Source of the DNA: a virus
Virus record (IMG/VR): IMGVR_UViG_3300045988_129366
Location: 1 to 64,000 of that record
Direction: 5' to 3' (one strand)
Length of the DNA: 64,000 nt
The translations under genes were made by a program, and so were the position numbers. Below are positions 1 through 64,000 of this stretch, in pieces (within the stretch, counting starts at the first letter, position 1; the number at the start of each line of letters is the position of its first letter). The notes under the pieces are model-generated. The model was given only the letters and a program-made list of their open reading frames with translations, had not been told where the DNA came from and did not search any database.

Positions 1-44
1 AGAAGCTCAACCAAGTATGTAACTGGCTGAGCTTCTTGATTTTA

Positions 45-95
45 GGCTTTGAGCCACAAAGGGGGCTCGAACCCCTGACCTTTTCGTTACGAATG
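45..95 (-). other. Partial tRNA 3' end on the minus strand (T-arm GGGGTTCGAGCCCCC plus acceptor 3' strand). It has no D or anticodon arm, so it is a candidate att-core or tRNA remnant.
   Basis: RC of 61-75 is GGGGTTCGAGCCCCC followed by TTTGTGGCTCA. The upstream sequence (100-130) is AT-rich and not tRNA-like. Confidence 0.4.
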
Positions 96-216
96 AAATT
101 GAATATTTATGTAAATACTCAGATATACAGTATGTTGCAGTGGACTAAATTTTGTAAAATCAAAAATAAGTCAAAAATACTGGTTTTTACGCCCGATTCG
201 GCAAAAATAATCTTTA

Positions 217-224
217 TATCTTTG
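217..224 (+). promoter_or_regulatory. Bacteroidetes-type -7 promoter motif TATCTTTG in an AT-rich region.
   Basis: Matches the TAnnTTTG consensus. It precedes the ORF-free GC-rich leader at 240-650. Confidence 0.4.
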
Positions 225-651
225 TCTCCGTATCAGTGAGGACGATACAAAGAACGACATAACGGCGACATGAAACCTCGCCGGAAATTGAAGAATCTGC
301 ATAGTCCTCACCATAGATGCAGGTTCTTCTTTTTTATCGCCCTAAGCGAACGAACTGCGGACGGGATAGGAGAGAAGAACCAATAGAGACGGAAGTCTCA
401 ACCTCTATGCGCGGCGCGTAGCGAATCACAAGCAAGGCAGTAGGCGCATAGTTGCAACACCGGAGTACTACGGGCAGCGTGTCATATACCGGGCGCATTG
501 GGCGAAAGGAGGAAGCGCGACACGGACGGATGAATCGTCAAAGCCTCCAAGCGGGAGTTATCATCGACACCCCGCCCGGCATACCATACGGCTTTATACC
601 GATAAGGTTTGACGGCAGTCCGCGAGGTTTCCACAACCTAATAGGCGGACT

Positions 652-1191
652 ATGCTCAGCCCCTCCAGCATTACCCGATATGGTTTAATTATTAGGAATA
701 TGAATATAACAAATTACATAAGAAAACAACAAGGTAAAAAGCCGATTAAAAAATCATCGGTCTACACAGTGATAGATGATTTCAAACTATCCAAACGAGC
801 AAAGAAAAATGCGCAAGTCCATCCCTACAATTCTTTGAGCGAAGAACACCGCGAGTGGATTCTCGAAAATGCCATTCGTATGATTGAACACCCAACCGAG
901 GCCGAAATCGCTTTTGAGCAAACTCTTGTCCGTTTTGGCATAGATTATGAAAAACAGACTTTCTTTAGAATAAATGGCAAAGACTACTTTTTGGACTTTT
1001 ATCTACCCAATTTAAAAATTGCGATTGAGATAGACGGTTCTATCCATCGCACTCAAAAAACTTACGATAAGTTCCGTGATAAGGAATTTGCTCGCATAGG
1101 CATTAGAACGATAAGGATTCACAACAGCAAAGCATACCTATCAGATATTTTGAATACGATTGAGACTAAACACAAAGTTCGCTTGCGATAA
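652..1191 (+). CDS. DUF559 (Vsr-like) endonuclease domain protein.
   Basis: The C-terminal half (EAEIAFEQTLVRFGIDYEKQ...DFYLPNLKIAIEIDGSIHR) matches the DUF559 very-short-patch-repair-like endonuclease fold. The true start may be the internal Met at ~700. Confidence 0.6.
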   Translation: MLSPSSITRYGLIIRNMNITNYIRKQQGKKPIKKSSVYTVIDDFKLSKRAKKNAQVHPYNSLSEEHREWILENAIRMIEHPTEAEIAFEQTLVRFGIDYEKQTFFRINGKDYFLDFYLPNLKIAIEIDGSIHRTQKTYDKFRDKEFARIGIRTIRIHNSKAYLSDILNTIETKHKVRLR

Positions 1192-1209
1192 CAAACAGCG
1201 GGCAGCCGA

Positions 1210-1599
1210 TTAACTTTGGCTGTCCGTCCGCTTTATCCACCCCTCCACAGCATCAATCCTTGCGACAGCATGTGCATCCTCACAGCGGCTTTTGGCTTCG
1301 GAGAGTAATCGCAGGGCATCCTCAACGGATTTGCAGGAGAATGGCTTTCTCGGAGGACATTTCCGATAATCACCCATCGCTTTCTTGGCATATTCAAGCG
1401 AATAGCCTTTGTCACGGAGAAGATGCTTTATCAACTTGCACATCTCCACATCCTCCGGACGATACTTGCGGGTTCCTCCGGGTGTTCTGAACGGATCCAG
1501 TTGCTCAAAGGTATCTTCCCAGAAGCGCAGGGTCGAAACGGGAATATCGAGTATGGCAGAAACCTCGCCGATCTTGTAGTAGGATTTTGTTGCGGGCAT
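1210..1599 (-). CDS. MerR-family HTH transcriptional regulator.
   Basis: N-terminus YYKIGEVSAILDIPVSTLRFWEDTF is a MerR-type HTH. Length 129 aa. Confidence 0.6.
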   Translation of the reverse strand: MPATKSYYKIGEVSAILDIPVSTLRFWEDTFEQLDPFRTPGGTRKYRPEDVEMCKLIKHLLRDKGYSLEYAKKAMGDYRKCPPRKPFSCKSVEDALRLLSEAKSRCEDAHAVARIDAVEGWIKRTDSQS

Positions 1600-1602
1600 T
1601 AG

Positions 1603-2211
1603 TTATCTTTTATTTAAAACTTTTTCTGCCGACATGCCGTCGGATTTTATCACAACCCTGTCATTAGATGTGGCGGGATTAATTTTTTGCCCGTTTAGAT
1701 TATAATAAGTCTCGGCTTTTGGGGATTCGGCTGTTGAAACAGTATTGATGCCACCCGTGATAGCATCATACAAAGAAATGGACACAATGTTGTAATAACT
1801 TCCGATAAAATCAGATGAAAGTTCGTAAGGAATAAATATCACCTTGTTCCATGGGCTGTACACAATCTTGTCAAATTCTATATTTCCCGATGAGTATTGT
1901 AGCTGCGTGGACACGCTATTGTTCAATTCGTCTATTTTTGTAATTCCGTAAGCCCCGCAGATGCCAATGTTTGTCTTTTCCCCACCGAAATAAATCGTCA
2001 CAAACCTTCCTTCTATCAACCACGTGGCACACATAACCCCTTTGTCGTTTATATAGCTGTAGGACCATGTTGGCACAACAAAGTCGGGGCTCCAGTATGA
2101 AGGCTGTCTCGCCTGTGTAAACGAAACTTCCATGTCGGTCGCGTTGTAGAAGGTCTGAGCGTTGGTCGACAGGCTATACGCCAGAGACAATAGGAATAAA
2201 AGTTTTTTCAT
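1603..2211 (-). CDS. Secreted protein of unknown function.
   Basis: N-terminus MKKLLFLLSLAYSLSTNAQ is a type I signal peptide. It is the last gene of the repressor operon. Confidence 0.55.
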   Translation of the reverse strand: MKKLLFLLSLAYSLSTNAQTFYNATDMEVSFTQARQPSYWSPDFVVPTWSYSYINDKGVMCATWLIEGRFVTIYFGGEKTNIGICGAYGITKIDELNNSVSTQLQYSSGNIEFDKIVYSPWNKVIFIPYELSSDFIGSYYNIVSISLYDAITGGINTVSTAESPKAETYYNLNGQKINPATSNDRVVIKSDGMSAEKVLNKR

Positions 2212-2267
2212 TTTCGTTGCAGGTTTTAGTTGTTATTCGTTTTTCTTTCGCTTCGCTCATGGGGCGG

Positions 2268-2966
2268 TTAGTCAAGTAATGCAACCCGTTTGCTCCGATG
2301 CTTATTTATGATATTGATGTTGTCAATACCCAATGGCTCCGAATTGTGCATTATCGCGGTGTAATAATCATCGCATATTTTGTGATTATCTTCCGAGAAA
2401 ACATTGCGTACAACACCACTAAATGCAGGACTAAACAGTTGGTCGGCACTCAATTCTATGCCTTCAACGCATAATCCGATAATCGGAGCGATTATTTCCT
2501 TGTCCTTATTGGAATCTAATAGGCAGGTTATTGCGGATGCTGAAACCATATAGCATGTGCAATAGTGTTGAGCCTTTATGTCTATCGGAGCTTTCCTATT
2601 GTAAAGGGTCTGAATGTATTCTATCATCGCCACCGATAAGCGATTTATACCACTGCTATAATCTTCTGAAGATTGACCAATAGCTTCAATCCTCTTTCTT
2701 TCATTTTGCAGTTGGAACATCATATTAGCAATCCTTTTCTCCGCCTTAAAGACACGCTTCTCCATGCCGATTGCGTTGTAAATCTGCCAGCCAATAAGAA
2801 CCGTAACCAATAAAGCAAATGTAGCCACTATTGTACCTTGATAATCTAACCTCGTGGGATTTGCAATATCAACCGTCCTCGGCAGAGAAATCATCAAAGC
2901 GGTAAACGCCATTCCCATCGTGAGTATGACACATATCCAAAATATGCTCCTTTCGTTGTGGCTCAT
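2268..2966 (-). CDS. Membrane protein (two N-terminal TM helices plus a cytoplasmic domain). Candidate superinfection-exclusion or abortive-infection-like protein.
   Basis: The hydrophobic helices are FWICVILTMGMAFTALMISL and GTIVATFALLVTVLIGWQIY. It is translationally coupled (ATGA overlap) to the upstream repressor-like gene. Confidence 0.5.
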   Translation of the reverse strand: MSHNERSIFWICVILTMGMAFTALMISLPRTVDIANPTRLDYQGTIVATFALLVTVLIGWQIYNAIGMEKRVFKAEKRIANMMFQLQNERKRIEAIGQSSEDYSSGINRLSVAMIEYIQTLYNRKAPIDIKAQHYCTCYMVSASAITCLLDSNKDKEIIAPIIGLCVEGIELSADQLFSPAFSGVVRNVFSEDNHKICDDYYTAIMHNSEPLGIDNINIINKHRSKRVALLD

Positions 2967-3421
2967 TTCTGTCCCATCAAATAGTCGTTCATCTTGCGCT
3001 CACGTTCAAGCGAGGCGTTAAGCTCCTCAATACGCTTGTCCTTTTCTTCGAGTTCGCACTGTTTCGCGTGCAATTCTTTCTCTAACGACTTAATGCGTTC
3101 TTGCAAAAGCAATATCTGAGTCTTAGCATCGCCAATGTTCGTAATATCGCGCATAGCAAACTGCGAATGACCTCCGAGTTTTAAATCTAAGTCAATATCA
3201 ACGGAAGCCTGCGGGTTCAGCATTTCTCCATCTCCCGTCTTCAACCATTCCATATTGAGTTGAGGGTAATGCTTACGGATTTTCTCCAAAGTGCGCTGAC
3301 GGCTATTGTCGGTCATTTTATTAACCGTCCCTTGTGCCATACCACACTCATTTTCAAAGGCTAAAACTGATAAGTCCAGCGATGTGATGAACTGTTTTAA
3401 TCTATCTTGCAAAGTGTTCAT
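2963..3421 (-). CDS. HTH (Cro/C1-type) phage repressor-like protein with a C-terminal coiled coil.
   Basis: N-terminal HTH is TLQDRLKQFITSLDLSVLAFENECGMAQGTVNKM. It is divergent from the plus-strand early operon, and operator-like inverted repeats lie upstream. Confidence 0.6.
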   Translation of the reverse strand: MNTLQDRLKQFITSLDLSVLAFENECGMAQGTVNKMTDNSRQRTLEKIRKHYPQLNMEWLKTGDGEMLNPQASVDIDLDLKLGGHSQFAMRDITNIGDAKTQILLLQERIKSLEKELHAKQCELEEKDKRIEELNASLERERKMNDYLMGQK

Positions 3422-3476
3422 ATCTTAATAAATGTTAAATATCCAAAGAGAATTTGGAGTATTTGGATTTTGATAT

Positions 3477-3575
3477 TAGCTTTGCAGTGTCTTTCGGAAA
3501 GAGAGGCGAAAGGCAATAACAAAGGAGGACAGCGCTGACCACGCTATCTGTCATATTCTCAACTGCAAAGTTAGC
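3477..3575. promoter_or_regulatory. Divergent switch region with an operator-like inverted repeat pair: TTAGCTTTGCAG at 3477-3488 and CTGCAAAGTTAGC at 3563-3575.
   Basis: Near-perfect inverted copies about 75 bp apart lie between the repressor gene (minus) and the first early gene (plus). The region is AT-rich and also has direct repeats ATTTGGA. Confidence 0.4.
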
Positions 3576-3640
3576 GGTTCTCCTTTGATTTGCCAAACTT
3601 TTAGAAAGAAAAATCAATAACGCAACTTTAGGAAAGAAGA

Positions 3641-3841
3641 ATGGCAAAACTAAGCAAAGACAAAGTTAAGGCGATGCTCGCGAGCGACATGATTGTCGTA
3701 CCCTGCGACAATGCTCCCGAAGTGGACTCCGCTTTTGAGACCGCGAAGCAGGCGCGCTCCGAGATGGGCGAGCGAGGCGCATCGGTAAAAATTTCAAAAT
3801 CCAATGTCACCCTTACCGTAGTGGTGAGGACGGGAGTATGA
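3641..3841 (+). CDS. Small early protein (66 aa), Cro/excisionase-position gene of unknown function.
   Basis: First plus-strand ORF after the switch region. Its 3' end is coupled to the next ORF. Confidence 0.4.
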   Translation: MAKLSKDKVKAMLASDMIVVPCDNAPEVDSAFETAKQARSEMGERGASVKISKSNVTLTVVVRTGV

Positions 3842-3990
3842 CCGACCGCAAGAAACTCGTCTACGGACACAAACCGACTCGCGACAAATACATACGCGAA
3901 TATCAAGATAAAGGTTGGAGACTCCGTATGACACAGACTGACTACTGGAAGAACGGCAAGGTGGTGTATATCGCGGAACTTGAAAAATAA
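3838..3990 (+). CDS. Small protein (50 aa; MTDRKKLVYGHKPTRDKYIREYQDKGWRL...).
   Basis: Hand-translated. ATG at 3838 overlaps the upstream stop, the TAA stop is at 3988-3990, and the next gene starts 4 nt later. Confidence 0.35.
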   Translation: MTDRKKLVYGHKPTRDKYIREYQDKGWRLRMTQTDYWKNGKVVYIAELEK

Positions 3991-3993
3991 ACA

Positions 3994-4227
3994 ATGAAAC
4001 AATTCCTTGACATAATTGACCCCGAACAGCTTGGCTTACTGAGCATGGCTTTTCGCAAGATGGGTATTACGTTCAGCAAGGCTGTGTCGGCGAAGATTGT
4101 CGGGGGCGAATATAGACTTGAAAAACTTGTCAGCGAGGGCAAAATCCGCATGGAAAAGCCCACAGCCAAGCAAAACGGCAAATGGTTCTGTGACGGAGGT
4201 GATGTGATAAGCAACCTGAAATTCTAA
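3994..4227 (+). CDS. Hypothetical protein (77 aa).
   Basis: ORF tightly packed after the previous gene. Confidence 0.4.
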   Translation: MKQFLDIIDPEQLGLLSMAFRKMGITFSKAVSAKIVGGEYRLEKLVSEGKIRMEKPTAKQNGKWFCDGGDVISNLKF

Positions 4228-4547
4228 AAGCCAGCAGACGCTTAAAGTCTACAAAAGAACCCCCTGACCTGACAGGGCAGACAAACAGGTTGCGACAGAC
4301 CCTCTCGCCGGGCAAAGCGTAAAACGGCAGGCGCGGACGATGCCGGTTGATTGTTGGCCGGAAACATAATCGAAAGCGACAAAATACCCGAACAAGCAGA
4401 AGCGTAGACTTGTCCGCCGAGAGCATAGGGGAGCAAGACAGCACGGAGTAGCTACCGTGCATACAACTGACGATAAAATGACGGCAACGGTGAGGTACAG
4501 CCATTCGGCAGACAACATGACAACGAGAAACAAACTCTAAATAACGG

Positions 4548-4636
4548 AAGCCCCGTAGCTCAATGGCAGAGCAGCATGTCCGTTTCCCGATAATGGACAT
4601 GCCGATGCAGGTTCAACCCCTGCCGTGTGGCACAAT
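4548..4636 (+). ncRNA. tRNA-like element. It has a canonical D-arm (GTAGCTCAATGGCAGAGCA) and T-arm (GCAGGTTCAACCCCTGC), but the anticodon arm is extended (8-bp stem, 13-nt loop) and the acceptor strands do not pair. It is a possible tRNA pseudogene or tRNA-derived structured RNA.
   Basis: Folded by hand. It lies inside a ~700-nt ORF-free GC-rich stretch (4230-4930) within the early operon. Confidence 0.3.
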
Positions 4637-4932
4637 GTGAATTACCATATAGTGTATAGTGTTTTTGATAAATTTTTCTTACGTACATGCCGTCTGCGAA
4701 GATGGCTCAGGCAGTAAACACAGGAGAGAGTGGCACCCTTTTAAGGTGCTTGTGGTTAGGGTTGCGTGCCCCATGGAGCGACTGCGATAACTCATTAGTC
4801 CTATGGGCGGCAAAATAGGGGCTGTATAACGAAAGTGCCGCCAAAACCAACCATATATTTTAACTTGACTTTTCCCGGTGGTGTGTGAACATCGCCGGAT
4901 TCTTTTTTTGAAAACCAACTAAACTTTACGAT

Positions 4933-5157
4933 ATGAAATCATTACTGAATTGGCGGCAAGGGGTGCTTTACACACTCTTTGTCGTAGCCTTTTTCGCCGC
5001 GATACTGATTTTTGGCGACGATGAGCGACCATTAGGCGCATGGATAGAAGTGCGTGTTTACCTTTTTGCAATCGCCTCCGGCTGTTTTTACGCCTTGTGT
5101 CGCTTAGCAAAGAAGTGGGAACGCGAAGGTAAAATCAAATCACCAACAATCAAATAA
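4933..5157 (+). CDS. Small membrane protein (74 aa, 2 TM).
   Basis: Hydrophobic helices GVLYTLFVVAFFAAILIFG and VYLFAIASGCFYALC. Confidence 0.45.
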   Translation: MKSLLNWRQGVLYTLFVVAFFAAILIFGDDERPLGAWIEVRVYLFAIASGCFYALCRLAKKWEREGKIKSPTIK

Positions 5158-5165
5158 ATCAATTT

Positions 5166-5360
5166 ATGGAAATCAAGACAAAATTCAATCTCGGTGACAC
5201 CCTGTGGAAAATCCACAACAGCAAAGCCGTATCTTTTAAAATCGGCTGCATTTTTTATGACGGCGCGACATATTACGGAGAAACGCGCTATGACATGATA
5301 ATCGAGTCCGAATGTTTCCCGACAAAGGAGGCGTTGATGGAATATGTGGCGTCGGAATAA
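5166..5360 (+). CDS. Small protein with N-terminal KFNLGD motif (64 aa).
   Basis: The KFNLGDTLWKI motif recurs in three other proteins of this window. Its stop overlaps the next start (TAATG). Confidence 0.45.
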   Translation: MEIKTKFNLGDTLWKIHNSKAVSFKIGCIFYDGATYYGETRYDMIIESECFPTKEALMEYVASE

Positions 5361-5662
5361 TGGAAACAAAAGTAAGAAAGCTTAAAAAAAAAATAATAAT
5401 GAAAGAAAGCCTTACTCCCGAGCAGACGCAGGAGCTTGCGACCCTTGGATGCGGTCAGCTAACCACGCTGACGTCGGTAATCGGCGCAGTTCCGCTTACA
5501 TACCGGGTTGAACCGGATGCGTATGCCTCCCTTTCGATGCAGTGGGATTACAGCTATGGTGAAGAGTGGGAAGTCGGCTATGCAGATGTGACCGCTCATT
5601 CCGAAGAGCTGATAGACGCGCTTTTCGAGCTAATCAAACTCCTAATTGATAGAGCGCAATGA
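5360..5662 (+). CDS. Hypothetical protein (100 aa).
   Basis: ATG at 5360 overlaps the upstream stop. Its stop overlaps the exonuclease start. Confidence 0.45.
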   Translation: METKVRKLKKKIIMKESLTPEQTQELATLGCGQLTTLTSVIGAVPLTYRVEPDAYASLSMQWDYSYGEEWEVGYADVTAHSEELIDALFELIKLLIDRAQ

Positions 5663-6639
5663 CTGACCCCGTAATCCACGGGCTTTCAAATGAAGCCTAT
5701 CATCACGAACATCCCTACTCGGAATACTTGTCAAGCAGCCAGCTAAAGCGATACGCCGTGTCGCCAAAGGCTTTCAAGTTTGCGCTTGACAACCCGACCG
5801 AAGAGAAATCCGACGCGCTAAGGTTCGGCTCTCTGTTCCACGATCTGATGGCATGCCTCGCAGAGTTTAACGGGGATTGGGGCAAAGGATTCTTCAAATG
5901 GAAGGACGACATAGCGATATTTGACCCTCCCGTGAATCCCAAGACCAACACCTACTATGGCGCGACAACGAAAGCCTACACGGAAGCCTACGAGAAGTTT
6001 TTAAGTTACAATCAGAGCAAGACCGTAGCGCACGTGCTTGAAACCGATTTGGCGGGTGATATGGCCGATGCTCTTCTAAATTGCAGCGGCGCAACCTCCG
6101 AGCAAGTCCGCAAGCTATTGAAATGGGGTAAACCGGAGGTGTCGCACTTCATCGAATACGAGGGTCTGAAATTCAAGTGGCGACCCGACCTTGAAACACC
6201 GCACAAAATCATCGATTATAAAACCATTGCGAGTGATGATTTGTCCGAGCGGTCAATCAATTCTCAGATAGCGAAGTACGGCTACGATATTTCCGCCGCC
6301 CATTACTTGTTTTTCGACCACATGCAGACTGGTAAGTGGAAGCGGTTCTATTGGATATTCGTATCGAAAGTGCCGCCGCATGACGCGATTATGGTTGACG
6401 CAAGCAAGTGGACTTACGACTACGACCCCGAAACCGACATTGTAATGCCGCAGGTTGGTGCGATAAAGTTCAAGGCGTTGCTCGACCTACACATACAATG
6501 CTCGCGTAAAAACGAATGGCCGGGAAGCGAAATATTCATCCCCCAAGCCGACAACGGACTGCGGATAATGTGTCCGACACCGCCGCCGTGGGAAGTCAGT
6601 AACGCCGCCAATCTTTTAGAACAATCTTTCAACGAATAG
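5659..6639 (+). CDS. PD-(D/E)XK / YqaJ-type phage recombination exonuclease.
   Basis: C-terminal region RPDLETPHKIIDYKT contains the D..(I/V)DYK nuclease motif. It lies immediately upstream of a RecT-like gene, the classic exo+annealase pair. Confidence 0.6.
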   Translation: MTDPVIHGLSNEAYHHEHPYSEYLSSSQLKRYAVSPKAFKFALDNPTEEKSDALRFGSLFHDLMACLAEFNGDWGKGFFKWKDDIAIFDPPVNPKTNTYYGATTKAYTEAYEKFLSYNQSKTVAHVLETDLAGDMADALLNCSGATSEQVRKLLKWGKPEVSHFIEYEGLKFKWRPDLETPHKIIDYKTIASDDLSERSINSQIAKYGYDISAAHYLFFDHMQTGKWKRFYWIFVSKVPPHDAIMVDASKWTYDYDPETDIVMPQVGAIKFKALLDLHIQCSRKNEWPGSEIFIPQADNGLRIMCPTPPPWEVSNAANLLEQSFNE

Positions 6640-6725
6640 TACAAAGCCGAGTACCGCAAGGTACAGCGATGCGAAGCGATGTATAGTTTAGTGAAGTATA
6701 GCAAATAGAGCCGCAAGTGGTCTTA

Positions 6726-6787
6726 GGACGGTTCGATTCCGTCTTTCCGTTGGTGCGGAGCGAGAGTCCGATTCTCTCGGCGGCTCC
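6726..6787 (+). other. Two consecutive hairpins with tRNA T-loop-like 7-nt loops: GGACGG-TTCGATT-CCGTC at 6726-6743 and GGAGCGAGAG-TCCGATT-CTCTCGGCGGCTCC at 6757-6787.
   Basis: Inverted repeats read directly. The second resembles an acceptor/T-arm minihelix. Both lie in the intergenic gap between exonuclease and recT. Confidence 0.4.
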
Positions 6788-6812
6788 CAATTCAATTCTA
6801 AATTCAAATAAT

Positions 6813-7724
6813 ATGTCAACAGAACAGACAACACAGCCGGAGCAGACCGCTCCGCAGGCACAGCCGCAGGAAACAACGGCGGTAGTCAAGAAAGAAAAGT
6901 ACACTCCAGAGCTTTGTGCATCGGCAATCAATAAACTGCCCGCACAGCTTCAAGGTATCAAAAACTGCTTTGCGCAGCCCTTTGATTCGTTCCGTAACGC
7001 TTTCAAAGACCCGAAAGAAGCCGACCGCGTGATGGCAAAGGAAATCGAGTTTGCGGCTCAGGCAATGCTCGCCAACAACTTTCTTATCAAATGCGCCACA
7101 AGCAACCCGATAAGCCTTGTCAACGCACTCAAAAACGTGGCTCTGACACGCTCCACACTCAACCCCGTGCTGAAACAAGGCTATCTCGTTCCATTCGGCG
7201 GTGCAATCACATTCATGCCGTCCTATATGGGACTTGTGGATGTGCTGCTGAACAATGGGCTTGTCAAGAAAATCGAAGCGCATCCCGTATTCGAGGGTGA
7301 GAAGTTCGAGATTAAGCACGGCACGACAGAGGGCATTTTCCACGAGCCGAATCCGTGGGGCAAGCGAGAAAAAGAAAACCTCAAAGGTTGCTACTTCTAT
7401 GTGGTTATGACCGACGGCACCGAGTTGTTCGACACGATGTCGGTAGAGGAAATCGAGAAAATCCGCAAACGCGCCCCGTCTGCCAAATCATCGTCACCGT
7501 GGGACACTGACTATGTGGAGATGGCGAAGAAAACACTGATACGCCGCGCTTTCAAAATGATACCCAAAGCCGGAATCAGCGAGGATAAAGTCAAGGCACT
7601 CGAAGCTGTCTTTGACTACGACGAAAAGGTCGAGCAGAACTGGATTGCAGAACAGAAGCAGACACCGGAAAGCGGCAACCGCTTCGACGAGGACGAAGTT
7701 GAATATGAAGAAGTAAAAGAATAA
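6813..7724 (+). CDS. recT: RecT-family single-strand annealing recombinase.
   Basis: About 300 aa. The central region GYLVPFGGAITFMPSYMGLVDVLLNNG and RRAFKMIPK resembles RecT. It is paired with the exonuclease. The start is taken at the first ATG (6813), not the GTG at 6717. Confidence 0.6.
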   Translation: MSTEQTTQPEQTAPQAQPQETTAVVKKEKYTPELCASAINKLPAQLQGIKNCFAQPFDSFRNAFKDPKEADRVMAKEIEFAAQAMLANNFLIKCATSNPISLVNALKNVALTRSTLNPVLKQGYLVPFGGAITFMPSYMGLVDVLLNNGLVKKIEAHPVFEGEKFEIKHGTTEGIFHEPNPWGKREKENLKGCYFYVVMTDGTELFDTMSVEEIEKIRKRAPSAKSSSPWDTDYVEMAKKTLIRRAFKMIPKAGISEDKVKALEAVFDYDEKVEQNWIAEQKQTPESGNRFDEDEVEYEEVKE

Positions 7725-7727
7725 GAT

Positions 7728-8156
7728 ATGAGCTACTTTATAGCAACCTGCAAGTATGAAAAAATGCAGGAAAACGGCGCGGTAAAGCGCGTAAGTGAGA
7801 AATATCTGTGCGATGCACTCTCGATTGTTGAAGCCGACGCGGTAGTTACGGAGAACCTAAAACCGTATATCTCCGGCGACTTCTTTACTTCAAAGGTTGA
7901 GAACAGCCCTATCGCCGAAGTCATGGGCGATAAGGAGTGTGGACGCTTTTGGCTCGTCAAGGTGGCGTTTGTCACCATCGACGAAAAGACAGCCGCAGAG
8001 AAGCGCACAATCTCGCAGATTCTCGTCGGTGCCACGGACTTTACCAATGCCGTTGAGAACTTCAACGAGGGAATGCGGGGCACAATGGCAGACTTCGAGA
8101 TAGTCAGCCTTGCAGAGACTCCGATTAAGGAATATTATCCGGCAAAATTAGGTTGA
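7728..8156 (+). CDS. Hypothetical protein (142 aa).
   Basis: ORF 4 nt after the recT stop. Confidence 0.45.
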   Translation: MSYFIATCKYEKMQENGAVKRVSEKYLCDALSIVEADAVVTENLKPYISGDFFTSKVENSPIAEVMGDKECGRFWLVKVAFVTIDEKTAAEKRTISQILVGATDFTNAVENFNEGMRGTMADFEIVSLAETPIKEYYPAKLG

Positions 8157-8189
8157 AATCCCTGCGCAAGAGTGCGCGAAAAGGACATG

Positions 8190-8206
8190 CGGGGTTCGAT
8201 TCCCCG
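8190..8206 (+). other. T-arm-like hairpin CGGGG-TTCGATT-CCCCG followed 15 nt later by a T6 run. Possible terminator.
   Basis: Same GGTTCGATTCC T-loop-like motif as at 6726. Confidence 0.35.
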
Positions 8207-8452
8207 TGTGTCAGCATGATGTGTTTTTTCATGGTATTAGATTAAGGTTAATACGTACCCGTGCAGTCTGTGAAGATAGCACGGTTTTTATTCAGATTAT
8301 GGAAATATCTAAAACCGACCTGCAAAAGGTCATAACGTATCTTAATGATGCCTGCAAACTCTACGAGGCTCTGCCTATGCAGTCCATGAAAAGTCGTGCA
8401 TACATGATACGACAACTCACTACTAAGCTAAATGTAAAAATCAGTAATAACA

Positions 8453-8653
8453 ATGGAAGAAAACCCATTTGAAAATAACGAACTGTGCAGCGGGGGACAG
8501 TGTGCCTCTAAGCACGAGTGCGCCCGCTATATGGGCAATGTCGATATTCAGCGCGCAAAGAATCAGTTTATCGTTTTTAATCATGACTGGTGTATCTGTT
8601 GCTCCGGTTATCTTGACAGACCGAGCGATGATTATCCTGAAAAAAACAATTAG
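8453..8653 (+). CDS. Small Cys-rich protein (66 aa) with motif C-x4-C-x4-EC-x-RY.
   Basis: LCSGGQCASKHECARY is paralogous to the ORF at 14930..15148 (FCEGENCTRKEECHRY). Confidence 0.45.
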   Translation: MEENPFENNELCSGGQCASKHECARYMGNVDIQRAKNQFIVFNHDWCICCSGYLDRPSDDYPEKNN

Positions 8654-9355
8654 ATGATTGATTATATCCGGCTTCCGCGATCGGCACTGAGCGACGAATT
8701 GTGGCGAAATAAAGATTTCGGTTGTTTGCTGTGGTATTTGCTTTCCAAAGCAGACGAAAGAGGTATCGCGACATTTACCGCCGCTGACATAGAGTTGCGT
8801 CTCGGCATCCCCCGACAGCGATTGCGCACCATGCTCAGTAAAATGCAAAAAAGCGGGTTAGCAACCAACTGCCAACCAACAAGCAACCAACAAGCAACCA
8901 ACGTCACATTTGATTTTCAACGCATTACGCCTGTTAACCAACCAACTGCCAACCAACTGCCAACCAACTGCCAACCAACAAAGACAAGTAGAAAAACGAC
9001 AAAATTCACCCCTCCCACCGACGAAGAAGTCGCCGCTTACGTCGCCGAAAAAAGCTACCACTTCAACCCCGCTCAGTTCGTTCCGCATTATCAGAGCAAA
9101 GGATGGAAAGTCGGGAACCAGCCGATGAAAGACTGGCGAGCAGCTTGCCGGACGTGGGAAAACTCATGGAAAGAGAAACATGGAGAACGATTCTATCACG
9201 AAATACAACCAATCATCACAACCGACAACGCGGCCTCTCGCAAGGCTCAACGTGACCGAGGCTTATCCCTTGCAACTGAAATTGTGGCAAGGTCTGAAAA
9301 CCTCCTCAATCTCTACAATGGTGGCGGCACAGACCCCCACGCTTGCCAAGATTAA
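8654..9355 (+). CDS. Replication initiator-like protein (N-terminal winged-HTH, low-complexity linker encoded by tandem 11-nt repeats, conserved C-terminal domain).
   Basis: N-terminus is WYLLSKADERGIATFTAADIELRLGIPRQRLRTMLSKMQKSG. The linker NQPTANQLPTNCQPT is encoded by CAACCAACTGC repeats. The architecture is analogous to lambda O, with ori iterons inside the gene. Confidence 0.45.
   Translation: MIDYIRLPRSALSDELWRNKDFGCLLWYLLSKADERGIATFTAADIELRLGIPRQRLRTMLSKMQKSGLATNCQPTSNQQATNVTFDFQRITPVNQPTANQLPTNCQPTKTSRKTTKFTPPTDEEVAAYVAEKSYHFNPAQFVPHYQSKGWKVGNQPMKDWRAACRTWENSWKEKHGERFYHEIQPIITTDNAASRKAQRDRGLSLATEIVARSENLLNLYNGGGTDPHACQD
8861..8980 (+). repeat. Tandem/interspersed 11-nt repeats (CAACCAACTGC, at least 7 copies and variants). 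Candidate origin iterons embedded in the replication gene.
   Basis: Direct reading. The 11-nt period is not a multiple of 3, and 3.7 perfect copies sit at 8936-8980. Confidence 0.6.
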
Positions 9356-9878
9356 AAACAAAGCCTCCGAGGTCGATGCGAGGGCGCTCCTATATATAGC
9401 TATATGCGAGGTTTGCGACTTCTTTAATGTGGGCAAAAATATGAACGATACTCAGGTCGCTGTCACGATCGATTTGATTCTGGAGTCGTTCTGGCACTTG
9501 CGCCTTGAAGAAATCAAATACTGTTTCCGTCGAGCCATGATGCGCGAGAAGCTGTTTGACCGGCTTGACGGCAACATAATCATGGGTTGGTTAAGAGAAT
9601 ACGATACCGAGCGCACAGAGGAGGCTATACGTATTTCCGAGCAACGTGATTTGCAGCAAGTGAACGAAACAGCGGATTGCCCCGAGGCTGTTAGCTTTGA
9701 GGATTATGTCGCCGATTTGAGAAACCGCGCGCTAAAAGACGAGAAAGCCGCCGAGGTTCTCAAAGAAATAGACAACCCCTCTCCCAAAAGACTTAACCTG
9801 CTGACAAACGAAGAAAGAGTGCAAAAAGACCACGACTTCCGCATGTGGCGCACGTTCAACTATTTATCAAGAAAGTAA
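9318..9878 (+). CDS. Replication-associated protein (possible helicase loader/replisome organizer partner).
   Basis: Follows the initiator-like gene with a short overlap. The longer 9180 start would overlap the upstream gene by 175 nt in another frame, so an internal Met is taken. Confidence 0.35.
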   Translation: MVAAQTPTLAKIKNKASEVDARALLYIAICEVCDFFNVGKNMNDTQVAVTIDLILESFWHLRLEEIKYCFRRAMMREKLFDRLDGNIIMGWLREYDTERTEEAIRISEQRDLQQVNETADCPEAVSFEDYVADLRNRALKDEKAAEVLKEIDNPSPKRLNLLTNEERVQKDHDFRMWRTFNYLSRK

Positions 9879-9880
9879 TA

Positions 9881-10054
9881 ATGACACAAAACCAAAATTC
9901 ATCGGATACTTCTAAGATTCGCGTCAATCTCTTCCATTTTACAGAGAGGGAGGAACGCATGATTGAACGCGCTATACTGCTTTCACAAAAATTCATGGAC
10001 TCTTACGGTAGAGGGCGCAAGCCAATGATGGTCGACCGTTCAAAATATCTCTAA
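9881..10054 (+). CDS. Small protein (57 aa).
   Basis: ATG 2 nt after the upstream stop. Confidence 0.3.
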   Translation: MTQNQNSSDTSKIRVNLFHFTEREERMIERAILLSQKFMDSYGRGRKPMMVDRSKYL

Positions 10055-10064
10055 AATTCACATT

Positions 10065-10547
10065 ATGACACCGATACAACGAATAGACCAAAAGATTGAC
10101 CTCCTGCGGCGGCAGTACGCCGACCTTACACGCGGCTGTGCCGTCATAAGCCCCAAGGCGCGCAAGACAGCCGACCGCATCGCCCGTCTCCTTGACGAGC
10201 GCAAGGAGATGATAGCCTCCGAGCGTCACTCGCTCGGCAAGCTGCTCCCCGCTGACGAGACACAGCGCAACGCCATCTACCTGCGGCTGGTCAAGCTGCC
10301 CATCATCGCCGACTTCCTCTACGGGGCGTGTGTCGACCTGCAAGGCACACTCCGCGAAATAGGACTCAACGAGCTGACGATGATGCGCCGCGTCACCGAC
10401 ATACAGACCCGCGCCAAGGAGCTTGCCTTCACGCTCTCCGAGTTCCCCGAACTCGAAAACATCCTCTCCGCCGACGACACGCTCATCGGCGCACTCGACC
10501 GCAAGGTCAACGACTTCCTCACGCGCAGAATGAACATCACAAAATAA
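10065..10547 (+). CDS. Hypothetical protein (160 aa) in a GC-rich island.
   Basis: Local GC is much higher than in neighbouring genes, and spurious antisense ORFs cover it. Confidence 0.45.
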   Translation: MTPIQRIDQKIDLLRRQYADLTRGCAVISPKARKTADRIARLLDERKEMIASERHSLGKLLPADETQRNAIYLRLVKLPIIADFLYGACVDLQGTLREIGLNELTMMRRVTDIQTRAKELAFTLSEFPELENILSADDTLIGALDRKVNDFLTRRMNITK

Positions 10548-10554
10548 AACAACA

Positions 10555-10794
10555 ATGACAACCCGTGACAAAGAACTCTACGACCGTGCCGAGCGGTATT
10601 TCACCGACACGTTCAACGCACAGCCTCCCCACGCGAGGGAGACACTCGGCATCAACCCCGACATCATAGTCATCCGCGAGATGAAAATCGCCCTCCACCA
10701 CCTCCAGTCCACCCAGGCGCAGCTACAGATGCGCATCGACCTCGCCCGTCAGCGCGTCATCAACGCCTACCTCCGACTGTCATCAACCAACTAA
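10555..10794 (+). CDS. Hypothetical protein (79 aa), in the same GC-rich island.
   Basis: ORF 8 nt after the previous one with similar composition. Confidence 0.4.
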   Translation: MTTRDKELYDRAERYFTDTFNAQPPHARETLGINPDIIVIREMKIALHHLQSTQAQLQMRIDLARQRVINAYLRLSSTN

Positions 10795-10959
10795 GGAAAC
10801 CGATATGAGACGTAAAATCAAGAGCCTTATCGCAAAGGCATACAACAGACTTTTCCGCAAGAAGGCTCGCGGAACAATTCAAGGAGAAATTTTCAAAAGA
10901 CAAAGCCACGGATGGTCAATGTCTAATGAAAATGCTATCAGAACTTATGAAAAATAAGT

Positions 10960-11193
10960 CTATTTCCTTAAAAGAAAGTCTGCGTTATAAAAGTCTACTT
11001 TGCCACACTTTTCACACATGACGGCAACTAAGGGCAGTACATTGCTCGCATCAAGACCATTCTCTAAATCTAAAGAAGGTGCACCGAAGTAAAACGGAAG
11101 AATGCCACGAGAATGAAAATGGCAGGCGGGACATTCGCTTTTACCAAGCCTCGACATGATAGTCGCAGACTCTTTAGGAGTAATTTTATTCAT
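10960..11193 (-). CDS. Zinc-ribbon protein (77 aa), opposite-strand moron.
   Basis: CPACHFH...CEKCGK form two CxxC pairs. It is the only minus-strand gene in the plus-strand early region. Confidence 0.45.
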   Translation of the reverse strand: MNKITPKESATIMSRLGKSECPACHFHSRGILPFYFGAPSLDLENGLDASNVLPLVAVMCEKCGKVDFYNADFLLRK

Positions 11194-11216
11194 AATTATG
11201 AAATTTAATAGTTAGC

Positions 11217-11283
11217 GACACAAATATAACCCAAACAGCCGGAAGCCGCAAACATCCATAAAGATTTGAATTGAAAGTTAGCA
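11217..11283. repeat. Long inverted repeat ACAGCCGGAAGCC...GGTTTCCGGCTGT (stem-loop of ~67 nt).
   Basis: ACAGCCGGAA and TTCCGGCTGT are perfect inverted 10-mers about 50 nt apart. Confidence 0.4.
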
Positions 11284-11469
11284 CCTTCCGGTTTCCGGCT
11301 GTCTTTAGAAATGAAATATTATGAAAGAATGTAGATACTACAGCGATGGAAAGTGTGAATACTTTTCTTACTCGAGTACCGAGTTGCGCACAGCCCCAAA
11401 ACGATGCTGTATGCGAATAGTGAAGCCCCTTACAGAGTGCTTCTATTACCAACCAAAAGAGAAATAATT

Positions 11470-11748
11470 ATGACACAAGAAGAAATCACCGCCATCGCCC
11501 GTGAGTATGCGGAGGAAAGAGCCAGTATGATGCAAGGCTCATTAACTACGAAAATACAAGCCGAATTAGTAATCCGCTTCTTGCTGCGCCGATATGCACT
11601 TGTGGAGAAAAGCAAGGTGGAAACGAAATACAAAGAGTCATTAGCCGCCCTTGAAAGCAACAACCACGAAGATATTAAGTGGGGAATTTACCGTTTATCA
11701 CTGCTTGACCACCTCTTCCCCGAAATAGCAAAGGAGGTGAAGGAATGA
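11470..11748 (+). CDS. Hypothetical protein (92 aa) with motif HEDIKWGIYRLSLLDHLF.
   Basis: Start taken at the internal ATG at 11470. The C-terminal motif is paralogous to the N-terminus of ORF 13218..14336 (HEPDDRKWGNYRVTLLEKLF). Confidence 0.45.
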   Translation: MTQEEITAIAREYAEERASMMQGSLTTKIQAELVIRFLLRRYALVEKSKVETKYKESLAALESNNHEDIKWGIYRLSLLDHLFPEIAKEVKE

Positions 11749-12590
11749 ACCCTGCATTACAAAAGAAAGTCGATTTCGCTATAAAGCTGTTGCGGTCAAT
11801 CCCTACTGACGAACAGCCCGTAGAGATAAGCTACAGTGGCGGCAAGGATTCTGACGTGATACTGGAATTAGCGAAGATGTCGGGTATTCCGTATCGTGCC
11901 ATCTACAAGAACACGACCATCGACCCTCCCGGCACTATCAAGCACTGCAAGGAGAAAGGCGTGGAGGTCTTCGCTCCGACCATCAGCTTCTTTGACTTGG
12001 TGAAGAAGAAAGGTTGCCCGACAAGACGCGCCCGATTCTGCTGTGAGTATCTCAAAGAATACAAAGTGCTTGACAGAGCCGTGCAGGGTATTCGCAGAAG
12101 CGAAAGTGTCAAGAGAGCGAAACGATATAACGAACCTACCGTGTGTCGTCTCTATGGAAACAAGAAAAACCATGTCGAAGTATTTTTGCCTATATTGGAA
12201 TGGGCTGACGAAGATGTGGCGCAGTTCATAGCGGAGCGAGATATAAAGTGCCATCCGCTTTATTACGACGAACAAGGGAACTTTCATGTTGAGCGGAGAT
12301 TGGGTTGCATAGGCTGTCCGCTTCGGTCTGACAACGGATTGAGCGATATGGTGAAATATCCGAAATTCCTCAAACGCTTGATTTCATCGAGCCAAGCATT
12401 TATTGACACCCACCCCAATTCATCATCAGTAAAAAAATTTGGCAATGCGTATAACCTTGTATTACACAACCTATTTTTCGACAGCTACGAGAAATACCAC
12501 AACGCAGTAACCGGCGGCATGTTCCCCGAAACCGCGATTGACGCGAAATCCTTTTTAGAGGATTATTTCAAGATTGATTTAACGCTATAA
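11745..12590 (+). CDS. PAPS-reductase-family PP-loop ATPase (phosphoadenosine phosphosulfate reductase-like/DndC-like).
   Basis: PP-loop motif ISYSGGKDSDV. The C-terminus is Cys-rich (CPTRRARFCCEY). The size is typical. Confidence 0.6.
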   Translation: MNPALQKKVDFAIKLLRSIPTDEQPVEISYSGGKDSDVILELAKMSGIPYRAIYKNTTIDPPGTIKHCKEKGVEVFAPTISFFDLVKKKGCPTRRARFCCEYLKEYKVLDRAVQGIRRSESVKRAKRYNEPTVCRLYGNKKNHVEVFLPILEWADEDVAQFIAERDIKCHPLYYDEQGNFHVERRLGCIGCPLRSDNGLSDMVKYPKFLKRLISSSQAFIDTHPNSSSVKKFGNAYNLVLHNLFFDSYEKYHNAVTGGMFPETAIDAKSFLEDYFKIDLTL

Positions 12591-12593
12591 ATA

Positions 12594-12926
12594 ATGAACA
12601 AACAAGACTACGGACAGAAGCGCCGCGAGTGCTGGGAAGAGTATGTAAATATGCTCAACCGAAACTGCGCGACAAGATATGTGTTTGACCAAATCTTCGA
12701 CCGCGCCTACAACCTCGGCAAGCAGGAGAAGGACGCCGACACCGTGATTCAAGGTTGGGTCGCGAGAGATTTGGATGGAGAAGTATTTCTCTATGAAAAT
12801 AAGCCCGAAAGAGGTGATGGAGAGTGGTTAGGAAGAATATCTTCTGAATTTGACTTCCAACAGCTTAAATGGGGTTCCGACCCAATCGAAGTAGAAATAA
12901 TCATCAAACAAAAGAAGAATGGATAA
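12594..12926 (+). CDS. Hypothetical protein (110 aa).
   Basis: ORF 4 nt after the previous one. Confidence 0.4.
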   Translation: MNKQDYGQKRRECWEEYVNMLNRNCATRYVFDQIFDRAYNLGKQEKDADTVIQGWVARDLDGEVFLYENKPERGDGEWLGRISSEFDFQQLKWGSDPIEVEIIIKQKKNG

Positions 12927-13221
12927 GATATATTCCCGAAAGACCTACTACAAGTCAGTCACGCAGCTAAATCCTGATGATTCTCCGTCAACAGGTAGCC
13001 TTGTCTGCTATGATGGTGACATAGAATATTCTGATGATGGAGTACAGCCTTGTATGTTCGTGGAGATTGCAGACTGTCACGGTAAGGTTAGACTGCATAA
13101 AGCGCATACTGATACTAACAAAGAGTTCCTTATTAAACTCAGAACTATAATTCTCCAGCTTACAAAGTTCTGTAATCATTTGGAAGCTGAATCACCTCAT
13201 AAACCAGTGAAATCATTATGA
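12919..13221 (+). CDS. Hypothetical protein (100 aa).
   Basis: ORF overlapping its neighbours by 8 nt and 4 nt. Confidence 0.4.
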   Translation: MDKIYSRKTYYKSVTQLNPDDSPSTGSLVCYDGDIEYSDDGVQPCMFVEIADCHGKVRLHKAHTDTNKEFLIKLRTIILQLTKFCNHLEAESPHKPVKSL

Positions 13222-14336
13222 ATAAAAAACTACAAGACCTTGTGTGGTCTATCCTCCCGAAAGAGTTCAAGGAGGAAGTGAAGAAACTATATACAGATGC
13301 TCTTGATGCGTCAAACTCACCACATGAGCCCGATGACCGCAAATGGGGTAATTACAGAGTTACACTATTAGAGAAACTTTTCGGCTACCACAACCTCACC
13401 TCTGACGGGGAGGGAGAGGAAATGCTGACGGTGAGCCGTAAGGAAGTAATGCGTAATTTCGCAGAAAAGGTTGCATGGAAAAACCACCATCAATCATCCA
13501 AGCATGATAGAGATATGGCGGCTGGATGGTGTAATGCCCTACATTTTCTTTTCGGCCCCAAGTGCCTGCCGGATGAAAACAAAGAATGTAGTAACCCATC
13601 AGTTGTGAATTGTAAACATAAACATGGTGATGGCACATGCTCACTTAGTGGTATGTGCTGCTATAAATCGCCGAAGCCAGCCGAGCCGGAAGAAAAGGAT
13701 GACTGCAAGAAATTCACCAAAAGGCTTGATGATACCCTTGAAGGAGATATCAAAGAGCCTTTTAAGGAGTGGCGTGACAAAAACTCTTCCAATGTTGAGA
13801 AATTGGAAAAGAATGGAGAAGTTGAGCCGAAGCCAGCCAAGCCGAAGTTTAAGGTGGGAGACAAGGTACGGTATAAAGAGTTTGTAGGCACTGTTTATCA
13901 GATTGAAGAAACAGACTATGTGATTCGGAAATTAGCAGGCGGAGATTTGATTGGATGGTTGAAGGAATCCGACCTCGAACCCTACACCGAGCCGACAAAT
14001 GAGGATTTCGTAACTCTTGGCGTAGAATCCGCAGAATACTTACGAAAATCGCTCGAAGAATCCGAATATCGCAATTCTTCGCAAAATACCGCAAATTGCG
14101 ACAAGCACTTTGACAACATCCTCAAAGACGGCTTCTCAAAAGAGCGGAGACTAAATATTGCAAAAGACTTTGCATCTGTTCTTTTGAGTCGACTGAACTA
14201 CGACCCATTTACGGCTCAGATTAATTGCTGTTGCTCGGGTGGTGCTGCTGTTAATCCATACCTCAATATAGCAAGAATAGCGTTGAGTGTAGCCGATGCC
14301 CTCATAGCAGAATCGGAGAAAGGAGGTGAGAAATAA
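13218..14336 (+). CDS. Multidomain hypothetical protein (372 aa).
   Basis: N-terminal domain paralogous to 11470..11748, a Cys-rich middle (CSNPSVVNCKHKHGDGTCSLSGMCC), a KFKVGDKVRYK SH3/KOW-like motif, and a C-terminal CCCSGG. Confidence 0.45.
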   Translation: MNKKLQDLVWSILPKEFKEEVKKLYTDALDASNSPHEPDDRKWGNYRVTLLEKLFGYHNLTSDGEGEEMLTVSRKEVMRNFAEKVAWKNHHQSSKHDRDMAAGWCNALHFLFGPKCLPDENKECSNPSVVNCKHKHGDGTCSLSGMCCYKSPKPAEPEEKDDCKKFTKRLDDTLEGDIKEPFKEWRDKNSSNVEKLEKNGEVEPKPAKPKFKVGDKVRYKEFVGTVYQIEETDYVIRKLAGGDLIGWLKESDLEPYTEPTNEDFVTLGVESAEYLRKSLEESEYRNSSQNTANCDKHFDNILKDGFSKERRLNIAKDFASVLLSRLNYDPFTAQINCCCSGGAAVNPYLNIARIALSVADALIAESEKGGEK

Positions 14337-14337
14337 A

Positions 14338-14907
14338 ATGGATAACGAATGGTATAATATACCGCTTTACCCAAACTATGAGATTTCAAAGAGTGGATAT
14401 ATCCGAAATAGATATACTCAACGGCTCTTGAAAATACATAAATACCGAGATGGGTACACATACACTCGATTAAGAAATAGTAACAACAAGCCTAAGAATG
14501 TAAAAATACATCGGCTTGTGGCAATGACATTCATTCCAAACCCAGAGAATAAATCATACATCGACCATATAAATAGAAAAAGAGATGACAATCGAATAGA
14601 AAATCTGCGTTGGTGTACGCCGCATGAAAATAACACATTCCCTGAAACACTAAAAGCTCAGAGAATAGCCCATAAGGGCGTACCTCAACCATCATGGGTA
14701 GTGGTCGCTAAAACAAAACGGTTTCGCGAGCTTCAAGGGATTAAAATCAACAGATATTCTCTCAATGGGATATTAATAAAATCATATTCCGCAATGAATG
14801 AAGCTGCGAAAGAGTTTGGCGTAAGATGTCAAGCAATAGCAAATGCTTGTAGAGGTCTTAGAAAGACTGGCCATGAATATCTCGGCTTTATATGGGAAAT
14901 CGCATAA
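14338..14907 (+). CDS. HNH homing-type endonuclease with NUMOD4 motif.
   Basis: WYNIPLYPNYEISKSGYIRNR is NUMOD4. HRLVAMTFIPNPENKSYIDHINRKRDDNRIENLRWCTPHENN is the HNH motif. RBS AGGAGGTGAG lies upstream. Confidence 0.65.
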   Translation: MDNEWYNIPLYPNYEISKSGYIRNRYTQRLLKIHKYRDGYTYTRLRNSNNKPKNVKIHRLVAMTFIPNPENKSYIDHINRKRDDNRIENLRWCTPHENNTFPETLKAQRIAHKGVPQPSWVVVAKTKRFRELQGIKINRYSLNGILIKSYSAMNEAAKEFGVRCQAIANACRGLRKTGHEYLGFIWEIA

Positions 14908-14929
14908 CAAATTATCAATATAAGAACAA

Positions 14930-15148
14930 ATGAACTACGACATAACATTCTGCGAGGGCGAGAACTGCACGCGCAAAGAGGAGTGCCATCGCTACCGCGA
15001 ACTGCTCCGCTTCCGCGCCGACAAAGACCCGAACAAAAAGACTTACATCTCAATATGCAAGCCCGACCCGACTAAATGCACTCTGTTTTGGAGAGAAAAA
15101 GGAGATTGCCCCTCGCCCGAACTCACCGATAAACTGAAAGAAGAATGA
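14930..15148 (+). CDS. Small Cys-rich protein (72 aa), paralog of 8453..8653.
   Basis: Shares the FCEGENCTRKEECHRY motif. Confidence 0.45.
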   Translation: MNYDITFCEGENCTRKEECHRYRELLRFRADKDPNKKTYISICKPDPTKCTLFWREKGDCPSPELTDKLKEE

Positions 15149-15924
15149 AAATAAACTACGTTTCCCTTTGCTCCGGCTATGGAGCAGAGTGCATCGCCTT
15201 TAAGCGATTAAGACGCGACTATCCGGATTTTGACTTTGATTGTCTCGCTTGGTCTGAGATTGAGCCAAACGCAATAAAAGCACACGATGCAATTCATCCA
15301 GAATATATAGACCGTAACGTACACGATTTAACAAAAGTGGATTGGAAAGTATGGCACGAAAGCATAGGCTCACCGCACATCGACCTGCTTTTTGCCTCTA
15401 CGCCTTGTCAATCCGTTTCAAATGCCGGAAAGAACGAGGGCATGAAGAAAGGCACGGACGCGGAATCAGCTCTGATATGGGCGACCGAGAGCTGCATACG
15501 CGCACTCAACCCCAACATCATAATCTACGAGAACGTGAAGGGAATGGTAAGCAAGCGCAACAAGCCGGATTTTGACGAGTGGTGTGCGACCCTTGAATCC
15601 CTCGGTTACGTTGTTCAGTGGAAGATATTGAATGCGAAAGATTATGGTTGCGCCCAAAACAGAGAACGTGTTTTTCCGATAGCGATACGCAAGGATTTGC
15701 CTATGGTGGGACATTACAATTATCCGCAAGGATTCCCTCTCACCAAATGTGTCGAGGACTACATGGAGCCTGCGGAGGAAATCGGAGAGGAGTATTTCAT
15801 ATCACAAGACCGCGTGACGAACAAAGTGCTGCCCGACATACTCGACCAGCCCAACGTCCGCGCAGAAATGGAGAAACTTTATCATGAGGAATGGAAGGAA
15901 GCAAATCGCAATAAACCTGCCTAA
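15145..15924 (+). CDS. DNA (cytosine-5)-methyltransferase, N-terminal part (motifs I-VIII and start of TRD).
   Basis: Motifs present: SLCSGYGAE (motif I), ASTPCQSVSNAGK (PCQ, motif IV), IIYENVKGM (ENV, motif VI), AQNRERVF (motif VIII). It ends in the TRD with no motifs IX/X. Confidence 0.65.
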   Translation: MKINYVSLCSGYGAECIAFKRLRRDYPDFDFDCLAWSEIEPNAIKAHDAIHPEYIDRNVHDLTKVDWKVWHESIGSPHIDLLFASTPCQSVSNAGKNEGMKKGTDAESALIWATESCIRALNPNIIIYENVKGMVSKRNKPDFDEWCATLESLGYVVQWKILNAKDYGCAQNRERVFPIAIRKDLPMVGHYNYPQGFPLTKCVEDYMEPAEEIGEEYFISQDRVTNKVLPDILDQPNVRAEMEKLYHEEWKEANRNKPA

Positions 15925-17248
15925 ATCGGGTGGGGTAAAATATCCCCCACAATTCCTGCCCACTATGGATGGGCGGGATGGACTGACTTTCTCAGGCCTC
16001 CAGTGTTGCACCTCGCGATAATGATGATAGATAAACCGACACATCCCGGTAAACCTAACCAACGGCCTTTGCCCCACGCTGATGAGCCGCGCCTTTGAGA
16101 AAGCGAGAACTTGCTATTACCTCGGTCAGGGCAAAGTGTGGGCTTATTCGGCAATACTTGTGATAGATGATACCGAAAGTGATAAAAGTCGCCGACCTTT
16201 GGCGCGGCAAAATCGTTGACTCGCCGCAAGTCGCGAGGGTCTTTTGGAGCAAGGGAATATCTCCCTCAATCCTCTCCGACCAAGGCGGCGGTGGCAGACA
16301 GATAAAGTTTTTAGTAATCAATGACAAAACAACTCGCAATCAACCTCTATAATGGAGTGTGCTGCACGCTCCACGCACGTTCAGGAGTACATTCGCCATA
16401 CAACATCATGGATTGCCCCCCCCAGATTTCGTCAGACGGCGTTTGTAATAATCGAAAATGAAAACAAAAAGAACGAAACTCCGCTACACCCTCGGACGCA
16501 CCAACCACGGCGGCGAGGACGATAAATTCGGCACGAGCAAATTCCATGTCAACCCATATTTTGCCACCGTCACCGCGATACAGATGTCAAACAGAAGACA
16601 ATGGATAGTAGAAATTACCCCCGATAATAGTTGCGACTGTCAAAGACCGCAATCCAAGTTATAACACAAAGATATGCCAGACGATAAGAAGCAACTCGCA
16701 CGGGGCGATACCTCATTTCATATGGATAGAGCCGAAGCGATAAAGTTCAAGCTGATGCCGGACGGACACATTCGCGGAGTGCAGACGCAACGCCCCGACC
16801 TCGCGAGTGCCGCCGAGTGGATGATTTACTTCACGAACGTGTGCGCCCCGACAATATCGGTCGCCCACGTTCCCAAACTTCTGATAACGGATGAAGCAAT
16901 TCTTGAAAGTCTTATGCGTAGCGTCAAGAGGCAGAGGTGACAACAACGCCCAGCACTTCGAGGCGCGGACAGACGGATGCACCTCGACCTTAACAAGCGT
17001 GACCAAAGACAACCTTATACTCACGATATGCCGAAAGACTACAACGCGCCATACTCCACGCCCTACTACGATGAGTTGAAGCATAACGGCATTCGCCTGC
17101 CATGCTTCCTCACGCACATCCGCACGGATGCGGCGAGGATAGAGAGGCCCAAGGACGCGAGGATGTTCCGTATGATGTTCCTGACTCCGAGAACTGACGG
17201 CTGCTGTGGAACTTTAGACACCCGGTCAATGAGCAATCTGATAATGGA
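15925..17248 (+). other. About 1.3-kb ORF-poor, highly structured insertion separating the two halves of the C5-methyltransferase. Candidate self-splicing intron (possibly with a decayed homing-endonuclease ORF) or a decayed insertion.
   Basis: No ORF over 100 aa on either strand. Hairpins sit directly after the exon-1 stop (GTGGGG-TAAAATAT-CCCCAC). A GGCAGACAGATAAAG segment is reminiscent of the group I R/P7 element. A freestanding HNH gene lies just upstream. Confidence 0.35.
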
Positions 17249-17785
17249 ATGGAGAAAAGATACATAGTCGCCAAGCGCAGAAGCGAGCAGGGCAAGCTGA
17301 TTCGTCGACAATATAAAAACGACATTGGAGTGCCGTATCAACTTTGCAAAGGCTACTCTCTGATGCTTGATGGCTATTCAAACACGATTACTACGTTCAC
17401 AACCGATAATTGGATTTTAGAACTTAAAGACAATGACAATATGGATAACTTAGTTTACCACCCTCACCCTACAAAGGAGCAGCTGCTCGAATACTTCTCG
17501 CAAAGTATTAGGGTGCGCAAGATGACCCCACGCGAGGCGTTCAGACTTATGGATGTTGACGACGCGGACATTGACAAGATAATGAACGCAAAGGAAACGG
17601 TGGTGCTCAAAAACGGCACCACAAAGACACATAAGGCGATAAGCAAGACTGCTTGTTATAAACTTGCAGGTAATTCTATCGTGGTAGCCTGTCTCTACCA
17701 CATCTTCCGCACGATGTTTATTCCCAATCAGCCTGAGAACCAAATCACAAAACCAATCCAACAATCATTATTCGATATATTATGA
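17249..17785 (+). CDS. DNA (cytosine-5)-methyltransferase, C-terminal part (rest of TRD, motifs IX-X).
   Basis: RKMTPREAFRLMDVDDAD is motif IX. LAGNSIVVACLYHIF is motif X. It is in a different reading frame from the N-terminal part. Confidence 0.6.
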   Translation: MEKRYIVAKRRSEQGKLIRRQYKNDIGVPYQLCKGYSLMLDGYSNTITTFTTDNWILELKDNDNMDNLVYHPHPTKEQLLEYFSQSIRVRKMTPREAFRLMDVDDADIDKIMNAKETVVLKNGTTKTHKAISKTACYKLAGNSIVVACLYHIFRTMFIPNQPENQITKPIQQSLFDIL

Positions 17786-26092: not shown

Positions 26093-29000
26093 TTTCTTGT
26101 TTCAATGCGCGGTTCTCGGCTTCAAGAGCCTTTATGCGCGCCTCGTGGTCATCTGCCTTGCGGGCGAGGCTCACCGATGCGAGCAACGCCGTCTTGCCGT
26201 AGTCGAGCGACATCCATCCCTGTTCGTCGGTGCGGGTCAGCTCGGGCAATATCGCGCCCCAGTACTGCGCGGTCGAGCCTACATCCACGACCCCCGTGTC
26301 CTTGCGCCTGTACCGCCACAGCGGCGCGGCTGCTATGTCGGCTATGGGTAGGGCGATGTCCGCAATCCTCGTCTTCAGCCGTGCGTCAGAGCTTGTGGAG
26401 ATGTTTGATGCCGTAACCACGCCCGCGAAAGTGACGGCGTTGGTGGCGAGGTTTATCTCCATAAGGCTGCCGCCGTGGTCTGACGTCGGGGTGTCAGGCG
26501 CGCCTTTCTTCGTGCGAATGATATTGAAATACGTGTCGCGCTTGTAGAACATCACCCCGTATGTGTTGGCTTTCGCCGTCGAGCCTATGTAGTCGAATAT
26601 CATGCCGATGTAAGCCTTGCTACGTATCGTGTTCGCCACCGAGAAGTTCGCCCCGTTCACCTCCAGCTGACTGTTCTGGTAGGCGAGGCGCACATTGTAG
26701 TCGGCGGTCGAGTTGCTGCCCGTGAAGTCGATATAGGGGGTTCCCGCAGAGCGCAGCTCCAGCCACCCCAGCCCCACGGCGGTGCCCAGTCCCGCAGCCG
26801 TCAGCGAGTCGCTGCCACCCGTGGTCACATACAAGCGGCGGCAGAAGATTTGATTCCAGTGCGATGTCGTGCTTCCGAGGTTATATGTACCCGAAGTCTG
26901 CGGCGTGATGGCGCGAGCCGTCATTGATGCCGTGAACGTCTTAGCCCCGCTGATTTCTTGTGCCGTGTTCTTAGTCACATAGTTTGCAAGCGACTGATGC
27001 GAGGTAAGCACCTTCGCGCCTCCTGAGTAAAGACATCCGTCAGTTCCGACATAAGCCGTGTCGTGCGAATATGTTTGGGGGTTCGCCGCCTGCGATGTAG
27101 CCCCTATCAGGAATATCTTGCTTGCCGTGTCCGTGCTGCCCGCAGTGTTCTTTGTGTCGGTGTTCGGGTTGGCGGGCAACTTGACCGTGATATTGGTGCC
27201 CCCGACAGCCGCCACGGTCACTGCGGTGTTCCACGAAAGGGTTGCCGCCTTGTTGCTCACGGAGGTCGATGTCAGGAACTCGCTTGCGTTGTGCGTAACG
27301 ATGTCGCCGAACGCCCCGTGCTTGCAATAGGCGAGTCGCGATTTTATCTCTACTGTGTCACCGCCGATTACACGAGCGGTGGCAGGTGTGGTGTATGCTC
27401 CGTTCCATAATTGCAGCGCAAACACTTCTATGATTTTGTTCTCAGTCCCGTCATTGTTTCCCATAGGGAGGGCGACACCATCTTCGCTTGAAAAACCTCT
27501 GCGCCATATCTCTCTTACGCTACCATCTGCCATCAGCACTTGCGTGTCAGTTCCGCCCCGCTTGGTGAACGATGTCGCAGTCACAGCACCCGCAGCAGTA
27601 ACGCGGAACTTGTCGCCGCCGCCTCCCACCTGTAGCTCCCCGTCGGTGCGGATGATTCCCGAAGCCGCATAGAGGCTCTTGCCGCCGTGGATTCTTATCC
27701 ATGTGCTGTCGGTCATACACCACCCGCCGCCGTAGGTCTCCGAGTACCAGCCCGCACTGCCGACTGTTCTCACCCATGAGTTACAGATGAACGAGGCTGC
27801 CGCGAGCTTGTAGCTGTCGTTGGTGTAGCCGACCCTGACATTGCCACCCGCTGATATGGACAGACCGTCAGCACCACCGTTGTAACACATGCTGAAATGA
27901 CCGTCACCTGCCATGCCTATGCGGAAATAGTTGGTGGTCTGATTTGCACCATAGAAGCTGATAAACGCCCCGCTTCCGGCTTCCTTGCGGTAGAGGGAGA
28001 TGCCCGGTATGACCCCGCTGTAGTTCACGGTCATCGCGCCGTCAACATTTCCCGTGCCGTCGAAGGACCGCCCCCACAATGTACGCGCCGTCTGTAGCTT
28101 GGTCGCTGATGCCACGTTGTCAAAGAGGAAAGCAACGGGATTCCAACCGCTCCAACTCTCTGTATTAATGCGAGTATAAACCCTTCCGGTTGAGTATTCC
28201 AATGCAAGCTGTTTTACACGACCGGCGACATGTCCGAGCACCATCATGGAAAAGTTCCATGAATTACCCGGCGTGGGGGACTTGTCTGAGATATTGGCAG
28301 GGTTGCCGTCAAAATAATAGAATCCTGGTGTCGTGATATTAGTTGATGCAACGGCATTAGAGCCGTTAATCAGCTTCGCTGTCACATGTCCGTTATGCAC
28401 CCCGTCAAGCAAGTCGGCATCCAAGCCGCTGCCTGCACCGTCATTGCCCGCGTGCCACACGGTGTTGTTATTATACGTAATAGCAGATGATGAAAGGATA
28501 AGCCCGTTTGTGCTTCCTACCCCAAGTGTGACATTAGGACGCAGGTAGATACTACCAGTCGCATACATGCCTAATCCCGCGCTTGCATCTGTGCCAATAC
28601 GCGCCTGCTCCGTAGTCGTACCTGTCTTAATAAAACTCAATGCGGTCTTGTTGTATGCCGCACTTGAACCCGAAGTCAATGTCAAGCACCCCGTCATGGT
28701 GTCTCCCGACACGTTCACATACCTCGGGTCGAGTGTCGCAGCGTAGTTGCCCGCATGAAGAAGCACATTGCCGTTATAGTGGGGCGTCCCGTCATCCTTT
28801 ATGCCGAGATATTTCTGAGAGGGAGTGTTATAGATGGCTGTTCCGTGTGTCGAGTGGTGAGTAAAAGCTGCCTTGTAGACACCAGCCCTTTGCAGGTATA
28901 TGAACGGCTCATTAGTGCCGGTTTGATTAAAAACAGCCAATGCAGAGGGTGCGTTAATCCCTATTGTCAACGTCCCCGTCATCGTGTCGCCTGCTTTCTT

Positions 29001-32000
29001 GACGTAAGCCGTCAGATTAGAGCCGATTACAGAGTTGAAGTTGACTGAATCGAGTATGGTAGCCCATGCCGACCAGTTTGCCGAAGCCGTGTCGCGGCGG
29101 TTACGGTAGTAGAGGCTCGCATGACCCTCATTTGTGCCTGACCACCCCATAAGCAGCTCGCCCCCGCCAATAGCAGTAGAGCCTTGCACCGCAAGCACGT
29201 TGCCGTAGGTGGTGGGGTAGCCATTGTTATAAGCCTCAAACAACCTCACACCAACGCCGTGCGCCGTGTTGTCAGTCACGGCGGTAATTCTTCCGTATGA
29301 GCGTAATACCCTTGACTCTGCCGCAAACGGGAGCGTGATGTTATTCCCCAAGCCGTTCTTTACCCATGTCAGCGCATCGCCCGTCACCCTCAGTGCGGTG
29401 AGGTACTTTGCGTCAGCCTCTGACCCGGTGAGAAACCCCGAGTCATTCGTAAGGTGCGATGTCTTTGTCGGTATGTTCACAATGTTGCCGACCCCCGGCT
29501 CATCCTCGTCGTGCATCACGTTAAATTGCACACCGCCATCTGGGAACTTCCCAGCCATGAAAGCCACGCCTGAATTGAAACGCTCCACGGTCGGATAGTC
29601 CGCTGCATCCATCGTAGCCATCGTGCCAAACCGCCCACGGTCGCAATACATGAGGTTTGAGCCTCCCGCCGCATATTGCCCGTTCCAATAGGCGATAGTG
29701 TTGATTGTCACAACCTGCCCCGATGTCCCGCCCCATCCGAGGTTGGTGACGGAAGAGAGTGTATGTTTCGTAGCCACTGAACCATCCGCCATGAGGAACT
29801 GAGAGGATGTGCCGCCCGACTTGATAATCGAGGTCGCCGTGAATGAGTTGCGCGCCACGATTCTGCCCGACTTATAGAAGTCAAGCGAGTTTTTGAGCCA
29901 AGAACCGCTTGCACCGAGAATCTCGATGGCTGCAACCCTTTCGGTGTCGCTGTCGCCGAATGAGTAAAAGGTCAGACCGCAGGCTTTGTCCTGTCTTACC
30001 GCCAACGCACCGTTGTTAAACGTCTTTCCTCCGCTGATTCTTTGTGCCGTGTTGGTTGTCACATAATTGGCGAGGCTCTGATGCTGTACAAGCGGCGTGA
30101 TGGATGTGCCGTTTATCGTGATTGTGCCGTTGGTTATCTTGGTGTTCTTGTCGGTCAGCACCGTGTGCCACGTGCCGCCCGTCCCCGATACCGTACGGTC
30201 ATCAAACACCTTTATACCCCCGTAGGCATCCACCGCAAGCCGTGCCCTGCGTATGTCATCGCCACTATTGTAACATGTCTGCGTCAGCATCATGAAGCTG
30301 CCTGCGAACGGCGTGTTCTTCATTGTCGCCGTGTTGCCGTCGGTGTCGGAGTAATACAAATGGCTGCCCGTCAGCGCGGCGATGTCCGTGTTGTTGTCGA
30401 GTTTCACCCTCTCCACATAGTTCGCGAGGAGCAGCACGGGCGCGTATTGCGCGTGGGTGTGGCTCGTTATGTTTCCCGTCAGTACCGCCTCCACCTGTGC
30501 CTTGGTGATTGCCGTCAGATAATTGCCCTTGGGCTGGAATTTGTTGTCTGCCTCCGTCTTGGTATAAATGTTGGTAAGAGCCGTCACGGGCGCATACTGC
30601 GTGTGAACGTGACTGGAGGGCGACGCGCCGATTTTGGCGGGTGTGATGTCGATTTCCGCAGCCTCCGTCTTGGGGTTGTATGTCAGCAGCGACGTGCCGT
30701 TGCCCTTTATCGTCAGCGCGTGGATGGACTGGTGTGACGTGATGGGCGTTATCGTCTTGCCGCCCAAGGTAATCACCCCGTTCTCAATCTTCGCGTCGGT
30801 GATGCCGTAGCCTGAGAGGGTGGTAGGCTTCCCGCTCGTTATCTTCTCCCAACTCAAATCAGGGATGTCGGTAGCACTGAGGTTCACCACCAGTGTCTCT
30901 CCACTCATCTTCAAGCCGCCGAACACGCCCACCTTGACACCACCCTTGACCGATGCCGAGGCTGTCGGAAGGGAGTAGGGTGCATGGGTGCTGATAACAC
31001 CGTTGGTGATGGTGATGTTTGCCCCTATCTTAACTCCGCCGAGTGTGTCAGCCGATGCTGTCGGCAGCGTGTAATTTTGCAGTCCCGTCAGTTTCAGTTT
31101 CAGTGCGTCGGTGAAATCGTTAGATGACAGACCCTTACCGTGTTCCTTGTCAACCTTGTTGCTCAAAAGGTTGGCGAGCGTGTCAGCCTCGGTGTACGTG
31201 TCGAGGAAAGCCACGACCTCCTCCCACTTGTTGATAATCGTGTCGGAGTCTTCTCCAAGTATGGCGTTTAGCTTCGTAGCGGTCTGATTCCATAAAAGTT
31301 TTTCCGCGCCTGCAACGTGGTTCGTTGTGTTGTTAAGGTGGTTTTCAAGCGTTGCCGCGCTCGCCACGTCCGCGATGTTGATGGTCGCGTCGGCGTTCGG
31401 CTTGTATGTGCCGACCGTTGTGCCGTTCTTCTGTATGGTGAGCGTGTGCAGGCTTGATGATGTCAGATAGCCCTTGCCTGTCACCCATGCTTGTGTGGCA
31501 TAGCCGCTCAACGATGGTATGTCCGACTTCTTGGCGTAGTTGTTCGTCGTGAGATAGTCCGCAAGCTGCGACTCGTCAAGACCGCCGCCCGAAGCCATGT
31601 CGTTCAACTCATCCACCGTCACCATGTCCGAGCCATCCCAACGGTAGAACTCCGATGCTTGTAGGTTGCAATACAGCACGTCTGAGCGCGGTGTCCATCC
31701 GCGTGTGGCTGTCAGCACCGACCCCATGCCTTCAGCACCGACCCAGTTGGTGAAGATGCCGTCGCTGTTTGTTATTGACGGGCGAATAGGATAACCTGAC
31801 ATGGCTACAAGCGTCTTGCTTACCGTGTCATACAGTACCGTGGGCGTACCACTGAGTGACTGCGGCAACAGAGGCTCGTCAAAATCAAGCGTGACAAAAC
31901 GGCTTATATAAACGATTATCGGCGAGTTATATATCTGCGGCTTTGTGTAGTAGTCATTGAGCGTCACATCGGTGACGTAATTTCCCTTTGGCTGGAATCT

Positions 32001-33383
32001 CTCGTCAGCCTGTGTCTTTGAGTAGTACCCCGACAGGCTTGCGGAGGTAAGGTATTGGGAATGTGTATGTGTAGTTATATTGCCCGTCAGCACACCCTCG
32101 ACCATCGCCTTTGTTATTCCGCTGAGATAGCTCGCGCCATAGGTGACGGTCAGTGTCTTCTTGTCATTGGAGAGTGATACATCCGTAACCGCATTGCCTG
32201 TGCCCGCCTCTGTCAGTATTAGCTCGTCAAGGTAGTTCTTGCCTTCAAGGGCGGAAATACGGATGTGGAGCGACTTGCCGAGTACCGCACCGAGCGCGTC
32301 AGTGGTCGATGGCGTTGCCGCCCATGTGCTGTCAGTGTAAAGCCCGAACACGGAGCCACCGCCACCCGACGAGCTGCCTATGCCCTTTGCCGACACCCCG
32401 CCGAGAGAGAAGAATGTCTTCTTCGCCATGATGGTCTGCGCCTGTGCCACCTGATTCCACTGAAGCTCCTTGCCGTTTGCATCGGCTGGCGCAAGCAACG
32501 ACGTGACAGCCGTGATAAAGTTCGCCACGTCGGTGAGTGTGCGCTTCACGCCGTCATCGCCCGTCACGTCAATGGTCACGCCCGCGCCTATCGTGAGCGC
32601 ACCGAGCGGAGTCCACTTGATGCCGTTTTCGTTGCCGAGCCATCCCGAACCGTCAGCCTTGAAGCCGATGTTGCCGTTGGCGAAATATGCAGAGCCATCC
32701 ATGCGCACAAGCGATGTGGCGGCAAGGGGTGCAATTTTACCTGACTCCGTTTTCAGTTCATCATACGTCTTGCGTGTATCGTCAGTTTTGAAAAGGTCGA
32801 GCATGTCACCGCCCCACCAAGAGCCTATCGTGCGGTCTCCGAGCTTCGGCACATAGATGCCGTTTGTCCCAGCAAGAGTATGGCGAACATTATTGTCGTC
32901 CGTGTAGCCAAGGGCGATGAGCGAGGTCAGAAGCAGACCGTGGTCTGCTACCGTGCCCTGCTTGGCAAGTGCCTCCTTGAGATAGCTGTATGTATCAAGC
33001 TCATTGTTTACATCCGTAGCGTCTGAAAGCACAGGTACGCGCACACGGTCAATCACCTTGCTTCCGTCTTTCAGTTCAAACTCGATGCTTTCCGTTGTGG
33101 CAAGCACCGCTATGGACCCGCTTGTACCTGCGGCATGTATAAGGATTCCCCCCGCACCGTCGGGCGTACGGACATAAGACAGGGTGTGGTCTGAGGTCAA
33201 CGCATACGCCGAGCTGCCCGTCACCTTATACACCGAACATGTAACCCCCGTGACCGAGAGTGTCCCGTCAAGTTTCTTCGTGATGCTGTCCACGCTCGGA
33301 ATCAACACATAGGTCTTCGCCGGGTCGCCATCCTTTAACCCCGCTATCGTGATATACCCCCTGCCTATCAGCTGTCCGCTCAT
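26070..33383 (-). CDS. Giant tail fiber protein (2437 aa) with internal repeats and a C-terminal intramolecular chaperone (peptidase S74) auto-processing domain.
   Basis: The C-terminus SDARLKTRIADIALPIADI...WRYRRKD plus a terminal coiled coil is typical of S74 endosialidase-chaperone domains. Internal repeats include KAMVEGVLTGNITTHTHSQY and KAQVEAVLTGNITSHTHAQY. Confidence 0.7.
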   Translation of the reverse strand: MSGQLIGRGYITIAGLKDGDPAKTYVLIPSVDSITKKLDGTLSVTGVTCSVYKVTGSSAYALTSDHTLSYVRTPDGAGGILIHAAGTSGSIAVLATTESIEFELKDGSKVIDRVRVPVLSDATDVNNELDTYSYLKEALAKQGTVADHGLLLTSLIALGYTDDNNVRHTLAGTNGIYVPKLGDRTIGSWWGGDMLDLFKTDDTRKTYDELKTESGKIAPLAATSLVRMDGSAYFANGNIGFKADGSGWLGNENGIKWTPLGALTIGAGVTIDVTGDDGVKRTLTDVANFITAVTSLLAPADANGKELQWNQVAQAQTIMAKKTFFSLGGVSAKGIGSSSGGGGSVFGLYTDSTWAATPSTTDALGAVLGKSLHIRISALEGKNYLDELILTEAGTGNAVTDVSLSNDKKTLTVTYGASYLSGITKAMVEGVLTGNITTHTHSQYLTSASLSGYYSKTQADERFQPKGNYVTDVTLNDYYTKPQIYNSPIIVYISRFVTLDFDEPLLPQSLSGTPTVLYDTVSKTLVAMSGYPIRPSITNSDGIFTNWVGAEGMGSVLTATRGWTPRSDVLYCNLQASEFYRWDGSDMVTVDELNDMASGGGLDESQLADYLTTNNYAKKSDIPSLSGYATQAWVTGKGYLTSSSLHTLTIQKNGTTVGTYKPNADATINIADVASAATLENHLNNTTNHVAGAEKLLWNQTATKLNAILGEDSDTIINKWEEVVAFLDTYTEADTLANLLSNKVDKEHGKGLSSNDFTDALKLKLTGLQNYTLPTASADTLGGVKIGANITITNGVISTHAPYSLPTASASVKGGVKVGVFGGLKMSGETLVVNLSATDIPDLSWEKITSGKPTTLSGYGITDAKIENGVITLGGKTITPITSHQSIHALTIKGNGTSLLTYNPKTEAAEIDITPAKIGASPSSHVHTQYAPVTALTNIYTKTEADNKFQPKGNYLTAITKAQVEAVLTGNITSHTHAQYAPVLLLANYVERVKLDNNTDIAALTGSHLYYSDTDGNTATMKNTPFAGSFMMLTQTCYNSGDDIRRARLAVDAYGGIKVFDDRTVSGTGGTWHTVLTDKNTKITNGTITINGTSITPLVQHQSLANYVTTNTAQRISGGKTFNNGALAVRQDKACGLTFYSFGDSDTERVAAIEILGASGSWLKNSLDFYKSGRIVARNSFTATSIIKSGGTSSQFLMADGSVATKHTLSSVTNLGWGGTSGQVVTINTIAYWNGQYAAGGSNLMYCDRGRFGTMATMDAADYPTVERFNSGVAFMAGKFPDGGVQFNVMHDEDEPGVGNIVNIPTKTSHLTNDSGFLTGSEADAKYLTALRVTGDALTWVKNGLGNNITLPFAAESRVLRSYGRITAVTDNTAHGVGVRLFEAYNNGYPTTYGNVLAVQGSTAIGGGELLMGWSGTNEGHASLYYRNRRDTASANWSAWATILDSVNFNSVIGSNLTAYVKKAGDTMTGTLTIGINAPSALAVFNQTGTNEPFIYLQRAGVYKAAFTHHSTHGTAIYNTPSQKYLGIKDDGTPHYNGNVLLHAGNYAATLDPRYVNVSGDTMTGCLTLTSGSSAAYNKTALSFIKTGTTTEQARIGTDASAGLGMYATGSIYLRPNVTLGVGSTNGLILSSSAITYNNNTVWHAGNDGAGSGLDADLLDGVHNGHVTAKLINGSNAVASTNITTPGFYYFDGNPANISDKSPTPGNSWNFSMMVLGHVAGRVKQLALEYSTGRVYTRINTESWSGWNPVAFLFDNVASATKLQTARTLWGRSFDGTGNVDGAMTVNYSGVIPGISLYRKEAGSGAFISFYGANQTTNYFRIGMAGDGHFSMCYNGGADGLSISAGGNVRVGYTNDSYKLAAASFICNSWVRTVGSAGWYSETYGGGWCMTDSTWIRIHGGKSLYAASGIIRTDGELQVGGGGDKFRVTAAGAVTATSFTKRGGTDTQVLMADGSVREIWRRGFSSEDGVALPMGNNDGTENKIIEVFALQLWNGAYTTPATARVIGGDTVEIKSRLAYCKHGAFGDIVTHNASEFLTSTSVSNKAATLSWNTAVTVAAVGGTNITVKLPANPNTDTKNTAGSTDTASKIFLIGATSQAANPQTYSHDTAYVGTDGCLYSGGAKVLTSHQSLANYVTKNTAQEISGAKTFTASMTARAITPQTSGTYNLGSTTSHWNQIFCRRLYVTTGGSDSLTAAGLGTAVGLGWLELRSAGTPYIDFTGSNSTADYNVRLAYQNSQLEVNGANFSVANTIRSKAYIGMIFDYIGSTAKANTYGVMFYKRDTYFNIIRTKKGAPDTPTSDHGGSLMEINLATNAVTFAGVVTASNISTSSDARLKTRIADIALPIADIAAAPLWRYRRKDTGVVDVGSTAQYWGAILPELTRTDEQGWMSLDYGKTALLASVSLARKADDHEARIKALEAENRALKQEIERIKAA

Positions 33384-33403
33384 TTCCGTAAATCTTAATC
33401 GTG

Positions 33404-34447
33404 TTATTTCTTAGTCACCTCGCACCATATCGTCGCCCTCACATCCACGTCGGCTGCCGCTACGGTAATCGGATTACCTGTAATTGTTGTGGTTGTCTTG
33501 CCGCTCCAGTTAGTTGCGGTGCCGTTCTTGTTGTATTTTGTCCATGTGTAGACAAACTGCCGTGATGCCTCGGCGGTATTTTGGTCTTCTATCTTGTTGC
33601 CGTCAAGCCACACCTCGGCAAATACCTGTGTCGAACCCGTGCCGTTCACAATCTTGTCGCCCGTGGTAGAGCGAACATACACCACATACGGGTCTGTGGC
33701 ATCCATGATGGTCTGATAACCATAGAACACCTCCGATGTATTCTCCGTGTCGGTGAACTTGGCGCGGAACGTCTGGAAATTTAGCACGTCATCGGCATGT
33801 ACCGTCAGTGTCGACACTCCGCCGGATGTGCTTACACCCGATGTGACCGCTTTCCATGTACCGTCACTAATATCAAGCCGTTCCCATGATGCCGTAACCG
33901 TCGTGTCCTGCGTCGCACCCCTGTATAGCTTTGCGACGATTGAAAGCTGCGTTAGTGCGTTACCCTTATCGAATGTATCTCCATTCGGAAGCTCGAACAC
34001 GACAAGCCCCGCCGCGCCACCGCTTTGGCTCAGTGCGAGCGTCTTGTAGCCGTTGACATGAGTGACCGCCCCCGTGTCGGGGTCGTTGTAGTCGCATTCC
34101 CACTCTATGTTGAGATATTTCAGTGCGGTCGGTATATTCGCTTTTATTGTCAACACATTGGCTGATGCCGTGTAGTTGCCGGTCGTCCCGGCAGCCGTAC
34201 CGTTGACTTTCCACACCCAGCCCGTACATGCCGGCGTAGGTGCCTGGTCTGTGCCCAATCCGGTCACATATACCTTTGCCGTCACGGTCTGCGGATTGCT
34301 CGCCGAGTAAGAGGGTGTATAGACCTTTGTGTCGGGGTTATATATCTGCGTCTCGCCTAATGACGTTGACGTGTATGCCTGTACCGCCTTGCCGTCGTTT
34401 AGGTCGACGATGGTTATCTGCCCGCTTGCTATTTTCTTCCCTGCCAT
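33404..34447 (-). CDS. Tail/baseplate structural protein (347 aa).
   Basis: Position between the hub-like and fiber genes. Beta-rich. Confidence 0.45.
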   Translation of the reverse strand: MAGKKIASGQITIVDLNDGKAVQAYTSTSLGETQIYNPDTKVYTPSYSASNPQTVTAKVYVTGLGTDQAPTPACTGWVWKVNGTAAGTTGNYTASANVLTIKANIPTALKYLNIEWECDYNDPDTGAVTHVNGYKTLALSQSGGAAGLVVFELPNGDTFDKGNALTQLSIVAKLYRGATQDTTVTASWERLDISDGTWKAVTSGVSTSGGVSTLTVHADDVLNFQTFRAKFTDTENTSEVFYGYQTIMDATDPYVVYVRSTTGDKIVNGTGSTQVFAEVWLDGNKIEDQNTAEASRQFVYTWTKYNKNGTATNWSGKTTTTITGNPITVAAADVDVRATIWCEVTKK

Positions 34448-34467
34448 TGTTATTCGGTTTTTATATG

Positions 34468-37400
34468 TTATTCCTGTTCATTTTCCATCTCATTTTCAAG
34501 CCAAGTGCCGCTTATGTCAACTTCGCACAAAAACACCGCATTGCGGTCTACATCCTCGTCAGTGACGGTGCATTGGTTGCCGATGCCCTCATGCAGCCTG
34601 TTCCATATCTTGTCGCCGGTGGTGTCGCTTGATGTACGCTTCCAAGAGAAGCGACCCTCGTAGATGCGGTCGGTCACATCCTCGTTGCGGAAATATACAT
34701 GGGCCGTCATCACGCGCTGCCCCTCGCCATTGAGAAGCACGTTGCCCTTGTCGGTGAGTATCTGCACCGTCACCGCCGACTGCTCGGCATTTTCTATGAT
34801 ATCACCCAGTGTTATGTCTCCGATTGAAGAGCCGATGTTAAGCGAGACGTTGTGGAGGTTGAATTTCCCGTTTATATATTCAATATACGAGCCGTCTCCT
34901 GCGCCGCTGTACGGCACAAGGTCTTTGTTTCCAATAAACCATCGGCTTTCGCCCGCCTGTTTTCCGACAAAGTAATACTCAACCCCTGCGGCGTTGACGG
35001 AGTTAAGGGATTCTATATAGCGTTCATATCCCCCGCCCACGACATCGCGCACCTTGACGTACTGACGTGTCTTGTCGGTATAGTTGCCGAAGTGGATTAT
35101 ATTGTCCCCCTCGGCGGGAATACCCGTGCCGTTCACATCGGTTTTGGAAAGTGTGATATTATCAATCCCGACAGCAACAACCCTACGCTTGTAGAATTTC
35201 AAGTCTGCGTTTTCCGCAGTCCACTGATTACAGAACGCCACATCATCTACGTGGAAGAGATTCGCTACAGAGCCGTTCTTTTGGTCGAAGTAGCAGACAT
35301 ATCCGTTGTCTGCCTCAACCACACGTGTCACACCGTTGATATAAGCCGCAGTGTCTATCTCCATGCCTCCGCGCCCCTCGGCTTGATTGATGACAAGCGT
35401 ATTCACACTCATATCCTGCCTTACGCTCAGGCGGTCGGTTTCTAATACCCAGTTCCCGTTCTCGTCCTTATAGAATCCCCATCCGGCACCACCTACAAGT
35501 CCTGCGCGGAAATCTCCGCTTGTCAGTAGAGAAAAGAATTGGGTAGGGGAGAGGCTTCGGTCTGATATGCCGTCCTTGCGCAGGTAGAGTTTGTCGCCGA
35601 CAGCACGGACAATCTGCTCGATGTTGCTTATCGCACCCACCTGCCGCTGCAAGGCACTTATCTCGCCTTGCATCATTGATACAGGATTGGCAGAGGTCGT
35701 GTACTCGTTGCCAAGCACAATCTCCACATCCGGATTCAGTGCCGCATCGTCGCTTGTCGGTTCGCGGTAGGTGTAGGTGATGGATTGGAGATACAGCGTC
35801 TCGCAGGCTTTTCCAGCTTCGTTGAAGAATCGTTTGTCAAAAAGCCGCAGGGAGTTGCCGACACGGAGCTGATTGATAAGGGCGTTTGGCTTTCCCTCGT
35901 TGCTGAGCCTCACGCGGTCGGTTGTCACCACCGCCGTAGGCTTGATTTCTTTTACCTCGCCGAGCTGGTCTTTCTTCCAATCGTCAAGGCGTATCTCCGC
36001 ATCGACAACGTATGGCACGTGCGTCATTTCCGTGCCGATGAACACGAATCTATCTCCGGCTTTGCCCTGTTTCTGTGTCGAGGGTACGTATAGCCCAGTT
36101 GCTTCAAGTTCGGCCTCGCTCTTGGCAAGCGTTATGCGCCAGTGACTCTGTTCTCCTTCGTATGTCTTGCTCGAATCGGGAACGGGGAAGTCAACAATCG
36201 TAAATTCGTAGTCCTCACTTATGGCAAGAGCGCCGGAAGTAAACATGATTTTTGCGGCATTGCCCTCGCGGTCGCCTAAAACAGGCTTCCACACTCTTTC
36301 GGAGTATTCCTCGTTGGTCTCCGCCGCCCCCTTGCTGCTGTCCCAAATGTTCTTTACCCAAATGTCAAAGGTCTTGCGCCACTTGCTATCCTGCAACGAA
36401 GCGGTCTGTTTCTTTGGCGATTCATAACCTACGGTAATCCAACCCTCTTTAGGAAGATGAATATTGGGGTCAAGAACAAGTTCCACCTCAAATGTCGCCC
36501 TCCATTTCCATCTACCGGCAGGAATACCACTTCCCGGATGCTCCACACCTGTAATCGCGTTTATGGCGATTATCTCGGGTGAATCCGATACCACAAGCAG
36601 GTCGGTTACATCCTTGTCGCCCCCGGTGATACCTTTGGTATAATGTGCGTTTTTTGAATATGCTCCCGTGACAATATTGGCGGTCTGACCGTCAGGGACA
36701 TCAAACGGGGGAAACTCCACCATTATCGCCCTCCTTGTTGTCATCGACGTTAGTTTCACGGTCGTTGTCGCCCCCTCGATGTTGGATATTTTTGCGTCAT
36801 TCTCCGTACTCTCCGCCACATCGTCGCTCTCAATTTGCTCAACATCCACCGCTATATCAAGCCCCGTACCTTGCAGGGTAGGGTAGATGTCATCATTGTT
36901 GTCGAGCGTATCGGGAAGCGGTCCGTACTTGTCGAGTGACGAGCCTTTCTTTACGTATGGCGAGTAGCCGGGAAGTATCTCCACCTGTTTGTCGCCCGTA
37001 GCCGGGCTAATGGTGATTTCATCCGCCACAAACTCCACCGGTGCAAACTTCGTGTCTGTGTAGCCTTTGTGGTAAGCCCACGGAGCGTATGCGTTGCTCT
37101 CCCCTACTGACGTGTAGCCGGGATATTTGGATATATGCGCCGCCTTCCATCCCTGCACGTAGCTACGGAATGTCGCGGGCATAAGGTTTTTGAAAGGGAT
37201 ATTGGCAAGCTCCTCAATCCAGTCGGGGTCGGGTCGGAAGTCGGGGTTGTTCGGGTCGGCGTCCTTGAAGTAGCGCAGAGGGATGTTCGTATCGCCTCCG
37301 CGCCCTTTGAGCATGTTGCGTATCTCTTCGCTCTGCACCTGACGCTCAACTTTCAGCAGTCCGCCCTCAAAGCCGTACTCAAATATATGGTCAACCTCCG

Positions 37401-38028
37401 TGGTCGGATAGCCTACGCGGATTACGTAACGCTCGCCATTGTTTTGTCCCTGCCAGGCATCTTCAGCTGCCTTGATTTCCCACCTTACGCCGTACTTGTC
37501 ATGGAATGCGTCAATCAGCACATTCCATATCTTCGTGTGGCTTATGGTTATGATTGTCGCCTCCTGCTTGTACTGCCATGCAGGGTTGAGGTCAATCGTT
37601 ATGGTGTCGCCGTAATAATATTCAAGCACTTGCCTGAACAGCTCGCAGAAGTCGCCGAGATTGAGCTGCACGGTTGCCACTTCCTCGTCGGGAAGATACG
37701 TCCCTGCGGCTATCTGGTGAATGGTTACAAATGTCCAACGCTTAAGCTGATATATAGCCCAGTGCTGAAACGTGAGGTCAATCTGCGACTTAAGGCTTTC
37801 GTTGCCCTTGCTCCCCTGCGGTATGCGCAGAGGCATTATGTATTTCTCCCCCTGAAACTCAACCGCCCAATCATAAGAGAAGTCAGGGGTAATGTCACCA
37901 TCTATCTTGACTTGGGTAGATATGGTTTTCTCGCTCATGTCAACAAGAGGCACCTGTGCATGGGTGAGTGTGGCATATTGCTTCCCGTCTTTCTTCGGGA
38001 AGTTAAGCTCTTTAATATCGGGTATCAA
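34468..38028 (-). CDS. Large tail tip/baseplate hub-like protein (1186 aa).
   Basis: Size and position downstream of the tape measure and distal-tail-like genes. Confidence 0.5.
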   Translation of the reverse strand: MIPDIKELNFPKKDGKQYATLTHAQVPLVDMSEKTISTQVKIDGDITPDFSYDWAVEFQGEKYIMPLRIPQGSKGNESLKSQIDLTFQHWAIYQLKRWTFVTIHQIAAGTYLPDEEVATVQLNLGDFCELFRQVLEYYYGDTITIDLNPAWQYKQEATIITISHTKIWNVLIDAFHDKYGVRWEIKAAEDAWQGQNNGERYVIRVGYPTTEVDHIFEYGFEGGLLKVERQVQSEEIRNMLKGRGGDTNIPLRYFKDADPNNPDFRPDPDWIEELANIPFKNLMPATFRSYVQGWKAAHISKYPGYTSVGESNAYAPWAYHKGYTDTKFAPVEFVADEITISPATGDKQVEILPGYSPYVKKGSSLDKYGPLPDTLDNNDDIYPTLQGTGLDIAVDVEQIESDDVAESTENDAKISNIEGATTTVKLTSMTTRRAIMVEFPPFDVPDGQTANIVTGAYSKNAHYTKGITGGDKDVTDLLVVSDSPEIIAINAITGVEHPGSGIPAGRWKWRATFEVELVLDPNIHLPKEGWITVGYESPKKQTASLQDSKWRKTFDIWVKNIWDSSKGAAETNEEYSERVWKPVLGDREGNAAKIMFTSGALAISEDYEFTIVDFPVPDSSKTYEGEQSHWRITLAKSEAELEATGLYVPSTQKQGKAGDRFVFIGTEMTHVPYVVDAEIRLDDWKKDQLGEVKEIKPTAVVTTDRVRLSNEGKPNALINQLRVGNSLRLFDKRFFNEAGKACETLYLQSITYTYREPTSDDAALNPDVEIVLGNEYTTSANPVSMMQGEISALQRQVGAISNIEQIVRAVGDKLYLRKDGISDRSLSPTQFFSLLTSGDFRAGLVGGAGWGFYKDENGNWVLETDRLSVRQDMSVNTLVINQAEGRGGMEIDTAAYINGVTRVVEADNGYVCYFDQKNGSVANLFHVDDVAFCNQWTAENADLKFYKRRVVAVGIDNITLSKTDVNGTGIPAEGDNIIHFGNYTDKTRQYVKVRDVVGGGYERYIESLNSVNAAGVEYYFVGKQAGESRWFIGNKDLVPYSGAGDGSYIEYINGKFNLHNVSLNIGSSIGDITLGDIIENAEQSAVTVQILTDKGNVLLNGEGQRVMTAHVYFRNEDVTDRIYEGRFSWKRTSSDTTGDKIWNRLHEGIGNQCTVTDEDVDRNAVFLCEVDISGTWLENEMENEQE

Positions 38029-38064
38029 TCTGCTTCATAGGGCAAAGGCTCTCGGCTCAGATGG

Positions 38065-38541
38065 TTAGACTGATTTTTCAAAATTGCATTTTGTCGGGTC
38101 GCTCACGTGGATTACAAACTCCACCTGTGCGAACTCATATCCGTTCTTGCTTTTCTTGAACTCCTTGCACTCGGCGATAGGCTCGGGCAATCCGACAATC
38201 TTGCAAGGCTTGAAGTCGTTGTAGAACGTCACTTCCTTGTAGGTGCGGATGTCGCTGTTGGTAGGCTGTGTGTAGAGTTTCTTGTTGAACGCGGCTATGA
38301 TGGAATTGACGCGTTTCAGATCCTTGTCCTGCCCGTCGATGATAAACTGCACCTTGTAGTCGAAGGCATCCTGCACCGTGCGTGGGTCGATGTTGTCTCC
38401 GGCCTGCTCGGCGTAAGTCGTGACGTCGCGCTTCTTTATAGGAGCCTCCGTGCGGTTGTCGGCATCCATATAAATCAGCTTGTGCGCGGTAAAGGTGTCC
38501 TCTATCGCGCCGTCGCCTATCTTTATGCGTACGTTTATCAT
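38065..38541 (-). CDS. Tail structural protein (158 aa), distal-tail-like position.
   Basis: Synteny. It overlaps the upstream ORF by 4 nt. Confidence 0.4.
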   Translation of the reverse strand: MINVRIKIGDGAIEDTFTAHKLIYMDADNRTEAPIKKRDVTTYAEQAGDNIDPRTVQDAFDYKVQFIIDGQDKDLKRVNSIIAAFNKKLYTQPTNSDIRTYKEVTFYNDFKPCKIVGLPEPIAECKEFKKSKNGYEFAQVEFVIHVSDPTKCNFEKSV

Positions 38542-39023
38542 CGCTCAATCAATTTTATTGTCTTGCGCTTGAACACGCAATTGTCACTCTTTGCCCCCAC
38601 AACCTTGCAGTCCTCGGCGATATACAGCGGCACCGCGATTGCAGGCTCGTTCTCCTGCTCGCACTCCACGCGGATTTTACATCCGTTGGCGAAATACAGC
38701 ATCGGGATAACGGCATTGTCGTAGTCCATCGCAACCTTGATTGTTCCCTTGCAGTCGTGGAAGATGTAAGCCTGCAACTTGTCGAAAACTTCACCGTCGA
38801 AAGTCCTGCCGACGAATACGCCCTTGTCTTCGATGTCTGAGAACTCACGGCGCAGAAGTTTGAGACTTGGAAAGCCGCGCTCCATGCACCAGTCCGGATT
38901 TTCTACATAGAGATTAATTAGCTCGTCTCTGTCGTAGGCCCGCATCTGGGCATAGCCATCCGCGCAGATTCCTCCGCGTCGCGCATCCTCCATAAGCGTT
39001 TCTTTCAACTGCAATTCTTCCAT
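38538..39023 (-). CDS. Tail structural protein (161 aa).
   Basis: Synteny. Confidence 0.4.
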   Translation of the reverse strand: MEELQLKETLMEDARRGGICADGYAQMRAYDRDELINLYVENPDWCMERGFPSLKLLRREFSDIEDKGVFVGRTFDGEVFDKLQAYIFHDCKGTIKVAMDYDNAVIPMLYFANGCKIRVECEQENEPAIAVPLYIAEDCKVVGAKSDNCVFKRKTIKLIER

Positions 39024-39077
39024 ATCGCAAAGTTAGCGATATATTGTCAATTATGCAATAGAAACTATAATTCAGCT

Positions 39078-39767
39078 TTATATTTTATCGGGCAATAGCA
39101 TAACCTTTGGGGTGTGAAGCTCGCGCCACTTTTTGCGCAGATACTCCATCGTGCCGTTAAAGTTTGTCAGAAAGCCGTCGTTGATAAGGTCGGCAACCTT
39201 GCGCTGGAAACTGAACAGCTCACGCATCTTCTTTTCATCGCCATGCTGATTTCGTATCATCGTGGCGTGGGCGTTGAACACGCAGTAATTGATAGCCTCT
39301 GCGATTTTAGGCATTGCGGCTCTCATAAAGTCCTTGCTCACGATTTTGCTTACTGCGGCGGCAAGCTCCTTATAACTATCTCCGGCTTCATTGCGATAGG
39401 CGAGCATTTGGTCGGAAACAAATTTGAGAACGTGGTATTCAAACCGAGGGCTAAGATACATCGCGAACTTCACGAACAAAACGGGGTGAAGCCATGTCCC
39501 GCCATTCTTGCCTTTGTTGGTCTTTGAGAGCTTGTTTTTTAATTCCGTAAATTCTACGGATTTAATTCCAAGCTCATTTTCAGCGATTTCCGACATTAGG
39601 TCGGGAAGGTTGGTGCTTTTCCAAAAGTTGTCTATCTCGCGTTTGTTGTCCGGCATTGTTTCATTCCATGCCTTTGCCAATGCTGTGGCGTTGAAATAGC
39701 CGTCGGAGGTACGTTGCGCCACGTCAAACACACCCATCTTCCGTATCATCACTTGGTTTGTTTTCAT
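39078..39767 (-). CDS. KilA-N domain protein (antirepressor-like moron) inserted between the tape measure and tail genes.
   Basis: GGTWLHPVLFVKFAMYLSPRFEYHVLKFV matches the KilA-N signature (GTW.HP.LA...A.WLSP.F). Confidence 0.55.
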   Translation of the reverse strand: MKTNQVMIRKMGVFDVAQRTSDGYFNATALAKAWNETMPDNKREIDNFWKSTNLPDLMSEIAENELGIKSVEFTELKNKLSKTNKGKNGGTWLHPVLFVKFAMYLSPRFEYHVLKFVSDQMLAYRNEAGDSYKELAAAVSKIVSKDFMRAAMPKIAEAINYCVFNAHATMIRNQHGDEKKMRELFSFQRKVADLINDGFLTNFNGTMEYLRKKWRELHTPKVMLLPDKI

Positions 39768-39802
39768 ATATTATAATGTATCTTTGCGTATCTATAAAAA
39801 GA

Positions 39803-39850
39803 TACCCCCAAGCGAGGCCACTACACACTCGCAAGGGGGATTATCTCAAA
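39803..39850 (-). terminator. Rho-independent terminator after the tape measure gene: hairpin CCCCCAAGCGAG...CTCGCAAGGGGG, with a U-run on the minus strand.
   Basis: RC reads TCCCCCTTGCGAG...CTCGCTTGGGGG followed by TATCTTTTTAT. Confidence 0.5.
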
Positions 39851-39944
39851 TAAGGTTCTGTGAGTAGTGGTTCACGGCACAAAGATAATGCTTTATTGAA
39901 AATTACGCAAACATTTCTATAATTTATCTTTAGGTTTCGGGCTG

Positions 39945-42900
39945 CTAATTTAAGAACGTGTTGAAGCCCGTAGTCGCGCCTTTCGTCCGCAACGCCCGTC
40001 CGAGCATGGTGTGTATCTCGGCAAGGTGCTGCTCCATCCGTGGCAGACTTGAAAGGTGCTGGTTGGCGGTCGTGAACATTTCGGTGTAATCTATCGCTCC
40101 CGTAGTGATACCCGAAGCTGTAGGCAATGCCACGCCACGCCCCTCCATAAGCGCAACCACCCTCGCAAGGTTCTCGTCTATGCGCGGAATCGGAGCGGCA
40201 TAGTATAATAATGTGTTCCCGATCGCCGCAGCCGTGTTTATCTCCTCGGAAGTCGCCCCGGCTATATTTTTGGCTATGCCCGTGAAGCCCTCTGCTTTCT
40301 CACGTCCGTCATATCCCCATTTCTTTGCCCACTCCATGATGACAGCCCCGGCGGCATTGGCATCCTTAGAACCTTTGTCTGCGCTTTCCATTACTTTGCG
40401 CCAAAAGTTCTCGTCGTAGAAGTCGTCCTCATCCATCTCGTCTATCATCTTGAACGTGGGTTCCAATGCCCTCTGCATGGCTTTTGCCATAAGCGACTCC
40501 ACCACCATGTTTTCTATCATCTCGTGGAACTTCTCGCTCATGGCATCAGCGGTGTTCCCGAACTCCTTGTATGCGTCAAGCCATGCCTGTGCGAAATCGC
40601 GTGCTGCGGATGTTAGGTCTGTGCCGAGCATCCGCTCCGCTATCTTGCCTTGCATGTCGGCTATCTGGTCGCCGATGTCGCGGGCTTTGTTAAGGAACTC
40701 CTGCGCCTTTTCCTCGTCAGCCTTTTTCCCTTTTGACATCTCCGCCTCATATTGCTTCATATAGGCTTGCTGTTGCGCAAGGAGTATCTTCTGCTGCTGT
40801 TTCTGATTCGCTACATAATCAGACCCGAACACCTTGTCAGCTGCTTTCTCCAACCGCCCGTAGGTGTATTCAAGCTGATCGAGAAGATTTTGCTGACGCT
40901 CAATCTCCTTGTTGGCCTTGCGGACTTTTGAACCGCTTATCCAAGATGCAATGGCACTTCCTACCGCCAATACTCCTGCGGCAATGGCTATATACGGATT
41001 CGATTCAGCTATTGCGTTGAATATGGCTTGTGCGGTGGCGGCGGCGTTTATCGCCGTGCTCATAGTTTGCAGAGAGCTGATTGCTGAATCGAATACAAGT
41101 CCGGCGGCTGAATCCTCAGATATGCCGAGCAAGTCTTTTATTTCGCTAAGCTCCCCTGCGAGTTGGTCTGCGGTTGAAGCTACTTTTTGCAAGTCTTTGA
41201 AAAACTTTGTTGTGGCTTTTTTCTGCTTGTCCTGCTCGCCCGTAACTTTTTGTTCGGCTTTCTTCACCTTATCAGCGGCTTTTGCTTTTGCCTGCTCTGC
41301 TTTGGCCACATTTGCAGTGGCTGTATTTAGCCGCAACTCAGCCGCAACAATCTGATTCTCGGTTGCAAGTTCATTGTTTTTAAGGTCGTTCAGCACTCGC
41401 TGGGCTTCTACTTTCTCATCTTCGGCTGTGGCAATATCCTCGTCAAGTTGAGGAAGCTGCGCCTGATACTCCGCCTCGGCTGCTGTTAGTTCCTGCTTGG
41501 CGATTTTGAGATTCTTGATTGCAGCGATGTAGTCGCTGACAGACTGAATCATATCGTTGCCGAATCCTCGCCCGCTTATCTGCTCGTCTATGTCCTCCAT
41601 AGCCTTGACAAGCGTTTTCATGTTCTCCGGCGAAAGATTCTGATTGGTGTCTATCAACGCTTGCATTTCAGCGCGCAAGCGTTTAAGTGAGCTTGTGGCT
41701 ACATTGTCAAGATTCTCAAATATCTTGATATAGTCCTCGCTCTTGGTGAACTCCTCGAAATTTACCTTTGCCAAATCCTCGTCTTGCTTTCTCTGACTTT
41801 GAGCCGCAAGGCGGTCTTTCTCCTCCTGCGGAAGATTCGACTTGTATATCTCGGCTCTGCGCTGTGTCTCGCGGCTGATTATGTCCGTGCGCTGCTCCTC
41901 ATAGTCTTTGGCTTTTGCAAGCTCTTTCTCCCATGTGGTGATATTGGAGGCGGCGGTTTTCTGCCCCTCATTGACTATGTTTTCTGCCGTGCTGCGGTTC
42001 TTATCGATGATTTGGTCTTGATACTTGTCGTATATGTCGGCTAGAGCCTTGTAGTTGATGCGCTGATTCGTCATGTCAAATACGGGAGAAAGGTCGATTT
42101 CGACATCTTTGTTCCCGCTCTTGAACACTTCCCGAATCTGCTTAACAGCGTCCTCAAACAATTCCTCGCCCGTTGAGCCGTAGATGCTCAAAGATACGCG
42201 GGTTGCCAGTTCTATATCCCCCGTCATCCCGAGTATCTTCTCATAAAACTCCTTCGCCGTCTTGGTGCGGGAAATGCGGTCGGAAAGAGCCTTTAGTTTT
42301 TTCTCCAACGCCTTTTGTAGAGAGTTAAGGTCTACATCCTCCAACTGCGCCACAGCCTCGTCTATCTCCTTGCCGATATTGGGGAAGAGCGGTTTGCCTT
42401 TCTTGTCGCGGAGCTTCTGCAACTCTTTCATCTTGTCGATGAAGTGCTGCATGTTTGATTTCAGATTCTCGTCGGTGAAAGGCAGTTCAAACTCAAAACC
42501 GTACTTTCCTGCGCGGTCTTGAAGCGTCTTGATTGTATTGGAGTATATTTCTTGTATCTTCTCGGCAGCCTTTGTCGCCCCAATCTGTTTCTCCAACTTG
42601 TGATACTCGTCGTAGAGCTTCTTGGTGAGCGAGATTTCCTCTTTCAGATTTTGCAGACGGGGGTCGGAGGTGCGACCGCCTTTGTTCTTTTTCTCATCAG
42701 GGTCATAGAACTCCTTGAATGTATTAAAAAGAGTTGTGAGCTGTTCAAGTTTTTTCTCGGATTCATCAATCTTTATATCTGTAAGGGGATTCATCAAACG
42801 CGCAAGCAATCCCCATTTAGCGGTTTTCTCACGCTCTTGGCGAAGTTCCTTTAACTTCTGCTTTTCCGATTCCATCTCATCCTTGATGCGAGTGACGTAG

Positions 42901-45605
42901 GTTTTCCAGTCTTCGCCAGATTGCATAAGGAATCGGCTCATTTTATTGATATTCCCATGAGCATCCGTTACAATCTGATAGCCTTTCTCACGAGCCAACT
43001 GAACTTTACTGTCCGCCGGAATAACATTTCCCCATTCCTTTTGCAGTGCTTTTAGTCGCATGGTAAGGTCGGGATATTTGTCGCCCACCGCTTTGATTAT
43101 CGCGTCAAAATTGACCTTTGTTATATCCATAAGGTCATTAGGATTAACGCTATCTACGAGATGCAGCCATTCGGGTTGAAGCTCCACCGCCTTTTCTTGA
43201 ATAGCCTTTTTCATGTCCTCATCGTTTAAGATAAGGTCGCGGACTCGTTTCATCGCAGCATTAGCCTGCATCTGCTGATAAAGGAATGTATTAGCATCTA
43301 CGGCACGACCATCGGAATACCGATAAGTGGTATTTTGAAGCGACTCTTTGGTTTGTTTGATTTTCTTGTCAAATTCACCGAGCTGCCCCGTTGCCTCACG
43401 GTATTCCTCATTCATCCCCCTTATCTCATCTGCTTGGTCTGCATAGGCTTCTGTTAAAGCCGTAATGTTCGCAAAGCCGGTATTGCTGCCAAAAATATCT
43501 CGCTGAGTAAATTCAAATTCTTTTTTCCAAATCTTAGCTATCAGCTTTGTATCATCAACTCCGGCTTCCAGCATAGCCTCCCTGAATTTCTGATAAGTAC
43601 TCTTGCCCGCTTGGGGTGCCAACTTCTCAAAAGCGGAAAAAAATCTTCCCACTTCCGTAGCAGACAATCCTTGGTCGTAGAGCCTTTCTCGCACGTCATT
43701 TTGTGCGTCTCTAATCTTCGTGCCGTAATATTCAAATATGGCACTTTCTGCTTTCTGACGTTGCTGTTCTGCAATATATTCTTTGATGGATTGTGTCAGT
43801 TCGTCATAACCGTCTTTCATCCGAGATAAATTCTCGATGGTAAGAGATTCTTGGGGAAGAATGTCTTTGTAAGTACGATTAAGCTCATCAAGCGCATCTT
43901 TTTGTTCCTTGCTTCCGTTAGCAGCTTTAACAGCTTTATCTGCAAGAAACTCAAAATTGCGCACACTTTGGTCTTGAAGCGTGGCAGTCTCGGTGTATAT
44001 GGAATCTAACTCTCTTTTGAGTTTGCGGAAGTTGGTTATCGCTTCTGAAGTTTTATATATAAAGTCTATTAAAAAGGAGACCAATATGCCCATACCAATT
44101 CCTTTCAGAGCCGACTTGCCCAAAGACATGAACCCCATTTTAAGTTTGCTCTGCGCGGTGGCGTTTTTCTGTGCGGCTATTGCGGCGGCTTCGTCCGCTT
44201 TTGCTTTTGCAAGGCTTGAACGTGCCGCGTTTTGTGCCGCAACGTCAGTGCCTTTCATAGCGGTTGCGAGTTTTGCTTCCGCGATAATGCGCTCATTTGT
44301 TGCCGCAGTAACTGTTTTGGCAAGCGAGGTTGTTGCCATCTTCATAGCTCCCATAGCAGCCACAGCGGGAAGAATAGTGGTCGCCGCTGTAAGTCCAACC
44401 GCTTTCCAGTTTCGCATCAATTCGGTGAGCATTTGGATTGCTTCTTTCATGCCCTCATTGACAATACCCGTGTTGCCAATCTGCTCGTACATCACGGAAG
44501 CGGCATCTCCCAATTTTTGCCACAAGCCGTATAAGGTGTTACCTTGCTGTATCTGCATATTGTAAAACATACCTCCGGCATCCGTCATGTCGTAAAGCAC
44601 CTCCTTTACCAACTCCCAAGAGATAGCTCGTTTTGAAATCATATCCATGACCTCTGCCGTAGATACCATCTCGCCGTTCATCTTGGAAAGTTTGATAGAT
44701 AGTTCCTCCAACAATGGCACTCCCAATTCTGTAAATTGCTTGAGTTCACTTGCGCGCAGGTAGGTGGCTGTTCTCGTCTGACCGGCGGCAAGCACAATGC
44801 GTTGATAATCAACGCCTAATCCAACTGAAATATCGGCAAAGCGTTTTGTCATTTCAAACAGCTCGTCATACTCAATTTTGTATGCCGCGAGTTGCTTAGT
44901 GTATCTCGTCATGTCAAGAATCGACAATGGCGAGTTAAGCGCAAATTGTTTGATTTGCGAAAATATCTGCTCTCCTTTATTCGCATCCTGCAAAATCGCG
45001 CCGAGCGACACTCTTTGCAATTCAAACTGTGCGGTTACTTCTCTTACCGATGTAAGGAAATTGCCGACCATTGAAAATGACGCATATATAGCCATCTTCT
45101 TAATAAGTCGTTCAAGATAGCCGCTTTGGGCGCTATATGCTTTTGATGTTCTGTCAGCCTGTTGCGCCGCCCTCTGTTGCGACAATATCAGACGCCCCCC
45201 TGCTTGTCTTACACGCTCCTGCGACAGACGGAGTTTTTCATCTGCTTGCGCCACATCCTTTCGCAGTTTAGCGGCTTTAGCCATCTGCAACTCCGGCAAC
45301 TCAATCCCCTTGAACTTCTGAATCTTCTCCATGATACGGGCAAGCTCTTTCAGCTCGCGCACCAAGTCCCTGATAACGGTCTTGTTCTCGGGGGTAAGTG
45401 GTGTTATCTTTAACTCCGCAAGCCGCCTCTTGACATCATCAAGATTGTCAAACGCCTTGGTGTCAAATTTCAATTTGACATTCAACGTCCGTTTCTGAAT
45501 AGCTTTCTCCAACTTGTCGGCATACTTGCCGTCCCAGTCTTTAATCGCTGCCTCTACTCCTTTTTCAAGGTCGAATACTATCGGGAATCTTAAATTTTCC
45601 GCCAT
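39945..45605 (-). CDS. Tail tape measure protein (1886 aa).
   Basis: Very long K/E/A/Q-rich coiled coil with internal hydrophobic segments, upstream of the tail tip genes and downstream of the G/GT chaperone pair. Confidence 0.7.
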   Translation of the reverse strand: MAENLRFPIVFDLEKGVEAAIKDWDGKYADKLEKAIQKRTLNVKLKFDTKAFDNLDDVKRRLAELKITPLTPENKTVIRDLVRELKELARIMEKIQKFKGIELPELQMAKAAKLRKDVAQADEKLRLSQERVRQAGGRLILSQQRAAQQADRTSKAYSAQSGYLERLIKKMAIYASFSMVGNFLTSVREVTAQFELQRVSLGAILQDANKGEQIFSQIKQFALNSPLSILDMTRYTKQLAAYKIEYDELFEMTKRFADISVGLGVDYQRIVLAAGQTRTATYLRASELKQFTELGVPLLEELSIKLSKMNGEMVSTAEVMDMISKRAISWELVKEVLYDMTDAGGMFYNMQIQQGNTLYGLWQKLGDAASVMYEQIGNTGIVNEGMKEAIQMLTELMRNWKAVGLTAATTILPAVAAMGAMKMATTSLAKTVTAATNERIIAEAKLATAMKGTDVAAQNAARSSLAKAKADEAAAIAAQKNATAQSKLKMGFMSLGKSALKGIGMGILVSFLIDFIYKTSEAITNFRKLKRELDSIYTETATLQDQSVRNFEFLADKAVKAANGSKEQKDALDELNRTYKDILPQESLTIENLSRMKDGYDELTQSIKEYIAEQQRQKAESAIFEYYGTKIRDAQNDVRERLYDQGLSATEVGRFFSAFEKLAPQAGKSTYQKFREAMLEAGVDDTKLIAKIWKKEFEFTQRDIFGSNTGFANITALTEAYADQADEIRGMNEEYREATGQLGEFDKKIKQTKESLQNTTYRYSDGRAVDANTFLYQQMQANAAMKRVRDLILNDEDMKKAIQEKAVELQPEWLHLVDSVNPNDLMDITKVNFDAIIKAVGDKYPDLTMRLKALQKEWGNVIPADSKVQLAREKGYQIVTDAHGNINKMSRFLMQSGEDWKTYVTRIKDEMESEKQKLKELRQEREKTAKWGLLARLMNPLTDIKIDESEKKLEQLTTLFNTFKEFYDPDEKKNKGGRTSDPRLQNLKEEISLTKKLYDEYHKLEKQIGATKAAEKIQEIYSNTIKTLQDRAGKYGFEFELPFTDENLKSNMQHFIDKMKELQKLRDKKGKPLFPNIGKEIDEAVAQLEDVDLNSLQKALEKKLKALSDRISRTKTAKEFYEKILGMTGDIELATRVSLSIYGSTGEELFEDAVKQIREVFKSGNKDVEIDLSPVFDMTNQRINYKALADIYDKYQDQIIDKNRSTAENIVNEGQKTAASNITTWEKELAKAKDYEEQRTDIISRETQRRAEIYKSNLPQEEKDRLAAQSQRKQDEDLAKVNFEEFTKSEDYIKIFENLDNVATSSLKRLRAEMQALIDTNQNLSPENMKTLVKAMEDIDEQISGRGFGNDMIQSVSDYIAAIKNLKIAKQELTAAEAEYQAQLPQLDEDIATAEDEKVEAQRVLNDLKNNELATENQIVAAELRLNTATANVAKAEQAKAKAADKVKKAEQKVTGEQDKQKKATTKFFKDLQKVASTADQLAGELSEIKDLLGISEDSAAGLVFDSAISSLQTMSTAINAAATAQAIFNAIAESNPYIAIAAGVLAVGSAIASWISGSKVRKANKEIERQQNLLDQLEYTYGRLEKAADKVFGSDYVANQKQQQKILLAQQQAYMKQYEAEMSKGKKADEEKAQEFLNKARDIGDQIADMQGKIAERMLGTDLTSAARDFAQAWLDAYKEFGNTADAMSEKFHEMIENMVVESLMAKAMQRALEPTFKMIDEMDEDDFYDENFWRKVMESADKGSKDANAAGAVIMEWAKKWGYDGREKAEGFTGIAKNIAGATSEEINTAAAIGNTLLYYAAPIPRIDENLARVVALMEGRGVALPTASGITTGAIDYTEMFTTANQHLSSLPRMEQHLAEIHTMLGRALRTKGATTGFNTFLN

Positions 45606-45684
45606 TGCTATAAGATTATCTTGTTATGAACAGAGTTGCATTGCTCCGCAGGAATTTGTAACTTTGCGCAAAAATCTGTGTATT

Positions 45685-45939
45685 ATGGATGAAAAGCCTA
45701 AATCGGGATATGACCGATACAACGAATTGATTGAAAAGAAAGAATCGCGAAGCGACCTTAACATCGTCCCCAAAGCCATAGGAATAATGGGCGCGATTTG
45801 CCTTATAGGGGGAGTATTGTCAATTTTTAGCAAGCTGTTTACACTCGTAGAGTCCATTGCCATTATCGAAGGGTCATTCTTCCTTTTCGGCTTCTCAATC
45901 ATCGTCAAAGCCGCCTGCAAGTACCTCGACAAACAATAA
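45685..45939 (+). CDS. Small two-TM membrane protein (84 aa), opposite-strand moron.
   Basis: TM helices AIGIMGAICLIGGVLSIF and SFFLFGFSIIVKAA. The start is taken at ATG 45685, and the longer ORF overlaps the tape measure start. Confidence 0.4.
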   Translation: MDEKPKSGYDRYNELIEKKESRSDLNIVPKAIGIMGAICLIGGVLSIFSKLFTLVESIAIIEGSFFLFGFSIIVKAACKYLDKQ

Positions 45940-45978
45940 GAGGGTGTTCTTTCCATATCAATTCGTATAAAAACCACA

Positions 45979-46017
45979 AGAGCCGACCACCCTTTCGGGT
46001 AATCGGCTCTTGGCTCT
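45979..46017 (-). terminator. Member of a conserved terminator-hairpin family: AGAGCCGA(N16)TCGGCTCT plus TGGCTCT, followed on the minus strand by a T-run.
   Basis: Nearly identical stems occur at 52929-52970 and 53070-53117. Confidence 0.5.
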
Positions 46018-46276
46018 ATGATGCAAATATAGCGTTTTATCATCAATTACACAATAATATCTATAATTTAACTTTATATTATAGCTAATTTGCTGTTCTA
46101 AAACATGTTAAAATTGCCGCTGTTCCTTTTGCTGCCGAAGATATTATTGCTAATTTTGTTGTTGTTAATAGTAGACTAAGTGCTGTAATTGGAACTGCGG
46201 CACGTGTTTCTATAACTACTGGAGAGCATTATGAATTTGCTCTTTGGATTAAATGTAACCCCAAGCCTCAGAGCTT

Positions 46277-47029
46277 ATGATACTTCTCGGCGTACAAGAA
46301 AAATTTTACAACTTATTGGAGAACCATTTTGGCGAAACCTTTGCCGTTTGCGTTCTTATTGTTGCAGCAATTCTTACGGGCTTAATATGGCTTTCAATAT
46401 GGCTTTATAAGGTAGTCCACCTCAAAAAAGACATAGAAAAATTACCATGTGCCGAGCATAAATCCAAATTAGAACGCGTTATTGCCGTAGAGACAAAAAT
46501 TGATGCACTACCATGCTCAGAACACATGGAGCAGATAAGACATCACGCAGAAGGACATAATTCTGTTTTGACGCGTCTTGGATCAATTGACACGACATTG
46601 TTGTTTTTACAAAAAGGAATTGACGGACTTAATCAATCTTTGCAAAAAGGCAATCAGATTATAACTGATAGTTTCACTCAATCCCATAGTCCATTGTCAA
46701 TAACCCCAAAAGGATATGAAATGGTCAACCGAATGGGTATTTCGGAAATGTTTGATAGTAATTGGAAGCGAATAAAAGCGTTGATAGATGCGGAAAACGA
46801 AAGCCGCAATCCATACGACATTCAGCAATTTTGCATACAGCAAGCCGTTGTATTCCCCGAAAAATTTCTATCGGAAGCTGAATTGGATAAAATAAAGATA
46901 GACGCATACAACACAGGCAACCCTTTGCTTTCATATATGAGGGTGATTGCGGTTATGGCTCGTGACCGATATTTTGAAGAAAACGACATTGATGTTTCAG
47001 AGGTTGACGCAAACGACCCAACAAAATAA
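46277..47029 (+). CDS. Membrane-anchored moron protein (250 aa) with an AT-rich upstream region.
   Basis: N-terminal TM AVCVLIVAAILTGLIWLSIWLY. The AT-rich upstream stretch contains TAATTTGC (46086-46093). It is on the opposite strand inside the late operon. Confidence 0.5.
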   Translation: MILLGVQEKFYNLLENHFGETFAVCVLIVAAILTGLIWLSIWLYKVVHLKKDIEKLPCAEHKSKLERVIAVETKIDALPCSEHMEQIRHHAEGHNSVLTRLGSIDTTLLFLQKGIDGLNQSLQKGNQIITDSFTQSHSPLSITPKGYEMVNRMGISEMFDSNWKRIKALIDAENESRNPYDIQQFCIQQAVVFPEKFLSEAELDKIKIDAYNTGNPLLSYMRVIAVMARDRYFEENDIDVSEVDANDPTK

Positions 47030-47057
47030 ATAACTTACTCATAATAGGGGCGACGCA

Positions 47058-47528
47058 TCACCGTGTCGCCCTTTTCTTTTCCTCCGCCATCACCTCGGCT
47101 TGAAGCTCCTCCGGCGAGAGCGTTTTCTTCACGCTCTTGACCCGACCGAAACCGAATCTGTCCATCATCCCCTGTGTGCGCTTCTCCTTCTGCTCCTGCG
47201 TCTCGTTGCGCCGTGCGGTCTCTTTCACCGCCTCGTAGTCGTAATCGTAATAACCCTTGTCGAGCAGCATAAACGTGATGTAATTCTCGGTATCTAAATA
47301 CCAATACCGCAGCCACGACCAAAAGCCGTAATTGCCGTAGACCGCCTTTATCTTCTCGTTATCGGTCGCCTCGGCGAAAAGACTCCCTACTTGCTGTCCT
47401 CCCCCTTTTTCTTCGTAGCGTCCTGAGCCGCTTGCGCCTCCGCCGCCCTCCATCTTTTCAGCGTCTCTCTTACGCCGTCGCCAATTGGTTTCATAGAGAG
47501 CGCGAGTTGATGCTTTGTATTTTCCCAA
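47058..47528 (-). CDS. GT-like -1 frame extension ORF of the tail assembly chaperone (expressed as a frameshift fusion).
   Basis: Overlaps the upstream ORF by 142 nt in the -1 frame. The slippery AAAAAG lies at 47405-47410. Confidence 0.4.
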   Translation of the reverse strand: MGKYKASTRALYETNWRRRKRDAEKMEGGGGASGSGRYEEKGGGQQVGSLFAEATDNEKIKAVYGNYGFWSWLRYWYLDTENYITFMLLDKGYYDYDYEAVKETARRNETQEQKEKRTQGMMDRFGFGRVKSVKKTLSPEELQAEVMAEEKKRATR

Positions 47529-47959
47529 TTGGCTAAAGAAAAACCCACTTCTTCATCGTTGAGGGCGGCATTGTTGATTGTGGCAGTGTGTTCTTCGTAG
47601 CGGAGCATAAGCCTCCGCCATGTCAGGGCGAAAAGGAACGGGACAAACAGTGCCCGGTTGCCTAACAGATAGTAGGCGGCTGTCTTTGCGTGGAGCGTGT
47701 CGAGCTTGCGCTGTATCTTCTTTGCCTTGCGAAGCGGCATTGCTTCTTTCTGCTTGCCCGATAGCGCGTAAGCTTCAAGCTCGAGAGTATGGATGCGCTC
47801 TCTCACTTTCTTGCTCACCTGCCTCACGGTATAGGTCTTGCCCCCGACGGCTATCACCCTCGGAAAGCCGTGCTTGATATGCTCCCTCGCCGCCACCATT
47901 CTGTCAAGCTCCTCGTCGGTAAGCTCCCGCGGCCTCTCCTTATCCTCTGCCATTGTCAT
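47387..47959 (-). CDS. Tail assembly chaperone G-like protein (190 aa).
   Basis: Position between the major-tail-like gene and the tape measure. It ends ...ATKKKGEDSK with the slippery sequence G AAA AAG near the stop. Confidence 0.45.
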   Translation of the reverse strand: MTMAEDKERPRELTDEELDRMVAAREHIKHGFPRVIAVGGKTYTVRQVSKKVRERIHTLELEAYALSGKQKEAMPLRKAKKIQRKLDTLHAKTAAYYLLGNRALFVPFLFALTWRRLMLRYEEHTATINNAALNDEEVGFSLANWENTKHQLALSMKPIGDGVRETLKRWRAAEAQAAQDATKKKGEDSK

Positions 47960-48050
47960 TCTGTTTGTTTTCTGCCCCGAGCTTCAGCTCGGAAATCATT
48001 AAAAGGGGCGGCAAAAAGCTACCGCCCCTCGATGAAAAGACCGTTATGGG

Positions 48051-48635
48051 TTACGCGCCGGTTTCCGCCTTGGGTTTGCCCTTGCCCATCATGAACGTAC
48101 CGCAAGTCTCCGTGTCGATATACTCCGCGGTGGCGGTGATGTGCAGTCGCCACAGCTTGCTGTCGAGCGAGAGATTGCCGACAATCTTCGCTTTCGGAAA
48201 AAGAATCCACTTGTTTGCCTCGTCGTTGAAAATCGCGATAGGCGCGGTAGTAACGGGAAGTTCCACAAACTTCATCACGTTTGCGAGCGATTCGATTGAT
48301 GCCGAAGTGCCGGGAGTGGCAACCTTGGTCGCCTTCATGATTGCCTCCGCCATCTCCTCCGAAAGGTCGGCGATGTCGCAAGAGAACGCGTAAGTGCCCG
48401 CGGTCACGGTCGATACAATCGGATCGCCCTGCTCGTCCTTGATTACGTCGATGGTTGGCTCGTCGCCGTCCCACGATGTCGAATCCTCCACCACCTGACC
48501 GAGCGACATCCCGCTCGCGGTCACGTCGGCAAAGGAGGTGCTTTCGGTGTAGCCGCCGGTAGGCGCGTCGAAAAGCACGATGTCACTCTGTCCGTTGAAA
48601 ACCTCGGTGACTTTTCTTGGTTTGATTCCTGCCAT
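48051..48635 (-). CDS. Major tail protein candidate (194 aa).
   Basis: Size and position immediately upstream of the chaperone pair. Confidence 0.45.
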   Translation of the reverse strand: MAGIKPRKVTEVFNGQSDIVLFDAPTGGYTESTSFADVTASGMSLGQVVEDSTSWDGDEPTIDVIKDEQGDPIVSTVTAGTYAFSCDIADLSEEMAEAIMKATKVATPGTSASIESLANVMKFVELPVTTAPIAIFNDEANKWILFPKAKIVGNLSLDSKLWRLHITATAEYIDTETCGTFMMGKGKPKAETGA

Positions 48636-48647
48636 TGTTATATGGTT

Positions 48648-49115
48648 TTAATTGTTGATAAATTCGTCTGTCACATGCCACTCCACGTTGAGTATCGTAG
48701 TGGAGTAGCCGGTAGTGAGATTTGTCGTTGTCGGGGTAATCACGTTTGTGGGGTCGAAAGTGAACACGAAGCCCTGCGACACCTTGCGGTGAACGAGCGG
48801 AGCGACCTGCGAGAGTATCCTGCGGACTCTTGCCGTATTCACAGTCTGCCCGTCGCGTGTGCTGTTAAGCAACTTACAGCTAACTATCAGCATCAAGTTC
48901 CCCTTGAATAGCGCAGGGTCTTCGGTAAGTGACTGCGCCCCACCGTTCCATGTTACACTTAGGAAAGCATCATCCAATCCCTTGCTCGGCTGTTTGCCAT
49001 CTGCATACGCTTTTAAGGCAAGGACGGCTACATCTCCCACGTGTTCCAAAGTCACCTTGCCGTCAAGCAAGGCGGCGAGTGCCACGTCGGGATTGAGGTC
49101 TGCGATTGTGCTCAT
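48648..49115 (-). CDS. Head-tail joining / tail completion protein candidate (155 aa).
   Basis: Synteny. Confidence 0.35.
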   Translation of the reverse strand: MSTIADLNPDVALAALLDGKVTLEHVGDVAVLALKAYADGKQPSKGLDDAFLSVTWNGGAQSLTEDPALFKGNLMLIVSCKLLNSTRDGQTVNTARVRRILSQVAPLVHRKVSQGFVFTFDPTNVITPTTTNLTTGYSTTILNVEWHVTDEFINN

Positions 49116-49615
49116 GCCGTTATCGGTTGAAGTCCTGAAATCACATCGTTAAGCAAAGTCTGTTTCAACGTCTCAAAGAAGTTTACGCCTCGCCCTATCT
49201 TGGAGCCTTGCGTATTTATCTTGTAGGCGTATGGCACAGTAGAGAAAAGCACTATCCATATCCCCTTGGAGAACTGCGTCGCCCCGTCGGAAATAGCCGC
49301 TTGCAGCAGAGGTGAGCCGAATATACCTTTCACACCGCCGTCCGATTGCGCCTTTGTCGCTCTTGCCGTCGGTATAAAGTGCTGGATTGCTCCGTCGGCA
49401 TACACGCCCACACCCGTAGCATCGTGTAAGTTGGCGGTATCTACCGGAAACTGCGTCGTACCGTCGGGCATTACGAAACTTCCGTCTATTACACCTACAA
49501 GCGTCTGAGCCACACTTTTCAGCATAGCCACAAGTTTAGCCTTGATAACACGCTCTGCGTATTGCTCAACGCCAACCTTGAAAACCTTGCTGTTATGTGC
49601 CGTGTAACCGCTCAT
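49112..49615 (-). CDS. Head-tail connector / neck protein candidate (167 aa).
   Basis: Synteny. Confidence 0.35.
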   Translation of the reverse strand: MSGYTAHNSKVFKVGVEQYAERVIKAKLVAMLKSVAQTLVGVIDGSFVMPDGTTQFPVDTANLHDATGVGVYADGAIQHFIPTARATKAQSDGGVKGIFGSPLLQAAISDGATQFSKGIWIVLFSTVPYAYKINTQGSKIGRGVNFFETLKQTLLNDVISGLQPITA

Positions 49616-49938
49616 TTCTCTACGCTCTGCTTTATCTCAACCTCCGTCACATAGTCGCCCGTGAGGTCAAGGGGCAAGTCATTTACAGACTTTACAACTC
49701 CCTTGCGGATGCGCCCTGCCTCGGTGGTTACGACTATATCGTCATTGGATTCCACCGCCACGAAACGAGGAAGATACACTTTGTCGTTGTATGTCATTAT
49801 CTTGTTGAAGGATTGCCCTCCGCCTTGAAAATCACACTTATCATTGTATATCTCCTCGCAGATGGGGTTGTCCCATTCGTCCGTAGCTTCGGAAGCTCGG
49901 GTGATTATGCAATGGTCGTTGTAGCTCAGTTCGCTCAT
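49612..49938 (-). CDS. Head completion protein candidate (108 aa).
   Basis: Synteny. Confidence 0.35.
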   Translation of the reverse strand: MSELSYNDHCIITRASEATDEWDNPICEEIYNDKCDFQGGGQSFNKIMTYNDKVYLPRFVAVESNDDIVVTTEAGRIRKGVVKSVNDLPLDLTGDYVTEVEIKQSVEK

Positions 49939-50375
49939 CGCCAGCCTCCTTTCGTGCGTAGGTTCGTAGCGTCAAACATACCTCCGCTGTCGGTCACTTC
50001 CTCGTCCACCTCCGCGCCAAGCTCCCTGCGCAACTTGTCGCCAAGTGCGCGGAAAGCCTCGCGGTCTTTGGTGGTGAGGGGGTAGCCTCCGATGGAGATT
50101 TGTCTGTTGCCGCGCTTCTCACTTTTCGTGCCGCCTGTGATTGCCGCCGACATCGAGTAGTAGAGGGTAGAGAGTGCGTAGTTTAGCGACTTGGCAAACG
50201 TCTCGTCCATCACGCCATCCACGATGTAGCTTTCCACCTCGTCGGTCAGCGTAACGGGAGCGATAGCCGTCGGTTTTGCCATAATCGGGGACAAAGCAGC
50301 CGATTCAAGCACACTGCGCTCAATCTGCGTGCCTATTCCCTGAAACTGTCCTCTTAGCCAATTCTCTACCGTCAT
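49935..50375 (-). CDS. Head-tail adaptor candidate (146 aa).
   Basis: Synteny. Confidence 0.35.
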   Translation of the reverse strand: MTVENWLRGQFQGIGTQIERSVLESAALSPIMAKPTAIAPVTLTDEVESYIVDGVMDETFAKSLNYALSTLYYSMSAAITGGTKSEKRGNRQISIGGYPLTTKDREAFRALGDKLRRELGAEVDEEVTDSGGMFDATNLRTKGGWR

Positions 50376-50388
50376 ACTCTTCTCTCAC

Positions 50389-51759
50389 TTAGGATTTGGT
50401 GTAGTAGGTCTTGCCCGACTGCACGGTGGTGTCCTCGGTCAGCACATAGCTGTCGCCTACTTTCTCATAGTAACCCTGCGTCTTGGGGTTGCCGGTGGGA
50501 GAAGTCACTGCGGTGTAGGTGACGGTAGTGCCACTCACCTCGTAGTAGAACATCTTCTTCGGCACGGTAGGCACGGCAAGGCAAGTCAGCTCGGACTTCC
50601 ACTTCTGAGTGCGGTTATCCTTGTCGTAGATATACTCGATGATACCCTTGCCGTCGAAAATGTCGCCGAAGATGGCGGATTTGTCGGGGCGCACGGGTGC
50701 CACGTTGTAAATCTGTCCGATGATGCCCGAGGGACGCACGAGAATCACATCTTCGTCGTAGGGCGAAATCGGTGCGACATCGTAGTTCTTGTTTGTGGAG
50801 TTGAATGTCTCCTGACCTACCACATTGGTATGCACAATCAGCGCGTCAGCACCGATGGCAGTCTGAATGAATGTCTTGGCGTAGTCGATGCCGTTCGTGA
50901 GAATCTTTTCCCATCCTGCGGTCTGTGCTGCTGCCTGGTCTTTCTGATTGGAAAGCGAAAGCGTGCGTTCTCCGGCGAAGCCGATACGCTGCAACACTTT
51001 GGGGTGCTTCATCAGACGGAGATAGGTGGCGTTATCCATCTCAACGACCACGTTGGTGTAACCGCGATATTTGTCGGTCTTGAGGTCGTAGATTTTCTCC
51101 ATCAGCACCTGAATGGGGTCGATGGTAGTGACGTAGGTAACATTACCCGATGCGTCCACGCTATACCAGCTCTCTTTCTTGATGTTGGCTTCGGGGATGT
51201 GCGACTTATAAGTCACGCCCTGCAAGCCTCCGGGGTTGTTTGCCGCGGTCAGCGTAAGTTCGCGCTTGAACTTCATCTGACCTACCTGATAGGTAACTGA
51301 GTTGCGGTGACGGTCGGGGAACTGCTTCATGCGGTCGAAAAGACGGTTCCACAGATACTCCTTGATGGAGTTTTCGGGGATTTCGCCTCTGAGTGCGCCG
51401 AGTGTCGCGGCTTTGTTCGCCTCTATGAGTTCCTTGCGGTAGTCCTCCTCGCCATACACCTCTAACCATTTCTGACGTGGAATCGAGCCGGTGTATTTCT
51501 TAAGCGTGGTCTTGCGCCCACGGGGAGTCGGGTCTGAGTAGAGGTCTACATAAGTAGCCATTGCGCTCAGTATGCCCTCACCCTCTAAAAACTCATAGTC
51601 GAAGTCAATCTGAGGGTCAGCCCACTCAAAGCCTTCGATGTCCAGCCCCTCTGTTTCGCGGTCTTTCAGCGCGGACTCGTAGTAGGTCTGGAATGTCTTG
51701 TGTGACGCGAGGCCGAGAGTTCCAGCCAAGTCGTCAAGTCCTAAAAATCTTGTGTCCAT
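50389..51759 (-). CDS. Major capsid protein candidate (456 aa).
   Basis: Size and position after the scaffold and decoration-like genes. An HK97-like fold cannot be confirmed by eye. Confidence 0.5.
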   Translation of the reverse strand: MDTRFLGLDDLAGTLGLASHKTFQTYYESALKDRETEGLDIEGFEWADPQIDFDYEFLEGEGILSAMATYVDLYSDPTPRGRKTTLKKYTGSIPRQKWLEVYGEEDYRKELIEANKAATLGALRGEIPENSIKEYLWNRLFDRMKQFPDRHRNSVTYQVGQMKFKRELTLTAANNPGGLQGVTYKSHIPEANIKKESWYSVDASGNVTYVTTIDPIQVLMEKIYDLKTDKYRGYTNVVVEMDNATYLRLMKHPKVLQRIGFAGERTLSLSNQKDQAAAQTAGWEKILTNGIDYAKTFIQTAIGADALIVHTNVVGQETFNSTNKNYDVAPISPYDEDVILVRPSGIIGQIYNVAPVRPDKSAIFGDIFDGKGIIEYIYDKDNRTQKWKSELTCLAVPTVPKKMFYYEVSGTTVTYTAVTSPTGNPKTQGYYEKVGDSYVLTEDTTVQSGKTYYTKS

Positions 51760-51762
51760 TGC

Positions 51763-52137
51763 TTACGATTCTTTGATGAAAGTGATTGCGCCTTTGAGGG
51801 CGGTTTTCTGTGCGGTTGTATAAGCTGTGCCTGAATAGCGGTCTTCAAGGATGCGGCCGCGAGTTACGATGGTGAGGGTGCAGAAGTCTGCGCCCATCGT
51901 TACATCGTCAAGGGTCAGACCGATAGGGGCCGAGCCGTTGAGTGTGGCTTCGCCGCCGGGCTTGCTTACCGAAATCGGGGTGCCAGCAGGGATAACCTTG
52001 CCCTCGGGATAGCTGTCCGATTTTTTCAGCACCGCGCCTGAGGGGTAGCGTTCGTACACGTCAAGCCAAAGCACCACTCTTTCGACCTCTACGGGTCCGG
52101 CAGATGTATTCCCGAAGGAATGTCCGTAATTTGCCAT
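51763..52137 (-). CDS. Head decoration / capsid accessory protein candidate (124 aa).
   Basis: Small Gly/Thr/beta-rich ORF between the scaffold and capsid genes. Confidence 0.35.
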   Translation of the reverse strand: MANYGHSFGNTSAGPVEVERVVLWLDVYERYPSGAVLKKSDSYPEGKVIPAGTPISVSKPGGEATLNGSAPIGLTLDDVTMGADFCTLTIVTRGRILEDRYSGTAYTTAQKTALKGAITFIKES

Positions 52138-52182
52138 GATTTGTCGGTGTTAAGTTAAACTTGGGTTAATTCTCGGCAATCG

Positions 52183-52902
52183 TCACTCCTTGCCCTGCAC
52201 TCGCCCTGACTTCTGATAGATTTTCATTACCTCGGTCATGTCGAGTTCTGCTTCGCCTCCCGCGCCGCCGTCGCTCTGGAACGGCTTGGTGGTGTCAATG
52301 CCTTTCTTGCTCACGCGCTCGTTGAAAGTTTCCTTGTATTTCGCTGTGAGCTGTTCGGCTGTCCACGTCTTGCCGATGCCGTTGTAGATACCCATTGCCA
52401 TGTTGTAGGCATACTCGCTTTCGTCGGGATAGCCTTTCGCATAGTCCCATGTGGCTTTCAGCTCTTCAAGAGCGGCTACTGCCGATTTCTGCGACTGTGC
52501 TGTCTCAAAGTTGTTCAGACGCTCGGTTATCGGATTCAGCTTCTTGTCAAGAGCCGCCTCGATAAGAGCCGCGATGTCGGGAGTGTCCTGCGGTTTCGGT
52601 TCGGGATTGGATTCGGGTGGTTGGTTGCCGGTGTCAGAGGGTTTCGGAGTAGGCTCGGGCTTCGGTTTGTTCTCGAAAGCACGGAGCTTGTCGTTCACGC
52701 TCTGATACGATTTGAGCAGATTGAGTGTGTTTTCGCTGTTGACGAAGCCCTCAATCGCGCTCTCGTCTGTGATGAAAGTTTCTACGGAAGCGGCTACCCT
52801 TTCAAATACCTCGTCACCAATACCCAGCTGTAACTGCCCGAGTTCCTTGTTTGCCCTCGTTCCGTACTTCTGTTTAAGTGCTTCCTTGATTTTTTGCTTC
52901 AT
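52183..52902 (-). CDS. Scaffolding protein candidate.
   Basis: Acidic, helical, Pro/Glu-rich middle (KPKPEPTPKPSDTGNQPPESNPEPKPQ), directly upstream of capsid genes. The start is taken at ATG 52902. Confidence 0.45.
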   Translation of the reverse strand: MKQKIKEALKQKYGTRANKELGQLQLGIGDEVFERVAASVETFITDESAIEGFVNSENTLNLLKSYQSVNDKLRAFENKPKPEPTPKPSDTGNQPPESNPEPKPQDTPDIAALIEAALDKKLNPITERLNNFETAQSQKSAVAALEELKATWDYAKGYPDESEYAYNMAMGIYNGIGKTWTAEQLTAKYKETFNERVSKKGIDTTKPFQSDGGAGGEAELDMTEVMKIYQKSGRVQGKE

Positions 52903-52928
52903 TATCAATGAATTGTGGTTAAACAAAA

Positions 52929-52970
52929 AGAGCCGACTATCCCGTGAAGGACAATCGGCTCTGTGGCTCT
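52929..52970 (-). terminator. Terminator hairpin of the AGAGCCGA...TCGGCTCT family, with TTTTTGTTT on the minus strand.
   Basis: Immediately 3' of the minus-strand tRNA. Confidence 0.5.
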
Positions 52971-52981
52971 AATTCTATTTG

Positions 52982-53053
52982 TGGCGCGGGACGGACTCGA
53001 ACCGCCGACCTTTGGGATATGAACCCAACGAGCTACCGCTGCTCTACCGCGCT
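52982..53053 (-). tRNA. tRNA-Met (anticodon CAU) with initiator-like features.
   Basis: Hand-folded cloverleaf: acceptor AGCGCGG/CCGCGCC (position 1:72 unpaired), D-arm GAGC-AGCGGTA-GCTC, anticodon arm TTGGG-TTCATAT-CCCAA (three G:C pairs closing the loop), variable AGGTC, T-arm GGCGG-TTCGAGT-CCGTC. The gene is 72 nt. Confidence 0.75.
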
Positions 53054-53069
53054 ATGCCTAAAAACCAAC

Positions 53070-53117
53070 AGAGCCGACAAATGCATCGCTGCATCCATCG
53101 GCTCTGTGGCTCTGTGG
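53070..53117 (-). terminator. Terminator hairpin of the AGAGCCGA...TCGGCTCT family (with a duplicated GTGGCTCT tail) and a T-run on the minus strand just upstream of the tRNA.
   Basis: CAGAGCCGA-caaatgcatcgctgcatcca-TCGGCTCTG-TGGCTCTGTGG. Confidence 0.45.
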
Positions 53118-53130
53118 TTAACAATCTTTT

Positions 53131-53316
53131 TTACCTGTCGAGGCTGTACTTCCGTAGGTCTATCGGTATCTCTTTACCGCATTTCTTACAGAATAGATAG
53201 ACCGTGCCGCGCCCTACCAAATCCTCGTACTTGGCAAGCAATTTCGGCTTGCGACCTAATTCCGCACATCGCGGGCAATATATTCCTGCCTTCATACAAT
53301 TTTCTTCTGCGTGCAA
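53131..53316 (-). CDS. Zinc-ribbon small protein (61 aa).
   Basis: CPRC...CKKCG form two CxxC pairs. Confidence 0.4.
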   Translation of the reverse strand: MHAEENCMKAGIYCPRCAELGRKPKLLAKYEDLVGRGTVYLFCKKCGKEIPIDLRKYSLDR

Positions 53317-53374
53317 ATATAATATTATTTAGTAGATTATACAAGAAAAACTATAAAATAACTTTAGATTTTAT

Positions 53375-53382
53375 TATCTTTG
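53375..53382 (+). promoter_or_regulatory. Bacteroidetes -7 promoter motif TATCTTTG upstream of the terminase gene.
   Basis: TAnnTTTG match in an AT-rich stretch about 110 nt upstream of the TerL ATG. Confidence 0.35.
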
Positions 53383-53490
53383 CACCATAATCAGAGCCGC
53401 AGAGCCACTTGACCCCATCGGGACAGGTGGCTTTCGCGGTTTTTAAGCATCCGTGAGTATGAAAATCAATTACAGCGATACAGAGATATA

Positions 53491-55257
53491 ATGTTCAGAC
53501 TGCTCAATTCTGACATACAATTTCCGGCACTCTATCCCCGCGTAGAGCGCAAACTTGCCACGGTCAAAAGCAAGAGCAAAACGATTGTGGGAGGGTTTGA
53601 GTTGCGCCATAAAATAGACTACATTCCGCAGGTGGGGCTTCAGGAGAATGTATGCGCCTCGGAGTGTAATCTTGTGTTTATGTGCGGACAAGGCACGTCG
53701 GGCAAGACTTTCTCCATGTACCTTAAAGCACTTTCAGGCGTAGACAAGCAGGATTTCAAGGCTCGTCTTATCTCCGTCCGTGCATTGGACTCCAAAAAAG
53801 GTTCGTCAATTTTCACGGACGGTGTAAAGGTCTGCGGAGGCTTTGCTGGATGTCAAGCAAGTTCATCAGATATTCCCTCGTTTGTATGGCCGCAATGGAA
53901 CTCAAACCTCCAGCTCATACACTCAAATTTCAACTACGCCAATCCCGACGAAAAAAAGCTGTTTGAGGACTACGCCAAGAAAAATCAAGCTTCGCTGATA
54001 ATGATTGACGAGGCGACCGAAATGAATCACTTCGGCATGTTCTCGTTTTGGTTCATGCGTAACCGCGATGATTCGGGTATGATTCCGCAGATGATTCTCT
54101 CGTTCAACCCTCTACATGAGCATTGGACTACGGAAATGTTACGTGACGCAGGCTATCTCGGAGCGGACTGGTATCTGCGCAGGGATATGATCGGCAAGAT
54201 ACGCTATTTCTATGTTAAGGGTGACACTCCGGCTGAAATTATTTGGGGCGACACGCGCGAGGAAGTTGTAGAGAAAGCCAATCCCCGAATATCGCAGGAG
54301 GACAGAGAGGCGGGACTTACCGAAGCCGATATGGTGAAATCGTTTACCGTGTTTACCGGCACTGCCGCAGATAACCGCGAGCTTGTAAACGCCACAGGTG
54401 GTCAGTCAGTCGCCAACCTCCACGCTGTCGGCGGAACACAACGCGCCATTGTCGGAGAGGCATACTTCGGTCCGGTGGAAAACGAAGAAATCAACGTAAG
54501 CCGCTCAATGATCCATTCGTTGTGGGAAAACCCGATTGGCAGCAAGGATGCTAACGTATATGCCACAATGGATATTTCCAAAGGAGGCGTTGATTCCGAC
54601 GGCTGCCCCTGCATCATTTGGAAAGGCTTGCAGATAATAGCCATTGAGTTTTTCCGAAAAGACACCGAATCCGAGGAAACACATCAGTTGGAGAATTTCA
54701 TAAACGGCATACTCTTTCGCTACAACATACCAATCTCAAACTTCGCCTACGATGCAAACGGCATTGGCGGTCTGATTGAGGACTTCCTAAAAAAGGGGGC
54801 GAGAGGCATTAGCGGTCAAGGACGGGTAGAACAGGAGTATGACGAGAATGGTAATCAGGTAACGGTAGCGAGATATTTCAACCTCCGCTCGCAACTTCTC
54901 GGTAAGACAGAGATAATGCTGAAAAAGGGAGAAATCTCCGCTGGCGTAAGCAAAGACCTTGTAATCCCCTACGGCAAGAAAGGACAACGCCGCCGTCTAA
55001 TCGACGTGCTTTTCGATGAAATCAACGTGTTCATCACAACCGACCGCAACGGCAAAATCTACTACCGCAAGAAAGAGGAATACAAGGACAAATTCAAGTC
55101 CTCGCCCGACCTAATGGACGCTATTTCCTACCGGGCAATCTTTGAACTCGACACACGCGAGAGGAAACAACCCACTCCACAAGTCGCCTCGGACGCATAC
55201 GACGCGCTCTATCAAAATATAAACTACGGATGGGGAAGCCGACGGATTCATAGATAA
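53491..55257 (+). CDS. Terminase large subunit.
   Basis: 588 aa. Walker-A-like FMCGQGTSGKT and Walker-B-like LIMIDEATEM, with a C-terminal nuclease-like region. It is followed by the portal gene. Confidence 0.7.
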   Translation: MFRLLNSDIQFPALYPRVERKLATVKSKSKTIVGGFELRHKIDYIPQVGLQENVCASECNLVFMCGQGTSGKTFSMYLKALSGVDKQDFKARLISVRALDSKKGSSIFTDGVKVCGGFAGCQASSSDIPSFVWPQWNSNLQLIHSNFNYANPDEKKLFEDYAKKNQASLIMIDEATEMNHFGMFSFWFMRNRDDSGMIPQMILSFNPLHEHWTTEMLRDAGYLGADWYLRRDMIGKIRYFYVKGDTPAEIIWGDTREEVVEKANPRISQEDREAGLTEADMVKSFTVFTGTAADNRELVNATGGQSVANLHAVGGTQRAIVGEAYFGPVENEEINVSRSMIHSLWENPIGSKDANVYATMDISKGGVDSDGCPCIIWKGLQIIAIEFFRKDTESEETHQLENFINGILFRYNIPISNFAYDANGIGGLIEDFLKKGARGISGQGRVEQEYDENGNQVTVARYFNLRSQLLGKTEIMLKKGEISAGVSKDLVIPYGKKGQRRRLIDVLFDEINVFITTDRNGKIYYRKKEEYKDKFKSSPDLMDAISYRAIFELDTRERKQPTPQVASDAYDALYQNINYGWGSRRIHR

Positions 55258-55274
55258 TTCAAAATTCAACAAAT

Positions 55275-64000: not shown

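What the first reader, a model, noticed from the sequence alone, without database searches (positions are those of the whole stretch)
15145..17785. C5-cytosine methyltransferase split by a 1.3-kb ORF-free structured insertion, with a freestanding HNH gene next door
Motifs I, IV (PCQ), VI (ENV) and VIII lie in ORF 15145..15924. Motifs IX and X lie in ORF 17249..17785. The two ORFs are in different frames and 1324 nt apart. The intervening DNA has no ORF over 100 aa on either strand, is GC-rich, starts with stable hairpins right after the exon-1 stop, and contains a segment (GGCAGACAGATAAAG) resembling the group I intron R/P7 core. A NUMOD4-HNH homing-type endonuclease (14338..14907) and a small Cys-rich ORF sit immediately upstream. 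Three readings are possible. It may be a self-splicing group I or II intron, possibly with a decayed homing-endonuclease ORF. It may be an M.AquI-like two-subunit methyltransferase pried apart by an insertion. It may be a pseudogene.
Basis: partly seen in the sequence, partly recalled or inferred. Interest (0 to 1): 0.8.

Follow-up and report, generated by a model that had tools for sequence, protein, structure and literature searches.

The report
Split phage methyltransferase with specificity mini-genes
The 1.3-kb "gap" in this phage DNA-methyltransferase gene is not an intron but a train of short overlapping genes, each encoding one DNA-recognition module. This layout recurs in many gut phages, where it is packed with mutation-prone G/C runs, and it may let a phage vary which DNA sequences it methylates.

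Summary
The two ORFs are real. A (15145-15924) carries C5-methyltransferase motifs I-VIII. B (17249-17785) carries one target-recognition domain (TRD) plus motifs IX-X. The intron reading fails: Rfam finds no group I or II intron even at E<=10, and the intervening DNA is coding. It is tiled by eight TRD-type mini-ORFs (45-96 aa). Most start at an ATG embedded in the tail of the previous ORF, usually in the +1 frame. Five are intact. Three are broken, one of them at the only C8 run in the 64 kb.

These modules are under purifying selection (T8 dN/dS about 0.05-0.14). They occur as stand-alone ORFs with conserved Met starts in dozens of contigs, and in relatives they sit fused to the motif IX-X block. 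The A / array / B layout recurs in phages whose A halves are only 37-47% identical. There the arrays carry G/C runs of 7 nt or more at 2.4 per kb, against 0.02 per kb in flanks. Run lengths differ between near-identical genomes. Module order and content are mosaic.

Best reading: an M.AquI-like split, multispecific anti-restriction methyltransferase with TRDs encoded as separate, partly phase-variable cassettes. Whether free TRD peptides act in trans is inferred, not shown.

The parts
15145..15924 (+). A subunit ORF (259 aa). It carries C5-MTase motifs I-VIII and ends in the proximal variable region after ...DQPNVRAEMEKLYHEEWKE.
   Evidence: PF00145 positions 2-216, E 4e-47. M.HhaI match E 3e-19. 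Mismatches to relatives by codon position 188/143/770. 111 of the 120 best homologs are 213-290 aa and stop at the same place.
15884..16098 (+). T1, a degenerate TRD module. It starts MRNGRKQIAINLPKSGG in the +1 frame (ATG 15884 inside A's ..YHEE..). At the interrupted G-run GGGTGGGG (15927-15934) it continues in another frame (..ISPTIPAHYGWAGWTDFLRPPVLHLAIMMID).
   Evidence: Translations. Relatives have G7-G9 at this position (L002, L004, L005, L009, L011, L012). 73% DNA identity to L010/L011 through 16178. No codon-position bias (14/22/22). The homology of the second-frame part to relatives' T1 is weak and read by eye.
16031..16219 (+). T2, a TRD module (..IPVNLTNGLCPTLMSRAFEKAR..AILVIDD). 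Its start codon is lost: ATA where L011 has ATG (MKQIPINCANGLCPTL).
   Evidence: Codon-position mismatches 17/12/34.
16167..16352 (+). T3, an intact 61-aa mini-ORF: MIPKVIKVADLWRGKIVDSPQVARVFWSKGISPSILSDQGGGGRQIKFLVIND... Its ATG is embedded in T2's ..VIDD.. (gATGAt).
   Evidence: Stand-alone homologs P0152 (61 aa, 82%) and P0156 (55 aa). Similar (E 6e-5) to in-frame TRD repeats of P0158, which ends in motifs IX-X. Collinear with the M.HhaI TRD, residues 218-280 (not significant on its own).
16321..16525 (+). T4, a TRD module: MTKQLAINLYNGVCCTLHARSGVHSPYNIMDCPP | RFRQTAFVIIE.. It is split by a frameshift at the C8 run. C7 would restore one 67-aa ORF.
   Evidence: The homologous module is in frame in L002 (C7), L005 (C8) and L006 (no run), and out of frame in L009 (C8) and L011 (C9).
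16416..16423 (+). C8 homopolymer, the only G/C run of 7 nt or more in the whole 64-kb window. It is a candidate slipped-strand switch for T4.
   Evidence: Family-wide enrichment of such runs: 84 in 35.1 kb of arrays against 3 in 151.9 kb of flanks.
16458..16664 (+). T5, an intact 68-aa mini-ORF: MKTKRTKLRYTLGRTNHGGEDDKFGTSKFHVNPYFATVTAIQMSNRRQWIVEI.. Its ATG sits in aATGAa.
   Evidence: Homologous modules occur in L003, L006, L009, L011 and P0160. Codon-position mismatches 22/20/37.
16674..16940 (+). T6, an intact 88-aa mini-ORF: ..IKFKLMPDGHIRGVQTQRPDLASAAEWMIYFTNVCAPTISVAHVPKLLITDE..
   Evidence: tblastn to Dulem virus 40 B protein residues 224-284, which lie directly before motif IX there (E 8e-10). 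Fused to B in L011 and stand-alone in L003. pN/pS 0.17-0.38.
16891..17079 (+). T7, an intact 62-aa mini-ORF: MKQFLKVLCVASRGRGDNNAQHFEARTDGCTSTLTSVTKDNLILT.. Its ATG sits in gATGAa inside T6's ..ITDE..
   Evidence: Stand-alone in L006. It forms the N-terminus of the B ORF in L003 and L009. pN/pS 0.14-0.28.
16977..17267 (+). T8, an intact mini-ORF (96 aa from ATG 16977; the conserved start is probably ATG 17028, MPKDY..): ..PYSTPYYDELKHNGIRLPCFLTHIRTDAARIERPKDARMFRMMFLTPRTDGCCGTLDTRSMSNLIM..
   Evidence: 30 homolog clusters, 50-91% identity, nearly all stand-alone at 55-104 aa, most with a Met (usually M-K) directly before the conserved ..DY..PY(S/T)TPYY.. Fused to the C block in P0149. dN/dS about 0.05-0.14 among five stand-alone copies. 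Codon-position mismatches 61/52/166.
17249..17785 (+). B subunit ORF (178 aa). It is TRD T9 (..KRRSEQGKLIRRQYKNDIGVPYQLCKGYSLMLDGYSNTITTFTTDNWILEL) plus the conserved C block from about 17453 (VYHPHPTKEQLLEYF.., motif IX RKMTPREAFRLM, motif X GNSIVV). Its ATG is embedded in T8's ..MEW.. tail.
   Evidence: PF00145 positions 269-322. phrog_116 E 5e-11. 770 homologs, of which the best 120 are all 169-291 aa. Codon-position mismatches 129/70/326 for the C block. T9 pN/pS 0.05.
14326..14907 (+). Free-standing NUMOD4-HNH endonuclease gene. It is a neighbour, not part of the enzyme.
   Evidence: HNH_3 E 8.5e-10 and NUMOD4 E 1.4e-4. phrog_59 E 1e-33. Homologs sit upstream of, downstream of or inside the MTase locus in more than 20 relatives.

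Best explanation
The locus is one operon-like unit encoding a split, multispecific DNA cytosine-5 methyltransferase, most likely an anti-restriction enzyme of an uncultured gut phage.

Components:
- ORF A supplies the catalytic and AdoMet-binding motifs I-VIII.
- ORF B supplies one target-recognition domain (T9) fused to motifs IX-X.
- The 1.3 kb between them encodes eight further target-recognition modules (T1-T8) as separate short ORFs.

Each module spans the stretch that in M.HhaI lies between motifs VIII and IX: a leading beta-strand such as KQIAINL, a ..T-[LI].. recognition core, and a closing beta-strand such as ..VIND. Each new ORF usually begins at an ATG buried in the last codons of the preceding one (xATGAx), mostly in the +1 frame. 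A cassette can therefore be lost, swapped or frameshifted without affecting its neighbours.

In this window T3, T5, T6, T7 and T8 are intact. T1 and T4 are frameshifted at a degenerate G-run and at a C8 run. T2 has lost its ATG.

Across the family, each module typically carries a G or C run of 7-11 nt in a Gly or Pro loop. Its length sets the module in or out of frame. This looks like slipped-strand phase variation of individual specificities.

Shown: the architecture, its conservation, purifying selection on the modules, conserved Met starts, run enrichment and run-length polymorphism, and cassette exchange.

Inferred:
- A and B assemble non-covalently as M.AquI alpha/beta do.
- The mini-ORFs are translated, perhaps by coupling.
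- The free TRD peptides dock on the A-B core in trans and add specificities.
- Switching modules on and off lets the phage population hedge between restriction systems that cut unmethylated DNA and those that cut methylated DNA.
For: A and B are conserved separate ORFs:
- 111 of the 120 best A homologs are 213-290 aa.
- All 120 best B homologs are 169-291 aa.

The gap is coding:
- Third-position excess of substitutions in each module's own frame: T8 61/52/166, T9 22/18/48, T6 46/24/72, T2 17/12/34.
- NG86 for T8: pN 0.06-0.26 against pS 0.6-0.85 among five stand-alone copies.
- T6, T7 and T9 have pN/pS of 0.05-0.38.

The modules are TRDs:
- T6 matches the segment directly before motif IX in the Dulem virus B protein (E 8e-10).
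- T8, T7 and T6 are fused in frame to the C block in P0149/L002, L003/L009 and L011.
- T3 matches in-frame TRD repeats of P0158 and is collinear with the M.HhaI TRD.

The modules are separate genes:
- The T8 family has 30 clusters, nearly all 55-104 aa, most starting with a Met directly before the conserved core and stopping just after it.
- T3 has 55-61-aa stand-alone homologs.
- A Met lies at the start of the conserved region in 99 of 152 plus-strand module ORFs, against 4 of 63 minus-strand control ORFs.

The layout recurs in phages with 37-47% A identity: L002, L003, L045, L057, L066, L071, L072, L074, L075, L078, L083, L084, L087, L090, L092. One example is the junction TATGAGAC.GA.TGA (YETE*/MRQ.), repeated five times in L092.

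Hypermutable runs:
- 84 G/C runs of 7 nt or more in 35.1 kb of arrays, against 3 in 151.9 kb of flanks.
- None in 22 kb of single-chain relatives.
- The runs sit in Gly/Pro loops of modules.
- L011 G8 against L010 G9, and L006 T6 against L008 T7, in near-identical genomes.
- C7, C8 or C9 at the position of the window's C8.

Cassette exchange:
- Order differs between relatives.
- In L095-097, flanks are 86-96% identical but T3-T5 are replaced.

Precedent for non-covalent assembly: M.AquI and M.EcoHK31I are natural two-polypeptide C5 MTases, and fragments split in the proximal variable region complement each other (PMC3404938).
Against: - No direct evidence that the mini-ORFs are translated or that a free TRD peptide can work in trans. 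No such C5-MTase subunit is known to me.
- AlphaFold gave low confidence for T8 alone (pLDDT 56) and for T3 placed in cis between A and the C block (residues 259-296 below 50).
- Adding modules raises the PF00145 score by only 3-8 bits, and T8 lowers it slightly (-0.6 bit).
- Three of the eight modules here are defective. In the family only about one third of runs are in frame by a crude call (27 ON, 58 OFF). That is what random phase or relaxed constraint would give.
- This window has only one long run, and the identical copies in the JGI (L093) and HMP (L094) contigs show no length variation.
- The host uses no Shine-Dalgarno sites (5 of 49 long ORFs, against 12% background), so ribosome-binding sites cannot support the starts.
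- Start-to-stop overlaps of up to about 50 nt are long for classical termination-reinitiation coupling.
Confidence: 0.62

Rival explanations
1. Silent-cassette reservoir. Only the TRD(s) fused to motifs IX-X in B are used by the enzyme. The upstream modules are a store of alternative TRDs. Homologous recombination at the conserved junction sequences moves them into the B position, changing specificity over evolutionary or population time.
For: - The same module families are found either free or fused to the C block in different genomes.
- Module order is mosaic, and whole blocks are exchanged between near-identical phages.
- Junction motifs recur (AAGCAAATCGCAATAAACCT-like, three copies; TCTGATAAYGGA, two copies).
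- Contigs often break just after A (L008, L010, L012).
- Some modules are broken.
Against: - Silent cassettes need no start codons, yet a Met marks the start of 65% of module ORFs against 6% of controls.
- The T8 family keeps a stand-alone ORF, mostly with a Met start and always with a stop just after the core, across 50-91% identity, with dN/dS about 0.05-0.14.
- In L016-type loci an array lies downstream of a permuted core, with no motif IX-X block to be recombined into.
Confidence: 0.2
2. Frameshift-fused polyprotein. Ribosomal or transcriptional slippage at the junctions and homopolymers joins A, some modules and B into single-chain multispecific enzymes.
For: - Junctions are mostly +1. 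In L092 the stop lies only 11 nt after the next ATG, so a +1 shift at the stop would give a sensible fusion.
- Homonucleotide runs are known to allow bypass of frameshifts in M.HaeIII (PMC3812077, abstract).
- Single-chain relatives exist (P0026, L013, L022 and others).
Against: - In the window family the conserved first beta-strand (KQIAINL) is encoded upstream of the previous ORF's stop, so a shift at the stop would skip it.
- No canonical slippery motif was seen by eye at the junctions.
- Shifts occur in both directions: +1 at seven junctions here, -1 at two.
- Conserved ATGs would be unnecessary.
- Eight to ten successive shifts would give a negligible yield.
Confidence: 0.08
3. Decaying remnant. 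An ancestral single-chain multispecific gene has been broken by mutations, only A and B (or nothing) still function, and the middle is junk on its way out.
For: - T1, T2 and T4 are defective here.
- T6 is broken in L006 and L009.
- About one third of runs are in frame.
- P0010 is a deletion variant lacking all TRDs and motif IX.
Against: - The same layout persists in lineages with saturated synonymous divergence, and the modules are under purifying selection.
- Neutral decay does not build G8-G11 runs at 120-fold excess.
- Neutral decay does not conserve start codons.
Confidence: 0.06
4. Self-splicing group I or II intron (possibly with a decayed homing-endonuclease ORF) interrupting a single methyltransferase gene.
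For: - A and B are in different frames, with a GC-richer stretch between them.
- Hairpins follow the A stop (z -2.26).
- HNH genes cluster around such loci.
Against: - No Rfam intron hit at the gathering threshold or at E<=10 in the window, and none in 10 relatives.
- The whole interval is accounted for by TRD-coding modules under selection.
- The homology break points (about 15900 and about 17455) flank a mosaic of coding cassettes, not a conserved RNA core.
Confidence: 0.01

Closest known systems
M.AquI (two-polypeptide C5 methyltransferase of Agmenellum quadruplicatum)
   Same: The split lies in the variable region. One polypeptide has motifs I-VIII. The other has the distal variable region plus IX-X (as summarised in PMC3404938). 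The A and B ORFs here have the same content.
   Different: M.AquI has one specificity and, as I recall, two adjacent or overlapping genes. Here A and B are 1.3 kb apart with eight extra TRD ORFs between them, and the split point is at the very start of the variable region.
Multispecific C5 methyltransferases of Bacillus phages (SPR, phi3T, rho11s, H2 types)
   Same: Phage-encoded anti-restriction enzymes that array several independent TRDs between motifs VIII and IX (PMC12707154, citing Trautner et al. 1996). Inactive 'pseudo' TRDs are also known there (from memory).
   Different: Those enzymes carry all TRDs in a single polypeptide. Here each TRD has its own start and stop, in shifting frames. 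The core is split, and the family carries hypermutable runs.
M.EcoHK31I (alpha plus a 61-aa beta polypeptide)
   Same: A small polypeptide encoded in another frame supplies a missing part of a C5 MTase in trans (motif IX; PMC3404938).
   Different: The small subunit there is motif IX, not a TRD. There is one copy, with no array and no repeats.
Phase-variable restriction-modification methyltransferases (phasevarions; poly-G genes of Campylobacter, Neisseria, Helicobacter)
   Same: Homopolymeric G/C runs inside coding sequence whose length changes switch expression (PMC12707154, PMC6321876, PMC4889913).
   Different: Those are bacterial Type I, IIG or III systems with usually one run per gene that switches the whole enzyme. 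Here up to 12 runs sit in one phage locus, roughly one per recognition module.
Type I HsdS specificity subunits
   Same: A separate, exchangeable polypeptide carries the TRDs and is swapped by recombination (PMC12707154).
   Different: Unrelated fold and enzyme class (N6-adenine). The analogy is functional only and is untested here.

Membership tests
Group I intron | Conserved catalytic core (P3-P8 with the P7 G-binding site) detectable by covariance model RF00028 | tested here: not met
   No hit at the gathering threshold or at E<=10 over 15700-17500. None in 10 relatives. Rfam's model can miss divergent subgroups.
Group I or II intron | Precise removal joins two exons into one reading frame, and the intervening RNA is non-coding apart from an optional endonuclease or maturase ORF | tested here: not met
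   The interval is tiled by TRD-coding modules under purifying selection. Relatives have the same modules in frame with the C block.
Group II intron | Domain V/VI and D1-D4 structures (RF00029, RF01998-RF02012) | tested here: not met
   No hit at E<=10.
DNA cytosine-5 methyltransferase (PF00145) | Motifs I, IV (PCQ), VI (ENV), VIII, IX and X | tested here: met
   A covers profile positions 2-216 (E 4e-47). B covers 269-322, but alone scores 18.9 bits, under the 22-bit cut-off. A conceptual A+C-block fusion covers 2-322 in one stretch at 176 bits. M.HhaI match E 3e-19.
M.AquI-type two-polypeptide C5 methyltransferase | Break within the variable region, with I-VIII on one ORF and the TRD part plus IX-X on the other | tested here: met
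   A and B are conserved as separate ORFs in hundreds of homologs.
M.AquI-type two-polypeptide C5 methyltransferase | Both polypeptides are required, and together sufficient, for methylation | not testable with these tools
   Needs co-expression and methylation assays.
Multispecific phage C5 methyltransferase (SPR/phi3T type) | Several TRDs in tandem between motifs VIII and IX | tested here: met
   Nine TRD-type modules lie between motifs VIII and IX at the DNA level.
Multispecific phage C5 methyltransferase (SPR/phi3T type) | All TRDs and the core are part of one polypeptide | tested here: not met
   There are ten or more separate ORFs in shifting frames, and the same holds in distant relatives.
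Simple-sequence-repeat contingency (phase-variable) locus | Homopolymeric run of about 7 nt or more inside the coding sequence | tested here: met
   C8 at 16416-16423, the only such run in 64 kb. Family: 2.39 per kb in arrays against 0.02 per kb in flanks.
Simple-sequence-repeat contingency (phase-variable) locus | Run length differs between close relatives and changes the frame | tested here: met
   In the family: L011 G8 against L010 G9, and C7/C8/C9 at the homologous T4 site. Not seen for this window's own run, since L093 and L094 are identical.
Simple-sequence-repeat contingency (phase-variable) locus | Reversible switching within a population | not testable with these tools
   Needs read-level or single-plaque data.
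C5-MTase target-recognition domain fold (for the free modules) | The module adopts the small-domain TRD structure next to motif IX | tested here: inconclusive
   AlphaFold: T8 alone has pLDDT 56. T3 in a cis fusion scores below 50 while the core is confident. The alignments for the module parts were shallow.
Homing endonuclease (HNH/NUMOD4) associated with an intron or intein | HNH and NUMOD domains | tested here: met
   HNH_3 E 8.5e-10, NUMOD4 E 1.4e-4, NUMOD1 E 6.5e-3.
Homing endonuclease (HNH/NUMOD4) associated with an intron or intein | Encoded inside an intron or intein | tested here: not met
   It is a free-standing ORF 238 nt upstream of A, with another ORF in between.

The most novel reading that the evidence does not exclude
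A C5 methyltransferase core (A+B) uses freely exchangeable, separately translated 45-90-residue TRD peptides as trans-acting specificity subunits. Each is individually switched on or off by its own G/C run. A phage population would then carry a combinatorial and reversible repertoire of methylation specificities, a bet-hedge between methylation-sensitive and methylation-dependent host restriction.
Probability: 0.3. Interest if true: 0.9.

Novelty: new variant of a known kind. Interest (0 to 1): 0.72.

Why it matters
Phage multispecific methyltransferases are the textbook example of modular DNA recognition, but they are known only as single polypeptides from a few Bacillus phages. This finding shows a widespread gut-phage design that differs in four ways:
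- the core is split;
- each recognition module is its own small gene;
- modules are shuffled between genomes;
- in most relatives each module carries a hypermutable run.

If the modules work in trans, this would be a cytosine-methyltransferase counterpart of the Type I specificity subunit. It would also be a natural toolkit of minimal, portable DNA-recognition peptides.

If the runs do switch, it would be, as far as my searches show, an undescribed case of a virus using multi-site phase variation of its own epigenetic mark.

There is also a practical point. Gene callers and annotators see these loci as a truncated methylase plus 'hypothetical proteins', and assemblies break there.

Tried and rejected
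- Rfam at the gathering threshold and at E<=10 found no intron. The only weak hits (an lncRNA fragment and the serC leader) are chance.
- Stop-codon reassignment was rejected. All three stop codons occur in every frame and the frames themselves differ.
- T4 gene-60-type translational bypass at the hairpin after the A stop was rejected. A matching GCC landing codon exists, but it leads into a non-homologous frame (reading).
- DNA search against the phage collection found only Dulem virus 40, at 69% over the A ORF.
- A greedy ORF-path walk through the arrays was too crude to quantify frame order (108 +1 steps against 77 +2 steps).
- A cross-family ORF similarity test was confounded by residual DNA similarity on the minus strand. 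I replaced it with the Met-at-start test.
- AlphaFold of T8 alone and of an A+T3+C fusion was uninformative for the modules, so I ran no fold search.
- Pfam scoring of conceptual fusions gave only 3-8 extra bits.
- The three top hits to T3 in the representative library (P0151, P0153, P0154) are tandem-repeat junk.
- The 72-aa Cys-rich ORF, the 372-aa upstream ORF and the 114-aa downstream ORF have no homologs in the related loci and are not part of the system.
- Seven literature searches found no description of this architecture. The library lacks most subscription-journal papers, so prior description cannot be excluded.

Full report
**1. What is at the coordinates**

The plus strand holds two ORFs.
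- ORF A, 15145..15924 (259 aa), matches Pfam DNA_methylase positions 2-216 of 324 (E 4e-47).
- ORF B, 17249..17785 (178 aa), matches positions 269-322 (E 1e-3, 18.9 bits, under the 22-bit cut-off). Against PHROGs, phrog_116 gives 206-379 for A and 416-490 for B.

The motif strings are visible: SGYG, TPCQ, ENV and QNRER in A; RKMTPREAFRLM and GNSIVV in B.

The ORFs are in different frames and 1324 nt apart. The interval is slightly GC-richer than its flanks. Two hairpins follow the A stop (z -2.26). Upstream lie an HNH_3/NUMOD4 gene and a 72-aa Cys-rich ORF.

The sequence of 13749-21285 is 100% identical in the 76.6-kb JGI contig L093. That of 15069-21285 is 100% identical in an HMP contig from another sample, L094. 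The frame structure is therefore unlikely to be an assembly error.

Two details of the observation fail.
- A 134-aa ORF lies on the minus strand (16713..17117).
- The interval is not 'ORF-free'. It is tiled by 45-96-aa plus-strand ORFs.

**2. Not an intron**

Rfam gives no group I or II hit at the gathering threshold in the window. It gives none at E<=10 over 15700-17500, and none in ten related loci. More decisively, the interval can be read as protein.

**3. What the interval encodes**

Three-frame translation shows a series of segments with the look of C5-methyltransferase variable regions:
- KQIAINL..,
- ..GLCPTLMSR..,
- ..GISPSILSDQGGGG..,
- ..NGVCCTLHARSG..,
- ..ATVTAIQ..,
- ..CAPTISVAH..,
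- ..DGCTSTLTSVTKDNLIL,
- ..DGCCGTLDTRSMSNLIM,
- ..DGYSNTITTFTTDNWILEL.

Tests support this reading.
- T6 (16674-16940) matches residues 224-284 of the second methylase ORF of Dulem virus 40. Those residues lie directly before motif IX there (E 8e-10).
- T3 matches in-frame TRD repeats of P0158, a 256-aa protein ending in motifs IX-X (E 6e-5 in a library of 1.8 billion proteins).
- T3 is also collinear with M.HhaI 218-280, the HhaI TRD (not significant on its own).
- T8, T7 and T6 are found fused in frame to the conserved C block in P0149/L002, in L003/L009 and in L011.

I count eight free modules (T1-T8) plus T9, which is the N-terminal half of B. Coordinates are in the parts list.

**4. The modules are separate genes, not exons or debris**

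Successive modules abut or overlap, so there is no room for introns.

Most begin at an ATG embedded in the last codons of the preceding ORF:
- T3, gATGAt;
- T4, aATGAc;
- T5, aATGAa;
- T7, gATGAa;
- B, aATGGa;
- T1, cATGAg inside A's ..YHEE...

Counting frame steps across the broken modules, seven of ten junctions step +1, two step -1, and one keeps the frame after a 9-nt spacer.

Substitutions against relatives pile up at third codon positions in each module's own frame:

| Element | Mismatches at codon positions 1/2/3 |
|---|---|
| A | 188/143/770 |
| C block | 129/70/326 |
| T8 | 61/52/166 |
| T9 | 22/18/48 |
| T6 | 46/24/72 |
| T2 | 17/12/34 |
| T5 | 22/20/37 |

The Nei-Gojobori counts agree.
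- Five stand-alone T8 copies give pN 0.06-0.26 against a near-saturated pS of 0.6-0.85. Where computable, dN/dS is 0.05-0.14.
- T6, T7 and T9 give pN/pS of 0.05-0.38.

A database search with T8 found 30 clusters at 50-91% identity. Nearly all are 55-104 aa, most with a Met (usually M-K) directly before the conserved ..DY..PY(S/T)TPYYDELK.. core and a stop just after ..SNLIM.W. T3 has 55-61-aa stand-alone homologs that start at the same residue.

Across 20 split loci, 99 of 152 plus-strand module ORFs have a Met at the start of their conserved region. Only 4 of 63 minus-strand control ORFs do.

**5. The layout is a conserved family trait**

- 111 of the 120 best homologs of A (50-94% identity) are 213-290 aa and stop right after ..LYHEEW. 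Only P0026 (407 aa) is a complete single chain.
- All 120 best homologs of B are 169-291 aa.
- DNA comparison shows a conserved N block ending at about 15900 and a conserved C block starting at about 17455. Between them lies a mosaic of modules shared piecewise and in different order.
- A scan of viral contigs found the same A / array / B arrangement in phages whose A halves are only 37-47% identical. The spacing is 0.7-2.6 kb, with regular junctions. One example is TATGAGAC.GA.TGA (YETE*/MRQ.), which occurs five times in L092 and steps +1 each time.
- Single-chain relatives also exist (L013, L022 and others).
- In phages with 99% identical B proteins, the flanks are 86-96% identical to the window, but T3-T5 are replaced by other modules.

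**6. Hypermutable runs**

In 20 split loci, G or C runs of 7 nt or more occur 84 times in 35.1 kb of arrays (2.39 per kb). They occur 3 times in 151.9 kb of flanks (0.02 per kb). There are none in 22 kb of single-chain methylase ORFs. One array, L074, has 12 runs (G8-G11, C8-C10).

The runs sit in Gly or Pro loops of modules, for example ..SPAIMTM[G9]REPMIATYED. Some sit at the 5' end of the B ORF.

Lengths differ between near-identical genomes:
- L011 G8 against L010 G9;
- L006 T6 against L008 T7, the only indel in 6 kb.

By a crude call, 27 runs are in frame and 58 are not.

The window is a run-poor member. Its only long run in 64 kb is C8 at 16416-16423, which puts T4 out of frame. The homologous site is C7 (in frame) in L002, C8 (in frame) in L005, C8 or C9 (out of frame) in L009 and L011, and has no run in L006. 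T1 is broken at an interrupted G-run where relatives have G7-G9. T2 has ATA in place of its ATG.

**7. Mechanism**

Shown: a split core, a train of constrained TRD mini-genes with their own starts, cassette exchange, and (family-wide) run-length polymorphism that sets modules in or out of frame.

Inferred:
- A and B assemble like M.AquI alpha/beta. Natural two-polypeptide C5 MTases exist, and fragments cut in the proximal variable region complement each other (PMC3404938).
- The mini-ORFs are translated.
- Free TRD peptides dock on the core in trans, adding specificities as the tandem TRDs of Bacillus phage enzymes do in cis (PMC12707154).
- Run slippage switches individual specificities.

L016-type relatives favour the trans reading or a C-terminal cis reading. 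Their core is circularly permuted (TRD-IX-X-I..VIII in one 546-aa ORF), with arrays on both sides and no IX-X block downstream.

Against the trans step:
- there is no precedent for it;
- the AlphaFold results for the modules are uninformative;
- only about one third of runs are in frame.

The main rival is a silent-cassette reservoir. Frameshift fusion, decay and an intron are less likely, for the reasons given under rival explanations.

**8. Neighbours**

The HNH gene is real but free-standing. Homologs sit upstream of, downstream of or inside the methylase locus in more than 20 relatives. It is best seen as a recurrent selfish neighbour. The Cys-rich ORF is not conserved in the related loci.

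**9. Novelty**

Seven full-text searches found no description of TRD mini-ORF arrays or of run-laden phage methylase loci. The library is incomplete. I file this as a new variant of known kinds, combining a split C5 MTase, a multispecific phage MTase and a contingency locus.

Noticed in passing
L016 3611-7562 (also L014-L021, L025, L028, L044, L069, L070): The core enzyme is circularly permuted in one 546-aa ORF (TRD, motifs IX-X, then I-VIII; L016 4203-5840) that itself starts at a poly-G run. Run-rich TRD mini-ORF arrays flank it on both sides, and no IX-X block lies downstream.
   Followed up: partly
L004 5755-6354 and 7385-8236; L072 6219-6710; L074 8491-9027; L009 3450-4004: NUMOD4-HNH endonuclease genes recur immediately upstream of, downstream of or inside these methylase loci. 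In L004 a 39-nt copy of the methylase 3' end (89.7% identical to window 17702-17740) follows the HNH gene, as if the end had been duplicated on insertion.
   Followed up: partly
L005 5770-6900; L007 6988-7744: An IS605-family TnpB (OrfB_IS605/Cas12f-like) gene is inserted inside the TRD array of L005. A Y1 transposase plus TnpB lie near the locus in L007.
   Followed up: no
L001 3754-3801 (Dulem virus 40, PP511379): The two annotated methylase CDSs of Dulem virus 40 are separated by an in-frame TAA, where the relative P0031 reads Tyr (..TIMSNYGQRETDPY..). Its split is therefore a single nonsense codon, not a frame change.
   Followed up: partly
P0010 (284 aa, 20-kb contig): An in-frame deletion variant joins ..CVEDYM of A directly to DVDDADIDKI.. 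of B. It removes all TRDs and motif IX and is presumably inactive.
   Followed up: no
L003 5400-6185 (-): A serine recombinase (resolvase/invertase-like, ..YNRASTDSQ.., ..SRLGRN..) lies directly after the methylase locus. All modules are co-oriented, so inversion switching seems unlikely.
   Followed up: no
L008, L010, L012 (contig ends): Several contigs end a few hundred bases after the A ORF. This fits assemblers breaking in a repetitive or heterogeneous array.
   Followed up: no
window 5384-5393: An A10 homopolymer, the longest run in the window, lies outside the methylase locus.
   Followed up: no
window 16713-17117 (-): A 134-aa minus-strand ORF lies antisense to modules T6-T8. It is probably a by-product of the coding strand's composition, because the selection signal is in the plus-strand frames.
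   Followed up: partly
window 4554-4625 (+) and 52982-53053 (-): Two tRNA genes were found by Rfam, at 30.3 and 62.1 bits. The window otherwise looks like a tailed-phage genome, with 1186-2437-aa ORFs on the minus strand and a RecT/exonuclease block 85% identical to Dulem virus 40.
   Followed up: no
window, all long ORFs: Shine-Dalgarno-like motifs are not enriched upstream of genes (5 of 49 against 12% background), and positions -14 to -11 are A-rich. This fits a Bacteroidota-type host, and one A homolog (P0015) comes from a Bacteroides MAG.
   Followed up: partly
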